The notes: a model not told the origin generated them from the letters alone. Shown: positions 1 to 64,000, numbered from the stretch's first letter. The stretch: 64,000 bases of DNA from Lophium mytilinum (GCA_010093605.1 MU004183.1:682001-746000); one strand, 5' to 3'. Program-made: numbers and translations.

Positions 1-144
1 AAGCGCATGGACAACCGCTGGTGGCGCATCAGCGACGACAAGATCAAGGAGAGTCGCACGAGCGACGTGCTGGCGATGCAGAAGGAGGTTTATCTCTTGT
101 TCTACGAGCTGGAACGGCCGCTGCCTGGGGAGGAAGATGCGTAG
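1..144 (+). CDS. 3' end of ubiquitin carboxyl-terminal hydrolase (USP/UBP, C19 peptidase), truncated by window edge
   Basis: Frame 1 reads KRMDNRWWRISDDKIKESRTSDVLAMQKEVYLLFYELE...DA*. WWRISD...YLLFYE is the USP C-terminal signature after the His box. Confidence 0.85.
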   Translation, partial: KRMDNRWWRISDDKIKESRTSDVLAMQKEVYLLFYELERPLPGEEDA

Positions 145-296
145 GAGGCGGCTAATCAAAAACAGACTTCTTTGTGTATATTGGGCACGGGGTGGCGTCT
201 AGGCGTTCTTATTTGCTCCAAAATGGGTGTTTATGTTAGATGATAGATGGCCTTTTGCAAGGTGGCTCAGTTCGCGTTGTGGTGGGCGTTACAGCG

Positions 297-1050
297 TGTT
301 TTTGGTTTTCAAGGCTTATGAGGCCACGTCAAGCGTTGGCGAGAGAGTGTAGACAAGCCGTTGGTGAGAAGCTGAGTTCGAGGGAATGGAATTTAGTAAC
401 CCGGATATCATACTGCCTGAGTGCTGTCTTTATAGGCCAGAAGCCACTGATAGGAGCCTCCCTGCCCAGACCGTCAGGTTGTGATTTGGTTCCCACCGTG
501 TCGAACTTGACATCGTATCTTTGGTTTTCAACGCTCATGGGGCCACCTCAAACATTGGCGAAGAAGGGTGGAGCAGCCTTTGGTAGGATACCAAGTTCTA
601 CGTGATAGGATATAGCAATACATATATTCAACTGCCCGATTCTCATCTTTGCAAGCTAGACGCGACTGTCAGGAAGCCCCCTACCCCTTGGTGACCGGGC
701 CGCCAAGGGCTAACCTGACCCCCAATGCATTAAACTTGACATCGTGTCATATTCTTGAAAGCTCTCTGGGGCGCCGCAAACGCTGGCAAACGCGTGTGGA
801 AACGTGTTTGGTGGAGACACCGAGTTCCAGGATACAGTTCAGCACACGCATATCCTACTACCTGAGTTCCATCTCTAGAAGCTACACACTACCGTCAGGA
901 GCCCCTCTGCTCTTAGATAGCCAGTGCGTCAAAGCGTAGTCCAATTCCCACTGCTTCAAACATGACATTATGTGTTCAGTTTTCAGGACGTATTGGGGCA
1001 CCTCAAACGCTGGCGAACCAGTATGGATAGACCTTTACTAAGACACTGCA
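297..1050. repeat. Degenerate tandem array, ~4 units of ~220-230 bp
   Basis: Recurring block (AAC[A/T]TGACAT..)T[G/C]..TTTTCA....GGGGC.CC.CAAAC..TGGC[G/A]A near 300, 515, 745 and 970. No reading frame is preserved across all units. Confidence 0.75.
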
Positions 1051-1251
1051 ATACGGTTCAAGGGAAAAAAAGTAGAAGAACTATCATTGTGTCATGCTAT
1101 CGTGGCTAAAGAAAAGTAAAGAGAACCACCATAACAGGCTGGCTTCGCCGAGCCAACATTGGTATCAAGACCTCGCTTCCTATGCTTTGATTTGCAGGGT
1201 ATTGAATAACAAAGAAATAAGCACCGAAAGTAACTACGTCTCCTACATCGC

Positions 1252-2371
1252 TTAGAATCCAACTTCTGCCTCAAGCAACGCTTCGTGTGCGCCTGGAAAC
1301 AACGGCGCATCCCTAATGATTGACCGCAAGTGCTGGAACTTGCCCTCTCGGTGCCTATTGTTGTCAATTCGGACCCAAGGCTCTGTGCTCATGTCTTCCG
1401 AAAGGTAGATCTTGAGGTACGCGACCTCTGCGCCGGCCTCACGCTGAGCGGAACCATTTGTGGCGTCTTCCACCCTCTCCAGCAGCTGAGCGGCGGAATC
1501 GCAGCCTCGGAGGGCGACGGAGCCAAGAGGCGTGTGATTGTTGAAAAAGTTGATTCGAGTCTGTTCGAAAGCGTCCGTTCCTCCGGTGGGGTAGACCTGC
1601 GTTTGCTTCCCTTTGGCTTGGCTAGCCTGCCCTTTCTGCTCAGCGCGCTGGCGCTTTCGTGGTACGTCGGGTTCTTCCTGTCGTTGACGTTTCTTCTGCG
1701 CAGCTTCTTTCGTCTTCTCAGCACTCGTACCGCTCCGCAGCACAGACTTGTTGATGTTCGGAGTTGGCTCTGGTTCATCATCGGAATCATCCTCCTCGGA
1801 TTGGCTGTCGGGTTGGGGTGCAAGAGGGCCTTTGGTCGCAGCCTTTGGCCTGGCCCGTCCTCTCGCCGGCTCATCGCTTGCTCCGTTTCGCAGGGCTGAT
1901 CGATCGATGTTGGCAGTGGCTGCTGCGGTACCTCGACTCTTCTTCGCAAGCACCAGCTGACGGAGATGTTCTTTGATCCTATGGAAGTCAGTATGATGCA
2001 GTGCTTGTTAGCGGATGAGAAACGACGTACGTCTGCTTGTCGCGTGGATAGATGAGATGCTTCCTGTACAGCGTCTCGGGGTCAGGGTCGCGGAGATGGG
2101 TTCTCTGCACATTGGCAGGCTTGTTGGGCCAGATAGGAGGACCAAGTTTCTCCAGTATCTTGTCGAGCTCTTTGTCGAAGAGCTTGGGGTCATTGCGGTC
2201 GACTGCTGAAGCGCTGAGCTTGGTGAAGAGGTTTCCGATCTCCGTCTTGTAGAGATCGTTCAGCGGCTTGAAGTTGAACTTCGGTCTCTTAATAACGCCC
2301 TCGTCTTTGCCAAAGTGTCGCCAGCCGAGCGCCTCGAAGCACTCATTGACGCCGCGGCGTGGTTTTCCCAT
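1252..2371 (-). CDS. Orphan gene A, 355 aa hypothetical protein (N-terminal domain shared with gene C; acidic and K/R-rich linker; C-terminal domain resembling that of gene B)
   Basis: Exons 2371-2031 and 1978-1252. The intron 2030-1979 (GTACGT...CTGAC...TAG) joins ORFs 1988..2371 and 1252..1953 in frame. Confidence 0.8.
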
Positions 2372-3059
2372 AGCTGAGCAGAAGGCTACAGCTCTGAATG
2401 GAGCGGACTAGTTAGTGAATGTTTGGAGAATCTTCATCGCTCACGACTGCTTATAGCACACATTTTTTCTTGAAAATAAAGCGGCAGGCCGTTCCTAAGC
2501 CGATCTAGCGAGTTGGACTGCACTTACTGGAGAGACAAGCAGGGTTGGTCAAAGCAATCCGTACAATGCGGTGACGACAGTGAAATTGTCCGCTCATGTA
2601 ATGTCGAACAGAGAAGATAGAAAGTTGAGTATAGTTGTGACGCAAGAGGAATTAAACGCGAACAAGGCTGAAATGGAGTCGTCGATCACTTGGAGTCGCT
2701 GTCGACGAGCAAATGCAGGTGGCTGGTGTCGGACGCAGAAGCGGCAGGGATGGTGGAAACGAAAGCGGTCCGTCGAAAGGATATACTGGACTCCCGCGCT
2801 GTCGGGTTAGTCGTGCAGTGTATAGAGAGAGTGTTTGGAAGATGGAGGGAGAGGAAGCGCAGCGCCTGATATAAGTTTCAGGTTGGAAGCTCAGGCAAGT
2901 CCGCGCAGTCTGTAGTTTAACCAGGTCGCACACGCTGTTCTTCACCGGCTGCGACAACGATCCATCTACAATTGCAGCCCCACTCTTGCTATTGTGTTCA
3001 ACTATACTCCTTGGTGAGTCCTGATTGGATCATACAACACAACCATTGTCGACCCGGGC

Positions 3060-3830
3060 CCATCGTTCCTTATTGACAACACCACTTCACCTCTCTATTG
3101 TTTGGCACCGCTCCTTTCCTTCATTTATCAGAGCCCGCCGCCCGCCATCTCGACTGCTGTCCTCAACACCTTCTTTCTCGCACATCGAGCTGCTACATCG
3201 CTCGCAAGCCTTTCGTCAATCCAGTTTTCATTGTCGCATTCGAACCAAGTCCATCACGCTCTTGCCCGACCGACCTTCTCGAGAACACGAACGGCTTCAG
3301 TCCTGCACTTTCAGTTGCTGCTGTAGCGGTAACAACACTGTTGTCATTTCCAACCCTCATTGTCGTTCGCGAATCAAATCCATCACCATCTCCCGACAGG
3401 ATCCTCTGTGTGGCCCTAGTTTCTTCATTCTTGCGCCTTAAGCTGCATCTGGAGCGGCCACGACACTCTCATCGTTTTCAGCCTGCGCTGTTGCTCCCCA
3501 AGCAATTCCATCCCATTCTTGCTCGACACCCTTCCTCTGTATATCTGGACCACCTTCTTCCTGCGCTTCAAGCTGCTTCTGGAGCGGTCACGACAATCTC
3601 ATCATTTTCAACCTTCGCTGTTGCCCCCCAACCAATTCCATCCCAATCTTGCCTGACAGGCTTCCTCTGCGGAACTGGAACATCTTCTTCCTGTGCTTCA
3701 AGCTGCTTCTGTAGCGGTCACGAAGCTCTCATCACTTTCAACTTGGCTCTGGCACCCTCATCAACCCCATCACAGCCTTACAGCCTTGCCCGATCAACTT
3801 TCTGTCAGCATTCCGTTCGCCCTATCAACA
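3060..3830. repeat. Degenerate tandem array, ~130-bp unit, ~5-6 copies
   Basis: GCTGC[T/A]TCTG[G/T]AGCGG[T/C]CACGA at 3442, 3572 and 3702 (exact 130 spacing), with more diverged copies near 3187 and 3315. Confidence 0.85.
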
Positions 3831-4004
3831 GTCTCTCCTTGTAATCTATACCGGTGCATCCTCGTCCATCTCGGATTCCAACGATTCGAGCTGTCACTAG
3901 CTTAAGTGTTTCGCTGTATAGTAAGTTCTTTGCTTCCTCGTTGGAGTGCTGCTCTCGCGCATTCTACATCTAAAGAAGGTCGAGCTAACAATCTGCCCAG
4001 TCTG

Positions 4005-4065
4005 AACCAAGTCCCTTCAACCAGTCCCTTCAACCAATCCCTTCAACCAATCCCTTCAACCAATC
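4005..4065 (+). repeat. 14-bp minisatellite (AACCAATCCCTTCA)x~4 just upstream of the gene B start
   Basis: aaccaagtcccttcaaccagtcccttcaaccaatcccttcaaccaatcccttcaaccaatc. Confidence 0.9.
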
Positions 4066-4080
4066 TCTACTACGACAGAA

Positions 4081-5456
4081 ATGGCACCTGCAATCAAGGA
4101 AGTCGAGTGCTTCGGCGATGCTACCAGGGGAAGCCCGCACTACCATTCTGCGCGCGACTTGCATCGACGTGGCATCTGGATCGGCTATCTGGACGATCAC
4201 AAGAAGAAGTTCGAGGATATGCCGTCATTCCAGGACCTCGCCAAGCGTTACAGGAGTAACATGACGCCGTTTCCGGAGCCTACGGTGGGAGCGAGCGGCA
4301 ATACGAGCTACGCCGTCTGCTTTGGCTGTCATACCAGTGGCCAGGACACGCGCATGATCAAGGTGCTAGACCTTCCATTCACCAACAAGAAGAACGTAAG
4401 GGCTGGTTCCTGCGTTCTTATTTGATCACTTTTAGAACATTTCGTCTAACACAATTCGAGTTGCAGAAAGTCTTGATCATGCCTCTCGAAGACGACAATA
4501 ACAACCGCTTGTTTTGCATCTTGCAACCAGACCCCTTCGAGCGAAAGTTCATCAAGTACGGTTTCTGGCAGGTCGAGGGAGGCTGCTCAAGCTACATCTA
4601 TCTTCTCGGCACCACAGCTTCCAACCAGAGGAAGGGCACCCTCGATGAGATCCGGGCCCTCCGTGTCAACAATCGCCAGCCAGAGGAAGCCGATGAAGCC
4701 AACGCTGCTCCAAAAGCCAAAGCAGCCATCAAAACGTCGAAGAAGCGCACCCGTGATGCTGCCTCTGCGAACGAAGACGGAGGCCCATCCAAGAGGAAGA
4801 AGACAACACCTGTGAATGGGAGATCTGACAGTCCGAAGCTGCCCACCAGCTCCACTTTACGCCAGGACGAGGCAGACCTCGATCGGTTGGTTGCTGCTAT
4901 CGGCAGTGGCAGTCTCCCAAAGCCGGTGAAGCCAAAGCCAGTGAAGCCAGTCCAACGCACGACTCGAAGCTCTGGACCGTTGCCTCCGATCGAGGCCAAC
5001 ACTACTCCCTCCGATCTTCACACTTCAAATTGGTCTCACGAAGCAACTGTGGGCTATCTGGTTGAGGATGACTCCGAGCCTTCAGATGGGCTCTCCAAAG
5101 CTCAAGCTCGACGCGTCCGATTCATGTGGACGTTCGATGCCGATGGCCGCGAAGGCCAGATCCTGCTCTGCCTGGCCGATTGCCCGAATTCGAAGGTATT
5201 CCTCGACCTTTTTGAACAAGAGGCGAATCGGGAGCAGGCGACCAAGGACATCTATGCCAAGGCGAAGAGCTGGTGGGTGGACAGGACTGAGGTTTTGGCA
5301 GGTGGAAAAAAGGAGACGAAGGGCCTGCGAATCACGCCTTCGAATGAGGCGTCGGCCGATGTAGCCTTCAGATTGACGCTGGAGGAGATCGCGAAGTCCA
5401 GACATTGGGAATCTGGCAAGGGAGACTATACGGTCGTCTTGACCCCGATTATCTAA
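4081..5456 (+). CDS. Orphan gene B, 434 aa hypothetical protein with bipartite NLS-like motif (KKRTR...KRKK)
   Basis: Exons 4081-4395 and 4467-5456. The intron 4396-4466 (GTAAGG...CTAAC...TTGCAG) joins the two ORFs in frame. Confidence 0.8.
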
Positions 5457-5780
5457 GAGTGGATTGGGATAGGCGAGATTCAGCGGCTGCTTGTTATTGT
5501 TTATAGCTTGATATCCAGAATTGAATGCGTTCTTCAGCACTTTTGATACATTGAGATTGCTAGCTGTGGTCCTTCAGTGTGTCGCAAAGAATAGATTGAT
5601 TGTTGTTCTCTTGCTACAATACTCCGCCGTAAGTCTAGGCACACAGATCTATCACTACTTGGCTTCAATCTTGCTCACTCGACACCACTGTAGGGGGTAG
5701 CCTGGCTGCTAAGCAGCTACTTGGTCAAGAGGCAGTCTAATCTGCACTACTTGAGACTCGACACTCCTTTAGTTAGTAGC

Positions 5781-8700
5781 CTAGGAGACTAATGCCCTCG
5801 GCGGTACAAACAAAGCCATACAATACCTCTTCAGAATGTCTGTAAACTCCGAATCCATATCTGTGTCGTTGGCAGCATTGATAACGTCCACTAGCAACTG
5901 AACGGAACCACCAGCAACACCCTTGCTAACCTTTCGCCACCGTAATATGAGCGTACGTCGAACATGATTAATCTCTATGGAGCGTTTCAGGCCCTCAATG
6001 CCTGTCTCAACAGCAAAATCTGCAGTATGGGCGATTGAGATGGCACGTTCCATCTTCCTCATCCCGATGAAATACTGCAAAGCCTTGGTCCGAGGATCAC
6101 GCAACGGGTTCTGCAGTTCCTCTCTTGACTCTGCCGCGAGTTTCCAGAGCTTCTCCAGCAGCTTTTCAAGGCGGACCTGCTTTCGATAGCGGTTCTGGGG
6201 TTCCGTGCGACTTCGGTATAGCTGCTGTTGCTTGACGAGGTCGTGCATGTTGATCAACTCCAATTCAATCAGATTTCCGAAGTAGAACCTCAATGTTTCC
6301 TCGTCATCCTCGCTCTCATCGTCCTCGCTCTCTGTGTCGTCAGATTCGTCGAAATCTAACAGTGTAGCCTTTAAAGCGTCGTCGTCGTCATATCGAGGCT
6401 GTGGGTTCTGACTAACGTTGCCTCCAATTTGTGCGTTTCGATCTTCCTGGTGAATGCGGCGGTCTTGGGAAGGCTTTGATAGCGGTCCCGCGCTCCCTTC
6501 GGCCTGCGGGCTTCCACTTCTCCGAGGGGTGTTGTTGCGATCTTTAGCAAGAGGCTCCGATGTCTGTCTAGCACTGCTTTTGGCTTGTGCATTTCTGTCT
6601 CTTTCGTGAGCGCAGCTGCTTTTCTCTTGGGTAGACACCAATGCACGTCCAGTACTGCCTTCGGCTTGTGCACTCCAGCCTTCCTGATGAGCATCGCTAG
6701 CTTTAGGCGTAGGCGAAGCTTCCAAGGGCTTCTGGAATCCGCTTGTGCCGCCGCGCTCGGTAAGGACCGATGGCTGGCTCACAGTTGGAGCTTCGTTTGT
6801 AAGAGGCCGTTCGCCCTGAATGCGCGTTGGAGCATCATGGATTGGAGGATGCTCAGCTGAAGTCTGAGTGGCTGTCGAAGGTTTTTTCGGAGAGGAAGTC
6901 CGACATTGAGGGTGTACTGTAGTCGCGTTGATACGAGACCGTTCAGTATATGACCCACCCGCCGTGTAAGTGTCTTTTGGAGTAGATGAACCTTGAGGAG
7001 AACTAGTTGAAGTATCGTTGTTCGGAGACTGAGTAGCTGATGACTGAGTATCTGTCGAAGCCCTATCGCGGAGGAGGGATCCGTCTCTAGAGACCGAAGA
7101 AGACTCGGGAGAGCCTTGTGGAGTAAGAGTCTGTGCAGGCGATGTTCGGTGATCTTCCGGAGTACTTGAATTAGCAGCTCGAAGCTTTCCCGTCCTGTCG
7201 TCGAAGAACGTTGCGGAGACTGGTCTTATATCAATGGAATCACTTGAGGCTTGCCTCTCAGATGATGGTAGAAAAGAAGCACTGCTAGGGGGAGACATAT
7301 CATCTTCCGACGATCCAATGTCGCTAGTAGGGGACATACGTAGCACAATATGCGGAGTGCAAGAAACGGGACGATTTGTTGGTGTTGGCCCAGCTCGTTG
7401 TGCTGTGCTCGGTGTATTGTTCTTTTGTGCCAACGTCTCGACTCTGATATGCTCCTTTGCATATTGTAGGTGTGATAGTGTTTTTCGTTGAGCTTCTACA
7501 CCAACAGTAGATGATAATGCACCGTGTTGCATCTCTTTGGCAGTCCCAAACACTCCATCGATAGACTGTAAACCTTTTGGTGCCTGGCGAGGTTGAGTGG
7601 GCCGTGTATACGACAACTGAATACATCCAGTTGGAAACATCGGAGCGATCGGGGCTCGAGGTTGCGGACGTTGAGGTTGGGCGCTGCCCGTAGCGACTGA
7701 GTTCAGGGATCGAAATTGAGCATTTTCGTTGGAAATTTCATCGATCGGTGATGTACCTGACGTCTTTTGTGTCTTTCTTGACGACATCGTCTCTTCCACG
7801 GCTGCACGTTTACGCTCGTGGGTCGCGAGAAAAGCGGATGACACGTCTTGCCCGGTATCAAAAGTACTAGGAGATGAAGAAGTTATGATGCCCCAGCTGG
7901 TGAGGATGTTACTTGCTTTATGTCTTAGCTGCAGCTTCTTGTCCCCAGGAAAGGGATCCAGTTTCTTGATGTGCTTCAGGACGCTGTCAATTTTAGTCGT
8001 CCTAATAATTTCCATCTCTAAATTGGGATACTCCTCCAGCAGCCTCAACCAACTAGACATGATGGCCTTCTCATGTTCTTTGGGGGGGTGTAATCGTCCG
8101 CTGTCCAGTTTCCATCCAAATCCTCTCTGCAGTCGCCGTCGAATATGGATGACTGGTGGTTTTAGCACAATATAGAGATACGCAACGAGGAGAATGCTTA
8201 CTCTGTTGTTGCATACTTCTGACCTGCTTGGCGCTATCTTTCAACCAAGGCAACCGCACTATGACTATACGCCCGACCTTTTTATTGTCGTCTGAGTCGG
8301 GTAACTCTTGATGCTCTACTGTGTAAACAGCTTCATCCCAGATCTTGGGGCACGACGGTAAAGGAATTACGCCCACTGCCTTTCCATTATTGGCCTGTGC
8401 CGCCCTTCGTAGGAGCGCCCATTGTCGTATGAGGCGTTTGATTCTACGGCAAGCAATTAGCAAGCTCTGTAAAGTAAGTGGACTGATGCTTACTCTAGCT
8501 CATCCTGCGGATAGTACAGGTCTTTTGTATAGTGCTCATGTGTAATGTCGCCGCCTATTTTCAAGAGGTGACCACGGTTACTTCCCCATATGGTGAGGCC
8601 GTGTGTTTCAAGGAAGCTTTCGATGTGTGCCTCGAACAGTGGATGTGCTGTGTTGTTGGAAAATGCCACTTCATTCTTGGCAAGATCGTCAATATGCGCA

Positions 8701-8879
8701 TATTCGTCCGGTAGAGAATGAGCTAGGGTGGTGACGAAACGGTCGAGTATCTTAAGCATTTCGTTATCGAACCTTGCTCTCGCTTTGCGCGAGACGTTTC
8801 GATTAACTAGGCCCAAGGCCTCGATACATGCATGTGTTCGAGCATTCGGGAGGTCGGGTATGGTCGCGCCCATGGGCAT
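5781..8879 (-). CDS. Orphan gene C, ~999 aa: N-terminal domain shared with gene A, TFIIS-N-terminal (TND)-like helical domain, long S/T/P-rich disordered region, helical C-terminus
   Basis: Exons 8879-8494, 8443-8202 and 8152-5781. Introns 8493-8444 and 8201-8153 both start GTAAGC and have CTAA branch sites. Spliced length is 3000 nt in one frame. An alternative ATG lies at 8873. Confidence 0.8.
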
Positions 8880-10044
8880 TCTTTCCAAATCTGTAAACTA
8901 TGAGTCCGTGGACAAGCCTTCAACTTTGTTTAGGGCTATTTAATACCTTTCAGGTAAGGAAAAGATACAAGTCTTGCCACGATGATATGAGGGGAGGGAG
9001 TTGGAGTACCCTAAATAATTAGGTACTCTAGGGAGTAATGCGAGAAGTAGTGAAAGCTGTGCACGAGCTCACAGTCTAGTTGTGAACCGTTAAGATAAGC
9101 AGACCGAGACTAATAGAGTTCGATGACCTTTAGCGGCTGAAGATGCGCGCTAGAAACAAGAGTTCACTCGCAGGAGTTGAAGAGTGTTGAGCATGAAGGC
9201 GGAGGGGGTTGGAATGGCTGGCCACTTTGTTTCAACCTATGATTGTTTCAATCGTTGGCCTTGAGGGGGTGGTCTCTTTCGGCCCCCTCAAGTGGTACTC
9301 TTTGACCACTATCAGTGGAAAATGACAGATCACTTTGCCCCGTCGCGGGAGGAGACGTAAATACAAACGGGTAGAGGCGCGCATGTCCTGCCACTTAGCT
9401 GTCGGTTCCCGCGTTAGTTCACGGGAACACTCACGCATCGCTAGGATGCCCTGGGAAACATATCCCTACGTGATCTACTCTTTCATTACTTAATCCTGTC
9501 TCGGTGGTCTTATTGTTGGTGTGTGCGTCTATTGGTAAGTTGTCGCTTGCGGAGCGTCCGCAAGGCTGAAACCCTTTGGCGTCAACATGCAGATTGTGCC
9601 CTCGGTTTTCCGCCAGGCAGCGTGCCGGCACGGACGATTGCAAGCCAACACAACCAGCCTACCAAGGCGTCAGTGAGAAACGCCTATGCATGCGCGTGTC
9701 AAACAAGCAAAAAGGCCCATACTTTGGCCTCCGCGCCTTCCCCGGACGCCCACGCCGCATGACTGCAGGAGGGCGACGTCTAGAGTTTTTCGAACAAATC
9801 AGATCACCTGTAGGGTTACTCAACCTGCTCTCTGGGGAGATAAGGGCGTTTTCACGCCATTGCGTGTCTCACGCACGGTCCTGGGAGCCGCTTCACGGCC
9901 CGTTTTTTCGTGATAAACTGAAGGATCACAGACGTTGTTAACCGGGCGTCAAGACCCATAAAACCTGCGTGTGATTCACGACATGAAGATGTGTGAGTTG
10001 CCTTAGCGTTCGGATTGAAGATGTAGTACAGACCTGGTTAGATC

Positions 10045-10578
10045 TAGCTTGTGAAGAACTTTACAGCACATTCTGGAATTTTCTGGTGCACTAGAGGACC
10101 CCAACCGGTAATAACTAGGGGCCAGAACTCGTATATACTGCATCTAACTTAGGTACGAAAGTTGAGCTGCTCTGGATTTAAGGGAGTAGTAACATTACTC
10201 TCATTTGGCCTCTGGAGACGCTTACATCGCACCCCAAGAGTTTGGAGTGTACTGGAGGACTCCAGACGGCACCATCCTGGTGTCAAAAGCCCTTCATGAT
10301 GCTGCTAATTTCCGGACAGAAGATGCATGGAAAAGGTGGTCTAATGTAGCCTTTAGAGAACTTGACATCTTGACCTGACTTTTTACAGTGTGTCAAAGAA
10401 CCGCAGACGGTGACACTATATCAGAATAATAACGCCCTCTATTTCAGCCTGCGGAGAACTTTACATCGTAGTACAACCTTTCAGAATGCGCCGAAGGACT
10501 TCGAACAGCGGTATAGGGTGTTGCAAAAGACTGGTTCGATGTAGCCTGCGAAGAGCTTTACGTCGTGTTTCTAGAAAC
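10045..10578. repeat. Degenerate array, 5 units (spacings 161, 141, 98, 97 bp)
   Basis: Core .AGCCT...[G/A]GAGAACTT[T/G]ACATC...GGAC...AGACGG begins at 10045, 10206, 10347, 10445 and 10542. Confidence 0.7.
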
Positions 10579-11159
10579 AAATCTATTCAGTTACCGTCTT
10601 TCTATTAGCAACTTCATTACGAACTCAATGAGGGAGAGATTGGGAGACAAACGTAGGTGTCGATATCGGTAGCTAGGAAAAGGTCTTGCTACGCTTGCTT
10701 TTCTTGCTCTATGTACATGCTTCAAGTTATGAGTGAAGGGATAGATTGAGCGTGAAAGCCTTCAAGACAAGTGTTTCAACGCGTGTTGGAAGTAGCCTTA
10801 CCCCATAAGCTGTGGTACTTTGCGGTTGCCCCCTAAGCTATGAGGCAAGGAGTCTAATGCGCCACGCCCCCTAGTCACGATGAGTTGAACGTTATTCATG
10901 TGAAATGGGGTGGATCGACAGTGTCAAGTCGATCCCAAGGTCCCTCCTGAACCCTCGACCACGATCGACAATGAATGAAGTCGGATAGAATAGCTTCTAG
11001 GTAACATGAGAATATTGCTTCTCTAAACTTACAGCTTTAATTGCAAGCGTGAAATGGCTTCGCCTATACAGCTTACCACCATTCTCATAGAGTGTGTGGG
11101 TGATCGCACAGCACTTTTCTATTACAATTAGCCTATGACACCTAAGGCCTTTACGGTGA

Positions 11160-11760
11160 AGCAGCATCTCGAGTGCCGAGAAGCACTGGTATGGGACAAG
11201 AGCTGAAGCTGTGATCAAGGTAGTAGAGCGATAAGTCAATGACTTTGTCACCCAAGAAGGCCCAGTAAGAGCAGTAGAGCAAGGGAAGCACTACTTCGCC
11301 AGGAAAACCCTGGCCACTCCAGGCAGAGGCGACACCATTGAGCAAGAAGTTGAAGCTGGTAGGAAGCGTACACATTGCCCTACCACCCTCCCTTTACCCA
11401 TCTCTGTACTTGTGGTCTTGAGACCTCCGTAAAGGCTCTTATCTGCCCCTAAAGCCCTCGTCGCCACCGTTTACGACATTGGCATCGGCTAGGATTACAC
11501 CCAACCTTACAGTCTCGACCTTGTCTACGGCTACCCCACCGCCTTCTTCCAAACTCCCTTCATGCTAGTCCAGGGGTGTGGCTCCTCTACACTTTCTCTA
11601 CAGCTACGGGGCGCTAGGGGAGAGTTTGTGGGCGGAGAAAGTATCGGTAAGGGAGGCTGAGGGGGTCGAAAGGCGTTGGAGAAGGAGCAGATTGAAAAGT
11701 GAGGACGCGAAGGCAAGGATGCGGGCGTTTGCGGAGCAGGCGCGTAGGTCGAAGCTATGA
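11160..11760 (+). pseudogene. Degraded peroxisomal enoyl-CoA isomerase/hydratase (crotonase fold, Eci1-like) relic
   Basis: Broken frames give ...VIKVV..GKHYFARKTL...PKALVATVYDIGIG*DYTQPYSLDLVYGYPTAFFQTPFMLVQG..GSS and a C-terminus ...SEDAKARMRAFAEQARRSKL* (PTS1). Internal stops and frameshifts are present. Confidence 0.55.
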
Positions 11761-11897
11761 GGATTAATAGGTGTATGTTAGAGGCTCTATCATAGATTAC
11801 AGAGTCTAATTGATTTTAAGGCTGCCTTAAAGTAATGGCTAAAGAGATACATCCACGTTGCTTCTGATAGAGTGATCCACGGCACGTGCATGGGTCA

Positions 11898-11922
11898 TTT
11901 GCGAACTCCTGGAGTTCGCAAA
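11898..11922. promoter_or_regulatory. Perfect 25-bp palindrome ~340 bp upstream of BNA6
   Basis: TTTGCGAACTCC-T-GGAGTTCGCAAA (12-bp arms, 1-nt spacer). The regulatory role is inferred only. Confidence 0.4.
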
Positions 11923-12258
11923 GTGCACGGAGCGTTATCGATAAGGAAAGTGCCTCGGGCTTCACGAAGTAGTCACGCTCCTCTTTCAACTTTTCCCTTG
12001 CCTCAACCCCACACCTTTAGGCTACTAACTCATCCGAATAGAATATACAGATGAGCACTGTACTAGCATAATACCTTACTGCGTAGTTCTGAAGGCTTTG
12101 GTTCATACAGCATCACGCCGGCCGCGGATCGGACAAGACACCCTTCGACCCGAGCTCATCAACTTCTATTACTACGAGACTGTGTACTGTTAGCGAACAA
12201 GCTACTCAAAGACTCACCATTCTAAAAGGAAAACTTGTAATATTTCCACCAATCTTTC

Positions 12259-13397
12259 ATGATGGCCACCGTAGAAGGCGCCCCAGCACATGGAGCTGTT
12301 GCCCATCTACTTCCGCAAACATACAAGCGACTGGTATCAGAGTGGCTAGAAGAGGACACACCAAGCTTCGACTATGGAGGATTTGTGGTTGGCGATGAGA
12401 TCTCTGATGCTAAGCTGCTGGGAAAAAGTGAGGTTAGTGGACCTCAATTCATCAGTTGTCAAATGGACCAATGACTCGTGCTACCTGATCTACAAGCTCT
12501 GACGAGTTCTTTTTGTGTCTCATTCTAACGCTGAGTACAGGGCATAGTCGCAGGTGTTCCTTTCTTCGACGAGGTTTTCAAGCAACTAGATTGCACGTAT
12601 GTTTTTCTACCTGCAATGACCCTGTTACTGTTCTGATCATTGCCATTGCTACTTTCAGCGTCGAGTGGCATGTTAAGGAGGGAGAAGCACTCAAGCCGAT
12701 CATGCATTGTGCTACAGTACGAGGACCTGTCAGAAAGCTTCTTCTTGGAGAACGAGTGGCGTTGAACACTCTGGCTCGGTGCTCAGGCGTGGCTTCAAAG
12801 TGAGTACTGTCTCTCTAGTGTTCCAAATAGACTTGTAATCAGCGAATCCCTAGATCAGCCAGGCTACTTGCGCTTCTACGAAAAGCTGGATATTCCAATA
12901 TCCTGGCTGGCACGCGAAAGACAACCCCTGGCTTCCGCCTCGTAGAGAAGTACGGGATGCTCGTGGGTGGATGCGATCCCCATCGGCACGATCTTTCTGC
13001 TATGACCATGCTAAAAGACAATCACATTGTCGCAGCTGGCAGCATCACTTCCGCGGTACGGGCTGCCAAGTCAGCGGGCGGTTTTGCGATCAAGGTCGAA
13101 GTCGAGTGCCAGAGCTTCGAAGAAGCTGACGAAGCGATTGCAGCTGGAGCGGACGTCGTGATGCTGGACAACTTCACAGGGGAAGGCGTGAAGATTGCCG
13201 CTTCACAACTGAAAGATAAATGGGGAAGGGGTACGGCCGACAGGAAAGCGTTCTTGGTAGAGGTTAGCGGAGGACTAACGGAAGAGAACGTGGAGGCCTA
13301 TGTCTGTTCGGATGTCGACGTCATCTCTACGAGCAGTATCCACCAAGGCGTTCAGCACGTCGACTTCTCGTTGAAGATTGTGCCAAAGGGCAAATGA
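12259..13397 (+). CDS. BNA6: Nicotinate-nucleotide pyrophosphorylase (quinolinate phosphoribosyltransferase), 304 aa
   Basis: Exons 12259-12432, 12541-12596, 12659-12799 and 12854-13397. Motifs [66 protein letters not shown]. Confidence 0.97.
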
Positions 13398-13580
13398 AAA
13401 GGGGAAGGCACCAAGATTGGATGAGGCGTGGAGAAGTTGATTATATTGCCGGTAACAGGCAAGTTACCATTCGCAAGAGTAGTCTCTGCTTCCAGTTTTC
13501 CGTCTTCTAAATCCCCCGTGCAGTGGCTAAAACGCTAAGGAAAGAATACAACATGTCTTATCAAGGAACCCAATAGAAGC

Positions 13581-14042
13581 TCAAGCCGTAACCCCCGATA
13601 GTCCCAACCCATGAGCCGTATGATGCGAAGTGTGCCTGTCCCCCCTCTCGTGCGCGGTGCTGGCACGGCAATCTCTCCTCACGTCCCCTATTTCCCCTGC
13701 AAATCCAGCAAAGCGGTCTTCCCCTTTCACTACCTCCGGCGCTCGTCGACTGCCTACCACGTCCATGTACGCAGGCGGTGGATCCTTCTCTCCTTTCTCC
13801 CCCAAACGTGGAAACGTTTCGACCCTCGTGTTCCGTACTTTGACTTCAGACTGCTGCATGGAAGTCTTCAATTCGTTCTCCCACATAGCCTCCCGAAGGT
13901 TCAGTTGGAGTTGCGATTCGGTAGCGCGGAGCTGCGCATCGGCTTGCTGCTGGGCCTGAATGATGGCGGCCTTCCTGTCCTTGTGCTTTTCGTGCATTCG
14001 CTTGCCAACCACGACGGCACCGGTGATGATTAACGAGGCCAT
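13581..14042 (-). CDS. Small hypothetical protein (153 aa; predicted coiled coil, PPPAY motif)
   Basis: ATG at 14042 within ORF 13581..14396 gives MASLIITGAVVVGKRMHEKHKDRKAA...DPPPAYMDVV. This resembles small fungal PY-motif proteins. The start is uncertain. Confidence 0.55.
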   Translation of the reverse strand: MASLIITGAVVVGKRMHEKHKDRKAAIIQAQQQADAQLRATESQLQLNLREAMWENELKTSMQQSEVKVRNTRVETFPRLGEKGEKDPPPAYMDVVGSRRAPEVVKGEDRFAGFAGEIGDVRRDCRASTAHERGDRHTSHHTAHGLGLSGVTA

Positions 14043-14787
14043 GTTCTTGACGGTAGTAGAGCTTTGACGTTGAGGTATCGCAGCCGGCGACCAGGGCGAG
14101 GGCTCGCGCTTCTTTTCAATGCTGAGAAGCTCTCGGGACGGACTCGTGAGCGCGCTCCGAGGCAAGACACAGCAAGCGCTGGAACCTCGGCGAAACCCTT
14201 CGGACTTTGGTCGAGTAACGGGCTTATTGGCCGGTTTGGAGTTGCTGTCGTACTCAAGGTGCTCGGTACCAAATATGTAGGTGAAGCGGTGGTAGCTGGA
14301 TTCCCTTTTTCCGAGAGCTGGACGCGCTTGGAAACACATCTGAATATGAGAAGGTCGGACAGGGAAGACATGCTTTTCTTCTTTTATGGTACGCATGATA
14401 GATCAGTGGCAGGGGGTCTGGTGGCTCACGGACATCGGACGTCGGTTTGGGGCGCTGCCATCCCACGTCGTGGTGTTGAAGTCCGCATTACGCCCCGCCA
14501 ATCATGCTGCGTATGCTTTAGTTCAAGGGAACAGCTGCTACAACGAGTATCGTGTCGTTGGCATCTTCGCCTGCACCGTACCCACCTGGGATATGAGAGA
14601 CGTAAGCCCTCAGCCTTGCAAAAGGGCTGAAAGCACTTAGTCCGCATATGGTCAAGCGTGTGTCGGCGCAAGGCGATGCTAGCGGCGTTTCAAGGCAGCG
14701 AGCCTCCGATCTGCCGCAACCAACCCTCTTCTCATCATGACTCCAGATGTTGTCTTACCCCCTTAATGCCCCCGAGCGTTGTCGACG

Positions 14788-16636
14788 ATGAGCGCTCCTC
14801 CGACGTCGAGTGCAAAGCCAGTTGAGCGCGTTAACTTAGCATGTCTACAATGCCGCGCCCGCCATGTCAAGTGCGATTCAAGCCAGCCAATCTGCAATAG
14901 GTGTAGGCGAGATGGCAAAGCTTGTGATTACGCAAAGTCCCGGAGAGGAGGACTCGACAAAGCTGCTCTTGCACAGAGAAGACTTGCACTGCTGCACCAA
15001 CAACAGGAACAGTCCGTGACGCCCAATCAGACCCCCAAGTCCTGCACATCATCGTCGAGCGGGGGTAAAAGCGATCAGTTGGAGCGTTCCGACGCCCCGT
15101 CCCTGGGATTGTACGATTCGATATCTATCGGCTCCACCGAGATCACCTTTGCCGTCGATTCCGACAGACTGGTCCAACTGTACTTTGAGTATTTTCACGC
15201 CGGTCATCCTTTTCTATTGCCTCAACAATTCTTTACGCAAAGACTTCAATCCGGAGCGCAGGACATGAAAATCTTAGAGGCGGTTGTACAATATGTCGGA
15301 TCTCGTTACGCACCATGGGCTACTTCGGAGGTGTACAGAAGAAAGGCTGAAAGTGCACTGGCAGCTAGTGAGCATGAAGCAACGCCATTTCGTGTCCAGG
15401 CCCTTCTCCTCTTCTCAATCACCAATCATTACTGCAGTGAATGGGGCATGGGCTCTACCATTCTCGAAACTGCAATTTCCTTAGCTTTAGCTTTGGGAAT
15501 GAATACCCACGAATTTTCAGGACAGTATGGGGAAGGAAGTCCTGTTCTTGAAGAAAGCTGGAGAAGGACTTTTTGGAGTTTGTACGTCACAGAGCAGCAC
15601 TATGCAGTCGTCAAAAGAATCATATCTTTTACTCTCAGGGACCTTCCTGGGGTTTCTGTTGGCCTTCCTTGTGAGGAGATCGAGTATGAGTCTGGGGTGC
15701 GTATAAATCCTATTTCTCTTTGGCGCGATTGCTAAGCTCCTCAAGGTGATCCCTCAACCAAAGACTCTCGCGGACTACGATATAAGAGAGTTAGATGAAG
15801 TTGAGGTTGTTTTCTCGTCATTTACATATCTTATAGATGGTCTCCGCATTGTCTCCGAGCTCATGAGAAATTTCGGAGACTTCAAAGCTTCGTGGGAAGA
15901 AACGACCGTTTACACTGATGCCAGACTCTCTGCGTGGAGCTCATTACTTCCAGCCTGCAAGAAGGAGTCAATCCTTCCCGATGGAAGCGTTGACGAGGTC
16001 ATGTTCTTTGCCCACCTCACGATTCTCATACTTACCGTGCAAATCCATCGACCTGCATCGTCTCTTGCGTGGAGCACCGAGGAATGGCAAACTGCTTTCA
16101 TACCCCGTCCTCCAATGGGAATGGTTCAGATAAAGCCAGAGAGACGTAACGTCAATACTGCGAAAGTACTCAGGGCCTTGGAAAAGCAAACGCAGCTTCT
16201 CACTCTCCCTTCTCCCTTGATACTTCACGCACCCTTCACGATGTGTATAGTCGCGGGATTTGCTGCCGCGCACGTCGCATCTTGCACTCTGTTTCCTGAC
16301 GACAGACGCCTAGCAGTGGGAAGAGACCGATTGCGTCTATGCATCGGTGCGATCAGAGCATGCGCTGATATCTGGCCACTGAATCGTCATATGCTGCGAG
16401 ACGCACAGAACATCGCAAAAGGAACGCTATCTCCACCAACGATCATGTCACACCAAACGGCGAGAGCCCCTCTGGAATTTGAGGTTCCAGAAGTCACTAA
16501 GCAAACGAACGAACTCGATTTCGACTTTAGCGTTGGTCCCATGTCCGAAGTTGATATATTCAGCGCATTGGAAGTGCCTGGCATGCCTCAAGACTGGAGC
16601 GCTCTCCTCGATCCCTCGAGTCTCCCGACCGTGTGA
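14788..16636 (+). CDS. Zn(II)2Cys6 transcription factor with fungal middle-homology region, 599 aa
   Basis: ACLQCRARHVKCDSSQPICNRCRRDGKACDY; YFEYFHAGHPFL; ESWRRTFWSLYVTE. Exons 14788-15696 and 15746-16636. Confidence 0.93.
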
Positions 16637-17147
16637 GATACCGTAGCTTACCACTGCCGGGCCTATTGGGCATTACTGGCTTTACCTTATCCACTTAACG
16701 GCTCTCCGCTTCTCTGCTACCCGCCTCGACTGCTGGCGCCAACAACGCTAGGAGGCATGGAATTATTCTATTGCCGGCAACAGTAATCCCCGCTGCGAGG
16801 AATATCATGAAGCGAATGATTAGAGGTGCTGCGACCGGGCCTTCTGGTTCTACGATGTCTTAAAGCCTTCATTGTCGACCCCTGAGTGTGTGTAAGGTCG
16901 ATCTACCCAGACCTTGAAAATTCACGACATCCCTGGCTATCCATCGCGTTGGCTGATATGATTTTGGCAACCCCATTTCTTGTCAGATGTTACAAGCAAC
17001 ACCTATGAGACAGTTGGGACCAAGAATGGGGTACATCTGCCAAGGGCCAAGGGATGTTATACGATTTGAATTGCCGATGGCATGCTCCCTACTCTCTGTA
17101 TTATTACCATATTAGCTAGCTCAGCCCCAGCGCTCGACAGTGTATCT

Positions 17148-17162
17148 AGCGGTAGCTCCGCT
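17148..17162. promoter_or_regulatory. Candidate Zn2Cys6 site (inverted CGG-N5-CCG) upstream of the MFS gene
   Basis: AGCGG-TAGCT-CCGCT about 460 bp upstream of the ATG at 17623. Confidence 0.3.
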
Positions 17163-17622
17163 GTAACACCGGCTCCACCAAGTTTTTAAATACATATGTA
17201 GATCTGGTATGCGTATCAACTACTAGCAACAGTGTTTCACCACAAACATATACATGCTAGAGAGCATCCCACCCAATTACCTGAGCATCGGTAATAGAGG
17301 CCGTTATCTAATTCGCTTATCGAACCAAGCCATTTTCGTCATAGCCAAGATGCCGTGAAACGAGAACAGCGCTGATCGCCAACATGGGTAGCAAACGGCT
17401 GTCATACTCGCCGGTCAAGCATGAGAGATACCCCACCTCTGGAGTTTGAGTGCAACTGAGCTGCGTGACATTGATTCATAATGTGCAAACCTCGCATCGA
17501 CTTTCGCTGTTTGCCTGTCAGAGTTCTCAGCATTACCCAGGTGTAGACGCATCAAACTGCGGCTAGTTGACAGCCCTCGGATTCTTGAGTATATTTCTGA
17601 AGCCAATCAGGTTCTTATAAGA

Positions 17623-19475
17623 ATGTCTGACCTTGAGAAAACTACTTCGCCGCTGGAATCAGGAGATGTGACGACGGCGGTGGATGTAGAGATTGATCAT
17701 GTTGCGGAGAAGAAGCTGGTGCGGAAACTGGACCTCTATCTGATTCCGACTGTCATGCTGCTATACTTGCTCAGCTTCTTAGACCGGTAAGTCAATGAGC
17801 CAATCTTTAAACATTTGATAAGCTTTTCTTTTGTCCCATCACAGCCTTGTCACGTGACTAAACTCGTTCTGCGCTCTTATCAAAATTCGCTTTGGGTCAC
17901 GTAGCAACGTGATCCTGAATTTACAGTTTTTCCGTTCAAACACAAAAGACTCGAGACATCCTTCTGGTCTAATTTCATAAGAGTTCGAAACTAACGCTTT
18001 TCAGTGTCAATATCGGCAATGCAAGACTGTATGGCTTAGAAGAGGATCTCGGCCTCCACGGCAACCAGTTCCAAGTCACGGTCTCGATTCTCTTCGTCAC
18101 ATATATTCTCTCCGAACTGCCGTCGAACCTAGTCCTGAAGAAACTAAGGCCATCGAGGTGGATATCTTTTATTGCTACGGCGTGGGGAATCATCGCTACT
18201 CTTACGGGAGTGACGCAGAGCTATGGCGGACTAATAGCTTGCCGAGTATTCCTAGGTGCCGTGGAGGGAGGGTTGTTCCCCGGAATGGCTGTATATTTGA
18301 CGTTCTTCTACGTCAAACGCGAGCTTGCGCTTCGCATTGGATATCTCTTCGTCAGTGCTGCTCTAGCTGGAGCTTGTGGAGGTTTACTAGCGTAATTTAC
18401 TCTTGAGAACAAAGCTGTAGCATGTGCTAATACCGAACAGCTACGGAATCGGGCACATGGACGGTATCTCTGGGCAATCTGGTTGGAGATGGATTATGAT
18501 TTTGGAGGGCATCCCCACCTTCGTTCTCGGAATCGCCACGTGGTGGATTTTACCTGACTCTCCTGAAACTGCGTACTTCCTCACTCCAGCAGAAAAGGAG
18601 CTTATGGAACTGCGGTTCCTGCGCCAGAAAGGATATACAACATCTGCTGCGAAGTTCCACTGGAAGGATGTGAGAGCAGGACTCAAGGACTGGAAGATCT
18701 GGGCCTTTTGCTTTGCGCAATTCGGAGCTGACACTATGCTTTATGGGTACGTGAATGTCAAACATGAATCTTCTGGACGAAATGGGCTCACTAACAAGTC
18801 TTGAAGCTTCTCCACCTTCCTCCCTAGCATCATCAAAGGCATCAACCCAAAATGGTCAACCGCCATAGTCCAGGTCCTGACTATCCCGTGCTACGCTCTC
18901 GGCGCTATATCCTACCTCCTCGCCGCCCGTCTTTCCGACCACCAGCAAAGACGAGGCCTGTACTCCGTCCTTTTCGGACTAATCTCAATCATTGGATATG
19001 CGATGTTGATGGCCGATACTGCCAGCGGCGTCCACTATGCCGGATGCTTCTTAGTAGCCATGGGTCTTTACGTCGTAGTCGGCTTGCCATTAGCGTGGTT
19101 GCCTACGAACAACCCACGATACGGGAAACGGACTACAGCAACTGGCTTGCAGTTGACAATAGGAAGTACGAAATACTTTTCGCCTCTTCTATGTTTCAAG
19201 GGTGCCTTGCTAATCACAATCCACTAGATTGCGCCGGCATAATGTCCTCGTTCATATACCCTGCCAACGAAGGGCCTAGATACATCCGTGGCCACGCCAT
19301 CACGCTGGCCATGGTCGCGTGGGCTTGTCTTGTATACGGCTTTATGTGGTTTTATTTTGCTCGCCTGAATGCGCGGAGGGCGAGAGGCGAGGAGGATGGG
19401 AAGATTGCTGGTATGACGGACGAGGAGATCAATGAGCTTGGTGATGAGAGTCCGAGGTTCGTGTTTACGATCTAG
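17623..19475 (+). CDS. MFS transporter, anion:cation symporter family (Tna1/Dal5-like), 487 aa
   Basis: Exons 17623-17786, 18005-18391, 18441-18746, 18807-19165 and 19228-19475. Motifs EKKLVRKLDLYLIP..LYLLSFLDRVNIGNA, ELPSNLVLKK..PSRW, RVFLGAVEGGLFPG, GWRWIMILEG. Confidence 0.93.
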
Positions 19476-19896
19476 GAGTTTTGGAGATGATTGGCCTACC
19501 CTGGAGCAGCGAGAGTCGACATGACAGCAGGTTCTGAAGCGGTTTTCAATATAGATCCAGTCGCTTCGGATTGACGTTCAGATTAGGGCATTCAGCGCTA
19601 CGTGATGATGCTGACGTGTGTGAATATCATGATGTTACCTGCTCACTCTGTGGTAGGTAGGTTGTTTAGATCTAAGGCAGAATATGCACCCACCCCTTGT
19701 CTAAAAGCTCTTAATGCATATTTCCAAATTTGAGGGGCCCTTTCCGTAAGAATTGCAATAGCTCTTCAGACTCCTCCCTTATGGACAAAACAGAGTTTTA
19801 AGCGTTTCGTGTGGAACCGACTGGTAGGATAGAAGAGATAGAGAAAGATACACAGTACCATACGCCGATGCTCTCACCGCAACCTATGCCTTGTGC

Positions 19897-20679
19897 TTAT
19901 CGCTGAGGAGGAACATGTCGTCGCCATCTCTCGCTTTCTAGGTCATACGACATCTGAAGCTCCCATGTCCCGTCCTCTTCCTTACTACTCGGATGCCACT
20001 CAACCTTCAATCCCTCTCGTACAGCAACCTCCTCCTTCAACCTCACTACCATATCCGGTGGTCCCCGGCCAAGCGAGATATGCCTCCTATCTTTAAGATC
20101 ATAGCTAACCTCCACCTCATCGTCTTCCGCAATGATAAAAGCGGGCGGGACAAAACTATGATCAGTTTGAAAGTTTTCGCCCAGAGTAAACGCTCGAAGC
20201 TGTTCAGCATGCGCGTCATAGGGGTATTCTAGGCCTGTAGACTGCAACGTTTCCAGAATGTTGGAGTTCCCAATTTCGAGATTATCGTGCTCAAGCGGTA
20301 CATCGGCGACCTTAATCCACATCCTCAATAGTGGTGTCTCGCCCTCATGGTGTTTGAAGCTCTCCACGCCTTCTTCGGCTTCGGCTTTGGCCGCTTCAGG
20401 ACTGGTGATGTACCACACGGCGTCCTGCCCCTCGGTGCGCTCTTCGAGCAGCAGGAACGGGCCGGTCTGGCCCTCGGCGTCGAGGATATTGCGGATCTCG
20501 TGGTGGGGTTTATTGTGGAAGTTCGGCCGGTCGTGGATGAGTAATTCGACTCTGGGATGGAAGTGTGCGAAGGCGCCGATTGCGAAGGACTTTCGGACGG
20601 TTTCGAGGATGTCGACGGAGAGGGGGCAGGTCGTATAAGCGGGGAGGATATCGGCCTTAGGGGTCCTGATGACGACCAT
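19897..20679 (-). CDS. Hypothetical protein, 260 aa, single exon
   Basis: ATG-initiated ORF with coding-like codon bias and globular composition. No family recognised. Confidence 0.75.
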   Translation of the reverse strand: MVVIRTPKADILPAYTTCPLSVDILETVRKSFAIGAFAHFHPRVELLIHDRPNFHNKPHHEIRNILDAEGQTGPFLLLEERTEGQDAVWYITSPEAAKAEAEEGVESFKHHEGETPLLRMWIKVADVPLEHDNLEIGNSNILETLQSTGLEYPYDAHAEQLRAFTLGENFQTDHSFVPPAFIIAEDDEVEVSYDLKDRRHISLGRGPPDMVVRLKEEVAVREGLKVEWHPSSKEEDGTWELQMSYDLESERWRRHVPPQR

Positions 20680-21574
20680 TACTTCTGTAAGACAGACTGT
20701 ATGGGAGAGGCAAGGTGTGGATTAGAGATATTGAGGATATGGGAGTAAAACTATATTTTTGCTATTGAAGAGGTACAGCCCAGCAGAGAAGTGCTGCCTA
20801 GTAGGGCTCGGTCGGATTAACGAGGTCGTCGTCCTTGAAGGATCGAGGGGATGCCTGTTCATCGCGTTTATTCTGTCCATTAGGATCGCGAAGAGGGTTT
20901 AGTATTCGAGAAGTATAGATAGACCGAGGCGTTGCAGGCAAACAAATAAGGGATGAGTCTAACTTCCCGTATAATGTTGTCAAGTGGCGGTTTGGTGGAG
21001 GATAATCCGAGGTGCAGCCCCGAGGGTGTTTACACGTCTTGGCGAATCGCTCTAGGTTGCGCGACGTCACCTGGACCGTCCTGACCGTGATAATATCAAA
21101 CACCAGAGCTTTCGGTATCCCAATTCAGATGCGCAACCCAGGCTAACTCTAAGCTTCTAACTATCGCCACAGTCAATAAGCTCTCGCTTTGTCTCTACGG
21201 GGACACTTTCAAGGCTCAGATTTGACGGCGAGCTTCTTCGCACTGGACTCCTCCATCAACGACGCGTTATTTTGAGCTCCTATAGGCTCCATGGAAACCG
21301 AGAACTTCGCGCCGGTATTCTACAGTGGAACCTACGCGTGAATCAGCACTGTAACCACGTTCTACATTCCAAGTTCACCTCTACACTCATAGTTTGCTCA
21401 TCCAGCAAATTTCACTTTTCTGGCTTCTTATCTTTGAATGTGGCCTAGCAATCAGTCTCGCTACAGCAGACGATTTCCCAGCAACTCCAGGGTTGAAATA
21501 GACAAGATTCAAAATCCAAATCTTCTCAATCAACTGCAGTCAATGTAGGAAACAATTTACTCACACTATCGACC

Positions 21575-23017
21575 ATGCATCCAATCAAGCCCTACGTCGA
21601 AAGGGTCACGGCTCAGCCGAAGCGCAAAGTTGATGACACCACCGGCCAGATATACTATGAGAACTCGGTCAAGGCTCGCTCCATGCTGCCGAGTTGGATG
21701 TGGAAGACGAGAGGAAGAGTAGACGATCCCCGTGTGCGTAAAAATAAGCGTCTTGGTGCGGCTTCATTGATGGATATGGCGTTGCGCTCTATGGCCCGGA
21801 ATATGACACGAATCGATTACGAGGCTCTGAGATGTATACCTTCCCATATTGCAATGAAGCTGGCCAATCTTATCACTTCCTCGTAAGTCCTCCCTTGCAC
21901 TAAATCTTTGTCGCTTGGTCAATGAGTGGAAATCAAAGCAGAAAACTGTAAAGAAGTCACTAACACTGGTTCTTCAGCGAGACTTGGAGCTTGGAGACAT
22001 GGGAGACATTCGTTGCAGCACATCCCGAGGCTGTGCCCGACATGAACTATAAACTCGACATACCTGATGCCCGAGGCACAAACCTTTGCGAGCTGCCCTC
22101 GCTCAACAAGCATCTCTCGAATCTAACCTTCGACCATGTCACCCGTCTGAGCATTGTAGAGCTAGCGTTTACCACGGATAACCTCTTCGAGATTGCGAAA
22201 ATCCCGAATCTGGAGGTACTTAATCTGCAAGGTCGAGTTTCTGGCAATAGCGTAGACGATTCGGTGTACAACGATTATTTTCTCTCAAGATGGAGCTATG
22301 TCGTCCTGGGAAGTGGTCACCTATCAAAACTCAGAGTCCTCATCTTCCGACACTTCGACGTGACTTCTGCTACCCTCAAGAAGTTATCGCCCTTCCCTGC
22401 ATTGGCGCTTTGCAATCTTGAGAGTGTTTGCCTCAAATCCGACCGCAACAATACGTCCCGCAATGGATGGGAGGTGATCGGGTAAGTGTAAAATCTCACA
22501 CGTATCCAAGTTCGATTCGACAAGGTCTGGGCTCTTTTGGGCGGGGGCGAGACATGCACAGTCGTGCAAGTCATTCAAGTTTATCGGGCTTCATTTTGTG
22601 TCGACATTGACTTCTAGATATCGATTAGCCTTCACATTGCCGAGCCGCTAACAGCTATCCAGAGAGGAGAATGCGGCGGTACTAGACAAGGTATGGCGAG
22701 AGAAACACAATACGCGTACCACCCGCGGTATCCTTCTATATTCTCGCCAGGTTCCTAAGGACGACTTGCCATCGAGCAGTGATCGAAATAACTCTGCCAC
22801 TAGAATGCCATGTATCAGCATCAACTATGGACCCCTAAACCCCCGGAAGCGCGCGGTACAAGGTTCCAAATCCATATGGTACCGCAAAGTTCCTCTGGAG
22901 GAGAAACTTGGAGCAGAGTTGCCTGCTGAAGGCCCTGTTCGGAAAAAGATCAAGAGGTCGGCAGTTGGAAATATTAAGAGATCGGCAATTGGAGATATCT
23001 TGGGAAGTTTCAATTGA
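21575..23017 (+). CDS. Hypothetical protein, 388 aa, with LRR-like (RNI-like) central region and basic C-terminus
   Basis: Exons 21575-21882, 21978-22481 and 22663-23017 splice in frame. Motifs SLMDMALR..A.N, VTRLSI, IPNLEVLNL, LSKLRVLIFR, FPALALCNL. Confidence 0.8.
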
Positions 23018-23117
23018 TGGATGGCTTGTACGAGAACAGGGTAGTTGTCTGTGGATCTGTTTGGAGTGCCACATGCTATAGAAGAACTGTCGCCTTGACG
23101 GGGCCCCAAAAAACTCA

Positions 23118-23997
23118 TTAGCCGTTGGGCGATGCCGCCTTTGGTCCCGCTATTGATCCTTCGTGCTCTGTCCGTTCCTTTCGTCTCTGAGCGACATCCC
23201 AATTGTATACTCTCGCCGTGGCAACCTCCAGTGTCTGTTGCAGATATCAGTATTTAACACTGAATTGATTGCCTGAGATAGGCCTACCGTGATCTGTTCC
23301 CTCAGGAAGTCCTGGTCCTCGTCACAGTTCTCTAAGCTTAGTTTGGCTGCGGAAAGTTTAGACTTAAGAAGCTCTTCTGCTTCGGGGATGGGATAGGCGA
23401 GCATGACATTTGCCTGGACGTGAAAAGTCAGCACCAAATTGAGCGGGACCTATGAGAGAAGTATCACATACCCCCAGCCATAGATACACCTCTTCTGTGG
23501 GCGGAACGAGCGCCTTTGCAAACAGCGTGTCATTCAACTCGAAAGTGGTCTCGATGGGATCCAAATCCGCCTGCAATGAACTGTCAGCAATTTCCTCTAC
23601 GATGAGTTCCCAAAGCCCTGCACCTTTCGCGTCTTCAAGAACTGCACCGTCTCAAGCGTCTTCGAGATATCTGGAATTTTGTCTTTGAGCCCCGCAGCGC
23701 GCCTCTGTGTATTGACCTCCATGAACTGATATTTCCTACCCCACATCCAGTGAGCGTTTCTCCGGCACAGGCTGCTGGCTTAGGACTACGCACGATATCA
23801 TCTCCTGGAAGCTCTTGAGGGTGCTCTCGACTTCCTCGCGTGAGGCAACATAGTCCTCGACCTTGTCGACGAAGGGCGCAAATGGGATGCCCCGAGGGTT
23901 GGTCGGCGCATCTTTGCTACTGGGAGGATGTTAGCTTCTGTTGACACCCTTAGAACAGGTTGAACTCTTGCCTCAGTGCTTTGGCGGAAGTAGCCAT
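23118..23997 (-). CDS. PAC10: Prefoldin subunit 3 (Pac10/Gim2/VBP1), 201 aa
   Basis: Exons 23997-23972, 23919-23794, 23735-23624, 23570-23472, 23413-23288 and 23234-23118. Motifs TNPRGIPFAPFVDKVEDY, ETTFELNDTLFAKA, VYLWLGANVMLAYP, FLREQITTLEVATARVYNWDV. Confidence 0.96.
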
Positions 23998-24099
23998 TGA
24001 GGGGCGGTGCACACAGTCAACAGCCCACCAAACCGTAAATCAACGCGATGTCATGTTTAGTTTGCAGTGTTTGCAATGATTTCGGAAGATCTAACGGAA

Positions 24100-25270
24100 A
24101 ATCTTGTCGCCGGCCCAGCACCTGACTCAGCAGCGGAAAGCTTGGGAGCAGTCCGCTCCACCCTCCTTCTCACGCCAAGGAATCAGCTAGTGCGCAACGG
24201 CGTCAACTCTCTCTTGACATCTGCCACGACCAGGGGACAGCTCCATGCTCGTCCCGTCATCGATCCCTCAAAGCCGACAAACCTCCAACCGGCTCCAACC
24301 GGCCCAATTCTCCTCCGCTCGAATAATGCACACTCACCGGCCGCGTTGTCACATCGTGGCTCAAGGGGGCCAGCAGCAGCCGCAGATACGAATAGCCAAC
24401 GCTCGGACGAGTCGTGTTCCGCGCCTGCTGCCTTCCGCTAAGCCGCCGACGTAGCTCCTCTCCCCTGACCCCTCCCACCCGCTGCTTTTCCCTATTCCCG
24501 CTTAAGGGCCCCTCGCAAGCGGTTTTCGTGTCCGCCTTGCCCTGTCTGTCGTCTGTGTCAAGCGCCGGGAAACGAGCTGATCAGCGCCCGCCGCCAGGAG
24601 AACAACCCGGTCAGCGCTAAGCAGTGCGGTTAACGTGAGTGGAAAGCTAGCGAAGAGTGCAGTGTTAGGGTAAGCGCGGCGCCGGACATCTCCACTTTTC
24701 CATCCGGATAGTTGGCGAGGCGAGGTGTGGGGGGAGGAAAAGAGGGAGAGCGGGTGGCTGGCTGGGAGCAAGATTTCTTGACAATGATGACATGGCAATT
24801 CGAGATGTCCATGGTTCTTTGCTTGTTTTAGGTGCTGGCCGCTGAAGATGAAGCAACCAGCCTAAACCGGTCGTGCATTCCGATTGCGCCTTACAGCTGC
24901 AGACTCCCAATATTTGCAGGCTGTTATCGACATTCATTGCAGATCTTGAAAGATGCGCGCTGGGATATTACCCCGAGACCTTGCTGATTCACGACCTCTA
25001 ACAAGCGCCTGTAGGTAATCAGGTGGGTATCAATCCCCGACGGTAAGCCTTGCAGTGAACCTTACCTGCTGCCCTTTGTGGAATCTCACCGTCGCCTTTC
25101 GCCTGAGTCGCCATACATAAAGGGCTATCCCCGGCATATGCGCGACAACATTGGCGCAGCATGCACCTGTCCGCTAGAACAATCCCTAAACAGGAAACGA
25201 GAGTGTGGCACATGCGCCAGCTGCAAGACCCCCTGTTAGCGGTTCGCACCGGCGACGCTGGTTAAATATA
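24100..25270 (+). ncRNA. Candidate telomerase RNA (TER/TR); 5' end unknown
   Basis: No convincing CDS. Complementary blocks: 24368-75/24833-40, 24475-83/24749-57 and 24684-92/24802-10 (the last two cross). Template-like CCCCTGACCCCT at 24462-73, three-way junction at 25156-25224, GTAAGT at 25271. Confidence 0.5.
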
Positions 25271-25981
25271 GTAAGTATTGATTTTGGCGAAAGGACTAGG
25301 CTCCTGGTCTCGAGCATCCATGACGACAGCGGTCCAAAAGGACGTCGAGGATGCGACGCTGTGACACCGGTGTGATTTTGTGAAGGTGGACTGATGTGCA
25401 GCAAGCGACGGGTCTGAGGGCTGGCCTAGCGGAAATTCTCGGCATTCTAAGCCTTGCAAATTGTCAGAGAAACGACACATCATGGCACAGGATTACAAGT
25501 GTCGCAGCCATGATGCCAGTATCCGTCCGTACGAGGTGCTCTGGTACGTCTGTAGCATCTGACTAGCATGTGCACCTAACGAGAAAGTTAGGTCGCAGGG
25601 GATTTTGAAACAATGAATCCGATTGCCAATATATACATTACATGAGATGGAATTATCTCTTCGGAACAACGAAAGGAAAATGTCATGAGTGACAATCTTG
25701 AAAAAGCAAACGCGCGAGAACATGAGGAGGCTAAACAGGAGAAGTATACCCTTTAAGACGCTGAAACCCCGTCAATATGAAACGCCAAATCCCCCCAGGC
25801 TTAGCTAACGATATGAGACATGTAAAAACAACCTGTAACCATGAGATATGAAAAATACTGTGAAATCTTTAATGCATCATCAGCCGAATTCCCAACGCCT
25901 GTCCACCCATCCATGAGACCGCCAATGATATAACAAGGCACTTTGACATAGGAAATTTTCAATCTTGATCACACTCTTAAT

Positions 25982-28900
25982 CTATAGGTGTAGCCCTTGC
26001 TTAATCAATTTGCCGAGGGTAACGCCCTGATGATTGTTAGTTTCTGTAAGATGTTGCAGACTGAAGAGGGTAACTTACATGAGCATCCTTCATCATCGTG
26101 AAGTGATTGCCGCCCATGACGGCGAACTCGAAATTCTCCTTTGGTAATAGCTGTGCCCAGCCATTGTCTGAGAAGTCGGTGCGGTTATTCAGAAGCCACT
26201 TCATGGGAGCAGGATCTTCCTCCTCAGCTGGTGGGGGACGAGGGTCGTCTTCATTTGGGCATACACCGTCTGTGCACCAGATGGCGAAGACTTTAGGTGC
26301 CTTGGAATGGAGCATCGGTTCTGGCTCATACTCCTTTAGGGCGTTGATGGAAGCCGTGAAGTGAGGAAGAAGCCAGCTAGGAGTTCCGCCTGGCTTGCCA
26401 GTACCGAGCAGACCGATCTGGTCGAAGAAGACGTGAAGGCGGGCCGGTAGAGGATCCAGTCTGACGGGGCAGGGTGAATCGATCAAGACAAGGCTCTCAA
26501 CCTTCTCACCAGCTTCGATGAGTTGAAGAGTAACTTCATAAGCCATCACACCTCCAGCGCTCCATCCACCAATGATGTAGGGACCCTGAGGCTGTCGACG
26601 CTTGATCTCATTGAGATAAAGGCGGGAGACACCTCGGACACCACAAGTGAAGTCAGTCGGGTTTTTCATGAAAGGACAGTTCAGTCCGTAGACCGCCATA
26701 TCCGGGGAGATGTTGGGGATAGAGATGTATGAAGTCGCGCTACCAGATCCGTCGGGAACCAAGAAAAACTTTTTGCTGGCGATCTTAGCATTACCCTGGA
26801 GAAGAACAGACGTAGCTGGCGGAAGTTTGGAGAGGTCTTGGGCTTTTTCAAGCTTGCGGTTGACTTCAGCGAGCTGTGGGGGCTTTGGCTTCAAGGTGGG
26901 CTTTGCTTGGGTCTTGACTGGTACCTGAACTTTAGCAACTGGCTTAGGACGCATGCCTAGTTCGTTTTCAACGTCTTCGATGCAAGCGTTGGTGACGAGG
27001 AAAGTTGAGGGCAAGTCGATTCCGGTCTGCTCTCGGAGAGAACTGAGGATGGTCAGACTCATAAGCGAATCCATACCCATCTCAGAAAGGTCGGCTTGAT
27101 CAGTAATCTCAGAAATGTCGACGCCCATCTCTTCGGCTACAATCCGTCGTGCAAGACTGGGACCACCATCGTTGACTTCGGTGGGCTCACTGATATTGAT
27201 TTGCACCGAAGGCTCTTTCCCTGAAATGCTTGCAGCGGAGCTGGGAGCAGAGCTGGGAGGCGTGCTCGCAGACGCCGCTTCGTAGGGTGTGACGAGGTCT
27301 GATGGCTCGTCTGAGGAGTCGGAATCTTCTTCTTCCACAAGAGGAGCTCCTCCGTCGTATTGGGAAAAAAAATTCTTCATCTCTCCAATGGTTGGATAGT
27401 CCGTGAAGAGAGTAGAACTGATCTCCAGGTCAAGGTCCTCGCGAAACTTAGCAGAGATAGTCAAAGACAGAAGAGAGTCAACGCCCAAGTTCTCAAAGGC
27501 TGCCTCATCGACAAGCTCCGACATGGCCATGTCAGTCTCCTCTGCGATGATCTTCATGACGCGAGAAGAGATAGAGTCGGCAGCAGGCTTTGCAGCGCGG
27601 ACTTTGGCCACCTTAGCAGGCTTCGTAGCCTTAGAAGTTTTGGCAGGAGGAGCGAGTTGGGCCTTCGGGGCTGGAGCCGCCTTGGGTTGGATAGCTTTAA
27701 CTGGAGCAGCTCCCTTAGCAGCGGTCTTAGCGCCGACCGGAGGAAGCATGATGTTGAGGACGCGGCGGGGGATTTCCTGAAATTTGAGACCAATGCAGAC
27801 ACCAATGACCTCCTCGCCCTCCAAGAAGTAAACGTCGCCAACCATGAGGTTGCCGGGCTGCGGCTGCATTCGAACGTAGGAGCGGTAATTTCCTTCGGCA
27901 GACAGTTGCTTGGAGAGTTTGAAGTTGCCCCAACCGTGGGAAATGTATACAGACTTTTCAGAGTCAACCAGATCCGAGGCATTGACAATGAAGCCGGAGA
28001 TATGGCAGAGGGAATCGACCCAGTGTGGGGAGCAGTAGAAGTCACCGTCGGCCGGGGTGGACTGGAACTTGATGGATGCTGTGGCCTCAGTTTGCTTGCC
28101 GTCGAGGATGACTTCCTCCATACCCTTGTACTTGTCGTCATATGTGACCAATGCCTTGAACAGCTTGTAGGCCATGCCGCGAAGAACCTTGTGCGCGGCT
28201 CCTGACTGGAGCTTGCCCTTGAGGAGGTCGATCTGGGTCTGAACCATGTACTGGGTCCGGTTCCATTCCTCTTTCCAGACTTCGACATCCTCGTACTTGA
28301 CAGTACCGTAAGCGTGATCGGCAATGACTTTACCAGCGGGAGTAACACTTCGGAACTTGAGATCCACCGTACCGAGCTCAAGGTCAGCAGTAGCCTCGAG
28401 CTGGATGTGCTGTCCTTCTGGAGGTGGCGGCATGATAGCAACAAGAACCTTCGGCACTTCAACCTTGCAGACATTCAGACCAGGGGTAGGAATGTTCGGT
28501 CGGAGTTCCTTCCAGAGATAGTCGGCGGCAGTCAAAGCCATATCAACATACAAGGTAGACGGGCAAAGAGGTGCACCGTTGACCATGTGCCCGGTCACGA
28601 CCTTGTAGAGCTTGGGCTCGGCGAGATCAGATTGGATGACGATGGTACCAGAATTTGCCTGCAGATCCTCGCGCACAATCTTTTGGCAAGATGTAGTGGA
28701 GAGCTTGGAGACGACTTCTACCACAGGCTCGGCCTCCATGATAGCTGCAGCCTTGGGGGCCTCGCCCTTCGTGAGAGTCCAGTTGTTGGTGTAGTCGAGC
28801 CAGTACTTCTTGCTGTCGAAAGAGTACGTTGGGAGGGTAAGCAGCTGATGCGCGCTGTTGAACTCGCGGTGGTATTCATTGAAGTCGATAGCAACGCCTG

Positions 28901-31900
28901 CGAGATACAGGCTGCACAGGCTGGACGCGATGGTCTTCCACGGATCTTCGCTGCGGCGGAGAGAAGGAGCGGTGACAGGAGCGCCGCCGAGCGATGCCTT
29001 GACCATTCCACTGCATACGGGGTGAGCGCCGATTTCCAACCAGGCAGTCTTCTCGTCGAAGACCTTCTCGTCCTTGCCCGTGGACAAGGCAGTCCAGAAG
29101 TTGACCGTCTCCCGTGCGTGGCGTGCGAGGTAGTCAGGTCCGATGATTCCTGCTTCGCGGATGACTTGACCCGTGAGTGGGGAGAGGACCGGAACAGTCG
29201 GCTTGTTGAACGTGACTGAGGACGCAACAGCTTTGAAAGACTCCAGGATGGGGTCAACCTGCGAGGAGTGGAATGCAAAAGGTACATTAAGCTTGGTCGC
29301 TTTTAATCCTTTCGATGCCAAGATATTGCTGGTAGAGTCCATGAGGTCGCTAGTGCCGCAGAGGACAGTCTCCTCAGGGCCGTTCACGCACGCGATCTCG
29401 GTCATGTTTGATCCGAGAGCGGCGGAAATAGCGTCAACACCACCCTTGACAGCGAGCATGCCATGAGTGTAGGCGGTGCAGTCTGCCTCCAAGAGCTCGG
29501 CGCGACGTCCAACCAGTAGGATCATGTCGCTGGCAGAAATGACACCAGCAACGTGAAGGGCGGCATATTCTCCCAGGCTGTGACCAATAACAGCAACGGG
29601 CTTCAGACCCCACGCAGACCACATGCGAGCGAGAGCAACTTGAATGCAGGCCATGCCGAGTTGCACAACGACAGGAGATAGGGTCGTGACGTCGGTGCCA
29701 TCCAAGAGAGGGATGAACGACGGGAAGCCCTGCATGCGCGCAATGTTGTCCAGCTGCTCAATGTCGGTCTTGAAGGAGCTCATCTGCTCATACAGTTTCT
29801 GGCCAAGGGCGGTGTATTGAGAGCCTTGACCAGTGAAGGTGAAAGCAGTCTTGGTGGGAACCATAGCAATCGGGCTGTACGAATCCTTCAGCTGGGCCTG
29901 GAGAGAATCCTTGACCTTCGCGATCTCCGAGATAGGGAAAGCGACGCGGTAGTTGTGTTGGATGCGGCGGGCAGTCGTGGTGTATGACAAGCTCGGCAGG
30001 GTGGTATCCGGGTTCTCCTGGAGGTAGCCGATGAGGTTGACAATGTTGGTCTTCAAAGAAGCAATGGACCTCGCGGAAACAGTCACAATGTGTGCAGACC
30101 TAGGGTCAGCTGCTGTAGGGACTTCGCGGATAGGACCATCTTCGAGGAGTATAGCGGTGTTACCGCCAGCAGCGCTGAAGTTGTTCAAGAAGATGCGGCG
30201 TTTCTCAGCGCCCTTGCGAGGGAACGCAACCTGAGAAGTCGAGATGTGCACGTTGCGCTGACCCAAGTCCTTAGGGAAGGTCTTGTTGATCACACCCTTG
30301 ATGCCGACGTTGGCAGGAATGGCGTTCTTCTTCATCATCATCATCACCTTGATCAATGAATTGATACCAGAAGCAGCTTCACCGTGGCCAATGTTCGCCT
30401 TGATGGCGCCAAGATGAAGCGTTTCCTCAGGGCGACGTTGGCGATGGCGGGGAGCAAATACGTTGGTGACCGATGTCATTTCAATGCCATCACCAGCTTG
30501 AGTGCCAGTGCCGTGCATCTCGACGTAGCTGATACTATGGGCATCAACACCGGCATTAGCAAGAACGCGCTTGTAGAGGAACTCTTGGGCGCCTGCGTGC
30601 GGGTGGGTAATCGAGACTGCTTCCGCGGAGTGGTTGGTAGCGGCTCCCAAGATGCATCCCAGAATGTTGTCGTTGTCGGCGATGGCATCCTCATAACGCT
30701 TGAGAATGACAGTACCACATCCGTCACCTCGGCAGTACCCATCGGCATCATTGTCGTATGTCTTGCATCCACCAGTCTTGGACAAGAACTGGCCTTTGCT
30801 GAGACCAGCGAAAATGTCAGGGTTGGTGAGGACGTTCAACCCACCAGCACAGGCAGTGTCGCAGTCGCCAGCCCACAGAGATGTGCAAGCAAGCTGGATG
30901 GCAGCGAGAGACGACGAGCAGGCGGTGTCGATGCTGTATGAAGGGCCGGAAAACTTGAAGTAATAATTAATGCGTCCCGGGGCGAACGCACGCACACCTC
31001 CAGTGATGAAGTATGTGTCGACGTTTTGGGCCGCATTAATTTCACGCCAATCATCGGATGTTTGACCGTAGAAGGTACCAATCCGGTGCAACTTCGTGGA
31101 AGGCGTCCGGTTTGGCACATAGCCAGACATTTCGAGTGCCTCGTAAGCAGTCGTCAGTGCCAAACGACCCATGGGATCTGTCTGCGCTGCCTCGCGAGGA
31201 GACATGTTGAAGAACCGGGGATCGAAAAGACCAGGCTCATCGATGAAACATCCGTAGGGAGTATGGCTCTTGTTCTTGCCTTTGCCGGAGGGGTCGCAAT
31301 GGGCTTGCGCGTCGAATCGGTCGGCTGGTACCTCCCTGTGAACATCCAGTCCCTTTTCAAGAAGCTCCCAGAGCTTCTCGTGGCTTGCAGCACCGGGGAA
31401 ACGGCCAGAAATGCCAACAATGGCAATCTTGTCGTTCTGGGTGCGGCCTGCGGCATCCTCTGCCTTCAGTGCCCAGGAGGTGTGATCACGAACAGAGATG
31501 TTCGACTGGCCGCCGGCCTTGAGCGCGGACACCAAGCTGTTGGCGATGTTGGTCACACCAATAGCGGCAACTGAACATTCGGCGTTGCTGACGGCGGTGA
31601 TCTGCGAAACAGTCTCCTCCAAAAGACTGTCCCACCTGACCGGCTGCATCAACATCTCCTTCAGCGCGAGTTCGACCAGCTCGAGGGTGCTGGTGGCGGT
31701 GTGGCATTTTCCTGAAGAGGCCGAGTGGACCAGGCTGTACGGGCGGTACTCCCTGAGGAATTCTCGTGTCTTCGGGTCGATGATTCGTGCAACATCAGCG
31801 TCGTTGTATAGATGCTGCGCGTGATAAGGAGCGAAAACGGGAATCGGAACGCGGTGGTTTTTGCTGAACTGCTCGGATTCCTTGAATAGACGCCTGGTCG

Positions 31901-32585
31901 TGGAGGGAGGTCCGCTGATCGTCAGGGCCATCACGCTCACAGCGCTAACGTAAGCCTGGTTGGACACTGGAATGCCAGTCTTCTGGTGGAACTCGGCAAG
32001 AGCTGCTCTAGCTGGTTGCTCCGAGATGTTGGCGACAATGGTGGACCATGGTTCGGTCGAAGTAGCGTCTAGGGCATCCCTAGCCACTCCAACGCAAGAG
32101 CCAGCTCGGAAAGCGACTCGGACGATCTCGACCGCTAGGGGGAGCAGGTCTGCAGGGCTTTTAGATGAAGCAACTGCAGCGCCTGCGAGAAGACCAGTGC
32201 ACAGTCCAAGAATCCGGGCGTTTGAAGGTGCTGGTATTTCGGTTGGGTTCTCGCCGTAGTACCTAAAACATTAGCCGAGCCCTCGACCATTCATGTGGCG
32301 GACGTACCCGATGTAGTGCGCGAGTTGTGCTAGTGTTACCATGCAGCTCTCCAGTTGCGGGATTCGGAGCCCCTTTGCAAAATAGGCTTCCACGAGATCC
32401 GACACCCTAAGGAAGTCTGGGATCTCTGCGCGTTGGGTCCGGGGAAGCTTCTCAATCTCGTCCCGGAGGACCACGCTGACGCGCTCCAAGAAAGTCGACA
32501 GCAGGGCATTGTCCTTCCGCAGAGATACCTTCCGCAGGAGCGGGTACTGGTCGGCCGTTTGATCTCCAAAGATGAGGGCGTTCAT
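25982..32585 (-). CDS. PKS1: Non-reducing polyketide synthase SAT-KS-AT-PT-ACP-ACP-TE (DHN-melanin type), 2168 aa
   Basis: Exons 32585-32308, 32262-26079 and 26026-25982. SAT GLCTG; KS DTACSSS and HGTGT; AT GHSLG; two ACPs (GVDSL, GMDSL); TE GWSAG...NHF. Adjacent to CMR1- and BRN1-like genes. Confidence 0.97.
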
Positions 32586-35500
32586 CTTGTCGTTGCTAAT
32601 CGTCACAGAACTAGGAAAGGGTATTAAGGGTATTAAAAAGAATGAGAAAGGGCAGTCTTGACCACGAGGGCAAGAGCTAGTCGCGAGAAAGAGGTCCCCT
32701 GTGGCGGTGTAGGTGTGTGGCGGTGTGGGTATTCAACGATCGTGAATGGCAGTCTGCTCTATGTGGTAGGAGCGTGTGGACTGAACCTCTATTAAAATAT
32801 TAAAGAGGGGGGACGGGAAGATGGGGCGAGTTAGGGACGATTGGTATGGAATGGATCGAAAGTCACTGGGGATTTGGGCATTCTATATTTGTAGGCCGTA
32901 GAGCGCGATGGCTTGGCGATTTCAGTGAGGAGCATGGGCCTGGGAGTCGTCACAGTGGTGAGGGCAAGGTTAGTGGACAGTGCACGAGGCATGGAATCGC
33001 GCGATGACAAGGCCCACTCGGTCCCGGATCTCTCAGGAGCACAGATACGGGGCTGTTCGCTGCCGAAACGATGTACAGGAGCAACATATTGACGTGAGCA
33101 AGTGAGTGGAGCTCCGCAAAACCCTATTCTGGTTGGTCCTTCCTGTCTCCCGAAAGCTAATGGCGTGCAGAAAGGCAGCGGTTTCTCCGAGTAAGCGTCT
33201 ATGGCTATTGTTAGCTTGGGCGGGCCAGGCAGTGTAGTTCAGCCGCTGAGGTAGCCAGCCAATTGCCCAGGATGATAACAGAGATGAGATGTATGGGTAG
33301 TGGTGACCGTCAAGGCGCTGTCTCGAATGTCGGGTCCCAACTCGGATCCCCATAAGCCGGGGGGTGAGGGCACGGCCGCGTTTGCTACCTGTTATGTCAG
33401 CCAGATGCACATCCCAGGCTTGAAACAGCATAGAGAAATCCTGATCAAGCCTGATGGGCCGATGTAGAGTGCTTCAGCGCAACGGTGGAGCGCCTTGCTG
33501 GCGAGCTATCCGGCTCACGTCCGCTCCAGGATCATGGAGCACAACGCCACGACGAGAACGCCGCGCCAGAGCAGTCTCGCATCGAGTATGCCGTTACACG
33601 TGCTCGCTGGTGGTGACGCTGGACGACTTTGATACTCGAGTGGCCCTGCATCAGTGAGGGCGGCGTACCAGAGTTGTTCCAGCCATCTCGAACCCAGTGG
33701 GCGGGCGGTCAAGCATGGCGGGCCTGGGGCGCTGCTTGCAAGGGCGGTACTGCCACGGCATCGCTGATGCAGTGCCACGGAGCAGAGGGAGGCCTGGAGA
33801 GCCGCTGGTCTCTAACCATAGTGGGATGTCGTCGAGGTACGGGTGGCGAGCCACGGAACGAGCAACATACTAGGAGCTATGGGCGAATTACGGGCGTCCG
33901 ACGTTCATTGAGGCCTCCAGGAACACCGCAAACGGCGGGCTTCTCGGCACGCCAGATACGAGATGGGCATGGCTGCCAGCATTAGGGAGCGTTTGGAGGG
34001 CGGCCAGCGTCGCAGCACTTTCTTTCTAGCGCAGCCCTGGATCAACGACGGACGGCGGCACAAATTGGCCATGACGGAAAGCTCCCGGGGGCTTCAGCAG
34101 CCCTGAGGCGGCCGACGTTTCTCACGACTCAAACAGCGCGCTGCTGAGAATCTGCAGGCCTGTCAATTTCGTGTCGATCATGATTAGCCCCTGGCCCTAC
34201 GCTTCCCCACACGGATACCAGAGCATAGCCGGCCCACGCCAACGAGCTTATAAACGCAGCACACGCTGGGCAGGCGGTGCCCTCCTGGCTGAGCCGTGGG
34301 AGATGCGCCATGGCAAGTCGGTTCTACGCGGTGCTGTTGTCGATCTGCTGGGACGGAGTAGAGAGGGGTGCAGGCCGCTGGAGTCCTGATTCTTCATGCT
34401 GCCGGGAGCCTGTATCAGGGGCGTCAGCAACACCGTGGCTGAGTACCCAACGCAGCCGATGCTGGATGCCGCCCACTGTGGAGCGGAGCCCTTCGTACTG
34501 CAGACGCCAGCCGGGCGCGCAGCCAGAGCGGAGCGGAGGGCCTAGGAGGGGGGAACGCCTCCAGGATGCACGCATTGCACGCATTCCTGTTGCCACTCCG
34601 CTCCTGCGCCGCGGTGGACCTCAGTGATGCCGCGCAGGACGGAAGCAGCAGTCGATGGCCAGATTCTGTGAGGGCTTACAGCGTGCTGGTGGGGCATGCG
34701 GTCGTGGACAGCGAGGACGAGGGTTCGGTTGGCGGTTGTGAGGATTGAGCATGGCGCGGTTGTGTGCTCCGGACATCATGAGGAGTGCCGTCGACGATCT
34801 ACACAGGGGGCCTGCTGCTAGGGCGGAAAAGGTGTGGTGTTCCAAGCCTTACCCCGGGACCTCATATCATCAAGGTTCAATCAACACCATGCCCTGGCTT
34901 TGAGGCCCTCCACCCACCAGCGCTCGCCTGCCGCAGTTGCTGCGCCTAGCCCTGGACGCCTATTGTCTGCTTCTCATGTGCCCCTCAGGCACGCCTTTCT
35001 GCGCCGCCGCGATGCTGTCAGCTTGCTGGCGGCCACCCCTGAGCGCTCCAGCACCGTCGACCAGCCCAGCGGCCTCACTAACCGCCCAGGAATCCCCTGC
35101 AGCCTCATCGTTCGCTGCAACTCGATGAGCTCTATATGTACATCGGAACTACTCCGTCGCTGTCATCGAGATTCCACCGCGCCGTTGGAGACGCCAATCT
35201 GGACATGGCTCCAGCCATGTCGACTCGATGTGTGCTAGTAGAGATCTAATGCAGAACTAACATTACCTGACAGCAGGTCGGTTTGCTGGGAGCCAAAAAG
35301 CATGCCGTTCGCTGCTCGCTGGGGTTGCCGCTGCGTGAATTCTGCACATGTAAAGCTGCCGGGGTGTTCCCCCCGGGAAAATCGTTGGCTCAATATGGCT
35401 AATATGCTTCCTGCGTCAAGCAACATCACTTCCACTTTCCTTCTCAGTCTACTTCTCCATTGCTTCTCTCCCCTCAGTGTCTCCGGACAACATTTCCTGC

Positions 35501-38500
35501 GGGCCCAGCTCTCCTCCAATCTCCCTTTACCCCGCTGTCACACCCCAACGCCCTATGATCTCATGCTACTCAAGAAAACGATCCTCAGATTGCTTCTGCG
35601 TTTATAGCCTGCGATGCTTCTCCCTTTCGATCCGGAGCTTGAATTCTGCAGGGACGGGTGTCTCGGGACTACTCCGCGTCAGGGAACAACCCACGAGCCA
35701 AAACAACTCACCGCGTAGATTAGTTGAACATAATGCAAGGTAATTGCAACAAAATCAGCAGTCCGAAAAGCAACGTTCCACAGACACCACGTATCTCCTT
35801 CCATTGGGGGCTGCTCGCTGCTCAATCTGGCCGAGATTCTATATGCAGAACAAGCCAGGCTCGCGCAGCTGCGGCATTTGTCTCCATCTCGAACATGCGT
35901 GTAGTGATCCTCCAAGCTGAAGCTCCGGTGCAGAAGCTCAAGCACTCATTGCCAACCAAGATGACGAGCTGACGGAAGGTAAGCCGAGTTTGATGTTGAT
36001 TGATTCCTGCAACACTATGACGCGCATGCATATGGTATACTGACGGGGTCATACTATGAGCGAGTTCAACTGTCACGATAAGCGTGGGTTGGACATCTTC
36101 GGCAACGGACGGACCCATTTGAGGTTTCTATAGCCGGTACTGTGCCTGGGCTTGCAGGTGCAGGCGGTAGCATCTCAATCCGGGAAGCAGATTCACCAAG
36201 CTGCCCGAGCTTTTCGGGCCGCAGATGCCAGAACTCCCAGACCTTGGACGTCGGGAACGGAGCCGGAGAGACCCCACTTGTGGCTGCATACCCCTCAGCA
36301 CCCTCCCTTGATGTGGCGTTTACTGGTTGAATTCGCTCGGAGCTCAAGAGGAGCTACTGGGACTAAAGGCCGTATCAGATCTATCTTCTTTCGTCGTCAT
36401 GCATTTCTGCAAGATAAGCGTAATCCGAACGCGTGGATGCCTACGAACGGTCCTTTACCCTCTTCACATGCGACAATGGAGAGTCCGAGTGCTCCGAAAT
36501 ATCCGTCCTGCAGAATTATCTCTCTGAGTGGATGTATCCCACCAGAATCGTTCGATCACGAACCCGTGCTTTGGTTCCAAGTAAGAATCCTGTCGTTGAA
36601 CCCAACAGTCTGCACGTGAGCTAGTTTGTACGAGCATGTGAATTCAAGTTGAGAAATGTTTTCCCTAGATCAGCTGTGTCATCAAGTCTCTGCCCAGGTT
36701 TTTCTGTTGTCAGCTGTAGTCTCAACGCCCAATATAGCCAATAGAAGTGTGAAAGATGGCCAATTGCGCCCAGCAATGGTGATTCGGTGTTCGGTCATTC
36801 ACCTTTGGCCCGTTACGTACCACTGGCTAAAGTAGCCCGGTTTCAGTCAAAATTTGGGTAAGATTTAAATTGCGCTTTGTAAAGACCATCAAAATGCAAT
36901 TGTGGGGTTGGGTATCGAGTACTCCTGAGTACGAATACGAATACGAAGCTTACTCGAGTCCACCGTCCTAGATATCCACAAGATGCAAGTTCCCTCGGAA
37001 TCACTCTTATTTCGCTGGGAATTTCCATAAGGCTCCGTCTATACCTGAAGGGATGCAACGTAGCTCGCAGATCCAGAAGACACATTGAGTATCTATAGAC
37101 GATATGATGACAGAGCGTCAACATGTATTATCACACTACATTTGCTCTTATTAGAACTTCCGTAGCAGATATGTCAAGTACTCTAGTTTCGTGCCATTCT
37201 CATCATCGGCGCCTCCGTTCCATGGGTCACCTCCTATCGGCATCGGTCAGGAAGTAAGAGCCCAGCATGCTTTTCATGATGAAAGCGACTGTCACGGGTC
37301 TACGCCGCTCTACGCGCCTATGAGACCGCGCTCTACACACTTCGGACACTACATGGCGAATTGTCTACGAGGAAGCATCTCAACTACCTTGGCTGTCATT
37401 TGCATTGGAACTGCGCACCCCCCTCGCAGAAAGTGACTACGCGGTATTTACCCCGCGTACACCCAATGGAACCGTGTATAGTTATACCCGTCGCTGTATT
37501 CATGTCAGTAATTAGTAGTGATAGGTATATGTCAGTGAATACACCCCAGTCTCCCTCTTCCATCTTGTATATCCTCATTGTCTACTCGTAGAAAGATATC
37601 ATCTCTGACAAGCTCTCCAGCAGATTCTGTGATGCCCCAAGATACTCGCTCTCTGACTCTTCCCTATGGCCTCATCTGCCCCCAGTCGCCAATACAACTA
37701 CTATAATTTGTTGAAATACCGAACCTATAGCCTTTCTCAGGAGGGGTTGATTTATCTGATATAGGCTATACAAGGACTCGTCTTAGACAACTTCTCTTAT
37801 CCGATATGAGTTGGGGTTTCATCTTCCAGTATAAGTTCATCATGTCAGCACGTAGCAGAAGGATCGCCAGTGTAAGGCAGGTGCAAGTGCGAATAAATGC
37901 AGGTGGTAGACGCACACTCCCAGACAGATTGGACGGAACCTGACGGCGGCTACCTCCGCATCTTTCCTCGCCTCTTGAGGCCAGTCCCAATTTTGAAGTC
38001 GATGCTGTATTCAGGAGGCCAAGTACATCAGATCTACTACGTATGCTCTACGCGATGCACACAGGTGGTTGGTTGATCTCATGATAAATGGATCTTGCTC
38101 TGCAAATTGCTTGCTTGGTCAGACACTCTATTAAAAAGGTTTCGGAGGGTGCAAGCTTATTGAAATAAATGAGGAATTGATGAGAAGAGCTAGGAGAAGC
38201 TGCTGAAGTGATCCCAATTCACTTTGAGTCTCAGTGGTAAGTGAATCAATACCAATGTGGTGCCTTTGAAACATGATAATTACATACGAAGCACTCACCT
38301 CCTTCGGGTTACTTCATATCACTTCAGTATGCACCATTCATTGCTTGTGCTGTCTATCAAGCAGTAGCAGAGTAGACCGCACGCTATACACTCCGATGAT
38401 TCTTTGCCGTCATTGTAGATGCGGAGAAACCATGTAGCAAATAATCAAGCATGTGGACCTCAACTTTGTATGCGTTGAATATATCAGGTGCCTTAATATG

Positions 38501-38744
38501 TTCTTCTATCAATTGGCTCCTTATTGTCTCTTTTTGGCGTTTTCCCAATAATCTTGCCATAAGTTCAGGCCAGACATCTGTATGTTCACAGGAGAACATA
38601 ACACTATCTGAGATTGAGATCTATCTTTGCCATGAAGTCCCCGTCTCTTTCATTTAATTTCTTTCCTTCCTGTTTCAAACAAGCATTAGGTTCATGTACA
38701 GTTCCCTCAGATTCACAAGCATGTCCGATCCTCTTACTTTACTG

Positions 38745-39093
38745 TCGCGAAATGTATAAATGGGAGCTTGCCCGTGCGAGTCGAAGTCTGTTTGGGCCTG
38801 TTTTGAACGACGCTTCAAATCAGGCCACAGGATTAAGGTTGATTTAAGTGTCGCGAGATGTATAAACGGGAGCTAGTCCGTGCGATATGAAGGCTGTTTT
38901 GGCAAGTTACTGGACGGCGCTTCAAATCGGGCCACGAGATCAATGTTGATTTCAGTGTCATGAGATATACAGACGGGAGCCAGTCCGTGTGATTTGAAGG
39001 CTGTTTGGGCATGTTTTTGGACGACGCTTTCAAACGGGTCACAAGATCAAAGATTCAAGGTCATGAGCTATATGAACGGGAGACAGTCCGTGA
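38745..39093. repeat. Tandem array, ~106-bp unit, ~3.3 copies
   Basis: TC[G/A][C/T]GA..T.TA..[A/G]A.GGGAG...G.CCGTG units start at 38745, 38851, 38958 and 39061. Confidence 0.9.
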
Positions 39094-42000
39094 TTTTCCT
39101 TTTGCAAAGGTCGAGTATCAGAAATAAGTTTCTACAAACCATCTAAAATGCTCCAGTATATGTATATACATTACAACTATAGCATCATTTCATCCAAAGC
39201 TGTCCTTCAACTCTCCACGAAACAAGATCCCAAGTCATACATCAGTCTTTGCGGAGAAGCGCTTCAAATTGGCTCCTTTAGATCGGAATGGATCATCGTA
39301 GAGATCGTGAGAAATGGCACGTGGACCTCAGAAGGCCAACAAGTACTAACTTTTCTCCGTAGTAATCTATATGATGATATATCATATCTGCTCTTACTGG
39401 TGACGAACTCGCTAAACTGTCTCGGACTCTGATGCCCAAGGCGTATTAAGTCAAGCATATTGGAACTTCTTTCGACCGCAAAAGACGACGAGTCAACATA
39501 GAGCAAACCCGGCGGACGTCAACGCTTTGGTTTTTGAATAGGAAGCGCCAACAAGATCTTCCAAGTCAAGACTGCTTGAGGGTCTGGAGGGCCTTTCACT
39601 CCAACGCACCACAGTTCTATAGGTTCAATACCAATGCGACGGTTGCCTGAGATTCTCGCACGTTGAGTTGTGAGATTCTCTAATTCCATATTGAGCGTGA
39701 ACTCTCACTCAAACCTCAACTCAATGACTGCTACAGCTGATCTACGTAGCCAGGACTGTGATCGAGCACACCATGAAGCAGGACACCCTAAACCAGATAC
39801 CAACTTGACCACTGTCACAGCCGATCTCCTTTGCCTATGGCTGTATTCAAGCAACCCCTGGAGCAAGACACTCCCTAGCCACAAGGAACGGTACACTTCA
39901 ACATCAGAACACTGCTTTAGCTATTGCTGGCTGTTCCGCGCATCTGCTCTGCTGCAGGAGCGAACTGCACAAGATCGGTCTCCTGAAGGCATCCAGATAC
40001 ACTGTCACAGTCCTTGCATCTCCTGACGACCTCGTTACACAAGTACGAAAGATATCCACATGAAGAGAAAGCATAACGTAAATTAGTGAAGCGGGCAAGA
40101 TTTGCTGAGGCGGACGAATGTCGGCAGCACTACTCTATTCGCATCTGGCTGGCTCCTGCGAGCTGCACGCCGCACGCTGCAGGTTGCAATATTGAAATTG
40201 CAGCAAGACATTATTCGGGTGTGCCGACATCCCCAGCGCGTTGTTGTCCCCTTATCTGGTAGATCGTGCAGCAAACTAGCGTATTGCCAGCAGAGGGTCT
40301 CACTGGCATGATCGAAACGCCATGTCCTACAATTCGAGGGCCCATATCTGCAAGATGCAGCCAATCGCAGACGCAGCAACGACGCGGCTCGAGATCGACG
40401 AGATCGCCCATCTAGCAGCCGTTCTGCCCCCCTTCACTAAATTGCGACGGGCAGAGCAGTCCACGTTTTCGGAGCTCCCATCATCGGTTCCAACGCCACA
40501 CATTTTGTGAAATAATCTGGAAATCGTGATCCGCAGGAGGTTTTATCGACCGTGGGGGACAGCTGTACTGGCGTTCTGGCGGTCAAAAAAAATTAAAGAC
40601 CCGAAAGGACGCCACGATGCCACAAAGCGCCATCCTTGCGCAAATCGAAGATCTCGCGCCGGACCGCTCATCCTGGCCGATTTGTGTTCTCCACTGCGAA
40701 GCGCAAGGAAATTAGCACCGTGCTTGATGCAAGCCGCTTTTCCTGCCTCTCCACATTTTGCGGCGTCGTTGCGCGATTTCGTTATCTCCACCATCACCCT
40801 GGGGCTTGTCTGGCATCGAGGTTGGGCTTTTAGCGCAATGACTGTGCGCCGCCACTGCAACCTGGCAGCTTCAACACCACAGGCCTCGATATCTAGACCT
40901 CCAATATGGCGTTAGGGCACGCTTCCGGACGAGGCTGGGCCCAGTTGGCGTGGGGCTTGTGCAGCAACCTTCTTCGGGGACGCTCCGTACCTGCAAACGC
41001 GTCGTCGTCCATGGTTGACTACCGCCGCCGGCGTCGCCTCCGCGCCTGGGCCATAAATTATACTTCGGCGCGGGAGCAGCGCAGGAGAAACGGAGAACTC
41101 CCCGACCAGGTACCGGCAGTCGTCCTCCTCGACGGGGGTCTGATATCGAACGAGGATTTGAGATTGGTGTTTTCGTCATTGACTTTGAGATGGAGATTTG
41201 ACTCGACGAGAGCTGCGTAGACCGCATCTCGAACACAGCAAGCCGATCGCGGATCGCGGGTACGTGCATGGCTTGACCCACGAATGCTCTAAGGCGCCGG
41301 TAGTGCTTTCAACGCTGGCCAGACGCTAGCGGCATGTTCATCGATGTCAACGTGTCGAAAATGTCAAATCTATCGAGAGCTATTAGCAACATGATTGCAG
41401 GTCTCCGGTCAGAACGTAATGCACCAACTACAAGTGGCAGCTCCCAATGCGAGGACTGCACATCCCATCTCCTTGACCAAATAGATCAAGTAGACGGCGG
41501 CTGTCAATGACGCTATCGTATCTTTCCTGCATTCTCTCTAACACTCTCGTTACGACCGAATTCGTCGACGAGAACTGAGGTTCCAGCACCATGGTTCGAC
41601 CGTCCCAAACGCAGGTTGCCGCCGGACGCAGGCAATCGCTGGGACTGTGCAAAGCGACCCAATACTTTTGGGAATACTCTTTATTGGAGTATCGCGGTCC
41701 ACGTCATCACATATCGTGAGCGTACAAGCTCGTTAAGAGGTCGGGACTGTCTCCACGTTGATCACGACATGCTCCTTGCTTCATGTACAGTGCCCCATAT
41801 TTCTTAATCGAAAAGCATCATCCCGACGATTCGCTCCGATAAAGTGAATCCGGGTCCATGGGCGAACACGCCGTGCGCATAGGACTCCAATGTCGTGGTA
41901 TCATCGATGTGCAATCTATCCACAGCGCTTCAGCGGGATCCTGCAGGAGGGAGAAAGAGAGTTTCGGGGATATTATTGACACGAACTGAATTACGCAGGA

Positions 42001-42970
42001 CAGGCCGTTAGCAAAGCTGAGGTTTCATTGATATTGACTTCGAGAAACGTGGGCGATAACCCAGACCCTGTGCATGCGCAAAGGCTAGAAAGAGATAGAT
42101 GAAGAAAGACGGAGCTGACGAGCATGCGTCAATACAATCGTGGTTGTACCAAGTCCTTCTCGAACCCCGTATCACACGTTCTTCAGCCCTTGTCCCTGCC
42201 TACACTGCGTCGGCGCTCTCACAAAGGGTCCACGGAAAGAGAACACCTTCCACGACATCAATGCCATGTCGTCGGATTAAGGGCCTACCACCACGTTGTG
42301 TGGTTGCATGTCGCACGACTGGCTGCACAGCTCGTGGTGCATTATCTAGCTCGTTTCCTCCGGCGGAACGTTCGGGACTGAGGTTACACGAGGCGTCGAC
42401 GCGTTCTGACAATAAGCAGACCCCTATCGGAGAGTTGCAGTCCTTTTGCCAACGTCTCCGTGTTGTGATCGCCATCCTGCATACGTATGGCGTCTGCGTC
42501 AGAGTGAACCGTCGTTCTGTGCAACTCAGGGGGTTTACTCCGGAATGTCGCACAAGAAAAGTTCTACCACCCAAACCATTGAAGCGAGCGGTGGTACAAA
42601 GGGTTTGTCGGCGTCATGTCCCACGTCTATACCACATCCTCGGCGCTTGTGGTTGTTTCGTCCTGGTACCATTTACACGACCTGTGAAATACACGTAAGA
42701 CTTAAGTCAGACATGTTAAGAAGAAATAATTGGGTAGACTGATTAATGAGGAGGAGACTTTGCACGTTGTACTTCTCCCTCACCGCTAGAACATCGTGTC
42801 CTGCGGCGCTCGCACTGCAGAGATGACTTGACGAGAGCATCGACTCGCTCACTTTCCTCACCCACACTGACGCCCAGCTTCACCGCCTCGTCCCTCGCGT
42901 CGCTGCCCTCATCTGGGGCTGTACATGACAAGAGATCTTTTTTTGTCGACCTCCTTCGTCGCGACGTGTA

Positions 42971-45900
42971 CAGCCTTGACCGAAATCAGAGGCCGCCCCA
43001 AATTCGAAAAACATATTTTTAAATATAGATTTCGGGCCGCCACATAATCTCTACAAATAGGCTATTCCTGTAGTAGTAATTAGCCTGTTTTTTAGGGGAT
43101 TAAGTAGACAATAATAATAATAAATAAACTAGATTTCGCCGAGCCCTTCTATTCTATCTGCTATATTCTCTCTTCCTTCTTTCCTATATAGATTTCTTAT
43201 AATAGCTTCTTATTTTCTTTACTACTATACCTGCCCGCCTAAGTAAATACGCCTACAACGCCGCCAACATACTAATTAAGGGCGGAATTACCTCTTATAA
43301 GCTTAGCTATAAGCTTAATTACTACTAGAGGACTATAAGAAAGTTAATAAGGTAGTAGAGGGCCTAGGGCACTACCTACGCACCTTCTAATTAAGTAGGA
43401 AGATAGCGCAGCCTTACTATAGTAATAGTTATCTATTTACTAGTATAGCTTACTAAAAAGCTAATACTATATATAGATAAGATGCAGTAGCTACTATATA
43501 ATAAGTTTAGCGCTATTATTTCTTACTTATCTATTATAAGAGAGTTAAGGCTAGCCGGTTAGAATAGAAAGATAGTAAGTATACTACCTAGTAGATAGAG
43601 CCTATACTAATATACCTAGTACTACTATTACGCCCTTAAATATAGCTATAAGGTACGTAATATATATATAGTGTAGATTTTATAGTTCTAGGCTAATTAG
43701 CTTATATTTATTAATAAATTAGGTGCTAACTTAAAGACCGGCGTAAGAAAGTTTAGATAGTCTTCTATAGGCGTTGCGCTAGTATAGAGAGTACTATATA
43801 ATTAAGGAGAGACGCGGCTTAATATACTACTAGCCTATACTATTAATAGTATTCTTATCTTATTAGTATATAAAGGAGCTATAAATAATAAGAGCTATAA
43901 GTACTAGATTTAGAACTACCTTCTTCCAGCGTGTAGTTAATTTCCTGCGCTAAAATTAGTAGTAGTTATAGATAATACAAGCTTCTACTACTCTAATTAG
44001 ATAGAAGCTTTATTTAGAGAGGTAGGCGTTATTTTAGTATATCTACTGCTATATTTACTAGATTTAAACCTAATTAAGAAGTTTTTTAGTAAGCTAAAGA
44101 GCTTTATATATTATAGCTAGCTAGCTTAAATAGGCTACTCTAAGTACTTTAAGTATAGCTTTAAATAGTTTCTAAAGTATTATATAGAGGTAGTAGGTAG
44201 TAATAGGGCTTAGGCGAGAGGCTATTTTAAATATAGTAGTTATATTTAAGAATATAAAGAAGAATATAGAGGAGGTTATAGTTAGTAGAAGGTTATTCTC
44301 TCTAGCGTTTACTATTAATTTCTAGAAGTGTAGGTAAATTAAAATATACTAGCAGCTAATTAGCTTACTTATTATATTAGCGTGTACCTTATTCTTACTT
44401 CTTCTAAGTCTATTCTACCCCTACGCTAAACTACGGCCTCTAATTAGCTTAAACGGCTGCTACCTAGAGCTAAGTAACTATAGCCTAGAAAATTAATAGG
44501 GGTATAGGCTATAGTTATATAGTAAGTCTATATATATACTTACTATTGCGCTAATAGCTATTAGCGTGCTCGCTAAGTTAATATACAGCCTCTAATTAGC
44601 TTAAATAAGGGCTAAGCTAAACGGAAAGGCTATATATAGACTTTCTATTTAATAGTAAATATAAATATAGTATATAAAAAGAGGATATATATATAAAATA
44701 GTATATATTTTATATATAGAAATAGTAAGTAAATATACTATAGTTTTATATAGCATTTCTCCTTTATATATAACTGTTTTTGCCCGTTTAAATAAGCTTA
44801 ATTTACCTCTCTCTCGCGCCTATAGCTTATCCTGCGTTTCTTCCTCCTCTACTAATACCTCTATTCTCTTCTTCTTCTACTACTTAACTTCTTTAATTAT
44901 ATTGCTAATTAATATATTAGAAACGCCTATATCTATTATAATAGCCCTTACCGCCGCCTTATCTTTATAGATATAATCTAGGGTTATCTACTACTTCTAG
45001 AGAGCCTTTTAAGCTACCTAGAACTTCTCTACCTACTTAGAATTATTCTATACGCTCGCCTTAAGGCTATTAAAGTACTCCTCTATATTCTAGACGCAAT
45101 TTTTAACTCTATTTACATATTAAATATATAGCGGCGGCAATAACAGCAGCTTAGTTAGTGCCCTCTTTAACCTCTTTCTCCTCCTTAATAGCAACCTAGA
45201 TTCTAAGCTTAAGCTATACCTGCGGTGGTAGCTACTAACTACCTAATTATTAAGGACTATAATAACTAGTATAGGCGCTGCTAGCGTTACTAGAGCTAGC
45301 GTTAATTTAGGCCTTAATTGCCTATTATCTTATTACTTCTAGAATATCTTTATTATTGCCCGCGGAGGCGTCTCTATATTAATACTATTCTCTCCTCTTA
45401 CTATAGTCTAGCTTATAAGGTTACCCGTAAGAATTCTAATATATACGCCGTCTATTTAAAAGCACTAGCTTAATAACTATATATAGGTTTAATTGCTGCA
45501 CCTCTACTATCTTATAAAAGCTATCTAGAAGAGCTGTGCACTACTAGTAGCCTTATTAACTAGTACTAATTAAGTAGATAGAGCTCTAGCTAACTAAGCT
45601 ACTATAGAATTTAACACCGGGCCGCCTATTCCGCCGGCGCTGCCCTAATTAGTATAGAATAATTCTATCTTAATTATTAATAGCTTCTATATATTAGTAT
45701 TATTAATATAGTCTATCTAATTAATTACCTTCTTATTAAAGCGTTAGTAGTTCTTCTTCTTCTCTAGGTTAATTAAGAGCTTTAAAAGCTTTACGCTATA
45801 CTATATAGTATTAAACTTTATCTTAATAGGCGGGGCTAATATCTAGTTACCCGCTAGGTTATATATATAAAGAGTAGCCTATACTTTTAGATAGATAATC

Positions 45901-46874
45901 TTTACCTAGAGCACCGCGCACAGAACGCCTTATTTCTTAAAGGTGTCCTCTAGTAAGATTCTTACTACCTACTTATCTATCTTTACCTTAATTACTAATA
46001 GTATATTATATATAGTAAATATACAGCCGCGCGGCGGCCTATAGACCTTCTATTAGCGCCCCTACTAGTAGAGAATTAGCTTTTTTAGAGTATTATTACT
46101 ATTACTATACTCTATAGGCGCCCGTAATATATAATATAGAGGTAAGATAGTTAAGGCTATTTAAGAGGCTATTTAAGAGGCTATTTAAGGGGTAGATCTA
46201 GCTAATAATAATAGCGTAGGTAGGCAGCTATAGCCCCCTCTAGGGGCCCTCTAGTTCTTAAACGCCTAGCTATTCTCTTTAAAATTATAGCTAATTTTAG
46301 AGCTATAGTTATCTATAGGCGGTAGTAATAGCCCTTTAAAAGGCGCCTTTTCTACTAGTACTCCGCCTATAATCTTATTAATTAATAGGCCGCTAAGTAG
46401 CTTAGCTGCTTCTATATTAGTATAGTTAAGCTAGGTTAAAGAGGGTAGCTATATTAGGCTATTAATTAGCTAAGAATAGAAATTAAATAAGGCTATACTT
46501 AGAAGCTGTTAAGATTTATTAAAATTTAATAACAATAGTAAATTAGGCGGGCGATAAGAAATAGAGGCTAACTCTAGGTTGTTTAATAATATTACAGCGT
46601 TGCGTTAAGGTTTCTAGTAATTTAGAAAGAAGGCTATTATTAAAAAGTAGTAAATAGGTAAGTATAAGCTTTCTTAGCCCTCTCTATATAAGTATAAGAT
46701 AATATAAACTTTATATTACTATAGTAATTGTAGCCGGGCACTTAATCCCCTAAAAAACAGGCTAATTACTACTACAGGAATAGCCTATTTATAGAGATTA
46801 CATGGCGGCCCGAAATCTATATTTAAAAATACGTTTTTCAAATTTGGGGCGGCCTCTGATTTCGGTCAAGGCTG
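42971..46874 (+). mobile_element. Tc1/mariner-superfamily DNA transposon (3904 bp), heavily RIP-mutated
   Basis: 135-bp TIRs at 42971-43105 and 46740-46874 (CAGCCTTGACCGAAATCAGAGG...) with a TA duplication on both sides. The interior is abruptly AT/TpA-rich and lacks ORFs. Confidence 0.95.
43200..44230 (+). pseudogene. RIP-inactivated DD34E (IS630/Tc1-like) transposase
   Basis: LIFINKLG..KTGVRKF (ex-FVDESG) near 43700, and VVIDNTSFYYSN*IEALFREVGVILVYLLLYLLDLNLIKKFFSKLK (ex-MDNASFH...LPPYSPDLNPIEEFF) at ~43960-44100. There are 34 residues between D and the ex-E. Boundaries are approximate. Confidence 0.85.
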
Positions 46875-47721
46875 TACAGCGTAGTGTCTCAACGTATGGC
46901 GGGAATTTTTACTTGACAAAGACACAGCCCCTACAGGTCGCCTTGTTACCGACTTAGCTTAAAGGTTGTCGTGGAAGGATCGGGTCATCATCCATCGCGC
47001 CGGGATCCCCATGTCTCATTACCTACAACGGTACCACGGGACGAGTTCGATTCAAATCCCATGTTCCCTGACTCTTCTGTCCCCCACAGTGGAAGTTAAG
47101 GCTGTGCTTCGACGTGGCGATAGCCGTTGGGCCAGTATGATCGACGGGTCTAATGATCCTCTGGACCCAGATTTCAGCCCCTGGGCTCGAACACGAGCCC
47201 CAAGGGCTGTGTTTCCTGTACTTTCTGAAACAAACAGGAAAAGTGTCGTCGCGGTCAAGATCTGTGGCAAGTCGTCGCGAGACGGTAGGATTCTAACTTT
47301 AGACTCTAGTCAGGTCGCGGGCGGTTGGACAGGAAGGGAGGCCTCAAAAGCTTAATGCCCCACGACCGCTCAGGCCTGTGGCTCATTGTGGGGGCTGGGG
47401 CGGGAACACGACGGAGTATGACCGAGAATGCACAACGCTGAAACAGTATAGGAAAAAGGGAAAAATAAGCTTATACGACATTTCGATTGGAGGCTTGGCT
47501 TTACGAGTTTGTTTAGCGCTGCGTATTGCCTACTGCGGTGTTCCGAGCAGTGTGGTGGGAAGTTGCACCGCTGGGGCCCGGCATCTTCCAGTGCGCTCGT
47601 AAAAGTGTGGCAAGGGAGAAGGAATACGAATGGATGGGCGTCTACAAGTTCTCATCTGGGATCGTCAATATTGAGCTGATGCTGTGATGCCGACGGTGCC
47701 GAATGGAAGCTCCACGGTGGA

Positions 47722-47761
47722 GTCTCGCCCAGGCGCCCAGCAAATCTCAGGGCCTGCCAGC
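47722..47761 (+). repeat. Copy 1 of a 40-bp dispersed duplicated element upstream of CMR1
   Basis: GTCTCGCCCAGGCGCCCAGCAAATCTCAGGGCCTGCCAGC. Confidence 0.85.
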
Positions 47762-50700
47762 GGCTTACTCACTGTGCGGGACCGCACATCGCAAATGCTG
47801 TTGGCAGGGCCCTAGATGCGTATTCAAGCGGTTGCCGGATGCAGTTCGCGAGGCCTGTCGAGGGGTGAGGTGAGGCTCGCGACGCGGGCGTGTCGTCTCC
47901 TTTTGATATTCGCTTTCTGCGCTGCTCGCCTGACAACTAGGGAGGTGGTGAATGGTCTAGAACGGGGGGACAGGCAGGCGATTGCCGCTGTCAAGGCTGC
48001 ATCTTAGCGACGGCCCAGCACGGGAGAGCTGGGCCCGAAACGGCTACACTGCGCGCTATTCTACGCGAGCTCTAGTGCCAAGGTAAGCTGACCAAAGCAG
48101 CACCCCGCTGTGGCCGGTGAAGCCTCCGACCGTTGGACCTCCTCCGCGATCCCCATCCACTGTAGGCTGCCTAAGCCTCGCCGACTGCAGCATCTCTGCA
48201 GCATGATGATATCGTTCGTTGAGGCATTCAGGCTATCCGCCAGTACCGCATCACGTCACGATGCCTCAGAATACAGTGCTAGGCGACGGCGACAATCTTG
48301 AAAACCTGCTCCACTCATGCCACGACAGGATCGTCGACTTAAACCCCACCGCTGGGCAATTACCAGCGCCCTGCATGGTTGCCAGCCCTGCCACGCCGAT
48401 ACCACCTCGACACCGACCAGCCTACTACCGACATGTCAGATTCACTTGGGTTCATCTGGGTGTATCTGCCGGAACCTGGTACCGTCGGGACATAGGGCAC
48501 GCCTGCAGGGCAATCGACTCCGAACACCTTCTGGATGGGCTGCAGAAGAAAATGAAATCATTAAAGTTTGGTCCGTGACGTCGGGACGCTTTGGGCCACG
48601 GCCTTCCTGAACAGTGAATGGCGCCGCCACGCGAGGGCTTCGGTACACGAGAACGATGACGGCATGCTCCTGGGCGAACTGACACCAGCAGCGGCACTTG
48701 GGATAGCGGGAGGCTCCCAACAGTGCAATTAGTATTCACAGAGCGAAAATATTAGCTAATCAGGATTATGGCATGGATCGTCAATGCAACAACACATCAA
48801 CGTTGGAGCAAGTCTTTCGTATGACAAGAGCCGGATTTGGGCGCGCTCGACTCTGTGTGGACTGGAGCCCCGCCATGCCCCTCACTGTGCTCACGCTTTA
48901 GGAGGACCTCCAGCTGCGCTGCACGAGAGAGCACCAGCCACCAATACTTCCGTACAGTAGTCTGCAGGATCGTCCTGCGCGCCCAGGAGCGAGGGCAGAC
49001 GTTGACGTCTTGTATTGGCGAGAAGCCTTCCCCGCCGCCTCTTATCGTGCCAGAAGACGTTGCTATCGTGGTCTGGAGAAGCCGGTGGGGAACCGGCCAT
49101 CGCTCGCAACCTTCAGCTGTTGACATCGCGACATTCACTCGAGAGCAGCTGAGAGCGGAGCAGAGGGTGGAAGCAGCAGCAGCTCCGCCTCCACTCCTCC
49201 GCTCCCTCCGTCGCGCCCGCAGCATGCACTGGCGACGATCTGAACCAAGATTCAGTCCCACGCAGTTCAGGCAGCCCGGTCCAGGACGATCGCGGGTATT
49301 TGCGTGCGTCGTGCAGCTGCCTTGAGCACTTTGGTACTGACAGAAGAGCTAGGCCCGCTTTGAGCCTTATCTGGTAATTATCTGATGAGTTGTCGCTGTC
49401 CTGTGGTGCACTCACACGGTACTCTGCATCCGCGCTTTCACCACCATGCTTTTCTCGAAGCACCTGCTGCAGACCCTGCAGCTCAGATGCCTTCTTCTGA
49501 CGCTATCTCGCGCCTGTGGCGGTGCAAACGCTAATCGACAGGCTCGATGAATATCGATCGAGACCTGCGGGTCCAGTGCCGACATGTCACTGGTACATCA
49601 TCTACATCTGTCTGCACTCTACTGCGAGTCTGCGTGGTGGAATCGGCATGGCCCGCCCTCTATCTCGCAGAGTCCCAATCTATCCTCCGGCAGTCCCCAG
49701 CTGGCCAGAGAACCGCCATGCAGATTTGGTGGAGACTCAGGTAGGTGTATTCCGCCCATTCATCTCAGCACTTTGTTGGCTTTGGCCCTGGACCTCTGAT
49801 TGTGCACGAGGCGTGCGAAAAGGAAGCTGTGGACGCGAGGATTGCCTGATCCTGGTATGAGTGGGCCTTGTCGTCTTTTTCTCCCTTTATCTCTTTCAGT
49901 CTCTCTTTCCTCTTCTGTTACGGGCGGGAGGATCGGAAGCAGCACTGAACGAGGCACGTCCGCGTTCACGTCGTACACGCAGCGGGATTTGTTTCAACCC
50001 TCATGGACAGGGATATCGGGAATGTAGACTTGAAACACAAACAACCGGAGCGCTAGATGCGCGTGGCGCTCGAGCACAGTGCGCATGGGAGACATGCCTC
50101 GCGCGAAGGCCTGCGCGATTTCGACATCACCCTGGGGGATTCTCGGGCTTTGATACAGCGGTCAATGTAGGAGCTGCTGCTTTCAGAGCGCTGACGAGGG
50201 CAGACGAAATTGAGGGTGAGTGCGTATTCGCGTACACAGGAGCGAGAAGTGCGAAAAGTGCACGAAGGAACGCGAGGGAGCTTCCCTCGTCCAGGGACGA
50301 AGCGAAAGGGACGGAGCACTACAATGTGCAATCTCACAGCTTACGTCGAGCGCGAGTCAGACTCGGTCTGCACAATTGATGAAGAGACAGAAGCAGATGG
50401 CGCGCGAGGAAGATGTCATGCATGACGAGGACACGCTGGCACGGATGTGTTTGAGGGCGCTCGCGGTTTCGACTGGCGACAAAGTCAATGTACAAGTGTG
50501 GAGAGGGCCAGGAGTCACTCCGTAGCCGGCTCGGTCACACTCGCGGCGCCGGTGGCCCATGGATTAGGGGCGGGAGAGGGCCGAATGGGGAAATCGGATC
50601 GGCATCATGGTTTGCTGCAAGCGAGGCGATCCGACTTGTAGCGCGCCCAGTGCAGTATAGACACACTTTTAAGTGTGCAGCTAGGCAGTATCGGGCCGCC

Positions 50701-51843
50701 CAGACGACTCGCAACGCACCAGATTTCGACTTTTGCTACCGCTTTCGGACGACTGCTCATCTTCGCCAGGATGCAACGGCACACCCCCGGCCGGTCTGCT
50801 GCTGAACGGTCAGGACCCCCGTCCCAGCACCGTTCGTGTGGAAGTCGACGGCGGTGTCGACGTCGGCGCGATCGACGGTTGATCCTCATGTCCACGGTGC
50901 TGGAGGCTGCCTGAGTACGAGAGAGTGCAAGACGGCGTGCCAGTGCCGTCCCATTGCTTGCCGAGTCCAGTGTGCCCAGCGAGTGCTCGCAGTCCCGGGC
51001 AGATTACTCGGAACGACAGCAGCGGCCGTGCAGACATGGGCGACAGTGAGCCGTGGCCCGCGCCGGACGCCACCTGGGCACGTCAGCCGAAGCGTGACGA
51101 CAGCGGACGGCGACTGGCGGCAGTGGAGCGCGCGCGATCTCGAGGCTTGTGGGCTTGGCGCAGATGGGGGAGGGATTGCGCAGTGGACATGGTGGAGTGG
51201 TGGAGGCATCGTGTTTGGTGCAGCAGGATGCTCCCCCCAGCAGCGGTGGAGCGCAAGGCTGATGGGCGCGAAAGTCTCCGAGCCGCTTGCAAAAGCTTGG
51301 GTGACGATCGTATCCGCGTCGGGGGCGCTGTTATTTTTAGCCATCTTGGGAGCCAGTGACGCATGCCACGCGAGCTAGAGGGCCTAAGCTGGAGGCAGCG
51401 CGGGTGAGACAGTCTATCGAATTCACCACCCCTGCCGCTCCCTGAACGCTCCCACCACTCCCGCATACACCACCGACGCCCACACCAAGAAAGGCCCCAG
51501 CAGCCAGCAAGCAAGCAGCCCCAGTTCCAGCGAACGAATCGCGCGCCCTGGAGCAAAGCCAAAGCCAGTTCCAAAGCAGTCGAAACAGGCCAAAGTCAGA
51601 GCCACCCACGCAAGGCTCCAGCGCGCCCATGCTCCCCGTATGCCCTATGTACGCCGCCCCTGTCCTGGCGCTGCGGCGGCCGGCCTCTCACTCACTGTCC
51701 CAACGCTTGCCTCGGTCGGTCAGTCCACTGCGGTGCTCGCTCCGGCGTGCGGTCGTGACTGCAGCGAGCCATGGACGCTGGCCCCAGCCGCCGCCGTCGT
51801 GGGTGGTGGGCCCTAGCTGTGCAACGCGCTGCCGCAGCTTGGT

Positions 51844-51882
51844 GTCTCCCCAGGCGTCCAGCAAATCTCAGGGCCTGCCAGC
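51844..51882 (+). repeat. Copy 2 of the 40-bp duplicated element upstream of CMR1
   Basis: GTCTC-CCCAGGCGTCCAGCAAATCTCAGGGCCTGCCAGC (one mismatch and one gap versus copy 1). Confidence 0.85.
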
Positions 51883-52737
51883 CTGCCAGGGCCACGGCGG
51901 AGAGCTGCTGGGGAGCGCTGGGGGAGGGCGGGTGCACGGGTGGACGGCGGGACGAGGCCTTCTGAAAAGGCAGACGCAGACGCGGTGGAGCTTCATCAAT
52001 CAAATCCTCAATGCGTCGACTCTGTCAGGGTTGTTCCGCGATCCGCCGGGCGCCCTGGTTGGGCCAGCGAATCGATTGATCATCGCAAAGTGTTGACGCT
52101 TTCCATTTGCGGCGCTGCAGGGCTCCAAGACAGGGTTGCAGGGGCGGCTTGTCCGCGGGCGATCGTTGTCGAGTAGGTACGGAACCATGTACTCCTTATC
52201 GTTGCTCTTGACCGCAGCAGGTAAGCCATGGAGCGAGCCTTGTCACGGCCATAACAGCGGAGCACATGCTACCCAAGCGCCTGGCGCCGCAGACCACGGG
52301 AGGCACCATCGAGCACTCGAGCATAGAGCAGCGTTTCTTGATTATGCACCACGGGCAAGCACGCCTAGCCTCCTAGTCGTAAGAAAGTCTCAGCACTGCT
52401 TTCTCCTCTGCCCTTTCCAAGGAACCCTATGCCATAATACTGCCATTGAGACGACAGCTCAGCTCTCCGCCGTGTAAGCAAGCTCACAGCCCGCCGCCAG
52501 CGTCTGCCCCCAGGACCCACCACATATAACATATTCCAAACCAGCCCACGGCCCAAGCGTTTCCCCTCTCTACCTTTCCTCCCATGCCACCACCGCCTTG
52601 AAACGACCTAACTCTTCCCAACCTTTTCTTTGAAACTTCCCTTGCAGCATACCTACGGCCGTTTCCTCTATATCTGCCACCGCCCGTGCTGCCACCGGCT
52701 TCCGCCATCCGCACCACTTTCGTTTTCCGCCGCCATC

Positions 52738-55700
52738 ATGGTGTTCTGCACATATTGCGGCCAGTCGTTTACGAGGGACGAGCACCTCGAGAGGCATATC
52801 CTTACCCGTACGTCCTCCACCCTCCCCACGGCTCCGATTTTTTGGAGATGGCCAACTGACGAGCTTCTGTGGTCTAGACACTAATGTAAAACCGTACAAA
52901 TGCTTTACTTGCCATATGTCGTTTGCCCGTCGGTAAGTGGTTCTCTATTGCAAGGCTGGTCGTTCCAAAATGCACACACGACTTCCCTGCAGCTTCTCCA
53001 ACACCTCTTTGACTTGCTGACACGCAATTAGCGATCTGCTCCAGCGTCACTACACCGTCCATGGCCGGGACGCTAATAATCAGGAAGGCTTACCGCCGAA
53101 TTCTGGAATAATACCCAAATCCGCCGGCAGAACGCCCATCGCCTGCAGTAACTGTGCAAAGACGAAGACGAAATGCGACAAGAAGTTCCCCTGCAGTCGC
53201 TGCGCAAGTAGGAACCTCCGCTGCACCCTCCGGCCGACTCGCCGGGCCTCGAAGAACGTCAATCGTGTGTTACCGCCAGGCGAGAGTGCGGGAAGCGGCA
53301 GTTCGTCTGAGCATGGCAACAATGGCAGTCCTAACGGCTCGAATCGCAACTCTCCTCTTGCACAGACTCAGACTCTCCCCGAATCGCAATCACAGACCAC
53401 TCCACAGATCCAGCCGCAGCTCCTCCAGAATCCCACCCCCGAGGACGAGAAGCCCCCCTCCATGGAAGGGCCTACGCCGTTTTTCGAGCACAGCCCTCAG
53501 AACGGGCAAACAGCGGTGCTCCCGTCTGTCCTGTCACCGCTTCCCACCCCCGTCAACGGCTTCATTGCACAGACACCAATGTCTGGGTATGACGACTTTC
53601 TCCGTGCCGGTAGAGACGGCTCAGAGAACAACTCCAGTCCACGATTTCTTATGGATTGGGCACATGTGCAGGTGGCTCCAGAGTACGACCCGATGGGCAG
53701 GATAGATCCCTCGATGATGATGGCCACCATGGGAATGGAAATGAACCACATGCAACAGCACGCTGACGGTCTCCTGGGTATGATTCCGGAGATGCAGACC
53801 CCACACGGATTCCCCGTTCAAACACCGAGCCACACCCCGCGCATGGACGAGACGTTTTCAGACCTCCAAATTGGCAGCTCCGCTTCGATGTTCTACACTT
53901 CTCACAGCCGTCAGCACTCGATTACTGATTCCGGGGTTGCGGACCTCGGCGCTATCATTGCCGCCCAGGACGGGTGGACCGTTTTCAGGTGCACCCCTCC
54001 TATCCCGTCTAGCTCGTGTCCACGAACGGCGAAGCTGAACCTGGAACGACTCGAACAAACTCTGCGTAATCACGAAGGATGGAGCCAATGGAGGCCACTG
54101 TGGGATGAGGCTGACTTCGCGTCGGGAGAGCAACTGTCGGTTACGCCAATGCGTGAAAGCACCCGAGACAAGCTACTCGCCATTACGCAGATGTTCTTGC
54201 ACAAAGCGCTTGATATCCACAAGGACGGCATGAGCAGCTCGCCAGGCAGCGGCGAGTCACCCAGCTCCACAGGATCCAACTTCGTACTCCTCCCACCGGC
54301 GACGGTGCTAGACTCTTTCCTTCGCTCTTACGCTAATTCTTTCGAGCGGTACTACCCAATGACGTCGCGGGGCGTGCTGGACTCGAACGAGCTAATGCAA
54401 TGCTATAATGACAAAGCCTCGACTTTACTAATTTTAATGATGATTGCCCAGGGCGCGATGGTAATTCCGTCGGTCGAGGCACGGTGGTTGACAGGTGGCC
54501 TTACGGAGGCATGCCGCATCTCGCTCTTCGACCTAATCGAGAAAAACATTATCATGTCAGGAGACCCGATTGTGTTGCGTTCGGCGTTGCTCTTTACCGT
54601 CCAGGCGGCATGGAGCGGCGACAAGTGGCAGATGGACATCGCCATGGGTCAACGCGGCATGTACTTTGCGATGCTGCGGCACTCAGGCGTGCTCGAGCCT
54701 GCACACGCTACGCCAACGCCTAGACTGAACTCAAGAGGGACGACTGAGACGTTGTGGAGCGACTGGATTACGATGGAGAGCCGAAGCAGGTATGTCGTAG
54801 AAACTTGACGTTGGTGTATCACGTGCTCACTATTCGTTAGGTTGATCTATTCGTGGGTAATGGTCGATCAAGACCTGTCGCTGTTCCATGATACAGCACC
54901 GCTTTTCTCCGTCACTGAGTTTGGCGCGCCCATGCCAGATGCCGACAGGTTGTGGCAGGCGAAGACGTCCCAGGAGTGGTCTGAGGTCTTCAACCAGGTG
55001 CACGAGTTCAGCGGCGGCTACTCCTCCGTGGGCTCGGGCGCGCGTCCGTTGTCGCTGCGTGATCTGTTCCGTCTGTTCCTAGATGACGAGATAATCCCCC
55101 AGAATATTGCTCTAACGCCACTACATTTGCGGCTATTACTCCACCCGCTCCAGTCACTTGTCTGCCAGTATTGCCAGCTGTTAAGCTGCTTCTCCGACAC
55201 TATGGCCTCACGCAACCGCTCTCGCGCCGTGACGGCAGCGTCGACCCGCGTTCGCCTCGAGGAAGTGCAAGCTCTTCTACAGCGCTGGTATGACCTTGCA
55301 GACCGTTATTCCAAGGCGAACCCCATGTGCGCTATGATGCACGCCAATCTTGTTCTGTTCCACCTCATTTCCCTCAACGCCGTAACGAACTTCCCCGAGA
55401 TCGAGCGTCTCGCCCGCCGTGAAGGTTTCGACGGCACTTACCAGCAGCTGCTCTGGATCCACAAGCGCTGCATCGCCGACGTCGAGGAGGCGATCTTCCA
55501 CTGCGGCCAGGTGCTTCGGCTCATTCGGTCTATGCCTCGGGGAATTCGTCCTCCATGGTGGCCTGGAGCAGTCTACCGAGTTGCTCTGATCATGTGGACC
55601 GATAGTTTGACACACAACGAGAGTGTGAGCCCATCCAACGGCATGTTCCCTCCATCTGGCGTGTCCTTCGCAGTCGACGGCTTGCCAGCGGAGCATCCTC

Positions 55701-55888
55701 TCATTGTTCGCTATCTGAGCAAGCGGGAGGGCGTCCCAACGCTAACGAAACGCGACGGCTCCCAACTGCCCATGCACCACGCCTACACGGTGCTAACCCA
55801 CTGCATTGACGTGGTCGACGAGGGTCTCGCGACACGCTTTTCCGACGGGATCCGGGGGAAGCTGGAGAAGCTGGCGCGGAGTCCTTGA
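52738..55888 (+). CDS. CMR1: Melanin regulator with two C2H2 fingers plus Zn2Cys6 cluster (Cmr1/Amr1/Zmr1/Pig1 family), 976 aa
   Basis: Exons 52738-52807, 52878-52932, 53032-54789 and 54841-55888. MVFCTYCGQSFTRDEHLERHILTHTNVKPYKCFTCHMSFARRDLLQRHYTVH; ACSNCAKTKTKCDKKFPCSRCASRNLRC. Confidence 0.96.
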
Positions 55889-58800
55889 GTCAAGTCCAGA
55901 TATCCGGATTCCTTCTCTTCACCTCCTCCCGCCCCATCGCTGCAACCATAACTTCCATCTCTTTCTCCGCCTTTCACATGCGGCCAGCTAAAGAACGGGG
56001 CGCTCCACGCCCTATATACCGTCCGCCCATCCCATGTGCAAATCCCCTGGGAAAGCCTCGGCTCGTGACCGAGAGCAATACGGGGTCCGGGAATGAAGAT
56101 CGCACGCGTGCTCGTGCGTATGGCAACGCCGTCCTAGTTCTCTCTCCTTCTCTTTCCCGTGTCCGTGTCGGTGGCATGTGGTATTCCTCCGGCTTCCCCT
56201 CTCGGATTGTCGTTCGGCCTCCCATCACAATGTCGTCCAACTTCACTCCCCCAAGCATTTTCCTCGCGGGCCCCCCTAATGTATTATACACCTGTCCTCG
56301 CCTATCCCGCGCAGGCCTGTCGATGATGGATGGACCGATCCGCAGTGGTGAATGATGTTCTTATTCGCCATCCCTGCCTTTCCCGCATCCGGCCACGATC
56401 CTCGGCGATCTTGCCCACCGATGGAAAAAGTCCTTTTACGATATGCATTCGTCCAAACTGGTTCCCATTCGGCGTTTCTGGCTGCGGTTCTTCATCTCTT
56501 TCTGTTTTTGCTGTCTTGCGCGGTTGTTGCTTTTAATCTTGTTTTTGGTGGGGTGCGGGTTATTAGTTGGGTGTGAGGAGGGTAGGTCATCAGACCGCTT
56601 CCCGACCCACACACACCCACACCATCATACCCGCTAGGGCTTTTGCGATCTGGGAATCGATCGCAAACTTACGTGATGCATGCATGCGTTTCTGCGCCAC
56701 TCGGCGGTGGTGGCGGTCTTTCGCGTAATGAACGAATTGTAAACGATTTTCCTTTTTTTGTTTTTTGCTTTGCGTCCGTTCGTTCATCCTTGCGTGATTC
56801 GCTGGTAATCTTCATAGAGCGATGGAGTTTTTCTGTTCTCTCTTTTTGCTTCTTTGTTGCGATGGGATAGACCGCACTGGGCTGGGTTGTGTATCTGGTA
56901 TCGATAATTGGTAATGCGCTTTTGCTTCTCGCGTATCTCAACTAGTTCTGGTATCATGGTATCTGGGACGGATGAAAGGAGGTAGACATGGGTGGTATTG
57001 TTGGGGATTCTATAGTCTAATGAGCGAGTCTTCCGTTATGAATGGTCTTTTGAAGTGTTTTCTGTGATGTGATGTGGATTGACTGAGTGCGGAGAGGAAT
57101 GAAAGGTGTATGTATGAGCGATCCCAGCGTTACCCTCGAGGTAGGTGTAAAGGTGATGCGGTGTGAAGTGGATGATGCTCAGTGTTGGGAGGCTTGAAGA
57201 CGTAAGGGGTGTGAGGGGCCACGAGGGATCCCGTCTTCACTTCCTCGGTATGTATTGAAGTGATGTGATAGTATGATAGGGGGAGAGTGCTAACATTGAC
57301 GTTGAAGTGGAGGCTCCCTTTCCTACCCGTGAAGAGATATGGAGGGGGGTCGGTGAGGGGTTTCGGAGACGGAAGAGTGAGTGTGTCCCTCATCTCGTCC
57401 TTGGTATGAGTTGAGGTGGGGTGAAGTGAAAGAGATCTCTCCCGGGAGAGAAGTGATGCAGTGAGGGTCTGGATATGGGGGAGGGGTAGGCCATCGAAGT
57501 GACCATTCCGTCACATCCAGGGTCCACGTCGAAGTGGGTTGAAGTGATCGAGGGTCCAGTCCATGACGGGGGAACGAAAGACAACGAGGGGCACCGAAGA
57601 AAAAGAAGAAAGAGGAGGGGAAGAGAGGGGATACAAGCCTTTGCTATATACAAGTCAAGTTTTTCCCTACCGCCTGTTCATGCCACCTCAGTGGCTTGGC
57701 TTAATACCTCGTCCGTCGTTCCTATTTCCTCAGTTCCCGCAATCAGCCGGACAGTCGTAGCGGCGTATAACGGCCATGCACCTGCGTAGCCCGTCCCTGC
57801 TTCTCCCCAGCCCGCCCGTCGAGGTGCAGTGCGGCGGTGGGCCTTTCTTCCAGTCAGAGTGACGGTACGGCAAAACACCATAGCCATGTGGCATGGCCAC
57901 CACCCACTAGGCCTGCCTGCGGGCGTCGGTTCGGGAAAGGCAACGAGACTCGCCACAGCCAGTCACGGTGGAGGTGGAAAAGGAAGAGTGCACGCCTGCT
58001 GACGCGGCCGCCAGAAGAGCGGGTAGCAGGTATCAAGGGTTGAGGGATGGTGGGATATGGGGAAATCAGAACACGAGGCGGACCAGGGCAATCCCAAATG
58101 CCCCCCCTCCAAGTACAAGACAAGTCCTCATACCAGCTCCATATATTCTCTGCTGGTAAACGGCCATTTCGCACGGTACCGGTACGGTTACCCTCCCCAA
58201 AACCCGCAGACCCGGCTTGCCCGCTACAAGTCAAAATTCGCGTATACAGAACCCGTAAGGCCCAGGAAACATGCTGGCCGCCATTCCATCATCGCCTTCG
58301 CGCTGGCGAAAGACGCAGGCAAGATCATCATGTCCCCAGCATTAGCATTCTCCGTAGCCCTTCCGGCTGGCTTTCGTACTTGGGACGCTTTGCCCCTTTG
58401 GGAATGCTGGGGGAAAGGCACTGGCACGCAACCGGGCAGCGCAATGCACGCGGCGGCGAATCAAGAGCGAAAGATGGCTTGAACTTGGTTGTGAAACGGG
58501 CCCGTTTGCCCGCTGGGCAACGGTTTTCTTCTGCTTTGGGCATGGAGCGGGGCGGAGGGGTGGTGATTGGGGAGGCGGAGGGGCGATGGGCGAGGGATGC
58601 CACTTGCGATGCCCGACGTACTAGCCCGGCATGCCACTCGCATGAGGTGGACTGGGATTGCAGATGCCTACGTAGGGGTGGTTTTTCGGCGAATGAGGGA
58701 GGGGAGGCGTAGGTTGGGGCCGGGGCGAGCGATGGGAATAGATGGGGTGGTAGAGAGGGTTGGGAAGAGGGGAGGAAAGAGTGCTAGGTGGGTTAAGTTG

Positions 58801-61011
58801 GTGATATGTGCGAGCGTTGAGAGAGTTGTGGTTTGTGCGATTTGACGTGCGTGACAGGCACAGGAACAGGAACAAAAAGAGGACACGTTAGGGACTGGGG
58901 TAGAAGCACTGCAGGACACAGGACAGGTACTGTATGGTAAGACAAGGTTGCGGGTCGGTATGGGGAGTGCGAGATTGTACGTGGTTCGTGCTGGGGATGC
59001 TGGATACCTCTGTGCGGTCGAACGTGCGGTGACGGCACCGACGGGAAGACCGGGGGGTCCTGAGTTCTCCGACTATGGCTACGGATAGAAGACAATGACG
59101 GCGCGCTCGATGCTAGGTTGTTGAAGTGGTATTCCGTGATAGCCACGCGGTTGAGATATAAAAAGCTTGGGGCGGACATGTAGACATGGTAGATATATTG
59201 ATGCTTCTTTCTGCGACATCTCGACATGTATGTTGGTATCTTTTTTAACAGTGCTCCGGCTCCATATCGAAGTCACAGGCAATAGTCTTCCAGCAGATGG
59301 AACGCTACAAGCAACTGACTCTCAACATGTTACTTCCTGCAGCCTGTCGACTGGGAGTACAACGGCCTGTCAATCCTTCGACCACCTGCTACGGACTAGG
59401 ATCTCTGCCCGCCAGATGCCACGTTGAAATTGCTCTCCATGGACCATTCACAGCCACGAGGCCCATTGGTCAACCTGGACGAGCAGCATCACGACGGGCT
59501 TCAAAGTGGCAGGATGCAGGCAGCGGAGCCTGACAAAGCGAGTCTAACGCGAGCAATGCTTGGAAGTCTGGTAGGCTAAAGGGACATGGTTGCGCGAGAG
59601 GCAAAAGTGCGGCGTAGGTGGCTGCGGGCCGCCGAGTTGCTTGCTGGATGCAGTGCGGATCGTCTGGGCAGGACCTGTCGGAACAGTGAGCATTTCCAGC
59701 GGTACCGATGGATAGGGGAATTGCTTGACAGGCGGCGGATATAGATAGGTTCGAGCTGGGCGCGGACGTGGTGGTGGTTGGGGGCAGCGTGTCGTCGCGA
59801 TGCTGAGCCCTGGAGTGCGGAGCCGAAGCCGTGAGTTGCGGCATGCCACAAGCTCTTCCGCTGCCGGACTCTCCTCTTTCTTTCGCCGCAGGATCGCGAT
59901 GGGGAGCCCTCAGGTCCAATCCGACGCGATGCCGGACAGCAGCTTGGGGCAACAGACGGCGCAGGAGTGCTTGGTGGGGCTTGCGTCAACGAGGCTGCGA
60001 GGGAATGGGGTTGCGATGGGTCGATGGTCGTCGTGAGGCCCCGTATGCCTCAGTTTTAACTGCTGACAAGGCGGAAAACTGCCTGGCGATCGCCCTCCTC
60101 GCGGCTCTCACCGTTAATGGTGCCAAATTGGCCGGATTACGCCCAAGAGTGGGTGCGAGGCAGCAGGCCAGCACTTCATAAGAGCGCGGTGGTCGTGCTG
60201 GTACTACGTTCTGGCTGGTGTCTGACCCTTTTCTCACTCTCAGGCCTCCTCAGGCTCACCAGGCCCCTCTCTCCGCCACGCCTCCCCGACAAATGTGGCA
60301 GCCGGGCCACTCGCCGGGCCGCATCTACGATGTTCGATGCCAATTCTCTAGCTGCTTAGCACCCAAGCCGCCTGTCTTTGCAGCATCTCAGGCACGCGCT
60401 GATGATTCGGTCGCCATTCGGTCGCGCAGCCGTCAGTGAGTCGTGACGCTGATGTTCGGGTCGTGGCTGCCATCGCTCCCTGCCGGCGTCGCTTCCTGCC
60501 CCTGACAGGCGACAGTTGGTCCCCTAGTTCTTTCTCCATCTGATATCGCGACAACTGGCAGGTGCTGCTGCGCTCGGCCCCGCCCAAAGCCGACACGAAG
60601 CCTCGCACAATGCCCCGCAGTCCACGGCTCAACTCCACTGCCAACGCGGTGCACGGCTTTCCGCCGAAGCTGCCAGGCACCGCGGGAGAGGCTGATGGGG
60701 GGCCCTGACGGTGCCAGTTGGGGACGCGGCGGCTTCTAACGATGGCTGTTGGGGAAGCGGCCGCACATGTACCACTCTTCAGATGTATTCTCCGGGGCGG
60801 CCATGCTTCCTTCCGTATATAGGTCCATTGTGCTCCTGCCGTAGACGAATCCATATCAACCAGTAGACCTTTCACTGTGCAGCTTTCAACTCCAACCGCT
60901 TCCTCACTCTTCCACTCAGCAATCCACTTCCAATCACTTCTTTTGCTCCTCTCACAATCAACTTTCTTCAAACTCCACCCAACTTCAACCCCACATCATC
61001 CAATCTTCAAA

Positions 61012-61933
61012 ATGGCCGTAGGAAACGCCAGCACCTCGTCCGAGATCCCCACATGGAGCCTTGAGGGCAAGGTGGCCGTTGTCACCGGCTCAGGTGAGAG
61101 ATCCTGATATCAAACATGTCTATCTCGAGACTGACCAAACCACAGGCCGCGGCATTGGAAAGGCGATGGCTCTGGAGCTCGCCAAGCGCGGCGCAAAGGT
61201 TGTCGTCAACTACGCCAACACCATCGAGGGCGCCGAGGAGACCGTCAAGGAGATCAAGAAGCTGGGCTCCGACGCGATTGCCATCAAGGCCAACGTTGCC
61301 AACGTCCAGGAGACCATCAAGCTCATGGACGAGACCGTCAAGCACTTCGGCAAGCTCGACATCTGCTGCTCCAACTCCGGTGTTGTGTCTTTCGGCCATC
61401 TCAAGGATGTCACCGAGGAGGAGTACGACCGCGTCATGAGCATCAACACCCGTGGCCAGTTCTTCGTTGCCCGCGAGGCCTACAAGCACATGGAGGTCGG
61501 CGGCCGCATTATCCTCATGGGCTCCATCACCGGCCAGGCCAAGGGCGTGCCAAAGCACACTCTGTACTCCGGCAGCAAGGGCACGATTGAGACTTTCGTC
61601 CGCTGCATGGCCATCGGTACGCTCCCCATCATCCCCAAATCCTGAGCACCCAACTAACAACTTTTAGACTGCGGCGACAAGAAGATTACCGTCAACTGTG
61701 TCGCCCCCGGCGGCATCAAGACCGACATGTACCACGCCGTGTGCAAGGAGTACATTCCCGGAGGAGACAAGATGAACAACGACGAGGTCGACGAGTACGC
61801 CGCCACCTGGTCGCCGATGAACCGCGTCGGCCAGCCCATCGACATTGCGCGCGTCGTCGCCTTCCTCGCCTCCCAGGATGGCGAGTGGGTCAACGGCAAG
61901 GTCATCGGCATCGATGGCGCCGCCTGCATGTAA
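61012..61933 (+). CDS. BRN1: Trihydroxynaphthalene reductase (SDR), 272 aa
   Basis: Exons 61012-61093, 61146-61616 and 61668-61933. [61 protein letters not shown]. Confidence 0.95.
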
Positions 61934-63464
61934 ATGCCTAACGACCCCTCTCATGCCCATCACGACATCTTCGTCACCGCTTCTCCCCCCGGCGACTCAT
62001 AGGAACCGGATATCAACCCCGACTCTCCCCACGACCTTCTCGAGGGTACCATCAACTACTCTCCCCCCTTGCCTGAACCTCGTGCTTTAGCTAGCGCGAG
62101 GCCTGGTCCTGCATGCTATTACTGACTAGAAGGATTCTCTGGGAGACTTCCGGTGCAGCACTAGTTGGCGTTTGATTTATATGCTCTTTACCGAGATTTA
62201 GCTAGCTCGACGGTGCGAAATGAAAGAAACCGTCAATACCCCTATTCTGTCCTGCTCGCTTGTTCCTGCCGTGCATGTGAGTGTGACCATGGTCCTGTGG
62301 AGGAGTCTAGTGAGTTTGGCTCCAGGGTAAGAAATTTGGTTCAATGTGGTATGTATGGGCTAGTTGCTTTGGCTGTTGTGGTTAACTGACTCTGCATAGT
62401 CGAATGGTGTTGCACTGAGCACTTGTGTAGCTGGCACGGTACGATTGCGGCTCTAGACCTGCGTTGGTGGAGCTAGGGTTTGGACAGAGTGGTTCAGTGA
62501 GACGTCTGGTTTGAGTTGGCGAGTTCCTAGCTTACCGTAATTTGTGATCGGGCTAATGCGGTCGAAACAGTGTTAGGGGAAAGGGACAGCCATGGGTGAG
62601 AAACGTCAGCGAAAGAATGGTTTTGGAGACTGGCTAGCAAGATTGGGATTTTTGCAAGTTGCTGGGTTAGGAATGGTGGTTGGGGTGAGGAATGCGGATA
62701 GGAGGTTTGTTGCGGTGAGTTCACGTGACTAGTTTTACGATAAGACTATCTGACAGCGTCGAAAGCTATACATGGAGTTGATTTCGGGAAGGAATATTAA
62801 TGCCTGCTGTTAGCGCGGAGACCGGTATCAAAAGTGTACGCATTCTGCATGTGTTTATCTCCTTTCGATATATTATAGCTGTCGTAAGTAAGCTCAAAAA
62901 GTGTCGAGGTGAGACGATATCTGTCTTCTAGTTTCCTTGAAACCCCTTCGATTTCCGACCACGCTCGCATGGCAGAAGACAGTCGTAGCTTGTAGGCAAG
63001 CGTCGTAATAGCTGAGCTTGTGCTACGCCTCCAACCGTGTTACCCCGGATTACTCTCTAATCTTCTGGTTCCCACCTCTTCCTTGAGACTGAGACGATTC
63101 GCTGCACAAGTATGGTGGCATCCTTCGAGTCTCGTAGGCCTTATGTGTAGCTTCTACTTTAAGTCAACTGGAGGGGTCGGTCGTAGAATTTGGAGGTCTG
63201 AAATTGCGAGACGAGGGAGAAGAAGCGGAACTGCCATGCTCTCAGCATCTGCTCCCTATATCTCTTCTGTTGAGCTTAGACATCGCTGACCCTGCTGTAT
63301 AGAAAACTACATAATCAAGCTGTGTGAATCACGTGATATGCGAACAGACCGTTGTCGCGATGATCTCGACTTTCATTCACTCCACCACCGAAATGGCTCG
63401 TTTCTTTCTGCCAACTCACGACGTTCAACAATGACTCAATCCTCCACCTTACAAGTTCTTCAAG

Positions 63465-64000
63465 ATGGGCCGCAAGACAAACGTTGAGGAGTTCCTAGTC
63501 GACCTACGCTCAAGGCATCCCAAGTTGCGGTCCGCGCAGGATGTGCAGGAAGCCATTGGTGAAGGAAGTATCCAAAATGCAGTCATAGACTGTGTGCGCT
63601 ATCTCGAACTTGAGTGGGCATGCGATGGAGAATGGGGCGTTCATCTGAAGTTCCGCGTAAGTACTGATATCCCATGGACTGTTCTTTCCCTAATTGGTCT
63701 TAGAGTGGCCCGTTCCGTGACGCCGTAAGACTATGTTTACAAGGACAACCTCCTCGCCACCAGTTCGCATCCTTTCTTCGCAGCCTACCGACCTGGGATG
63801 GAGATGCAGAAAAGGCGAAATACCTCGTGTCCGTGCTTACTACCGACGATCGGCGTGTCTTCGATCTTCATGACACGACGGGACTACAGTCTTTCGTTGC
63901 CTACCTCGCGGTCTTGAAAAATGCTCTGTCTTCTCCTACCGGCAGTTTGCGCCCGCCGCGGTTGTCTGATGAAGCTCTACGGGATCAGCTAGAATCAGGA
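63465..64000 (+). CDS. 5' part of hypothetical protein, runs off the window
   Basis: Exon 63465-63656, intron 63657-63703 (GTAAGT...CTAAT...TAG), then a frame open to the window end. The true start may be the in-frame ATG at 63393. Confidence 0.6.

What the first reader, a model, noticed from the sequence alone, without database searches (positions are those of the whole stretch)
1252..8879. Three-gene orphan module built by domain shuffling; genes A and C share an N-terminal domain and intron
Seen: gene A (CFEALG...LFDKELDKILEKLGPPIW...RTHL...YRKHLIYPRDKQT|IKEHLRQL) aligns with gene C (CIEALG...LFEAHIESFLETHGLTIW...RGHL...YTKDLYYPQDELE|IKRLIRQW). Both have a ~50-bp phase-2 intron at the same aligned codon, which strongly indicates paralogy despite low identity. 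Gene A also appears to share its C-terminal domain with gene B. All three have long disordered linkers with basic NLS-like patches, and they sit between the conserved genes USP and BNA6. Inference: a locus of fast-evolving nuclear proteins linked through homotypic domains (A-C via the N-domain, A-B via the C-domain). It could be an undescribed chromatin/transcription complex or a genetic-conflict module.
Basis: partly seen in the sequence, partly recalled or inferred. Interest (0 to 1): 0.72.

Follow-up and report, generated by a model that had tools for sequence, protein, structure and literature searches.

The report
Conserved fungal cluster of modular nuclear-type proteins
Three neighbouring, expressed genes of the fungus Lophium mytilinum belong to a previously undescribed but widely conserved gene cluster whose proteins share a new N-terminal domain and small ubiquitin-like (PB1-type) pairing domains, so they probably work together, although their function is still unknown.

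Summary
The core observation holds. Genes A (355 aa) and C (999 aa) share a ~130-residue N-terminal domain (Smith-Waterman 72 against 27.6±4.5 for shuffles, 0 of 2000 reach it; hhalign E 1e-4). Both carry a phase-2 intron (52 and 50 nt) in the same aligned codon. Spliced transcript contigs confirm every modelled intron in A, B and C.

"Orphan" is wrong. An exhaustive profile search found 49 proteins; all 27 that carry an organism name are Dothideomycetes. The A/C split is ancient: C lies outside a 30-member A clade with 98/95 support.

The module is real and conserved. Four independent metagenome contigs show A(-) and B(+) head-to-head, followed by up to three N-domain paralogues. Accession numbers place family members within 4 genes of each other in 6 of 6 species where this could be compared.

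A's C-terminal domain folds as a PB1-type beta-grasp (Z 8.9 to Cdc24p PB1). Similarity between the A and B C-domains is invisible pairwise. It appears only weakly (hhalign E 0.002, in register) with deeper profiles, plus a low-grade structural lead.

Function is unknown. The best guess is a nuclear hetero-oligomeric scaffold. A genetic-conflict reading is unlikely.

The parts
1252..2371 (-). Gene A coding region. Exon 1 is 2031-2371, the 52-nt phase-2 intron is 1979-2030, and exon 2 is 1252-1978 including the stop. It encodes the 355-aa protein BU16DRAFT_613943.
   Evidence: The spliced translation equals P0001. The RNA contig joins 1977|2030.
1933..2356 (-). N-domain of A (residues 6-129), interrupted by the conserved intron.
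   Evidence: N-domain HMM E 3.6e-35. AF2 gives helices 8-15, 35-54, 66-80 and 112-125 at pLDDT mostly above 90.
1255..1581 (-). PB1-like beta-grasp domain of A (residues 247-355).
   Evidence: AF2 gives a beta-beta-alpha-beta-beta-alpha-beta order at pLDDT 79-97. In VIA-align, the first 11 of 50 rows are PB1 domains; the best is 1q1o at Z 8.9, rmsd 2.5, 88 aligned.
2394..2527 (-). 134-nt intron in the 5' UTR of A.
   Evidence: Joint 2393|2528 with CT..AC ends in an RNA contig.
2922..2962 (.). Gap between the outermost ends of the A (to 2921) and B (from 2963) transcript contigs. It is the presumed shared bidirectional promoter.
   Evidence: Contig extents. Contigs cannot prove true transcript starts.
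2963..4080 (+). Long 5' UTR of B with an 80-nt intron (3921-4000). It holds a 130-bp x 2.5 tandem repeat (3423-3742) and a 13-bp x 4.6 repeat (4005-4065).
4081..5456 (+). Gene B coding region. Exon 1 is 4081-4395, the 71-nt phase-0 intron is 4396-4466, and exon 2 is 4467-5456. The product is 434 aa; it is annotated as the 423-aa BU16DRAFT_237826 with another donor.
   Evidence: RNA joint 4395|4467.
5070..5453 (+). C-terminal domain of B (last 128 residues), probably a PB1-like beta-grasp.
   Evidence: The Atlas's own model of the orthologue aligns to PB1 and RA clusters over 288/303-427, all below the tool's bar. hhalign against the A PB1 profile gives E 0.0022 in register.
5781..8879 (-). Gene C coding region. 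Exon 1 is 8494-8879, intron 8444-8493 (50 nt, phase 2), exon 2 8202-8443, intron 8153-8201 (49 nt, phase 1), and exon 3 5781-8152. It encodes the 999-aa protein BU16DRAFT_613945.
   Evidence: The spliced translation equals P0003. RNA joints 8152|8202 and 8443|8494.
8401..8843 (-). N-domain of C (residues 13-144), interrupted by the conserved intron.
   Evidence: N-domain HMM E 1.3e-26. AF2 pLDDT 84-97, with helices 11-21, 40-55, 80-98 and 127-146.
7896..8247 (-). Helical region of C (residues 196-295) labelled TFIIS N-terminal domain by UniRef. It is absent from the other long family members.
   Evidence: Source name. Atlas leads to Med26, LEDGF and a PWWP-protein cluster. No counterpart in the alignment. 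AF2 confidence is low. No Pfam hit.
5790..6311 (-). C-terminal six-helix bundle of C (residues 824-997).
   Evidence: AF2 helices at pLDDT 50-82. Only generic helical-bundle matches, Z up to 10.1. Marginal similarity to the C-domain of the long family: hmmsearch 4.8 bits and hhalign E 0.021.
8891..8946 (-). 56-nt intron in the 5' UTR of C.
   Evidence: Joint 8890|8947. The shorter side is only 54 nt.

Best explanation
A, B and C are the Lophium version of an old, syntenic gene cluster of Pleosporomycetidae-type fungi. The cluster encodes mostly disordered, probably nuclear adaptor proteins built from small interaction domains.

Shown. A and C carry a previously undescribed ~125-residue helical N-domain that arose by ancient duplication and still holds its ancestral phase-2 intron. 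A ends in a PB1-type beta-grasp. A and B are head-to-head neighbours in five DNA-level cases. All three genes are transcribed and spliced.

Inferred. A and B are co-expressed from a shared promoter. They pair through their C-terminal PB1-like domains, the usual role of PB1 domains, which bind front to back. The shared N-domain gives A and C (and the extra long paralogues of other species) the same docking activity, either towards a common partner or towards each other. The K/R-rich linkers act as nuclear localisation signals. C's helical bundle and its TFIIS-N-like insert add self-association and a link to the Pol II elongation machinery. Together they would form a hetero-oligomeric nuclear scaffold.
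For: N-domain homology and the shared intron. In 35 N-domain ORF matches (33 from metagenome loci, 2 from the window as controls) the ORF breaks at the same HMM position. For 24 of these a simple GT..AG model gives a phase-2 intron of 45-114 nt followed by the conserved continuation. Twelve database fragments end exactly at that column with residues that NNG codons can encode.

Family breadth: 49 proteins at E<=1e-3. Of 30 proteins looked up, 27 carry organism names, from 19 species, all Dothideomycetes (lineages checked for 4 species).

Tree: the A clade (30 rows, 98/95) and the long clade (21 rows, 97/86) are separate. Lophium C sits on its own branch.

Synteny: Lophium A/B/C are KAF2500146/147/148 and Mytilinidion B/A are KAF2813794/795. 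Cucurbitaria, Zopfia, Paraphoma and Amniculicola members lie 1-4 accession numbers apart on contigs of the same length. At DNA level, loci L003, L006, L018 and L019 each hold A(-) and B(+) head-to-head, 0.76-0.94 kb between the outermost HMM matches, followed by N-domain long genes. That is 4 of the 5 loci with at least 8 kb of upstream flank. All 12 loci with at least 2.3 kb of upstream flank show a second long paralogue upstream of the matched one.

PB1 fold of A. B C-domain. Expression, splicing and transcript ends about 40 bp apart.

P. nodorum SNOG_08168 (P0025) is annotated as one protein with an A part and a B part (hhalign E 2.4e-8 for the B part).
Against: No experiment or prediction here shows binding, nuclear localisation or any function.

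Neither A nor B matches the Pfam PB1 profile. The beta-1 lysine of canonical PB1 domains is not conserved in the A family.

B's fold rests on another service's low-confidence model (mean pLDDT 0.43, all rows under its bar) and on an hhalign probability of only 13%.

The TFIIS-N label of C is a source name. Pfam, PDB sequences and fold searches on a low-confidence model did not reproduce it.

No orthologue of C as a whole was found, and its C-terminal link to the long family is marginal.

The single-protein P. nodorum model needs A and B on one strand, unlike the head-to-head order seen everywhere else. It may therefore be a mis-merged annotation, or it may reflect an inversion.

Synteny alone can persist without physical interaction.
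Confidence: 0.5

Rival explanations
1. The genes are ancient tandem paralogues plus an unrelated neighbour. They stay adjacent only through slow genome rearrangement or shared regulatory DNA, and they act independently without forming a complex.
For: No test here shows binding. B shares no significant pairwise sequence similarity with A or C. The number and orientation of long paralogues differ between lineages: Lophium has one, on the minus strand, while L019 has three on the plus strand.
Against: The head-to-head A-B pair is kept in 4 of 5 informative metagenome loci as well as in Lophium, and adjacency is kept in Mytilinidion. A and B are annotated as one protein in P. nodorum. PB1-type domains are pairing modules (passages of PMC8200828).
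Confidence: 0.25
2. They are fast-diverging orthologues of subunits of a universal nuclear machine, for example kinetochore, chromatin-modifier or Mediator-type subunits, whose sequences are recognisable only within this fungal class.
For: The architecture is small folded domains plus very long disordered linkers. There is no Pfam or PDB sequence match. One long family member gives a faint CENP-H match (E 0.0068, below the Pfam cut-off).
Against: Several paralogues sit in one cluster, which is unusual for subunits of universal complexes. Nothing beyond chance-level hits links them to any known subunit. No family member from outside Dothideomycetes appeared in a scan of 1.84 billion representatives.
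Confidence: 0.15
3. It is a genetic-conflict module of the toxin-antidote or spore-killer type, evolving fast and restricted to a few strains.
For: The proteins have no annotation, the linkers are poorly conserved (A linker), and paralogue number varies between lineages.
Against: Orthologues and gene order are kept across Mytilinidiales, Gloniales, Pleosporales and Zopfiaceae. The folded domains are 79-90% identical between two genera. No extra copy lies elsewhere in the 64-kb window.
Confidence: 0.05

Closest known systems
PB1 (Phox/Bem1) domain scaffold proteins: Cdc24p/Bem1p, MEKK3-MEK5, Par6-aPKC, p62/NBR1, plant ARF-Aux/IAA and NLP
   Same: A's residues 247-355 adopt the beta-beta-alpha-beta-beta-alpha-beta beta-grasp, and their nearest solved structures are PB1 domains (Z 8.9-6.4 for the first 11 rows). 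An acidic, family-conserved 'PEDMS ... D/E' stretch sits in the beta3-beta4 loop, where PB1 domains carry the OPCA motif. This placement is my own inference and from passages of PMC8200828.
   Different: There is no sequence match to Pfam PF00564. The beta-1 lysine is not conserved. The partner domains (N-domain, B's N-terminal half) are unknown elsewhere. Pairing has not been shown.
TFIIS N-terminal domain (TND) proteins: TFIIS, IWS1, Med26, Elongin A, LEDGF/HRP2
   Same: UniRef labels C as TFIIS N-terminal domain-containing. Language-model and structure look-alikes of residues 150-310 include Med26, LEDGF and an ascomycete PWWP-protein cluster, with TM 0.57 over 167-300. TNDs read short motifs in disordered elongation factors (abstract of PMC9987994, as seen in the listing).
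   Different: The label was not reproduced by Pfam at E<=10, by PDB sequences or by fold search. AF2 confidence there is 26-64. The region is missing from the 12 other long family members aligned.
Taxonomically restricted ('orphan') fungal genes
   Same: There is no Pfam family, no characterised relative and 'hypothetical protein' annotation throughout.
   Different: The genes are conserved across at least three orders plus Zopfiaceae of Dothideomycetes, with conserved intron position and gene order. Only C as a whole lacks a detected orthologue.

Membership tests
PB1 domain (Pfam PF00564), gene A C-terminus | Beta-grasp of about 80-110 residues with the order beta1-beta2-alpha1-beta3-beta4-alpha2-beta5 | tested here: met
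   AF2 gives E255-260, E263-269, H276-287 (plus H291-295), E301-305, E315-319, H324-337 and E348-354, at pLDDT 79-97.
PB1 domain (Pfam PF00564), gene A C-terminus | Nearest solved structures are PB1 domains | tested here: met
   In VIA-align wide, rows 1-11 of 50 are all PB1 domains: 1q1o at Z 8.9, rmsd 2.5, 88 aligned; 4ic7_B at 8.5; 2g4s at 8.3. Other ubiquitin-like folds follow from Z 6.3. Foldseek's best is Cdc24p PB1 at E 0.031.
PB1 domain (Pfam PF00564), gene A C-terminus | Sequence match to the Pfam PB1 profile | tested here: not met
   No PF00564 hit for exon 2 at E<=1 or for P0001 and P0002 at E<=10.
PB1 domain (Pfam PF00564), gene A C-terminus | Conserved beta-1 lysine and/or acidic OPCA motif that make the front-to-back salt bridges (passages of PMC8200828) | tested here: inconclusive
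   A conserved acidic 'PEDMS' and a following D/E-rich turn lie in the beta3-beta4 loop. The beta-1 position varies (N, H, Y, R). No residue-level superposition was available.
PB1 domain (Pfam PF00564), gene A C-terminus | Homo- or heterotypic PB1-PB1 binding | not testable with these tools
   This needs a binding assay or a confident co-structure.
PB1-like beta-grasp, gene B C-terminus | Beta-grasp fold homologous to that of A | tested here: inconclusive
   The Atlas's own model of orthologue P0005 aligns to PB1 clusters (102 and 98 residues; 303-427) and to an RA cluster, all under its bar. hhalign of 16 against 7 sequences gives E 0.0022, probability 13%, 74 columns in register. Shallower profiles were negative.
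TFIIS N-terminal domain (TND; Pfam Med26 PF08711), gene C residues ~196-295 | Match to the family's sequence profile | tested here: not met
   No Pfam family at E<=10 for residues 211-317 or for exon 2, and none for exon 3 at E<=1. The only positive is the UniRef name.
TFIIS N-terminal domain (TND; Pfam Med26 PF08711), gene C residues ~196-295 | Five-helix bundle resembling solved TNDs | tested here: inconclusive
   AF2 predicts five helices (196-221, 237-250, 254-261, 264-272, 281-295), but at pLDDT 26-64. Fold searches list no TND, though the model is poor and other domains fill the lists. The Atlas leads are Med26 0.82, LEDGF 0.79 and a structure row at TM 0.57.
Orphan / species-restricted genes | No homologue outside the species or genus | tested here: not met
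   A has full-length relatives in Glonium, Lepidopterella, Zopfia and several Pleosporales. B has relatives in Mytilinidion, P. nodorum and 4 metagenome loci. C's N-domain has 21 long-clade relatives. No orthologue of C as a whole was found.
New N-domain family (defined here) | About 125 residues with four conserved helices, the motif E-x-L-G-L ... G-P-x-I-W ... R-x-H-L ... Y-x-x-D-L-x-Y, and a phase-2 intron just after it | tested here: met
   The HMM finds 56 instances in 52 proteins; A scores 3.6e-35 and C 1.3e-26. The same four helices appear in both AF2 models. Exceptions without the intron are one A-like gene (L003) and the two-domain gene of L019.

The most novel reading that the evidence does not exclude
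A Pleosporomycetidae-specific, syntenic module of three to five genes (the A-B divergent pair plus one to three long N-domain paralogues) encodes a so far unknown hetero-oligomeric nuclear complex. The complex is held together by cryptic PB1 domains and a new helical N-domain. In Lophium a captured TFIIS-N/LEDGF-like reader domain couples it to Pol II elongation factors. This would be a lineage-specific transcription or chromatin scaffold kept as a gene cluster for hundreds of millions of years.
Probability: 0.2. Interest if true: 0.65.

Novelty: new variant of a known kind. Interest (0 to 1): 0.5.

Why it matters
Conserved clusters in filamentous fungi are nearly always metabolic. A cluster of paralogous adaptor-type proteins that has been stable across orders would be unusual. 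It would point to co-regulation or co-assembly of a lineage-specific nuclear complex in a class that contains many crop pathogens.

The work also defines a new domain family with no Pfam or PDB relative, together with a diagnostic intron. It uncovers PB1-type folds that sequence profiles miss. It corrects the annotation of gene B, and probably that of P. nodorum SNOG_08168.

Tried and rejected
- **Complex prediction.** The job paired the A PB1-like domain (238-355) with the B C-domain (296-423). It returned 'no answer' (score 0.00 against a mark of 0.34; the alignments were not used). This is no evidence either way.
- **N-domain fold.** No row of the 50 shown for model A (all Z>=4.8) or for model C fell on the N-domain alone. 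Foldseek gave nothing at E<=0.001.
- **C's C-terminal bundle.** It gave only generic helical-bundle matches: a designed protein at Z 10.1 and Atg23 at Z 9.8.
- **Link between C's C-terminus and the long-family C-domain.** It is marginal only: 4.8 bits and hhalign E 0.021.
- **Profile searches against PDB sequences.** The A family gave nothing better than E 9.4. B gave nothing better than E 1.
- **Whole genome.** It is not held, so paralogues outside the window could not be sought.
- **RNA runs.** No holder is on record as RNA. The one run listed ('RNA?' is a guess) proved to consist of spliced contigs.
- **Metagenome scans.** The first scan, with the A profile, found no relative.
- **Earlier notes of this scan.** There is nothing on this locus. 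One unrelated note concerns another piece of the genome.
- **Literature.** 'SNOG_08168' gave 0 papers. 'PB1 domain' plus 'Dothideomycetes' gave 0. 'Lophium mytilinum' gave 22 papers; none of the 10 listed titles concerns this locus.
- **Promoter scan.** The sigma-70-type scan is irrelevant for a fungus.

Full report
**Organism and gene models.** Protein look-ups identify the window as Lophium mytilinum, class Dothideomycetes, order Mytilinidiales. I built three gene models from the sequence.
- A is 2371..2031 + 1978..1252 on the minus strand.
- B is 4081..4395 + 4467..5456 on the plus strand.
- C is 8879..8494 + 8443..8202 + 8152..5781 on the minus strand.

The spliced translations of A and C equal the database proteins P0001 (355 aa) and P0003 (999 aa) exactly. 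My B model has 434 aa. The annotated P0004 (423 aa) uses an earlier donor. The Mytilinidion orthologue P0005 keeps the 11 extra residues.

**Expression and splicing.** One public run holds 88% of the sampled words. Its kind is only guessed as RNA, but its contigs are spliced. They join across the A intron (52 nt), the B intron (71 nt; 4395|4467, which supports my B model) and both C introns (49 and 50 nt). They also join across a 5'-UTR intron in each gene: 134 nt in A, 80 nt in B and 56 nt in C. All have GT..AG ends on the gene's strand. The A contig reaches 2921 and the B contig starts at 2963. The two divergent transcripts therefore come within about 40 bp of each other, which suggests one bidirectional promoter. 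Contigs cannot prove true transcript ends.

**The A-C observation.** Several tests support the N-terminal similarity:
- BLASTP of the first exons gives E 2e-4.
- hhalign of the A pair against C gives E 1.1e-4 over 61 columns (A 62-127, C 79-142). These columns run straight across the intron site.
- A Smith-Waterman score of 72 compares with 27.6 +/- 4.5 for 2000 shuffles, and none reaches it.

Both introns are phase 2. They split the aligned codons T114 and E130, just before the shared I-K-x-x-(L/I)-R-Q motif. AF2 models of both proteins place the same four helices in the domain at high confidence: A 8-15, 35-54, 66-80 and 112-125; C 11-21, 40-55, 80-98 and 127-146. This part of the finding is confirmed.

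**Not orphans.** No Pfam family matches any piece. An exhaustive profile search of 1.84 billion representatives nevertheless found 49 proteins at E<=1e-3, of which 29 are at E<=1e-10. I looked up 30 proteins, and 27 carry organism names, from 19 species, all annotated as hypothetical proteins. The species are:
- Lophium, Mytilinidion and Lepidopterella (Mytilinidiales);
- Glonium (Gloniales);
- Zopfia (incertae sedis);
- fourteen species that I know as Pleosporales (order recalled, not checked), among them Parastagonospora nodorum, Bipolaris maydis, Boeremia and Ascochyta.

Lineages were checked for four species. Two architectures recur.
- The A type is about 330 aa, with the N-domain, a linker and a conserved C-domain.
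- The 'long' type has the N-domain (twice in four proteins), a long linker and a ~220-residue helical C-domain.

An N-domain HMM finds 56 instances in 52 proteins. In a maximum-likelihood tree of 52 instances (four shorter than 100 residues were dropped), the A clade has 30 rows with support 98/95 and the long clade has 21 rows with support 97/86. Lophium C sits alone on a long branch between them. The A/C duplication therefore predates the split of these orders. It is not a recent event at this locus.

**The intron is ancestral.** Nine A-clade and three long-clade database fragments, which are prokaryote-style ORF calls, end exactly at the intron column. Their last residues are E, M, R, T, V or A. 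All of these can be encoded by NNG codons, as expected for a codon split as NN|GT.... I also examined DNA of 20 metagenome loci together with the window.
- 35 N-domain ORF matches break at the same HMM position.
- A simple GT..AG search recovers a phase-2 intron of 45-114 nt, followed by the conserved continuation, in 24 of these. The 24 include the two window genes as positive controls and the A-like genes of three loci.
- One model came out in phase 0 and is probably false.
- Ten matches gave no model. Most are of one paralogue type that my motif did not fit.
- Three N-domains are uninterrupted: one A-like gene in L003 and both domains of a two-domain gene in L019.

**The module is conserved.** GenBank protein accessions are consecutive for A, B and C in Lophium (KAF2500146/147/148). 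This matches the window order and validates accession distance as a proxy for gene order. The other comparable cases are:

| Species | Family members | Accession distance |
|---|---|---|
| Mytilinidion | B and A (KAF2813794/795) | consecutive |
| Cucurbitaria | a two-N-domain long gene and an A-like gene | 4 |
| Zopfia | family members | 3 |
| Amniculicola | family members | 3 |
| Paraphoma | family members | 1 |

In every case the members lie on contigs of the same length. That is 6 of 6 species for which two members from one assembly were named.

Direct DNA evidence came from a metagenome scan with a long-family alignment, which returned 20 loci. I searched six-frame ORFs of these loci with my four HMMs.
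- L003, L006, L018 and L019 each show an A-like gene on the minus strand. In three of them both the N-domain and the PB1-type domain are present; in L003 the contig end cuts the gene.
- A B-like gene on the plus strand starts 0.76-0.94 kb away, head to head.
- Two long genes follow, and in L019 also a third with two N-domains.
- These four come from different identity groups (42-66% to the query). They are 4 of the 5 loci with at least 8 kb of upstream flank.
- The fifth, L004, shows another N-domain ORF instead.
- All 12 loci with at least 2.3 kb of upstream flank show a second long paralogue upstream of the matched one.

The five-gene order in L019 fits the accession distance of 4 in Cucurbitaria. 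Lophium keeps the A-B pair but has a single long gene, C, on the opposite strand. No further N-domain lies in the 64-kb window.

**A and B.** P. nodorum SNOG_08168 (P0025, 691 aa) consists of a complete A-like protein followed directly by a B-like sequence that starts near B residue 66 (hhalign E 2.4e-8 for the B part). This is either a true fusion or a merged annotation. Either way the two genes are adjacent there and on one strand, unlike the head-to-head order elsewhere.

A's C-terminal domain (247-355) is predicted with pLDDT 79-97 as beta-beta-alpha-beta-beta-alpha-beta. Its 11 best structural matches among 48,161 chains are all PB1 domains: Cdc24p at Z 8.9, rmsd 2.5 and 88 aligned; MKK5 at 8.5; NBR1 at 8.3; MEKK3 at 8.2. 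Other ubiquitin-like folds rank below them. Foldseek agrees weakly, with a best E of 0.031.

After I added the metagenomic homologues, an A profile of 16 sequences and a B profile of 7 align over 74 columns at E 0.0022 (probability 13%). Every secondary-structure element is in order. The two profiles share a cysteine at the start of helix 1 and a phenylalanine in helix 2. Separately, the Atlas's own model of the B orthologue aligns to PB1 and RA clusters over residues 288/303-427, but all rows are below that tool's bar. I put the chance that B ends in a homologous beta-grasp at about two in three.

**C's other parts.** Residues 150-310 have no counterpart in the 12 other long proteins aligned. 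UniRef calls C a TFIIS N-terminal domain protein. Atlas look-alikes include Med26, LEDGF and an ascomycete PWWP-protein cluster, with TM 0.57 over 167-300. However, Pfam, PDB sequences and fold searches did not reproduce the label, and AF2 confidence there is low. Residues 295-815 are predicted disordered. Residues 824-997 form a six-helix bundle at pLDDT 50-82 that matches only generic bundles. Their similarity to the long-family C-domain is marginal but in register.

**Mechanism.** PB1 domains pair front to back through a basic and an acidic surface (passages of PMC8200828). TNDs read short motifs in disordered elongation factors (abstract of PMC9987994, seen in the listing). From the anatomy I infer a nuclear adaptor system with four elements:
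- A and B are co-expressed and paired through beta-grasp domains.
- A and C, and the extra long paralogues elsewhere, share one docking activity through the N-domain.
- K/R-rich linkers serve as localisation signals.
- C adds a self-associating bundle and possibly a transcription-elongation contact.

None of these steps is shown. The rivals are independent paralogues held together by synteny, unrecognised subunits of a universal complex, and a conflict element. They are weighed above, and the last is the least compatible with the conservation found.

**Verdict.** The locus is a new domain family in a conserved, non-metabolic gene cluster with cryptic PB1-type domains. It is of moderate interest.

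Noticed in passing
window 2963-4080: B has an unusually long 5' UTR, about 1 kb after removal of an 80-nt intron. It contains 2.5 copies of a 130-bp tandem repeat (3423-3742) and 4.6 copies of a 13-bp repeat (4005-4065) just upstream of the start codon.
   Followed up: partly
window 5670-5719: A ~50-nt stretch between the 3' ends of B and C is covered by a separate contig of much higher depth (bin depth 155.9 against 11-18 around it). The contig has unlike sequence on both sides. It may be a short repeat or part of another abundant transcript.
   Followed up: no
window 4081-4395 (B residues 1-105): B's N-terminal half keeps C10, H20 and a C-x-x-C-H motif (C80, C83, H84) in Lophium and Mytilinidion. 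C-R-G-C is kept in P. nodorum and in the four metagenome homologues. This could be a small zinc site. The fold of this half is unknown.
   Followed up: partly
window 4330-4395: The public annotation of B (BU16DRAFT_237826, 423 aa) appears to use a wrong splice donor. RNA contigs and the orthologue support 11 more residues (VLDLPFTNKKN).
   Followed up: yes
window 14767-16636 (+): There are ORFs with a Zn2Cys6-type cysteine pattern (CLQCRARHVKCD...CNRCRRDGKAC) followed by a fungal transcription-factor-like region. Beyond them, at 17.5-19.5 kb, lie ORFs that look like a membrane transporter. I read these from the ORF list only.
   Followed up: no
L019:15755-18382 and proteins P0032, P0040, P0041, P0042: One long paralogue type carries two N-domains in tandem and lacks the conserved intron in both. 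The two copies form separate clades in the tree, so the internal duplication is old.
   Followed up: partly
window 8900-12400: About 3 kb between C and the QPRTase gene holds no ORF of 100 codons or more apart from two overlapping low-complexity frames (9445-9941). It was not examined further.
   Followed up: no
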